From: a virus
Taxonomy: Duplodnaviria; Heunggongvirae; Uroviricota; Caudoviricetes
Length of the DNA stretch: 20,809 nucleotides
Strand: one strand, 5' to 3'
Virus record (IMG/VR): IMGVR_UViG_3300043436_001089
Within the stretch, counting starts at the first letter, position 1. Every line of letters starts with the position of its first letter. Under the pieces are notes generated by a model, which ran no database searches, was not told the origin of the DNA, and worked only from the letters and a program-made list of their open reading frames with translations. Made by a program: the position numbers and the translations under genes. Positions 1-20,809 of the stretch are shown here, piece by piece.

Positions 1-140
1 TAGTTCTTGTTAATCATTTCTAGTAGATTAATAGCACTAGTGATAATGTTATGGGCTCGGTTTTCAATAATGTGAGTTGTATCACGATTACTGCCAATAG
101 CTTCCAATTCCTGTAACAGGCTGCGAGTTTGTTTTTGCAT
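1..140 (-). CDS. Phage hypothetical protein, N-terminal part (runs off the window start)
   Basis: Manual translation from ATG at 140: MQKQTRSLLQELEAIGSNRDTTHIIENRAHNIITSAINLLEMINKN..., open to the window edge. AGGA SD 7 nt upstream and a GACTAAATAC box at 156-165. Not in the ORF track. Confidence 0.75.
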   Translation of the reverse strand, partial: MQKQTRSLLQELEAIGSNRDTTHIIENRAHNIITSAINLLEMINKN

Positions 141-155
141 ATAACTATCCTAATA

Positions 156-165
156 GTATTTAGTC
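156..165 (-). promoter_or_regulatory. Putative late-type promoter box GACTAAATAC (similar to T4 late TATAAATA)
   Basis: The identical 10-mer also occurs at 3447-3456; both are intergenic and just upstream of - strand genes. Confidence 0.5.
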
Positions 166-177
166 TTATCTAGATAA

Positions 178-1641
178 TTATTTACTTAAGTCATTAAGCA
201 TTGATTTTAACTTAGATCCGCGAACGTCTGCTACCACTTTCTTAGTAACTGGTTCTAGTACTTCCCCTGTAGCTTGATCTATGATAGGATCCATTGTATG
301 TGAGATAACTGATTGTGCTTTGATTCTACTCATAATGTCGTTTCCGCTAGGTTTAGGGGCATATTTTGCTTGTTGATCCGCATATCCATCGGGATCTTCG
401 TCAGTAATACGCATGGTTTCAATGTTGTACTCTAAGTCAATCTTCTGACCTACGCCAGTAGAACTACGAGATTTCATACACTGAATTTGATACTTACCTC
501 GTTCACGCATACTGCGACTTGTGAAGATACCAAACACGTTGTCAGCAGTGTTAATCTTACTAATACCACCTGCAATGTGACTATGATCGAATTCAATTTC
601 ATCGACCGCAGTACGATTCAACTGTGACGCTGTAACTAGTAACACGCCTAGTTCTTTAGCTAAGTTACGCAATTCTTCCGCTACGTACTTGTCTTTAATA
701 AACTGATCGTTAGGGCTGACTTTAACTGACACTGGCATAACCAAGTCAAGATAGTCAACCATCACAAAGTCAACTTTGATACCAGTCTGAATCTGTACTT
801 CTTTTAAGTATGAACGAATGTCGTTAACGTTACTCTGTGCAGGCATGCCCTTAACACGATACTGCCCTGACTTCTTGCCTGTAATTTTAACCTTTAACGC
901 AGTGTCATCAATAGCTTTACGAATCTCTTTAGTACTCATGCTAGTCAACATAGCATCAGTTCGCAACGATGTAAGTTCTTCTGACAATTCAAGTGAGATA
1001 TACACCCCACTCATGCCCTGTTGCAGCCAGTTCAATGCCATGTTCATCATAACCAATGACTTACCTGAACCTGAACCACCTGCAAAAATATTCAGTTCAC
1101 CACGACTAAAACCACCATAGAGTAACTTGTCCATCTGTGGCCAGCCCGTAGATACTTGTCCACCTGCATTGAAATATTTGTTGATACGTGCAGCCGGATC
1201 AGCAAAGTAGTCTGTACCCATGTCACGTTGTAAGCTGATTTGCACCGCGTCTTTGATTAGTTTTTCAACAGGATCAAATTCACCCTTCTCAAGCAAATCG
1301 GCCGCAGTTAAAATTGCACGTTCTAGTTCTTGTCTACGTGTGAATCCTTCAAACTCATCTAAGAACCAATCGTAGTGACCTTCTGTCAATTCAGGGATAG
1401 GTTCTAACTTAACACCCGTAGTGGCTTCAAGCATCTGTGTGTCAGGGATCGTGCTGTACTTCTCAGTGCTTTCTTTAAAAGCTTCCACCACAGACCGCAA
1501 TGACTTGTCAAAGTTTGCTGGATTAATGATGTTTGCTACACGGGTGTATAGTTCAGCATTGGTCAACATCATTCGTATAAAATATTTCTGTACCTCTACA
1601 GTATATTCTATTTGCTTCTTAGAATCCTTTTTGTTTGCCAA
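178..1641 (-). CDS. dnaB: Replicative DNA helicase, DnaB / T4 gp41-like (SF4)
   Basis: STGWPQMDKLLYGGFSRGELNIFAGGSGSGKS (Walker A), YISLEL, VMVDYLD (Walker B), ASQLNR, KSRSSTG. TTG start with AGGA SD, overlapping the primase 3' end. Confidence 0.95.
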   Translation of the reverse strand: MANKKDSKKQIEYTVEVQKYFIRMMLTNAELYTRVANIINPANFDKSLRSVVEAFKESTEKYSTIPDTQMLEATTGVKLEPIPELTEGHYDWFLDEFEGFTRRQELERAILTAADLLEKGEFDPVEKLIKDAVQISLQRDMGTDYFADPAARINKYFNAGGQVSTGWPQMDKLLYGGFSRGELNIFAGGSGSGKSLVMMNMALNWLQQGMSGVYISLELSEELTSLRTDAMLTSMSTKEIRKAIDDTALKVKITGKKSGQYRVKGMPAQSNVNDIRSYLKEVQIQTGIKVDFVMVDYLDLVMPVSVKVSPNDQFIKDKYVAEELRNLAKELGVLLVTASQLNRTAVDEIEFDHSHIAGGISKINTADNVFGIFTSRSMRERGKYQIQCMKSRSSTGVGQKIDLEYNIETMRITDEDPDGYADQQAKYAPKPSGNDIMSRIKAQSVISHTMDPIIDQATGEVLEPVTKKVVADVRGSKLKSMLNDLSK

Positions 1642-2599
1642 TTTTCTTCCTTTGTATTTCTAGTTTTATTTTACTATTAGTTGCATGTTGTAGTATAGTA
1701 AGTAGGGTTGGTAACTTCCCGTACCTCTTTACTGCATCGTTTACGTCTTTTATGTCATTCTCCCAAGTGGGCAAACTAACACTATATCCTAATTCTAAAG
1801 CTCTATCTACTAACTTCATACCTGCTTTATCGTAGTCAGGTACAACAACAATTTGTTTGTTCAATGTACTTAATAGTTGTGCTTGTTCGTTACTAATATC
1901 ATCATGCATTACTGCAACACCGTCAATACTTAGTGCATCAAAGATACCTTCGGTGAGAATGCATACTTGCCAACTGGGATCTTGTATGTCTATATTGAAT
2001 ACGTAGCCAGGTTGTTGTTCGTTTAAGTACTTTGGAATTCTATTGTCTAAGAATCTACTTGTGTGTCCGACAATCTTATTCTTGTATGTATAGGGTATGA
2101 TTACCCTATTGCCCATCCTACCGAGTTCATTGGGTGTTACCATGAACGGATATGTCGTAGTATCTATCTTCCTATCATGCAGATATTCTGTGTATACTTT
2201 GTGCAGGGGATTGTTTATGTCCAGCAATTCGCCCTCTGGTAGTTCATGATCTTTGAACTTTATTTTCTTTTCTTTTTTCTTTGTTTGAATAGTGTCTATG
2301 AAATCACGTTGTTGTAAACTCTCTAAGCTCCAACGTTGAATCTGTGTTTCATCGACACCACACCATTTGAGTAAGTTGCGTGTTTTTGCTGATAAGCTAC
2401 GACCTAATACAAAATTACATTTGTACCCGCAATTAAAACAATGCATTGACCAATTCGTAGATCCGTCAAATTTAATTCCACCCCTACTACGCTTGTCAGG
2501 TTTGTGACCCAAGTGATGACAGCACACTGCATTAAAGCTGTGCCATCCACTATGGGTTAGTTTTTTCTTACCCGGGAGTATAGATAGAATATCAAACAT
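1619..2599 (-). CDS. dnaG: DNA primase, DnaG / T4 gp61-like (Zn-binding + TOPRIM)
   Basis: N-terminal Zn-ribbon (AVCCHH...MHCFNC), RVIIPY, SRFL, KYLN, TOPRIM EGIFDAL, PDYDKAG, KDVND. Adjacent to the helicase. Confidence 0.93.
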   Translation of the reverse strand: MFDILSILPGKKKLTHSGWHSFNAVCCHHLGHKPDKRSRGGIKFDGSTNWSMHCFNCGYKCNFVLGRSLSAKTRNLLKWCGVDETQIQRWSLESLQQRDFIDTIQTKKKEKKIKFKDHELPEGELLDINNPLHKVYTEYLHDRKIDTTTYPFMVTPNELGRMGNRVIIPYTYKNKIVGHTSRFLDNRIPKYLNEQQPGYVFNIDIQDPSWQVCILTEGIFDALSIDGVAVMHDDISNEQAQLLSTLNKQIVVVPDYDKAGMKLVDRALELGYSVSLPTWENDIKDVNDAVKRYGKLPTLLTILQHATNSKIKLEIQRKKIGKQKGF

Positions 2600-2607
2600 G
2601 CTTGAAC

Positions 2608-2636
2608 ATTATAGCATGTTGAAAAGAGATAATCAA
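2608..2636 (-). promoter_or_regulatory. sigma70-type promoter for primase-helicase, probably (near-)leaderless
   Basis: TTGATT (2636-2631), 17 nt spacer, TGC-TATAAT extended -10 (2613-2608), 8 nt to ATG at 2599; no SD. Confidence 0.7.
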
Positions 2637-2649
2637 CACTTGTGGTTAA

Positions 2650-3426
2650 TTATCTCGCCAATATATTGGTCACTGCACCTGCATTACTGACAAACTGCAT
2701 CCTTATATAAGGATGGTATCCTCGCACAACATATCCTTTAGTATCAGATATGTTAGCTAAACCTGTTTCAATAGTTATAGGATACCAGTCGCCATTTACA
2801 ATCGTAGAACCTTCAATGATAACGTTACCGTAATATCTAGTATACTCTGCTTGCAACGATAATACTGGGTTGTCGTTAGTAGTAATAACACTGGTGTAGT
2901 ATGTGTATCCTACGTTTGAGTTTGTGTTAGCTATTTCTGAAATGTTAGGGAATGATTGTCCTGTAGGGATAGTAACACTTTCAGATGGCAAGAATGAGGG
3001 TAGAACAGAATTAACGATATTCATCTCACCACGTGCACCTGCGTTTTGATCTACAAACACAGGGAAGTCAAACTCTGCTACTGGTATTTCTAAAGAATAA
3101 TGGCATTTCTGTGCATTAATGTCTTCTAGTTCCGCTGGTCCTAAGATAAGTGCGGCAATACCTGTAGCAGGCAACTGTAGAGTCAATGCTTTTCTAACTA
3201 GTACTTCTTCCCCGGTGTAGTTAATGATTCTGCATGTTATTTCTTTGCCTGTGATATCAACAGGCTTTTGTTCTTGGTTCAAGAATTGGAATTGAATTTG
3301 ATTATCAACTCCTTTGTGTAGTGTTAGTGGTTTAGCGTAGACTGGCATATATCTCCTTGGTGAATACCCGGATAGTAGCACAACAATTTGGCGCTGAGTA
3401 TAGATAAAAACTGAAGTTGCATACAT
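2650..3426 (-). CDS. Putative virion structural protein with a BppU-N/Ig-like beta domain
   Basis: Beta-rich. LTLHKGVDNQIQFQFLNQEQKPVDITGKEITCRII resembles baseplate-upper N-terminal domains. Preceded by a late-type CTAAATA box. Function is inferred. Confidence 0.5.
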   Translation of the reverse strand: MYATSVFIYTQRQIVVLLSGYSPRRYMPVYAKPLTLHKGVDNQIQFQFLNQEQKPVDITGKEITCRIINYTGEEVLVRKALTLQLPATGIAALILGPAELEDINAQKCHYSLEIPVAEFDFPVFVDQNAGARGEMNIVNSVLPSFLPSESVTIPTGQSFPNISEIANTNSNVGYTYYTSVITTNDNPVLSLQAEYTRYYGNVIIEGSTIVNGDWYPITIETGLANISDTKGYVVRGYHPYIRMQFVSNAGAVTNILAR

Positions 3427-3446
3427 AGATTGTGGTTCTCAATCAT

Positions 3447-3498
3447 GTATTTAGTCTATTAAATATTAATTTATTTAACTGGGACCAGGTGATAAATA
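3447..3498. promoter_or_regulatory. Divergent late-type promoter boxes
   Basis: GACTAAATAC on - at 3447-3456 (toward 3426) and GATAAATA on + at 3491-3498 (toward 3517), separated by an AT-rich spacer. Confidence 0.5.
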
Positions 3499-3516
3499 AA
3501 CGGGTAACTATAATAA

Positions 3517-3897
3517 ATGATACAAAACGAATTTTTCAAAAAACTCAGCGAAAATCACCCCTTCATAACGGTCTGCTCCTATGCTAATCAGGATTACGTA
3601 GGAATCGTGCAGAACAGAGATGATGTTGTGACTACGATTTACGACTACGGTGCAATCGTGGATGCTGCCATTAAAGAAAAATTCTTAGAATTAGGTGAAG
3701 TCTGGTGGTGGGAATCTAATAGACTTATCCCCATCAATTTGTTTTTAAAGAATGATTGGGCTATATTTAAGCCTTACATTAGAACGTTCAATAACAAGAG
3801 TTTATCAATACTACACGGGCCTGCATGTAGTATGAATGAGTTAAGCAAACGCAGAAGCAAACGCAGAAGCATCACCCTTGTCAAGAGACTTGACTAA
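3517..3897 (+). CDS. Conserved-type phage hypothetical protein (the only convincing + strand gene)
   Basis: Fills a gap not coded on the - strand; protein-like sequence (HPFITVCSY..YVGIVQN, EVWWWESNRLIPINLFL); basic C-terminus; ATAAATA box upstream. Confidence 0.8.
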   Translation: MIQNEFFKKLSENHPFITVCSYANQDYVGIVQNRDDVVTTIYDYGAIVDAAIKEKFLELGEVWWWESNRLIPINLFLKNDWAIFKPYIRTFNNKSLSILHGPACSMNELSKRRSKRRSITLVKRLD

Positions 3898-4452
3898 CAA
3901 GTTCATATGAACTACAACCAATTGTGCATAAGCAATTGCGTGACTTTTCTTAAAACTATATCCGTCATCACCCTTATCCCATATAGTTTTACTAACTTCT
4001 TTCCAAGACAATCCAATCAAATGCTTCTTAGCAGGGCGAATCAATGCTAAAAACATAGCTAGTCTAGGGATTGTATTCACTGGCTCTGGCATCTTTTGTA
4101 AACTCTGATAGTGATTGCCCAAGTGAATTAACTTCTCAACGAACGACTTATCATTTAACTTAGACCAATCAGGGTCAGCCATTAGTTCTATTAAATGCTG
4201 TTCGTTATGGACTTGTTCATAGACATGCACGTTTAGCAAGTCAAGCTTAAAATACCCGCGCTTTTCAGCCTCAGTGTAGTCAATACTTGCCATGTTATTA
4301 ACTGGATCGTATGGTACATCAGTGATGTAAATACCTGTGTTATGCTTACGCATAGGCTTTACATTACGCATTGCGGCTGATGTGTATTGTATAACCTTGA
4401 GTAATTTCTCTCTGTCACCAAAGTCAATGTCAATGTCTGCGTTGAGTTTCAT
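3841..4452 (-). CDS. dnaE: Miniature DNA polymerase III alpha (DnaE, family C) catalytic-core protein
   Basis: DnaE motifs in order: DIDIDF (D6/D8), HNTGIYI, GYFKLDLL (D71), LALIRP, YSFKKSHAIAY. Only 203 aa. Confidence 0.85.
   Translation of the reverse strand: MKLNADIDIDFGDREKLLKVIQYTSAAMRNVKPMRKHNTGIYITDVPYDPVNNMASIDYTEAEKRGYFKLDLLNVHVYEQVHNEQHLIELMADPDWSKLNDKSFVEKLIHLGNHYQSLQKMPEPVNTIPRLAMFLALIRPAKKHLIGLSWKEVSKTIWDKGDDGYSFKKSHAIAYAQLVVVHMNLLVKSLDKGDASAFASAFA
3843..3871. repeat. 12-bp tandem repeat AAGCAAACGCAG x2.4 inside a convergent gene overlap
   Basis: aagcaaacgcag aagcaaacgcag aagca; reads SKRRSKRRS on + and ASAFASAFA on -. Confidence 0.9.
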
Positions 4453-5009
4453 CGTGGGGTTGCCAATCCTGCTTTCATTAATTTCATGTATGCTTTTTGC
4501 ACAACAATAGCTTGTCGTTCAGCATCTTCTACTGCTTTGTGACTAGTACTATGCCCGCCATCTTTAAGACTAACACCTGCAATCTCGTATAGTGTTCTAG
4601 TATCTCTGATTGTCCAGAAAGGCCAGGGGATAGGATTAGGCATAGAACTTGTTTGTCTCCATGCAGACTCCATTGCTACACAGTCAAATGACGCACCGTT
4701 ACTCCAAACAGCACGACGGTTCCAACAAAACTTATACAACGTCTCCATGCATTCTGCAAACGGTATACGTCCGGTATCTCCCAATGCTTCTTCAAGAGCC
4801 TCAGGGCTTTGTGTAGACCACCATCGTAGTGTGTCTTCATTAATACTTCTATTGTGTATCTCAGTTTGATCTTCAATCGTAGGACGCAACTCTAGTCGCT
4901 CAACAATGCCCTCACCCCTAGGATCAAATCTAACTGCACCAATAGTTAGTATCACGCAGTTTGGACTTGTATCCAAACTCTCAATGTCAATCATTATATC
5001 ATTAGCCAT
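4449..5009 (-). CDS. DEDDh 3'-5' exonuclease (DexA / Rv2179c-like)
   Basis: ExoI DIMIDIES, ExoII WSNGASFD, IRDTRT, ExoIII HKAVEDA. Start moved to MANDIM (5009) because the promoter overlaps the longer start. ATGA overlap with mini-DnaE. Confidence 0.88.
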   Translation of the reverse strand: MANDIMIDIESLDTSPNCVILTIGAVRFDPRGEGIVERLELRPTIEDQTEIHNRSINEDTLRWWSTQSPEALEEALGDTGRIPFAECMETLYKFCWNRRAVWSNGASFDCVAMESAWRQTSSMPNPIPWPFWTIRDTRTLYEIAGVSLKDGGHSTSHKAVEDAERQAIVVQKAYMKLMKAGLATPR

Positions 5010-5015
5010 ACGTAT

Positions 5016-5044
5016 ATTATACATTGCTCTAACAAAATAATCAA
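5016..5044 (-). promoter_or_regulatory. sigma70-type promoter for exonuclease/mini-DnaE, leaderless
   Basis: TTGATT (5044-5039), 17 nt, TATAAT (5021-5016), 6 nt, ATG 5009. Shares GTTGATTAT with the primase promoter. Confidence 0.72.
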
Positions 5045-5093
5045 CTTATATGGACAAAATGCACCAGATGCATTTTAACCTCCCAACCTTAGT

Positions 5094-5426
5094 TTACTGT
5101 GTAGAAACTATATTATAATGTACTACAACATGATTTGAATAATTTTCTAGACGAAAAATAGATCCTACGGGTAAGAGCAATACATCCTTAGGTTGAACAG
5201 TGAATATATCTTCGTTTAAATATACCATTGCATTACCGTCTAAGAAAAAACAAATCTTTTCTTCAGTTATTTTCTCTTTTCTTGTCTTTTGGTTAGGTGA
5301 TAACAAATGATTAGACAATACTAAGTTATCCAAACTATTATTTTGTGTTACATTAAGGGATTTAGTTTTTTTAACTTGTTTTCCACCTATGTCGTATACC
5401 TTCAAAGTATGCTCTTTTTTCATCAT
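5094..5426 (-). CDS. Cupin-fold protein (degenerate)
   Basis: EKICFFLDGNAMVYLNEDIFTVQPKDVLLLPVGSIFRLEN matches the cupin motif 1/2 pattern; metal-binding His residues appear absent. Confidence 0.7.
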   Translation of the reverse strand: MMKKEHTLKVYDIGGKQVKKTKSLNVTQNNSLDNLVLSNHLLSPNQKTRKEKITEEKICFFLDGNAMVYLNEDIFTVQPKDVLLLPVGSIFRLENYSNHVVVHYNIVSTQ

Positions 5427-6367
5427 TCTACCTTTAGATTTGTGTTTTTGACAATACTAGTCCACTTTGTTTTCTCAGAGTCCATAAACTTTTGTGCATT
5501 GTTGGCCTTAATATTAGTCGGTCCCAATCCTACTGCCCGCAACTTAATTTTTGTTTGTTCTTCTTCCAGTGCGTTCGTCAATGCGGCTTTGAGTTGGGTT
5601 GTTATATTAGGTTGGGTATCTGCTGATATTGATATTCCAATCCAAGCATATGCTTCTAAAAAAGAAAACCCTTGTTCAGATACAGTAGCTATATTAGGTA
5701 TTGTAGTGATACGACTGTTGCCGGTTACTGCAATAGGTCTTATTTTGTTAGCGTCAATAAACCCCGCCATAACTGGATTATATACGTCAAATAGCATAGT
5801 TACCCTGCCTCCAATTAAATCAGTCATTGCAGGAGCCATACCTTTGTATGATATATGAACCATGTTCAAATTCTTTTTACTTTTAAGTACTTCTCCCAAT
5901 AAGTGAAGATTAGTGCCTTGGCCAGGACTAGCCCAAGAAGTAGTGTTTGGATTATTAGCAATATACTCAGTTAATTCTTTTAAATTATTAACAGGAATTT
6001 TTGTGTTTACTACTAGTACTAGAGGAGAAGTACCTACTAACCCTATTGACGTAAAGGACGATGATGAAAATCCAGCATCTATGTTCAAGATCGGCGACAT
6101 ATTAAGTGTACCGTTGTTTACTAGTACCAGAGTAAGTCCATCGGAATCAGAGTTGACAATGTGGCGCATAGCTAAGGCACCACCTGCTCCTGGAATATTT
6201 TCTACTACAACTACTTTGTTTAAATTTCTCCCCAATTCAGGGGCAATAACCCTAGCAACAGAGTCCATGGTCGCGCCAGATGATACAGGTACAACCAACT
6301 TGATTGTATTCGCATAAATTGTAGTAGTACATAAAAATGTTAATACAGAAATCAAAAGTTTTTTCAT
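5423..6367 (-). CDS. Tripartite tricarboxylate transporter substrate-binding protein (Bug/TctC family)
   Basis: Signal peptide MKKLLISVLTFLCTTTIYA; IKLVVPVSSGATMDSVAR, VVVENIPGAGG, DGLTL, ASPGQGTNLHL, HISYKGMAPAMTDLIGGRV, IRPIAVTG, W.GI, E..KW..IV. Confidence 0.92.
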   Translation of the reverse strand: MKKLLISVLTFLCTTTIYANTIKLVVPVSSGATMDSVARVIAPELGRNLNKVVVVENIPGAGGALAMRHIVNSDSDGLTLVLVNNGTLNMSPILNIDAGFSSSSFTSIGLVGTSPLVLVVNTKIPVNNLKELTEYIANNPNTTSWASPGQGTNLHLLGEVLKSKKNLNMVHISYKGMAPAMTDLIGGRVTMLFDVYNPVMAGFIDANKIRPIAVTGNSRITTIPNIATVSEQGFSFLEAYAWIGISISADTQPNITTQLKAALTNALEEEQTKIKLRAVGLGPTNIKANNAQKFMDSEKTKWTSIVKNTNLKVE

Positions 6368-7602
6368 AGTGTTTTATTTGGTAAAAAGTCGTTAAGGTTT
6401 CCTATATGAAAACGTTTAAGGCACATATTAAATCCTGTTCTATTAGGATTTAAATATTTAGGAGATATATTTTTGTAAAATAATTTAAAATCACTGACTA
6501 TCATTTCTGTTATGCGACTCCTCCCATGTAACCTTCCAATCCAGCTATTGAATGATGGTAAGAATGTTTGCGCTTGATCGAACTTTTTAGATTGGAATAA
6601 ATTCAGGTCATGAGTAGTAGGATATATAAACGGAACAATGCTTCGTTGATAAACAGTTTTGGGAGAATAATCATCGGCATGATCTTTTACAGTTAATATA
6701 TTAGACAATATTTCGTCGGCCGATAGAGGATTTGTCCTTGTTGTTTTTGCCACTAAGTCTATTACTGCCTTATATATTAATTTGTTTTCTGGTTTTAGCA
6801 TTTCTCTTGCAACAACGTGCGCTTGCTTAACCATTATTTCTGGAAGTTCATGCGTCCAATAGAATAGCACTCGATCTACATTGTGGTAAACTGTTTTAAA
6901 AGGATACTTAGCTAAGTAAACAGCAGAGTCAGCTATCATAGCATACAATCCACCCAGTGGTGTCAACAGAAGCACAGGCTTATCGGTACCCCATACTGAA
7001 GCAATTCTTTTTCCTTGTTCTGCCATATCAACTAAGTGAGACAATGAGTCTAACCGTCCATACTGTGAACCAGTCATACCAATCAAATCGCCTTCGGATT
7101 CATAGATCCAAGAATCCGATTCTAGATTAACTATATTATTAAAAAAATCTAATACAGTAATTTTAGTACTAGGCGATCTAGTGACAACTTCGTGTAGAAT
7201 GGGGTATTGAGCATACTTTGTTTCTGACATGTAATTTTCTGCAGCCATATCTTTATCATTCCATTGCCAATTATTGAGGCCAGACTCTGGTATTAATGCA
7301 ATTACTTCGTCTACATGTATGTTATTGTTCAAAAAAGTCCTAATAACATTGTTACTATCTGCTCCACCACTAAGAAAAACAATTACATAATCATACGCAT
7401 TTCTGATCTGTTCTGCTCTAATCTTATAAAGTGCATCTAATGATAACTCCGGTTCTACTAACCAATTTACTTTCTGAAATATGTCATCAAAAAAATACCA
7501 CACTACTTCAGTACCAGTTTTTTGTGCCTCTAATATCGCAGCCACTTTATTAGTACCGTATGATACCCCATTAACTGCATAATACCCCAATTCTGTTTTC
7601 AT
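6364..7602 (-). CDS. PP-loop (adenine nucleotide alpha hydrolase-like) protein of unknown function
   Basis: RAEQIRNAYDYVIVFLSGGADSNNV (SGGxDS PP-loop) and WGTDKP. ATGA overlaps on both sides. Confidence 0.7.
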   Translation of the reverse strand: MKTELGYYAVNGVSYGTNKVAAILEAQKTGTEVVWYFFDDIFQKVNWLVEPELSLDALYKIRAEQIRNAYDYVIVFLSGGADSNNVIRTFLNNNIHVDEVIALIPESGLNNWQWNDKDMAAENYMSETKYAQYPILHEVVTRSPSTKITVLDFFNNIVNLESDSWIYESEGDLIGMTGSQYGRLDSLSHLVDMAEQGKRIASVWGTDKPVLLLTPLGGLYAMIADSAVYLAKYPFKTVYHNVDRVLFYWTHELPEIMVKQAHVVAREMLKPENKLIYKAVIDLVAKTTRTNPLSADEILSNILTVKDHADDYSPKTVYQRSIVPFIYPTTHDLNLFQSKKFDQAQTFLPSFNSWIGRLHGRSRITEMIVSDFKLFYKNISPKYLNPNRTGFNMCLKRFHIGNLNDFLPNKTL

Positions 7603-8549
7603 ATTTCTTTTAATGCCTCTTCTTTAAGTCTTACATAATATGCAATAGGATTGCTCAGAATTTCTTGATTTTGAGCACTTCGGTATTTCTTATAGTTATT
7701 CAATATGATTTGAATCTTCACCTCATCTAGGTCAATTATATTAGACAATGAATTTATTAACATGTTCACATCATCCTGCATCAAGTATATGAATGGAAGT
7801 TTGATACACCCATCAGTATACTCTGAGTAAGGTTTGCCTATAGTATAAGGTATTTTACCTAGTATTAATAATTCTTTATGTGGGTACAGTATTGTATTGA
7901 CCAAATCAGGTTGTCTGTCAATCGGGTCTAGTAGTTTTGCTAAACCATAATATTTTAACATTCTTGAGAATGATATATACCTTACTAACTTACTATTTTT
8001 ATCTAATGTCCTTACTCTAGACTCACCTAACATATTAGATAGTTCCATTCTCATGCCATGATGCCACATTCTCACGACTTCAATCCTTCTTTTCTCAGTA
8101 AGGGGATTTATAGTATTTAGGTCTAGTATATTTTTTGTAACATTAAACAGAACCACAGCAACCTTCTCCATATCAGATTCTTGCGTGATTACTAGAATCT
8201 TTGAGTTGGGGAAAAACTTTTTATATAATGGTATGTTTGTAAAATCATGTGACCAAATAATATGAGGTGTAGATACATCAGTGTATTCTGATTTTATCTT
8301 GTCTAAATAAAAATCGATTCTATCTTCTTCGCTGTTAAATGCTGATTGCTCATCCACTTCAGTACCAAATGAAAGGTAATCAGTTCCTGATATTTTACGA
8401 TTAATCAACGTGTGGGCGGTTCCACTCACTCCTACATTAATAGTGTCTGTGTCGTTTTTTAAAACTTTTTCTAGTAATGATGCTATAAAGTTTCCGGATG
8501 CGCCCGGATGAAAGACGATAAAAATATGGGCTAAGTCAAATATTTGCAT
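7599..8549 (-). CDS. P-loop sulfotransferase-like protein
   Basis: IFIVFHPGASGNFIASLL resembles a 5'-PSB loop, followed by WSHDF..FPNSKILVI. Likely start is Met16 (8549), just after the upstream stop and an ATAAATA box. Confidence 0.5.
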   Translation of the reverse strand: MQIFDLAHIFIVFHPGASGNFIASLLEKVLKNDTDTINVGVSGTAHTLINRKISGTDYLSFGTEVDEQSAFNSEEDRIDFYLDKIKSEYTDVSTPHIIWSHDFTNIPLYKKFFPNSKILVITQESDMEKVAVVLFNVTKNILDLNTINPLTEKRRIEVVRMWHHGMRMELSNMLGESRVRTLDKNSKLVRYISFSRMLKYYGLAKLLDPIDRQPDLVNTILYPHKELLILGKIPYTIGKPYSEYTDGCIKLPFIYLMQDDVNMLINSLSNIIDLDEVKIQIILNNYKKYRSAQNQEILSNPIAYYVRLKEEALKEI

Positions 8550-8552
8550 ACC

Positions 8553-8562
8553 GTATTTATTC
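8553..8562 (-). promoter_or_regulatory. Late-type box GAATAAATAC heading the accessory operon
   Basis: GAATAAATAC-GGT-ATG; one mismatch to GACTAAATAC. Confidence 0.45.
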
Positions 8563-8838
8563 ACATAACTTGTAGTGTGTGTAAATCTTCTCATTCATGC
8601 AAATACCATTATGCGTTGACCACCATGTATCTGTGTATCGTTTGGCCCCGTAATGCTTATATAACCAGTTTTCAGTAGTACTTTTACCCATTGGGAATTT
8701 GGTTATCTCATAGAATATACGATCTTCCCATGCACCATTTGAGGGAACTGTCTTTTTAAATTTTCTAAAATATATTGGTTCTGCGTCTTCTTGGTATATC
8801 GGAGAAAACGTTCCATTTATTCCTTGAGTAATTGCCAT
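8557..8838 (-). CDS. Small hypothetical protein, divergent member of the array family
   Basis: TENWLYKHYGA...WW...ICMNEKIYTHYKLCE. Confidence 0.7.
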   Translation of the reverse strand: MAITQGINGTFSPIYQEDAEPIYFRKFKKTVPSNGAWEDRIFYEITKFPMGKSTTENWLYKHYGAKRYTDTWWSTHNGICMNEKIYTHYKLCE

Positions 8839-9176
8839 ACATATCTCTTTTCTATTGATTCTTTAAACTTCTCAGCATCACTTTGCTTCTCAAATACTGC
8901 TCCAAATATTTTATAATTCTTGTACAAATAATGTGAGTATTCAGCAGTAATATTAGTGGTGTATGCAGAGTCATCAATCCATAATATAGAAGCATCAGCT
9001 TCAAAATAATTGTCTAACGTTACACCTAGTCCAACTTTATTACATTTAACCTCAGTGAATACAAATTTTAATATATCAAATGCCATGTTGTCATAATGGT
9101 TTGATGCCTGAAAGACGGGCCAGGTGACTGACCAAGTATTGTCACACAAATCGTTTAGTATAAAAGGACTGTTCAT
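8817..9176 (-). CDS. Small hypothetical protein, possible array-family member
   Basis: AVFEKQSDAEKF motif near the C-terminus; overlaps both neighbours. Confidence 0.7.
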   Translation of the reverse strand: MNSPFILNDLCDNTWSVTWPVFQASNHYDNMAFDILKFVFTEVKCNKVGLGVTLDNYFEADASILWIDDSAYTTNITAEYSHYLYKNYKIFGAVFEKQSDAEKFKESIEKRYVWQLLKE

Positions 9177-9445
9177 TGGTATTTCAGTAAAAATATAAGG
9201 TACTTCTTTTCGTCCATGACTTTGTACCCATCTGTTATGTTACCGTTGACCACGTTCATTTTGATTCCATAGTTTGCTTCAATGTAATCTTCAAAGTCAT
9301 ACGCATCAAAATCAACAGTGGCTGCATCCTGCATATATTCTCTACGCACAAGTTTTAATGCCGCCCAATAATCCCAACGTCTTTTGCGTTGTTCTATGTT
9401 AGGATCATCGTCATCGTAATCTTGAAATGGCGGTACTGTAGTCAT
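9173..9445 (-). CDS. Small array-family protein
   Basis: FEDYIEANYGIK...YKVMDEKKYLIFLLKYQ; start MTTVPP by ATGA overlap. Confidence 0.78.
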   Translation of the reverse strand: MTTVPPFQDYDDDDPNIEQRKRRWDYWAALKLVRREYMQDAATVDFDAYDFEDYIEANYGIKMNVVNGNITDGYKVMDEKKYLIFLLKYQ

Positions 9446-9660
9446 TTGTATAGTAGTTCGAACCAAGAAGCTAGTTCTTCTTTGTAGAAAGTGAACAGTG
9501 TATATCTATCATAGAGTACACCATACCGTTCAAGATCATATTCAGGTTTATGATATGCGAAATCAAAATCGGTGCCTTGAACATAGCCTTTAGCTCGTAA
9601 TTCTTTTACTATGCCCATCATAGCATCGGGCTTCATATTAGGTAATTTGATTTCAATCAT
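9442..9660 (-). CDS. Small array-family protein
   Basis: FTFYKEELASWFELLYK; ATGA overlaps. Confidence 0.78.
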   Translation of the reverse strand: MIEIKLPNMKPDAMMGIVKELRAKGYVQGTDFDFAYHKPEYDLERYGVLYDRYTLFTFYKEELASWFELLYK

Positions 9661-9881
9661 GAGGAAAACTTAATCGTAAAAAAAGTGGCAAGTTTCTCAT
9701 CTTCTAATGTCAACATCCATCTTTTGTTAACCATGCCAGGATCCCATTCAGCCTTGACTAACCATCCTTGTCCACCGATGCTATTGTGTAGATAATGCAT
9801 ACGTGGGCCTACATTCTTAGCTAGCCATTGTTCTTCTTCGCCGGTTAGTGTATTATTTCGTAATGGTATCTTTATCGTCAT
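9657..9881 (-). CDS. Small array-family protein
   Basis: EEQWLAKNVGP...LTLEDEKLATFFTIKFSS. Confidence 0.78.
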   Translation of the reverse strand: MTIKIPLRNNTLTGEEEQWLAKNVGPRMHYLHNSIGGQGWLVKAEWDPGMVNKRWMLTLEDEKLATFFTIKFSS

Positions 9882-10146
9882 GTGTTAGTAAATCAAATAG
9901 TGTTGCATATTGCGTTTCTGGTTCCATGTGAAAGCCTGTACCCCACACTACCCACACTTTACGTTTGTATGCTTTCTCCAACCAGATACGTTTACCTGCA
10001 ACTGTTTTGCGTGGTAAGATAGCAAAGTATTCATGCCATGGATAGCAGTCAGCACCGTCAGTTAATATGTAATAGTCCACTTTTACATTCCTGTATCGTA
10101 TCAATTCAATGTTCCATCCAATACTACGTCCCCAATTTATAGCCAT
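9853..10146 (-). CDS. Small Trp-rich hypothetical protein (different family)
   Basis: PWHEYFAILPRKTVAGKRIWLEKAYKR; start MAINWG lies inside the upstream KWL* codons. Confidence 0.7.
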   Translation of the reverse strand: MAINWGRSIGWNIELIRYRNVKVDYYILTDGADCYPWHEYFAILPRKTVAGKRIWLEKAYKRKVWVVWGTGFHMEPETQYATLFDLLTHDDKDTITK

Positions 10147-10397
10147 TTCAGTATGAACCATTCAGCGTCTTGTTTCTTTTCAAAGACAAATGTTCTACCT
10201 AACTTGGTATGTTTACCCGTGCAGTTTTCATCAATCCATAGTTCAATGTCAATTGATTCATATCTGTCTTTCAGTCGTTCTAATTCAACTTTAGTCCAAC
10301 CAGTCGCTACTAACATGTCTAACATAATTTCTCTATCAATTTCTTCTGTGATGGCTCTACTCATCTCTCCTGCAATGTCTTCTACTAAGTCTGACAT
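10137..10397 (-). CDS. Small array-family protein
   Basis: DIELWIDENCTG...FVFEKKQDAEWFILKWL. Confidence 0.82.
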   Translation of the reverse strand: MSDLVEDIAGEMSRAITEEIDREIMLDMLVATGWTKVELERLKDRYESIDIELWIDENCTGKHTKLGRTFVFEKKQDAEWFILKWL

Positions 10398-10672
10398 ATA
10401 TATTCTTTCATTGTGATTTCTTCATACTCACCTGCGAATGCGATTCTGAATACTTTAGCGGCTTCACTCCACTCAAACTGAATAACATCGTAGTCCAATG
10501 GTCTATCCATTTTGCTGTACACACTAGCCCACTCGACATGAAAGCGATTGAAAGATCCCTTCTCAGGATATGCTTCTGCCCACTGGTACATATCAGTAGT
10601 ACACTTTTTTACTTTGAATCTGTAAGTAAAGTATGGGCGATTATTACCTCCGCCACTATAAAAGTATTCCAT
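10385..10672 (-). CDS. Small array-family protein
   Basis: DMYQWAEAY...IQFEWSEAAKVFRIAF; start MEYFY via TGATG overlap. Confidence 0.75.
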   Translation of the reverse strand: MEYFYSGGGNNRPYFTYRFKVKKCTTDMYQWAEAYPEKGSFNRFHVEWASVYSKMDRPLDYDVIQFEWSEAAKVFRIAFAGEYEEITMKEYICQT

Positions 10673-10923
10673 CAGTTCCACCGTAATAAGAACAATGTCA
10701 GGTCTTCATCGTTGCACAAGAAAATTTCACCTTGTTCTGAAATATTATCTAGCCAACGAGTTCGTTCAATCGCATCTTGATATCCCGCGGGGCCTAATGT
10801 TTCAATACACCAAGCACGAATCTCATCACCGTCAACTTCTCCCTTACCCTTCCAGGATACAGTGTGAATGTTTCGTTCACTACCGTAGTAGTGTTCTGTT
10901 TTATGCGTGAATGGAGTAGTCAT
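10672..10923 (-). CDS. Small array-family protein
   Basis: DEIRAWCIETLGP...RW...IFLCNDEDLTLFLLRWN; start MTTPF via ATGA overlap. Confidence 0.82.
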   Translation of the reverse strand: MTTPFTHKTEHYYGSERNIHTVSWKGKGEVDGDEIRAWCIETLGPAGYQDAIERTRWLDNISEQGEIFLCNDEDLTLFLLRWN

Positions 10924-11342
10924 CTGTTTAAGATTGCCCACATGTCAAGTTTATTTTTCATTTCTTCCTTCTCCTGATGTGCATTGTAACGACTACGTTC
11001 TGCGGTTTCTCTCATGTATTTTTCAGTAAGAACTTCTTGTCGCAATTGTTCAATCAACTCACTGACCTTCATCGTTTTCATTTCTTCAATTTCGTCTAGT
11101 GCTTGCTTTAGTTGTTCATTGAGATATTCTATCTCATTTTCAAGATGACTGATGTATTGACCAGGAAGATAATCATTACATGTATCTTTATCTCTAAAGG
11201 TACAGTCTGTTTGATCCATGCCCGCACGTTCAAGGTCATCTAGAATAGCACCGGGATGACGATCCATGTATGTAGCAAGTCTGACACGAACAGGGTCGTT
11301 GTCAAACTTTATCGTGTAATCAATCAATTCATTGTCTGTCAT
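10920..11342 (-). CDS. Hypothetical protein with C-terminal coiled coil
   Basis: Heptad pattern ISHLENEIEYLNEQLKQALDEIEEMK...; lacks the array motif. Confidence 0.75.
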   Translation of the reverse strand: MTDNELIDYTIKFDNDPVRVRLATYMDRHPGAILDDLERAGMDQTDCTFRDKDTCNDYLPGQYISHLENEIEYLNEQLKQALDEIEEMKTMKVSELIEQLRQEVLTEKYMRETAERSRYNAHQEKEEMKNKLDMWAILNR

Positions 11343-11343
11343 G

Positions 11344-11523
11344 TCATAGCCATATTAAGTTAAACCACATTGCGTCTTTATCTTCCACTTCAAAGTAGAT
11401 ATCATCTTGTCCTAGTTGCCACATTCCCCATTCTGTTCTATCTACATAATTCTTACAGTTCTTTTCAATCCATGTACATCGTTCGTGCCAGGTAATTGGG
11501 CAACTAATTATAATTCTCGTCAT
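11344..11523 (-). CDS. 59-aa array-family protein missed by the ORF track
   Basis: Manual translation MTRIIISCPITWHERCTWIEKNCKNYVDRTEWGMWQLGQDDIYFEVEDKDAMWFNLIWL*. Exactly fills the gap; ATGA overlap with GAGG SD 5 nt upstream. Confidence 0.85.
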   Translation of the reverse strand: MTRIIISCPITWHERCTWIEKNCKNYVDRTEWGMWQLGQDDIYFEVEDKDAMWFNLIWL

Positions 11524-11729
11524 GAATGCCTCAACACAAACAACATATACAATTTTTCATCATGCCACTTGACATTATAAGCATAACCACCCTTCTTACA
11601 TTTACCCAGAGTAGCATTGTACTTTTTCAATTCACTGACAAGATCCTTATCTTCTATTGTGTTTACAAAGTTACTAAAGTAAGTGTGAGGTCTCAGTGGT
11701 CTTAGATTTTCATATTGTCTGCGAATCAT
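11520..11729 (-). CDS. Small array-family protein
   Basis: YNVKWHDEKLYMLFVLRHS; start MIRRQY by ATGA overlap with GAGG SD. Confidence 0.78.
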   Translation of the reverse strand: MIRRQYENLRPLRPHTYFSNFVNTIEDKDLVSELKKYNATLGKCKKGGYAYNVKWHDEKLYMLFVLRHS

Positions 11730-11747
11730 GACCACCTCAACACAAAC
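11520..11747. repeat. 22-bp imperfect direct repeat (19/22) at the 3' ends of two adjacent array genes
   Basis: tcatgaATGcctcaacacaaac (11520-11541) vs tcatgaCCAcctcaacacaaac (11726-11747). Confidence 0.85.
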
Positions 11748-12211
11748 CATTCATAATCTTTACTATCACGGAAGTGAATCTTCCCTTGATACTTGTGACT
11801 CCACCGACTCCACGCATCTGGCCGTTGAGGATGCGGACCAAACTGTTGACTACACCATGCAAGCACTTCGCCTTGGTGTGCCCAGGCAAAATCTGCCACA
11901 TACCATTCGGCACGACTAAATTGATACTTCTTCACTTTTTTCTTCTGCTTGATTCTATTAGTAGCTAAATTACCAAAACTTATTTTCAGTTCTTGTATGT
12001 ACTCTTGCTCTGGCAAGACTATCTCTTGACAAAGATTATTTTGGAACCAAGTATTCAGATAAGCATTTAGATAACTCTTGCCAGTCTGCCGGCCCGCACT
12101 ATACAAAGTCATTTGACCCTGTTTGAATCCACCCTGACTTAGTTTATCCCAAAGGGCTTGTTGGTACGGCAAAGGTTCTATACCTTCAGTTACGTTTTTG
12201 ATAATGTTCAT
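11726..12211 (-). CDS. Array-family protein with an N-terminal Walker-A-like fragment
   Basis: LPYQQALWDKLSQGGFKQGQMTLYSAGRQTGKS, then EVLAWCSQQFGP...IHFRDSKDYEWFVLRWS. Confidence 0.8.
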   Translation of the reverse strand: MNIIKNVTEGIEPLPYQQALWDKLSQGGFKQGQMTLYSAGRQTGKSYLNAYLNTWFQNNLCQEIVLPEQEYIQELKISFGNLATNRIKQKKKVKKYQFSRAEWYVADFAWAHQGEVLAWCSQQFGPHPQRPDAWSRWSHKYQGKIHFRDSKDYEWFVLRWS

Positions 12212-12525
12212 TTTACCAACTTTGTTATTATGTTGAAATAGTCAATCGCTTCACATACTTTCTTCCAAGCATTGATTTCTGCTGGTAGTGGTTGCAGTGA
12301 AATATGATTGGCCGGATCGTGTTCGGGGCAAGGTGTCCAAATACTAACTCGAATTGTATGCGAATGTGGGGCCTTAGACTCTCGCCATTCTGCATAATAG
12401 TTGTCCCAGTAATACAATCCATAGCCTTCTTCGTCATCACCTAATGATGGCAATTTATAGGCCAGGTAATGCCCACTAACTTTAGGGCAAATATCTTCTT
12501 CGTGTTTCCAAATACTTGTTATCAT
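12208..12525 (-). CDS. Small hypothetical protein (DUF551-like N-terminus)
   Basis: WKHEEDICPKVSGHYLAY...VSIWTPCPE resembles the DUF551 pattern; overlaps both neighbours. Confidence 0.65.
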   Translation of the reverse strand: MITSIWKHEEDICPKVSGHYLAYKLPSLGDDEEGYGLYYWDNYYAEWRESKAPHSHTIRVSIWTPCPEHDPANHISLQPLPAEINAWKKVCEAIDYFNIITKLVK

Positions 12526-12779
12526 CAGAATCTCAACTTAAACCATACACAGTCTCGCTCATATCTGAATTTTACACTAATAGTCAATACTTGTCTAGTC
12601 CAACGGCAATGTCTTTGTGGATTATCTATATTTTTGTACAGCCATAGTACTACTTCTTTATGTACTAAATCTAGTTCAGTCTGATTATGGGTAACTATAT
12701 CATGAGTATGCCAAAAAGGATGGTCATCATCCCATCCCCTAGTCCAATCATAGTATTCTTTGTGCAATTTTATTGCCAC
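12525..12779 (-). CDS. Small array-family protein
   Basis: EVVLWLYKNID...RW...ISVKFRYERDCVWFKLRF; GTG start inside the upstream R-W codons. Confidence 0.8.
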   Translation of the reverse strand: MAIKLHKEYYDWTRGWDDDHPFWHTHDIVTHNQTELDLVHKEVVLWLYKNIDNPQRHCRWTRQVLTISVKFRYERDCVWFKLRF

Positions 12780-13198
12780 CTTAGTAAAAACATCATGTAA
12801 TCTTTTTCATTTTTGAAAGCAACAAATATATAATCACCTCCGCCTAAATCGTTGAATTCCCACTCCATACTAGTAGAAGGATACCTTATGACGCGGTGCA
12901 TGTCCATACGACTAGTAAATGTTGCATGTTGATCCAACCAGTCATATATATCATCATTGCCGTATCTTATTCCACCCGGACCGTAATCATACAACAACTC
13001 ATAGGCATAATGACTTCTATCTTCAAAACAATAAACGTACTTATAACCGCCATAGAAATCTTTTACTCTAGTTGCTCGCCATAAAATGTTAGGGTCGTTG
13101 GTGCGCCGATAATATTCCCATGACTCGTGTCCACTCTTTTCGAGCTTACGTTCGGCTCGCTTCTTACGAACCCATGCTTTGATTCTGTTTATCCGCAT
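12770..13198 (-). CDS. Array-family protein
   Basis: DIYDWLDQH...IFVAFKNEKDYMMFLLRWQ. Confidence 0.82.
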   Translation of the reverse strand: MRINRIKAWVRKKRAERKLEKSGHESWEYYRRTNDPNILWRATRVKDFYGGYKYVYCFEDRSHYAYELLYDYGPGGIRYGNDDIYDWLDQHATFTSRMDMHRVIRYPSTSMEWEFNDLGGGDYIFVAFKNEKDYMMFLLRWQ

Positions 13199-13227
13199 GT
13201 TAATTCAAACATCATTGCATCTTTTTC
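12788..13227. repeat. 21-bp imperfect direct repeat (18/21) at the 3' ends of two adjacent array genes
   Basis: aaacatcatGTAatctttttc (12788-12808) vs aaacatcatTGCatctttttc (13207-13227). Confidence 0.8.
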
Positions 13228-13425
13228 GTCTAAGAACCAAAACTCAATATGAGTCTTAGTGAATCTACACGTATACTTCTCTCCGGGTAATCCGAACAGT
13301 TCAATTGCAGTAGCACATGTTTCGTTCCACATGTTTATCCCGGCAGTAGTCCTTACAGTCTCATTAAAGGGTATCTTAACCCTATAGTCATGTGTGCCAT
13401 CAATGCCGTTTATGAGTAGTGCCAT
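13189..13425 (-). CDS. Small array-family protein
   Basis: WNETCATAIELFGLPG...IEFWFLDEKDAMMFELTCG. Confidence 0.82.
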   Translation of the reverse strand: MALLINGIDGTHDYRVKIPFNETVRTTAGINMWNETCATAIELFGLPGEKYTCRFTKTHIEFWFLDEKDAMMFELTCG

Positions 13426-14585
13426 AGTTCAGTATATAATTCAGGTATGTAATCTTTTACGTTCTTGTTTCTGTATGCATCAGACTTCTCAATAAACAGT
13501 TTACCTTTATTGATAGTTTCAATATCTAACATAGGTTCCTTGAGCATAGCAATCGCATGGTCTATCGTTGGGTGAAACTCAGTAGATATAGTATCTTTCA
13601 GTTTAGATAATTTTTCTACCCCCTGTTGTCTATACTCAACTGATGTTATTCTCATACTAGTATACATCGGATATGTAATTTTATTCAAGGCAACACCGTA
13701 ATATTTGGGTAAGTTGTAGCGTGTTAACAACTGATCCCAAAACGTAAACATCTCGTCTAAGTGTATGCAATTGAACACACTAGGGGTTAGACTTAAACCT
13801 ATAGATATTTTATCTTTACTTGTCAACTCTAGAAACCTGTTGAGATTGTATTCAATCTTACTCCATTTGATCGGGTATCTGATATAATCATTTTTCTCCC
13901 CGTATGCATCCATTGATACATTCAATTCTATATTTCTAAAGTTACCCCATACTTCAAGTAACGAATCATCTATACCCGTCAAATTAGTTACGTAACCCAA
14001 GTCAATGTTAGTGCTAGAGCCATTGTCAATCAACTTATGTAAGTATGACAGATGGCTGTCATTGATGGTAGGCTCGCCACCTAAGAAGGTGATCTTTTTG
14101 ATATTAGTGAAGTCATTCACTAGTTCATCAACTAATTCAGAGTGTTCTAGTATAGAATCGCTTGTGCTGATAACAGGAACATCCCAAATAGTTTTCCATT
14201 CGTCTTGCCATAGACTACTAGAGCCGGGATTACATGTCATGCATTTACTGTTGCACTTGTTACCCACAGACAGGTGAACCGTATATACATCAGTAGGTTT
14301 TAGTACTGTATTGCATCTTTGTTCTGTGTTGTATGCGTTAAACATAGTTCTTAGCGAACTACCGGACACCTCCTCTGCTGTTTTACAACTGTTGCATTCA
14401 GATGGCCATATACCTGCTTTTAATTGACTACGCACCCGAATAATGTTTGCATGATTCACTCGTTCTGATAGTGATCCACTTTTGTCTTTATTAGGTAGGT
14501 AGTTAGCAGAAATAGCACAACAAGGAGTCAGTCGTCCGTTAGAGATTACATTCATGCCGGCATGCGCTAGTGAGCAATACAGCAT
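13410..14585 (-). CDS. Radical SAM enzyme with N-terminal twitch/SPASM-type Fe-S domain
   Basis: YCSLAH..NVISNGRLTPCC...CNSC (twitch-like), CNSKCMTC (CxxxCxxC), FLGGEP, YVTNLT, VSMDA..YIRYP..W. Confidence 0.9.
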   Translation of the reverse strand: MLYCSLAHAGMNVISNGRLTPCCAISANYLPNKDKSGSLSERVNHANIIRVRSQLKAGIWPSECNSCKTAEEVSGSSLRTMFNAYNTEQRCNTVLKPTDVYTVHLSVGNKCNSKCMTCNPGSSSLWQDEWKTIWDVPVISTSDSILEHSELVDELVNDFTNIKKITFLGGEPTINDSHLSYLHKLIDNGSSTNIDLGYVTNLTGIDDSLLEVWGNFRNIELNVSMDAYGEKNDYIRYPIKWSKIEYNLNRFLELTSKDKISIGLSLTPSVFNCIHLDEMFTFWDQLLTRYNLPKYYGVALNKITYPMYTSMRITSVEYRQQGVEKLSKLKDTISTEFHPTIDHAIAMLKEPMLDIETINKGKLFIEKSDAYRNKNVKDYIPELYTELWHYS

Positions 14586-14586
14586 G

Positions 14587-15306
14587 TCAATACCCCGCGA
14601 TAGTAAGCAACTCTTTCACTTGCTTCACGTTCTCTGGCTCACGATTGAACTTGATCTTCCATTGTTCGGGGTTGATATAGTCAATAATCATATCAACTTG
14701 AGGTTCGTTCAAATTGCCTAAGAACTGTGTACCACTAGTGCTATGATACAACATCCATGGACTGATCTTTCCTGTAGTAATAGAATGACAGATCCTATTT
14801 GTGTTGCCATACCTAAGCACATCCTTGCTTAGTATGCCTGCAGTCTCAGCTAGAGTCATAGTAGTCTCGACACTTCTAGCAATAGCATCTAATGGGTCTT
14901 CAACCTTTAAGTACTCAATCAAATATTTTGTATAGGTAGTATCAGTACACCATGTATCTATCTTTATCTGATTCTTCAATAGCCAATCAGCAAATCTACT
15001 GATATTAACAGCATTGATTTCTACACAGTAGTTACCGAACTTAACGAAGGCAGTATAGTAAGCACTCTTAATGAATTCTTCATACGTTCTGTGCTTAGTG
15101 CTGGTACTGTTCTTTCTGTAAAACTGCAACCATGCTTGAAATCCTATACGGTTCCCTGCCCTATCTTTTTCAAGATACCTATGCTTATACTCACAGATAT
15201 GTTTCATTATAGTTGACTCACGTGCAAACGTGCGACCACAAAACTCACATCCGTGTTGAGGCACTTCAGTTTCCGAAGTCTTTTTCGTATTCTTCAATTT
15301 CGTCAT
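14587..15306 (-). CDS. Conserved phage protein with N-terminal C2H2-like Zn finger
   Basis: HGCEFCGRTFARESTIMKHICE; GKISPW motif; start position uncertain. Confidence 0.75.
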   Translation of the reverse strand: MTKLKNTKKTSETEVPQHGCEFCGRTFARESTIMKHICEYKHRYLEKDRAGNRIGFQAWLQFYRKNSTSTKHRTYEEFIKSAYYTAFVKFGNYCVEINAVNISRFADWLLKNQIKIDTWCTDTTYTKYLIEYLKVEDPLDAIARSVETTMTLAETAGILSKDVLRYGNTNRICHSITTGKISPWMLYHSTSGTQFLGNLNEPQVDMIIDYINPEQWKIKFNREPENVKQVKELLTIAGY

Positions 15307-15862
15307 CTGTAACCAATTGGCTCAATAAATCTATGTCGCAAATCTTCATAGAAGGGAATTTAGTTGCAAGATACATCTTACGCTTATGTTCTTCTACATA
15401 TGCACCCGCGAGTTCTTTCAAGTCGTTCTCGCTTACGCTAGAAGGGTAAATCTTTTTAAAGTATTCTTTGATATCTGCTGTCTTTGCAGGTTCTCTAAGT
15501 AGACTAACTTTTTCTTTAATCTGAGGGATCCAAGGATGAAATTGCTTTCCTTTGCCGGGGCTAGATGCACATAGCATCAACCATTGAAGCTTGGGATGCT
15601 TAGACACATACTCATTAAAGAAGTATTTGTTTGCATTAGAATCAGTGCTCATTACATAGTACGCTGAAAGGGCACTTGATCCTTTAAGATAACTCATGTA
15701 CTTTATCATCATGAACGCCACAAACTTGCGTTGTTGTTCTTCCGATAAGGTATCAAACCAAGCATAGTCTTTTCTGTCTAATGCGTTAAGTGCATCAAAC
15801 AAAGGGAAGTCTTGCTTCTCTAATTTTTCGTCTGCGGGGGTTGTTACTTTTTTAGTTGCCAT
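15266..15862 (-). CDS. Hypothetical protein, possibly T4 gp62-like clamp-loader small subunit
   Basis: FVAFMMIKYMS...ANKYF...HPKLQWLML...GKQFHPWI resembles the gp62-family pattern; replication context. Confidence 0.45.
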   Translation of the reverse strand: MATKKVTTPADEKLEKQDFPLFDALNALDRKDYAWFDTLSEEQQRKFVAFMMIKYMSYLKGSSALSAYYVMSTDSNANKYFFNEYVSKHPKLQWLMLCASSPGKGKQFHPWIPQIKEKVSLLREPAKTADIKEYFKKIYPSSVSENDLKELAGAYVEEHKRKMYLATKFPSMKICDIDLLSQLVTDDEIEEYEKDFGN

Positions 15863-16362
15863 TAGAATGCCTGTGAATAATCTACAATTTCACAATTACG
15901 ACTAATTTCTTTTACAAAATAAACACATCTTGGTTTGGGGCCGTCATCAATTGGTACACATAAGAACTGACCATTTTTTAGTCTAGGGGCATACCAAGTA
16001 ACGTCATGATATATGTCTACTATCTCAATGGGCAAGAAGCTTGGGCTAAAACTTGTTAGTGGGTTGAATTCAAATGCATTAAAACCTCTGTCATTGATGC
16101 TAGTAAGAGGTAGTGTTTCTAAGTCACCGTGTTCTTTTTCACCAATCAATATTTGCCAGTCTACCGGCATCTTGATAGTTGCATCACCGATCTTTAATAC
16201 GAGCGCCGGAGCACTGAATGATTCTAAAAAGATAAGAGGGATATAATGATAGTCTACGTTTTGCGGGTTACTGTTATCTAGTATCGCAAAGCGCAAGTCA
16301 TCAATCTCTTCGGGTAGTGTTTCTAAGTTGTAAAATTCGTTGTCTAAGGTTAAAATTCGCAT
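15862..16362 (-). CDS. Conserved hypothetical protein, possible inactive Hint-like beta fold
   Basis: Beta-rich; motif order resembles Hint blocks without catalytic residues (see findings). Has its own promoter and a TAATG overlap downstream. Confidence 0.75.
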   Translation of the reverse strand: MRILTLDNEFYNLETLPEEIDDLRFAILDNSNPQNVDYHYIPLIFLESFSAPALVLKIGDATIKMPVDWQILIGEKEHGDLETLPLTSINDRGFNAFEFNPLTSFSPSFLPIEIVDIYHDVTWYAPRLKNGQFLCVPIDDGPKPRCVYFVKEISRNCEIVDYSQAF

Positions 16363-16368
16363 AGTATT

Positions 16369-16397
16369 ATTATATCACTTATAGTTTAGTTTTTCAA
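16369..16397 (-). promoter_or_regulatory. sigma70-type promoter overlapping the uvsW 3' end, leaderless
   Basis: TTGAAA (16397-16392), 17 nt, TGA-TATAAT (16374-16369), 6 nt, ATG 16362. The uvsW TGA stop supplies the extended -10 TG. Confidence 0.68.
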
Positions 16398-17862
16398 TAT
16401 CAAATGGATAATTAGCTTCTTTGTAGAATGCTTTCCTTTGAGTAAGGTGACGCTTGGCGAATTTACAATTACTAGTAATGTCCCAAATCTGCACAAAGTC
16501 CTTGTCTTCTGCTTTTCTTATACCCCGACCAATGCTCTGGATAACTCTAACAAACGACTTGCCAGGTTCCAACAGAACCAAGTTAAAAATGCGAGGAATA
16601 TTAATTCCAACAGCGGCAACGCCATAAGTAGCGATAAGAATTTTGTTAGTAGCTGTCGCAACATCGTCATATTGTTCCTTACGTTCTTTCATGTCTGTGC
16701 CACCTGATACGAATATAACATCGGGTGCATCTTTAAGTACACTGAATAGTGTGCTTAATCTATTCTGTAGCTCTTTACCGGCTGCAACTCTGTCAACTAG
16801 AATCAGTGTGTTACCTGACTCTTTAACGTTGTTGATTAGTTGTGCAATCTTGTCTAAACGTTTACCGTCTTCAAGTAAGTGCTTCAATTCACTTTGGTAG
16901 TTAGTGAACTCTACGTTATCCTGCAACTGCACGATGTTAACGTGACACTGTGACAGCACTCCCATTTCTTGCAATGTGCTAGCTGACAACTTGTTGATTA
17001 CGTTACCCAATGATACAATCAATGCTTTCTTTTCAAAATCAGCTTTTGGAATAGTACCAGTTAATCCCCAACGAATAGGAATATGTGACATAACACCAGT
17101 CAATAGTTCTTTCAATACATCAGCTTTAGCCATGTGTACTTCGTCAACCATTACACAGACTACACCTTCTAAGAACTCACCGATCGGCACTTCTGCTTCG
17201 TCAGATTTAGTTTTCTTCAACATGTTACCTAGACTCTGCCAAGTACAAATAGTGTGTGTCTTACCAAACTCTTTACGATCACCAAAGTATACACCAACGT
17301 CTAGACCCAAGTTAATGTAATCAGCTTCTGTCTGCACAACAAGACTCTTGTTAGGGACGATAACGATACTGCGACCATAGTCTTCGATTGATGCACTAAG
17401 TGCCGCAGTAATCAATGTCTTACCTGCACCCGTAGCAATCTCTTGTAGTGATTGCGGGTTCTGTAAGAACTCATTGATAATCTCAATTTGATAGTCACGT
17501 AGGACAACGGGCTTGCCCTCTTGTGGGTGCTTTGCAGGCCAGTTCTTATGCTTGAATGTTTCTTCTGTTACTTCTTTGAAATTGAATGTAGTCGAATACT
17601 CTCGCAAGTCTTCTAGTTCAATGTCATACCCTGCCCGATCTAGTACAGGAAGAATCTCTGGCAACAGGTTAACATACGAACTGCCACCTAAGCTAAAGTA
17701 GCTGACCTTGCCGTTCCAACGACCTAATCGGACACTTGGTAAATATCGTGCTCCTGGCTTTTCGTATTCAAATAGTTTCATCAGTGCTTTGCGCTCTGAT
17801 AATTCTAATCCTTCTATCTTGACGTTAACCTCGTCACGGATTATTAGTTTGCATTGTTTCAT
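16375..17862 (-). CDS. uvsW: UvsW-like SF2 DNA helicase
   Basis: LRDYQ, ATGAGKT, IVPNKSL, DEVH, LTGT, ATYGVAAVGINIP, QSIGRGIR. N-terminal GRWNGKVSYF is typical of UvsW. Confidence 0.93.
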   Translation of the reverse strand: MKQCKLIIRDEVNVKIEGLELSERKALMKLFEYEKPGARYLPSVRLGRWNGKVSYFSLGGSSYVNLLPEILPVLDRAGYDIELEDLREYSTTFNFKEVTEETFKHKNWPAKHPQEGKPVVLRDYQIEIINEFLQNPQSLQEIATGAGKTLITAALSASIEDYGRSIVIVPNKSLVVQTEADYINLGLDVGVYFGDRKEFGKTHTICTWQSLGNMLKKTKSDEAEVPIGEFLEGVVCVMVDEVHMAKADVLKELLTGVMSHIPIRWGLTGTIPKADFEKKALIVSLGNVINKLSASTLQEMGVLSQCHVNIVQLQDNVEFTNYQSELKHLLEDGKRLDKIAQLINNVKESGNTLILVDRVAAGKELQNRLSTLFSVLKDAPDVIFVSGGTDMKERKEQYDDVATATNKILIATYGVAAVGINIPRIFNLVLLEPGKSFVRVIQSIGRGIRKAEDKDFVQIWDITSNCKFAKRHLTQRKAFYKEANYPFDIEKLNYK

Positions 17863-18872
17863 TTTATATCTATCGGTTCTGAGTTTATCATAGTAATTAA
17901 TTTTGCGATTTTTCTTTGTTCAACATCAATACTTCCTGTACGTGTAAATCGTATGAGCACTGGAAATTTAAATTGATTAATGTCTATTGGCTTATCTCTA
18001 TACGTAACTATAGAGTGAGGTATGTTGTTTGTATTTAATTCATTAGCTAAGGTTTTTATTACCCTAGACAAACTGTTCCCACCGGATACATATACGTAAT
18101 CACATTCTAACTCTTTTAACCACCACACTAGTTCAGTGATGTTGGCTATCTCTACCATAGGAGCATAAGACGCCGCAAACAGTTCTACGTCTGTTTTTAG
18201 TAAAGAAGGGTGAATAGAAATTCCGTATCCGGCTAGTGTAGCAAGAGTCTTTTTGTCATTCGTTAGCTTGATATCATTGATAGCATCAGCTAAATGAGAA
18301 TTGATACCTGCAACCATTAAGTTACCGTTGACTGACATTAAAGTGGGGTTCCAACATGTAGTGTCAGTGTAACCTTCTAAGCTATTTAGTAATCTGATAG
18401 TCTCACTACAATGATTTACATTGTTAAAATGCTTGTAGGAAACATCTACTATCATCTTTAATGTAGTAGTACTGTATGTACCTTCATACCTTTTTAATAC
18501 AGTATTCCATGTAAGAAGATTGTTCTGTGTTCTTAAGTCATTTATAAATTGTTTATTGTAGGGTGACTTAAAATAAAGCATCCCTTCTTCAATTGAAATA
18601 AACGCATCAGTGTACTGGGGTGCGCTTGATAATACTTCTACTTTCCAAGGCAAAGCTACTAATTCTTGTACGTGCAAATCATGTTTTGCAATTTGACGTT
18701 CGTATTTGAATATAATCTTATCTAAGAGATTAACCTGATTACTAGTGACATACTTTTTATTATTAGCTATAGTGTGTAGATTTTCTATAAACTTAAGGTC
18801 GCTTCGGCTTACACGCAATACACCGCTCCGCATAAAATATAATATGTCTTCCTTTGTTCTTAGTTCTGCCAT
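17859..18872 (-). CDS. Hypothetical protein with a possible HARP-like domain, coupled to uvsW
   Basis: LYFKSPYNKQFINDLR...WNTVLKRY resembles the HARP pattern; ATGA overlap with uvsW. Confidence 0.7.
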   Translation of the reverse strand: MAELRTKEDILYFMRSGVLRVSRSDLKFIENLHTIANNKKYVTSNQVNLLDKIIFKYERQIAKHDLHVQELVALPWKVEVLSSAPQYTDAFISIEEGMLYFKSPYNKQFINDLRTQNNLLTWNTVLKRYEGTYSTTTLKMIVDVSYKHFNNVNHCSETIRLLNSLEGYTDTTCWNPTLMSVNGNLMVAGINSHLADAINDIKLTNDKKTLATLAGYGISIHPSLLKTDVELFAASYAPMVEIANITELVWWLKELECDYVYVSGGNSLSRVIKTLANELNTNNIPHSIVTYRDKPIDINQFKFPVLIRFTRTGSIDVEQRKIAKLITMINSEPIDIK

Positions 18873-18878
18873 CTTGTT

Positions 18879-18907
18879 AGTATAGCAAAACAGTATACAG
18901 AAAGCAA
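18879..18907 (-). promoter_or_regulatory. sigma70-type promoter, leaderless
   Basis: TTGCTT (18907-18902), 17 nt, TGC-TATACT (18884-18879), 6 nt, ATG 18872. Confidence 0.68.
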
Positions 18908-18917
18908 ATTAATAGGC

Positions 18918-18941
18918 AAAAAAAGGGGACCTGAGTCCCCT
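18918..18941 (-). terminator. Rho-independent terminator
   Basis: AGGGGAC-TCAG-GTCCCCT hairpin running into a T-tract on -, just after the stop at 18958. Confidence 0.88.
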
Positions 18942-18957
18942 AAAAATGCTTTACCAA

Positions 18958-19761
18958 TTAGTACTTGGTGCGACTGAAATCACCTTCAAGTGGGTCGCTC
19001 ATAGCAAAGTCACTTGGAATGTCTGCTTCGGTGACACTCTGAGTCAAACCCTTGCCTCCAAGTTGTCGCCAAACAAACATACGCTCTTGGTTCTCTTGTT
19101 GGATCCACTGATCCTTACGCAATTGTTCGTACATTGTAGGGAAGTCTGCGGCAAAGAGTTTCACATCATAGCTGTAACTAACATATTCGTTTTTGTGGTT
19201 GCCACCTCCACCACCAGATCCAGTGTTAATGATAGTGTCCTTAAAGTAACTACTGCCAAATCCATCATGCATGTATGGATCTTTCTTGTGCTTACTCATT
19301 GGTGGCTTGACTTTGATATTGATACGTGCTTGCCAGCCAGGATATCCAGTTGGCTTGCCCTTGTTGTAGTCGGCACGGGTATCAAAGTTTTGAACACCTT
19401 TACGAGGACCACTGTGACTGTTGCTTAGATTTTCTTTCCAGTAAACTTCAACAACAGACACATCAACATACTCATGGAAGGGAGCAGTTGCGCCTTTATT
19501 GCGACCCCAAAAATAGAAGTCATCTTTCGCACCGTTAGCCCAGAACCAATTCCAGTTGTCTTTAATAAACTGATTCAGTTCGGCAATACTCTTGACCTGT
19601 CCCATCTTAATGTGGAACTGTTCACGCTCGGCCTCCATCTTTTCAACCTTCTTTTCAGCACGACGGGCAGTTGCTAGTTTGCGCAGGTGAGTCTGGTACT
19701 TACCTTTGTCTTCAAAGATTTTACCGTCTGCGTCACTTTTGTATGCTTGAATAATACTCAT
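18958..19761 (-). CDS. Hypothetical phage protein
   Basis: 267-aa ORF with ATGA overlap upstream and a terminator downstream; NSHSGPRKG and GYPGW motifs and a Gly run. Confidence 0.8.
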   Translation of the reverse strand: MSIIQAYKSDADGKIFEDKGKYQTHLRKLATARRAEKKVEKMEAEREQFHIKMGQVKSIAELNQFIKDNWNWFWANGAKDDFYFWGRNKGATAPFHEYVDVSVVEVYWKENLSNSHSGPRKGVQNFDTRADYNKGKPTGYPGWQARINIKVKPPMSKHKKDPYMHDGFGSSYFKDTIINTGSGGGGGNHKNEYVSYSYDVKLFAADFPTMYEQLRKDQWIQQENQERMFVWRQLGGKGLTQSVTEADIPSDFAMSDPLEGDFSRTKY

Positions 19762-19985
19762 TCTTCAACTCCAAACATTTTACGCATGTCATGTGCATAG
19801 CCGCCCAACTCGGGCATAAGATAACTGTCTTCGTCAAGTAATTTTGCACATTCCCGAACAATCAACTCGGCGAACTTTCGTGCCTTGACAACACTTTCGT
19901 GATCGGGTGTTCTAGCACCTGAAGGAAGTGTGTCCCATTGAATAAGGTCAGCTTGTTTTGCAAGTTCAAAAATTCGTTCGTTCAT
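19758..19985 (-). CDS. Small early phage protein of the MNERI..LA.QA...KFAELIVRECA...FGVEE type
   Basis: Recognisable small phage-protein pattern; GGAG SD 7 nt upstream; consensus promoter. Confidence 0.82.
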   Translation of the reverse strand: MNERIFELAKQADLIQWDTLPSGARTPDHESVVKARKFAELIVRECAKLLDEDSYLMPELGGYAHDMRKMFGVEE

Positions 19986-20017
19986 TTGTCAACTCCGTTT
20001 TATCAATCTATACATGT

Positions 20018-20046
20018 ATTATATATCCAAAACGATTTATTGTCAA
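20018..20046 (-). promoter_or_regulatory. Perfect-consensus sigma70 (early) promoter
   Basis: TTGACA (20046-20041), 17 nt, TATAAT (20023-20018); T-tract upstream (UP-like). Confidence 0.88.
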
Positions 20047-20048
20047 CC

Positions 20049-20074
20049 AAAAAAAGTAGTACTAAAGTACTACT
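20049..20074 (-). terminator. Inverted repeat plus T-tract: terminator or operator just upstream of the early promoter
   Basis: AGTAGTACT-AA-AGTACTACT (20055-20074) followed on - by a T run. Confidence 0.5.
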
Positions 20075-20082
20075 AATTTTTG

Positions 20083-20433
20083 TTAGTCTTTTAACGTATG
20101 CCAAGTTGCCATTCGTTCATTCTCAAACTTTTCATACTGATCTAGGATCACGCACGTAATGAAATAGATTACTGCTACAATATACCCGATAACGTACACC
20201 GTTTTAAAATTGCTTATGCTCTCTGCATCAGTATCACCAACAACCAACCCAGTCACACCTGCAATAAAAATTCCGATAGATGATGTAATCAGCCAAGCGA
20301 AAAGTCCCATCCAACGATTATCTTGGTACGTCTCCATATATTTTCTATGTAGGCTCATTGGGAGACTGAATAGTGTTTTGAAAAAACGCTTCATTAGCCA
20401 ACCAATGAAATAGAAACCTGTTTTAACTTTCAT
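20083..20433 (-). CDS. Membrane protein (2 predicted TM helices)
   Basis: Hydrophobic segments WMGLFAWLITSSIGIFIAGVTGLVV and VYVIGYIVAVIYFITCVIL; start MKVKTG by ATGA overlap. Confidence 0.75.
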   Translation of the reverse strand: MKVKTGFYFIGWLMKRFFKTLFSLPMSLHRKYMETYQDNRWMGLFAWLITSSIGIFIAGVTGLVVGDTDAESISNFKTVYVIGYIVAVIYFITCVILDQYEKFENERMATWHTLKD

Positions 20434-20675
20434 TTGTAATCTTTCTTCAACATCCAAAACAACACTTCACCGTTGTCTAGTTTACACAAGTCACCGCTGT
20501 ATTTCATGACAGGGCGAGTTGTTGGACTAGGATTTACCAACATGATTTTTACAGTACCTTTACCGCTACTTGGATGCACTTTACCAAATGATTTAACTCG
20601 GTAGATGTTGTTGTGAAACACAACAAAGTCATCAATATTAAGTTCACGGTCAATCAAGTCTGTTGGGTTTGTCAT
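20430..20675 (-). CDS. Small hypothetical protein, SH3/KOW-like beta barrel
   Basis: DLIDRELNIDDFVVF...YRVKSFG; AAGGA SD upstream. Confidence 0.75.
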   Translation of the reverse strand: MTNPTDLIDRELNIDDFVVFHNNIYRVKSFGKVHPSSGKGTVKIMLVNPSPTTRPVMKYSGDLCKLDNGEVLFWMLKKDYK

Positions 20676-20729
20676 ATCTTCCTTATCGAAGAGGACTTAT
20701 TGACATTGCCTCTACGCACACTGCAGGGG

Positions 20730-20809
20730 TTAACCTTTCATGCAAGTTGCCTTAGCCAGTTCACGCCAGTTAGCGGAAATCTTAACCAAGTCTGCAATCT
20801 TGAGACACA
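20730..20809 (-). CDS. C-terminal end of a gene entering from outside the window (possibly an AAA-type ATPase lid)
   Basis: Manual translation ..(M)CLKIADLVKISANWRELAKATCMKG*. The ATPase call is only a resemblance. Confidence 0.55.
   Translation of the reverse strand, partial: CLKIADLVKISANWRELAKATCMKG

Follow-up and report, generated by a model that had tools for sequence, protein, structure and literature searches.

What is encoded by the run of small genes at 8557–13425 of the 20,809-nucleotide window (the whole stretch of DNA that was analysed), and why do so many of their products end alike? The ORF listing of the window revealed 17 small, tightly packed ORFs, all on the minus strand; the original prediction described the packing correctly and counted 16. 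Spacers are no longer than 4 nt at any junction, and this gapless block may well be a single polycistronic, translationally coupled unit. The source is an uncultured jumbo phage of the T4 superfamily ("group 2.2"), in which the array lies inside the replication gene cluster. It is flanked on one side by a UvsW-helicase block and on the other by an exonuclease/mini-PolIII/primase/DnaB block, with both of which it is co-oriented; this setting is found in 34–45 of 79 loci. The position is a fixed hyperplastic spot within the replication cluster. Other accessory genes, radical SAM and a TctC island, are seated at the same spot.

Family membership was investigated with several profiles. A 24-residue HMM covering the strand-helix motif, applied in leave-one-out fashion against 5,100 shuffled decoys, placed 11 out of 12 main motif bearers in the top ~1% (ranks 0–55) and missed g10. 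An external HMM, built solely from proteins outside the window and not fully independent since these had been recruited using the window's own profile, graded nine genes as firm at 13.9–85 bits and three as marginal, namely g15 (8.5 bits), g17 (7.2) and g14 (5.8). Orthologue alignments were also compared with the family, profile against profile, using hhalign. The 17 genes comprise nine firm members, two probable (g14 and g15), two doubtful (g10 and g17) and four unrelated residents (g04, g08, g12 and g16). The array therefore holds 9 to 11 ancient paralogues of one undescribed small domain; the original prediction was right on the paralogy and on the unrelated N-termini and loops, and among its 12 main motifs nine are firm and two probable, and one is doubtful. 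Mean column identity across the 11-member C-terminal alignment is 23%. In a 374-kb relative whose g05 is only ~55% identical, the window-only motif HMM picked out at least 12 C-terminal copies within the array. A search of the remainder of the window in any frame revealed no further copy.

Gene g01 (13189–13425) specifies a 78 amino acid firm member with the tail FWFLDEKDAMMFELTCG, scoring 23.9 bits with the external HMM and ranking 0 of 5101 in the leave-one-out test. The 142-residue product of g02 (12770–13198; 34.9 bits), also firm, carries an N-terminal extension of ~80 residues and has full-length orthologues in 32 loci. The junction sequence leaves the start of the firm member g03 (12525–12779; 84 AA; 46.3 bits) uncertain between a GTG within the AGG-TGG of g02 and a TTG 8 nt further on. 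g04 (12208–12525; 105 AA) is a non-member that the external HMM does not score, with full-length orthologues in 24 loci. The most widespread member, g05 (11726–12211; 161 AA), is firm at 85 bits; its C-terminal family domain (residues ~95–161) is preceded by a conserved N-terminal region that contains the segment PYQ...GRQTGKS and can be aligned with the large terminase subunit of a relative (E 0.01). It has 255 homologues at E ≤ 0.01, those listed matching over nearly their whole length. The ORF of g06 (11520–11750), firm at 13.9 bits and leave-one-out rank 2, probably starts at the ATG at 11729 in an ATGA overlap with the g05 stop (junction ttgAGGTGGtcATGA), which gives 69 residues. Gene g07 (11344–11523; 59 AA; 27.9 bits) specifies a firm and nearly bare domain. 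The 140-residue product of g08 (10920–11342), an acidic, coiled-coil-like non-member with no external HMM score, shows only weak coiled-coil matches in Pfam; its pN/pS is 0.19 and full-length orthologues occur in 24 loci.

The firm member g09 (10672–10941; 56 bits; pN/pS 0.10) probably starts at 10923 in an ATGA overlap, giving 83 residues. Doubtful g10 (10385–10681; probable start 10672 in a TGATG overlap, 95 AA; pN/pS 0.09) was missed by both HMMs, and hhalign of its orthologue alignment gave only 12% probability, yet in register with the family across 49 columns. g11 (10137–10397; 86 AA; 28.7 bits) is firm, with full-length orthologues in 44 loci. For the non-member g12 (9853–10161) the orthologue alignment begins at a later Met, so that the probable start is 10146 (97 AA); it received no external HMM score, hhalign found no relation to the family profile, and its pN/pS is 0.28. 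g13 (9657–9881; 74 AA; 19.6 bits; pN/pS 0.17) is again firm. The probable member g14 (9442–9660; 72 AA) matches in its strand-helix half only (leave-one-out rank 0; hhalign 81% probability over 23 columns), while g15 (9173–9466; probable start 9445 in an ATGA overlap, 90 AA; pN/pS 0.14), likewise probable, ranks 55 of 5101. A weaker form of the motif had been read in AVFEKQSDAEKF of g16 (8817–9176; 119 AA), for which leave-one-out rank 275, -0.4 bits and an hhalign probability of 2.6% lend no support. Doubtful g17 (8557–8838; 93 AA) ranks 2566, and its weak external match covers profile positions 23–48, the W-helix part only.

The domain comprises ~50–65 residues and always sits at the extreme C-terminus, no more than a residue or two from the stop codon, with the consensus W-C-x-E-x-F-G ... 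R-W ... h-x-F-x-D-E-K-D-[AY]-x-x-F-x-L-R-W. Conservation spans ~50 residues upstream of the tail, including an internal R-W and the W-C-x-E-x-F-G helix; the latter had been noticed at the outset and is indeed part of the family profile. AlphaFold2 predicts the same strand-helix-strand-strand-helix order for the two paralogues g05 (pLDDT ~90 in the C-domain) and g09 (strand-strand-helix-strand-strand-helix overall; mean pLDDT 84.6), consistent with a shared fold. This order equals that of the first five elements of the ferredoxin-like/RRM fold, to which the domain had been likened; the RRM score (Z 3.6) is no better than generic. RRM was rejected as nearest fold against SUI1/eIF1 (Z 5.7), which with Img2 is the nearest named fold, itself a weak match. 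Neither sequence matches in Pfam, PHROG, NCBIfam or PDB nor an enzyme signature were found for the family, in keeping with the lack of a named family in the original prediction, nor was any fusion to a known domain discovered (weak evidence). Tryptophan content is 5.6% against a background of 1.5%. The conserved W/F/L positions track helix periodicity as expected of core residues, and the conserved Trp, Phe and Leu would thus pack into the hydrophobic core of a scaffold with no enzymatic role. The pI of the paralogues ranges from 4.6 to 9.4, strongly acidic to basic, and the N-terminal extensions also vary. This is an undescribed, lineage-specific multigene family.

A family profile built from 11 window members was used to search 1.84 billion proteins (E ≤ 1e-3), yielding 409 cluster representatives; with a single exception, the 150 that were listed are 52–156 residues long and match at or close to their C-terminus. 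In IMG/VR, 681 copies were found in 79 loci, all on the anchor strand and in tandem arrays of up to 20, with 637 of the 681 matches ending within 3 residues of the stop. One complete 364-kb genome has 30 copies in two arrays, and other complete uncultured genomes have 4, 16, 12 and 7. At E ≤ 0.1 there are 46 matches in Sinorhizobium phage Phosso, seven in Atu_ph07 and three in PA5oct. Genome G003 carries a second array, and Phosso many scattered clusters, one mixed with tRNA genes. Asteriusvirus JNE01 gave no match, and among T4, P-SSM2, RaK2, XacN1 and ME3 the sole match, in RaK2, is broken by four stop codons. The PA5oct homologues (EST35_0247, 0274 and 0275) lie among nucleotide-metabolism genes, away from the terminal repeat where the PA5oct paper places the clearest early genes.

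Each of the array genes has full-length orthologues, in 9–44 loci; near relatives keep the genes collinear, more distant ones have them shuffled, and related phages have 4 to ~46 copies per genome. Measured against a ~95.5%-identical relative, pN/pS is 0.17 overall and 0.06–0.28 for the diverged genes. The copies are under purifying selection, and each paralogue is its own old, individually conserved orthologue group; the notion of a fast-diversifying repertoire does not hold.

The codons of the L-R-W tail are mostly TTG-AGG-TGG, which sets a Shine-Dalgarno-like GAGGTG ~5 nt ahead of the next ATG, itself overlapping the stop (ATGA); therefore every such copy would bring a ribosome-binding site for whatever gene comes next. 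AGG specifies the Arg of the terminal R-W in 261 of 378 cases and, within the same domain, that of the internal R-W in 22 of 217, counts that are inflated by copies related by descent, a bias shared by the internal control. TTG precedes the terminal R-W in 60% of cases. The tail AGG share is 77–84% ahead of a coupled start and 28% otherwise; ATGA overlaps occur at 294 of 486 family tails, and an SD-like core at 61% of family junctions versus 26% of non-family coupled junctions. Within the window the AGG-TGG design is seen at some junctions only (g05-g06, g06-g07, g02-g03 and, weakly, g03-g04). Codon usage shows nucleotide-level selection on L-R-W as the predicted ribosome-binding site of the following gene. 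This selection, together with the core-like periodicity, disfavours the constant docking end that had been envisaged.

The paralogues would share a core as scaffold while differing in surface, charge and N-terminal extension, and therefore the most likely role of each is to bind a host (or phage) macromolecule of its own. The family is most likely a putative set of binding modules without enzymatic activity that would serve host takeover or counter-defence and would be made together with the replication genes, a timing suggested by position only. Modular adaptors or inhibitors and hetero-oligomer subunits were the possible roles named in the original prediction. The explanation as a whole (coupled block, ancient paralogues, built-in ribosome-binding sites and a putative binder toolkit) is judged to have a somewhat better than even chance of being correct. 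It is very improbable that the C-terminal motif is mainly a reused ribosome-binding site with no protein homology: the tail AGG/TTG bias is strong and dependent on a coupled downstream start, but the conservation upstream of the tail largely refutes this, and the confident AlphaFold2 models and the retention of L-R-W without AGG and without a coupled start also speak against it. Genes that are adjacent and translationally coupled frequently specify subunits that interact, and many copies of one fold arranged in this way could build a single assembly, hetero-oligomeric or structural, such as a virion part, a scaffold or a structure inside the cell. A fixed assembly would hardly differ in copy number and gene order as widely as these arrays do among related phages, and the PA5oct homologues lack the virion ESI-MS/MS note that neighbouring genes have, which makes this reading unlikely.

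Slightly less unlikely, though still improbable, is a module that binds RNA or ribosomes, has a fold related to that of SUI1/eIF1/YciH (PF01253) and Img2/mL49 (PF05046) and modulates translation or the fate of RNA in the infected cell. When the g09 model was submitted to three structure searches, SUI1/eIF1 and Img2 came out at the top among named folds: VIA-align (eIF1 at Z 5.7, with YciH, aIF1 and eIF2D also listed), Foldseek against the PDB (mL49, probability 0.77–0.84) and an ESM Atlas shape search (TM by query 0.55–0.57 to two clusters, Img2 and archaeal SUI1, and 0.47 to one of bacterial SUI1). The secondary-structure order equals that of SUI1 up to the last helix, the final strand being absent. 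However, all scores fall under the level that the tools regard as meaningful (Z < 8; Foldseek E ≥ 0.065), sequence similarity is lacking (none of 91 family members matches Pfam SUI1 or Img2), the members are multi-copy phage proteins, unlike SUI1/Img2, the charge span is unlike that of a uniform RNA binder, and small two-layer alpha/beta sandwiches arise repeatedly by convergence. Just as improbable are accessory factors of the replisome or recombination machinery, binding DNA or the replisome. Such factors would explain the seat of the main array in the replication module and fit the neighbourhood of the PA5oct copies, but components of the replisome are as a rule uniform and encoded only once, whereas copy number here runs from 3 to ~46, arrays lie elsewhere too, and the radical SAM and TctC genes share the same plastic spot.

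Among known systems, phages G and 121Q possess >30 similar genes (Hua et al. 2017, PMC5646251), with ~35 zinc-ribbon copies in phage G (Iyer et al. 2021, PMC7824862). As here, a jumbo phage carries one small uncharacterised protein many times over, in tandem and in one orientation; the copies differ in number between relatives and are attributed to tandem duplication. The present domain is Trp-rich alpha/beta and not a zinc ribbon, its copies are old and very divergent where those of phage G/121Q are "very similar", and it spans many uncultured phages as well as Phosso, Atu_ph07 and PA5oct, with no convincing copy in RaK2 or JNE01. The hyperplastic regions of the T4 superfamily contain small, mostly unrelated early and middle ORFs. 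They resemble the array in holding small overlapping, co-transcribed accessory genes that vary by gain, loss or replacement between core modules; here, however, paralogues of a single domain make up most of the residents, and T4 itself lacks this domain. By analogy only, large eukaryotic DNA viruses have comparable multigene families with a presumed action on host functions, such as MGF360/505 of ASFV and the Bcl-2-like families of poxviruses; these too are divergent paralogue arrays of one small fold and variable number. They show no homology and have other hosts, and the operon coupling and built-in ribosome-binding site of the phage family are peculiar to bacterial systems. For the putative repertoire of binding modules favoured here, such a built-in site would mean that copies could duplicate, shuffle or vanish with translation of the operon unbroken.

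The window is a 20.8-kb piece of the genome of an uncultured jumbo phage. Among its genes are those for a DnaB-like helicase, a primase, a DEDDh exonuclease and the back half of a split mini-PolIII, the last given as a feature of group 2.2 jumbo phages (Iyer et al. 2021, PMC7824862), together with a TctC-family receptor, a radical-SAM enzyme and a UvsW-like helicase. The closest homologs of the window helicase are in Sinorhizobium phage Phosso, Agrobacterium phage Atu_ph07, Asteriusvirus phages and Pseudomonas phage PA5oct (49–55% identity). A 19.6-kb IMG/VR record (CheckV completeness 6%) shows 97% identity to the window in the array region and 95.5% across the surrounding 6.8 kb. The address of the main array is fixed in 34–45 of 79 related IMG/VR loci, with a helicase/phrog_11279/198-aa/phrog_11058 block on one side and an exonuclease/mini-PolIII/primase block on the other. 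The radical-SAM gene (13410–14585), sharing 16 nt with the first array gene, is likewise accessory: only 11 of the 79 loci have a homolog adjoining the array. Nucleotides 5011–8164, specifying the TctC-family receptor and proteins of 412 and 331 aa, constitute a replaceable island adjoining the array. This block has no counterpart at the same position in two ~95%-identical relatives (L004 and L005), and in L004 the gap opposite it is filled by ~2.7 kb of unmatched DNA.

The minus strand between 8557 and 13425 is occupied by 17 small ORFs (g01 to g17, numbered from 13425 downward) of 59–161 aa without intergenic space; the overlapping arrangement was as originally predicted, with 17 genes in place of the 16 counted. 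For five genes the longest ORF probably has the wrong start, and better ones, overlapping the upstream stop, lie on the same strand at 11729 (g06), 10923 (g09), 10672 (g10), 10146 (g12) and 9445 (g15). After this correction ATGA or TGATG overlaps are found at 10 of 17 junctions. In one relative (G001) an in-frame stop lies inside the long version of g15. Against the ~95.5%-identical IMG/VR relative (L001) divergence of the array is mosaic: g01–g07, g11, g16 and g17 are identical or nearly so, while g08–g10 and g12–g15 have pS values of 0.09–0.49. pN/pS is 0.17 overall and 0.06–0.28 in the diverged genes, including those unrelated to the family described below; by this measure the array genes are real. 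A promoter and terminator scan revealed no enrichment within the array.

The original prediction was that about 13 of these proteins are divergent paralogs sharing a C-terminal F-x3-D-A-x2-F-x-L-R-W motif. A 24-residue HMM built on this anchored motif placed 11 of 12 main motif bearers within the top ~1% of 5,100 shuffled decoys in leave-one-out trials, and gave no score elsewhere in the window in any frame or region. When this window-only HMM was applied to a 374-kb relative with a g05 ortholog of 55% identity, at least 12 C-terminal copies were detected in its array; the expected cross-detection of members was thus observed inside and outside the window. An HMM made from outside sequences alone recovered g01, g02, g03, g05, g06, g07, g09, g11 and g13 (14–85 bits), scored g14, g15 and g17 marginally, and gave no score for g04, g08, g10, g12 and g16. 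When ortholog alignments were compared with the family, profile against profile, g14 matched at 81% probability, g10 at 12% and g16 at 2.6%, with nothing for g12. On these HMM and profile results the predicted paralogs reduce to nine firm and two probable members (g14 and g15), with two doubtful ones (g10 and g17), and the other four genes (g04, g08, g12 and g16) are unrelated residents. Co-oriented adjacent paralogs accordingly make up 9–11 of the 17 genes.

A family profile made from 11 window members was searched against 1.84 billion cluster representatives (clusters at 50% identity), of which 409 matched at E ≤ 1e-3. Among the best 150 of the 409 matches listed, all but one are 52–156 aa in length and match at or near the C-terminus, the sole exception being a 695 aa protein with seven scattered partial stretches. 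The family consensus reads ...E-[IV]-x-x-W-C-x-E-x-F-G-P...(P-D-A-W-S)-R-W...h-x-F-[RK]-D-E-K-D-[YA]-x-x-F-x-L-R-W-[SG]. For g05 there are 255 homologs at E ≤ 0.01; among the 120 listed nearly all are full-length matches of ~50–99% identity, on contigs of up to 374 kb. In the 79 IMG/VR loci (1.2 Mb) 681 ORFs match the HMM, every one on the anchor strand and arranged in tandem, with as many as 20 copies per array; in 637 of them the match ends no more than three residues from the stop. No fusions of the domain to longer proteins (250–2000 aa) were found, which is weak evidence.

Copy number and array variability in related phages had been proposed as a check, and copies proved to range from 4 to 30 among five large genomes of uncultured phages. 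In one complete genome, of 364 kb and bearing terminal repeats, there are 30 in two arrays, and in another complete genome there are four; the incomplete records have 16, 12 and 7. Among cultured phages, searched at E ≤ 0.1, there are 46 matches in Phosso, seven in Atu_ph07, three in PA5oct and none in Asteriusvirus phage JNE01. T4, P-SSM2, XacN1 and ME3 have no copies, and RaK2 has one match, riddled with stops. Variable copy number and lineage restriction are thus found here, as in jumbo-phage tandem multigene families. BLASTN with the array region and TBLASTN with g05 had retrieved nothing from GenBank phages; since the HMM later found the Phosso, Atu_ph07 and PA5oct copies, BLAST is too insensitive for this family. 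In the PA5oct proteins (EST35_0247, 0274 and 0275), annotated as hypothetical and with no virion mass-spectrometry note in the annotation, the motif is visible by eye. One of the family clusters in Phosso is found at the beginning of the record (L095, 1–15000), where tRNA genes and a fragment of a histidyl-tRNA synthetase are interspersed among the copies; all small genes nearby are annotated as hypothetical.

The fold was modelled with AlphaFold2, using a 59-sequence alignment for g05 and a 91-sequence family alignment for g09. Residues ~95–161 of g05 were predicted to form a strand-helix-strand-strand-helix unit (pLDDT ~90; the model excludes the N-terminal 92 residues), and the g09 model (mean pLDDT 84.6, pTM 0.72) contains this core plus one extra N-terminal strand, in keeping with the shared fold that had been anticipated. 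Searches of solved structures returned only generic alpha/beta sandwiches at middling scores; the best Z was 4.8 for g05 and 5.7 for g09, the latter to eIF1 (66 residues, rmsd 2.6), followed by mL49/Img2, the GyrA tower, KH, DCoH and secretin N-domains. With the g09 model Foldseek gave E ≥ 0.065 and a shape search of the ESM Atlas again listed SUI1 and Img2 (TM 0.47–0.57); structure matches in BFVD and the ESM Atlas were uncharacterised proteins of uncultured Caudovirales. SUI1 and Img2 have a sheet of five strands with two helices on one face (strand-strand-helix-strand-strand-helix-strand), and the g09 model follows the same order minus the last strand. These scores therefore favour a small two-layer alpha/beta sandwich as the predicted fold, with SUI1/Img2 as the nearest named look-alike; neither SUI1/eIF1 (PF01253) nor Img2 (PF05046) matched any of the 17 window proteins (E ≤ 0.1) or the 91 family members (E ≤ 0.01). 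The suggested RRM/ferredoxin-like resemblance extends to the order of the first five elements, compared as such; an RRM chain appears at Z 3.6 only, and neither the window proteins nor the 91 members have an RRM Pfam match. A KH domain was rejected, as the family consensus contains no GXXG and the 91 members have no KH Pfam match, KH chains appearing only at Z 3.7–4.5.

Scans of Pfam-A, PHROGs v4 and NCBIfam 20 with the window members, the 91 family members and the PA5oct copies revealed nothing recurring and nothing at or near a curated cut-off, and a PDB sequence-profile search returned noise only (E 0.81). The earlier failure to assign the proteins to a named family is borne out by these searches. 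All source names retrieved for family proteins were "hypothetical protein", and a literature search found no paper describing the family. Jumbo phages are already known for tandem paralog arrays (Hua et al. 2017, PMC5646251; Iyer et al. 2021, PMC7824862), and this family is a new, large addition to them, with extra interest in the coding of its tail.

Full-length orthologs of all 17 array genes occur in 9–44 other loci at 30–99% identity. A near relative (L014) lacks g06 but is otherwise collinear with the window array; in a more distant one (L018) the genes are rearranged. Identity to L014 is again mosaic (g05 51% versus g04 89% and g08 99%), and the mosaic divergence from L001 and L014 suggests that recombination and allelic replacement have taken place within the array. 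Taken together, ortholog groups, gene order and mosaic identity argue for old paralogs, each individually maintained, in arrays that change through gain, loss, shuffling and allelic replacement and not through recent duplication. As would be expected of old paralogs, no DNA repeat of 14 nt or more links the gene ends of any two copies in the array. The 3' ends of g05 and g06 do carry an identical 12-nt TTTGTGTTGAGG, specifying F-V-L-R (11726–11745 and 11523–11540). A fast-evolving hypervariable repertoire was rejected because each paralog has conserved orthologs and pN/pS is low.

One member, g05, bears an additional N-terminus. Its first 72 aa (11996–12211; PYQQ...GRQTGKS), which show a weak match to phrog_2 (terminase), could be aligned over 55 aa with part of a terminase large subunit from a related complete phage (residues 59–108; 27% identity, E 0.01 in a single comparison). 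By sequence this resembles the Q-motif and Walker A portion of an ATPase whose remainder is absent. The segment is conserved in more than 250 homologs.

Codon usage at the tails was counted in non-redundant family genes of the 79 loci (statistics on loci L002–L082). For arginine, AGG is used in 261 of 378 terminal L-R-W tails (69%) versus 22 of 217 internal R-W pairs (10%) of the same domain, and the leucine before the terminal arginine is TTG in 60%. The stop is TGA in 287 of 378 genes, and in 294 of 486 tails the next ATG overlaps it (ATGA). With a coupled next start (ATGA or TAATG/TGATG) AGG makes up 77–84% of the terminal arginine codons; with an uncoupled one its share is 28%. Between −16 and −3, 61% of family junctions contain a Shine-Dalgarno-like core; the figure for non-family coupled junctions of these loci is 26%. 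The typical tail, ...TTG-AGG-TGG-nnA-TGA, thus encodes L-R-W-x-stop and also gives GAGGTG ~5 nt upstream of the next ATG. Within the window, on the minus strand, such tails are present at the g05-g06 (11726–11750), g06-g07 (11520–11534) and g02-g03 (12770–12790) junctions, and in weak form at g03-g04. The L-R-W codons would therefore double as the Shine-Dalgarno site of the next overlapping cistron. Such a built-in ribosome-binding site would explain why the domain always ends at the stop codon, and offers a plausible reason why copies could be gained or lost without silencing downstream genes.

Could the motif be purely a nucleotide-level signal? The codon bias fits such a signal; this explanation was rejected, given a conserved region of ~50 residues and a confident AlphaFold2 prediction for the domain. 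At the protein level the conserved positions are mostly Trp, Phe and Leu, whose spacing, judged from helix periodicity, suggests core-facing residues of the two helices and the strands. There is no catalytic-looking constellation, metal-binding motif or fused enzyme domain in the family; pI ranges from 4.6 to 9.4, and tryptophan makes up 5.6% of residues versus 1.5% in neighbouring proteins. For these reasons we favour a candidate repertoire of non-enzymatic binding modules, co-expressed with replication genes and directed at different host or phage targets.

Three further rivals to the binding-module repertoire were weighed. An SUI1-like RNA or ribosome binder draws on the eIF1 match and has the empty Pfam searches against it. 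In its boldest form, a phage repertoire of SUI1/eIF1-like ribosome or mRNA binders would reprogram translation initiation, each gene, bearing its neighbour's Shine-Dalgarno site in its last codons, being a self-propagating unit at both protein and mRNA level; we consider this very improbable. A role as replisome accessory would suit the replication genes on either side of the array. The third rival, oligomeric subunits, had been among the roles first proposed; a predicted g09 homodimer scored 0.19 (mark 0.42), which serves as evidence neither way.

Jumbo phages carry hundreds of genes with unassigned roles, and tandem paralog families are one route by which their genomes grow. The present family is large (409 clusters when grouped at 50% identity, and as many as ~46 copies per genome), and its profile lets annotators name several hundred "hypothetical proteins". 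Because it is present in three culturable phages with tractable hosts (Phosso, Atu_ph07 and PA5oct), its function is amenable to direct experiment. The dual use of L-R-W, as helix end and as putative ribosome-binding site, is a quantifiable overlap of protein and translation signals, and would provide a mechanistic reason for cassettes to multiply and shuffle within an operon with expression retained.
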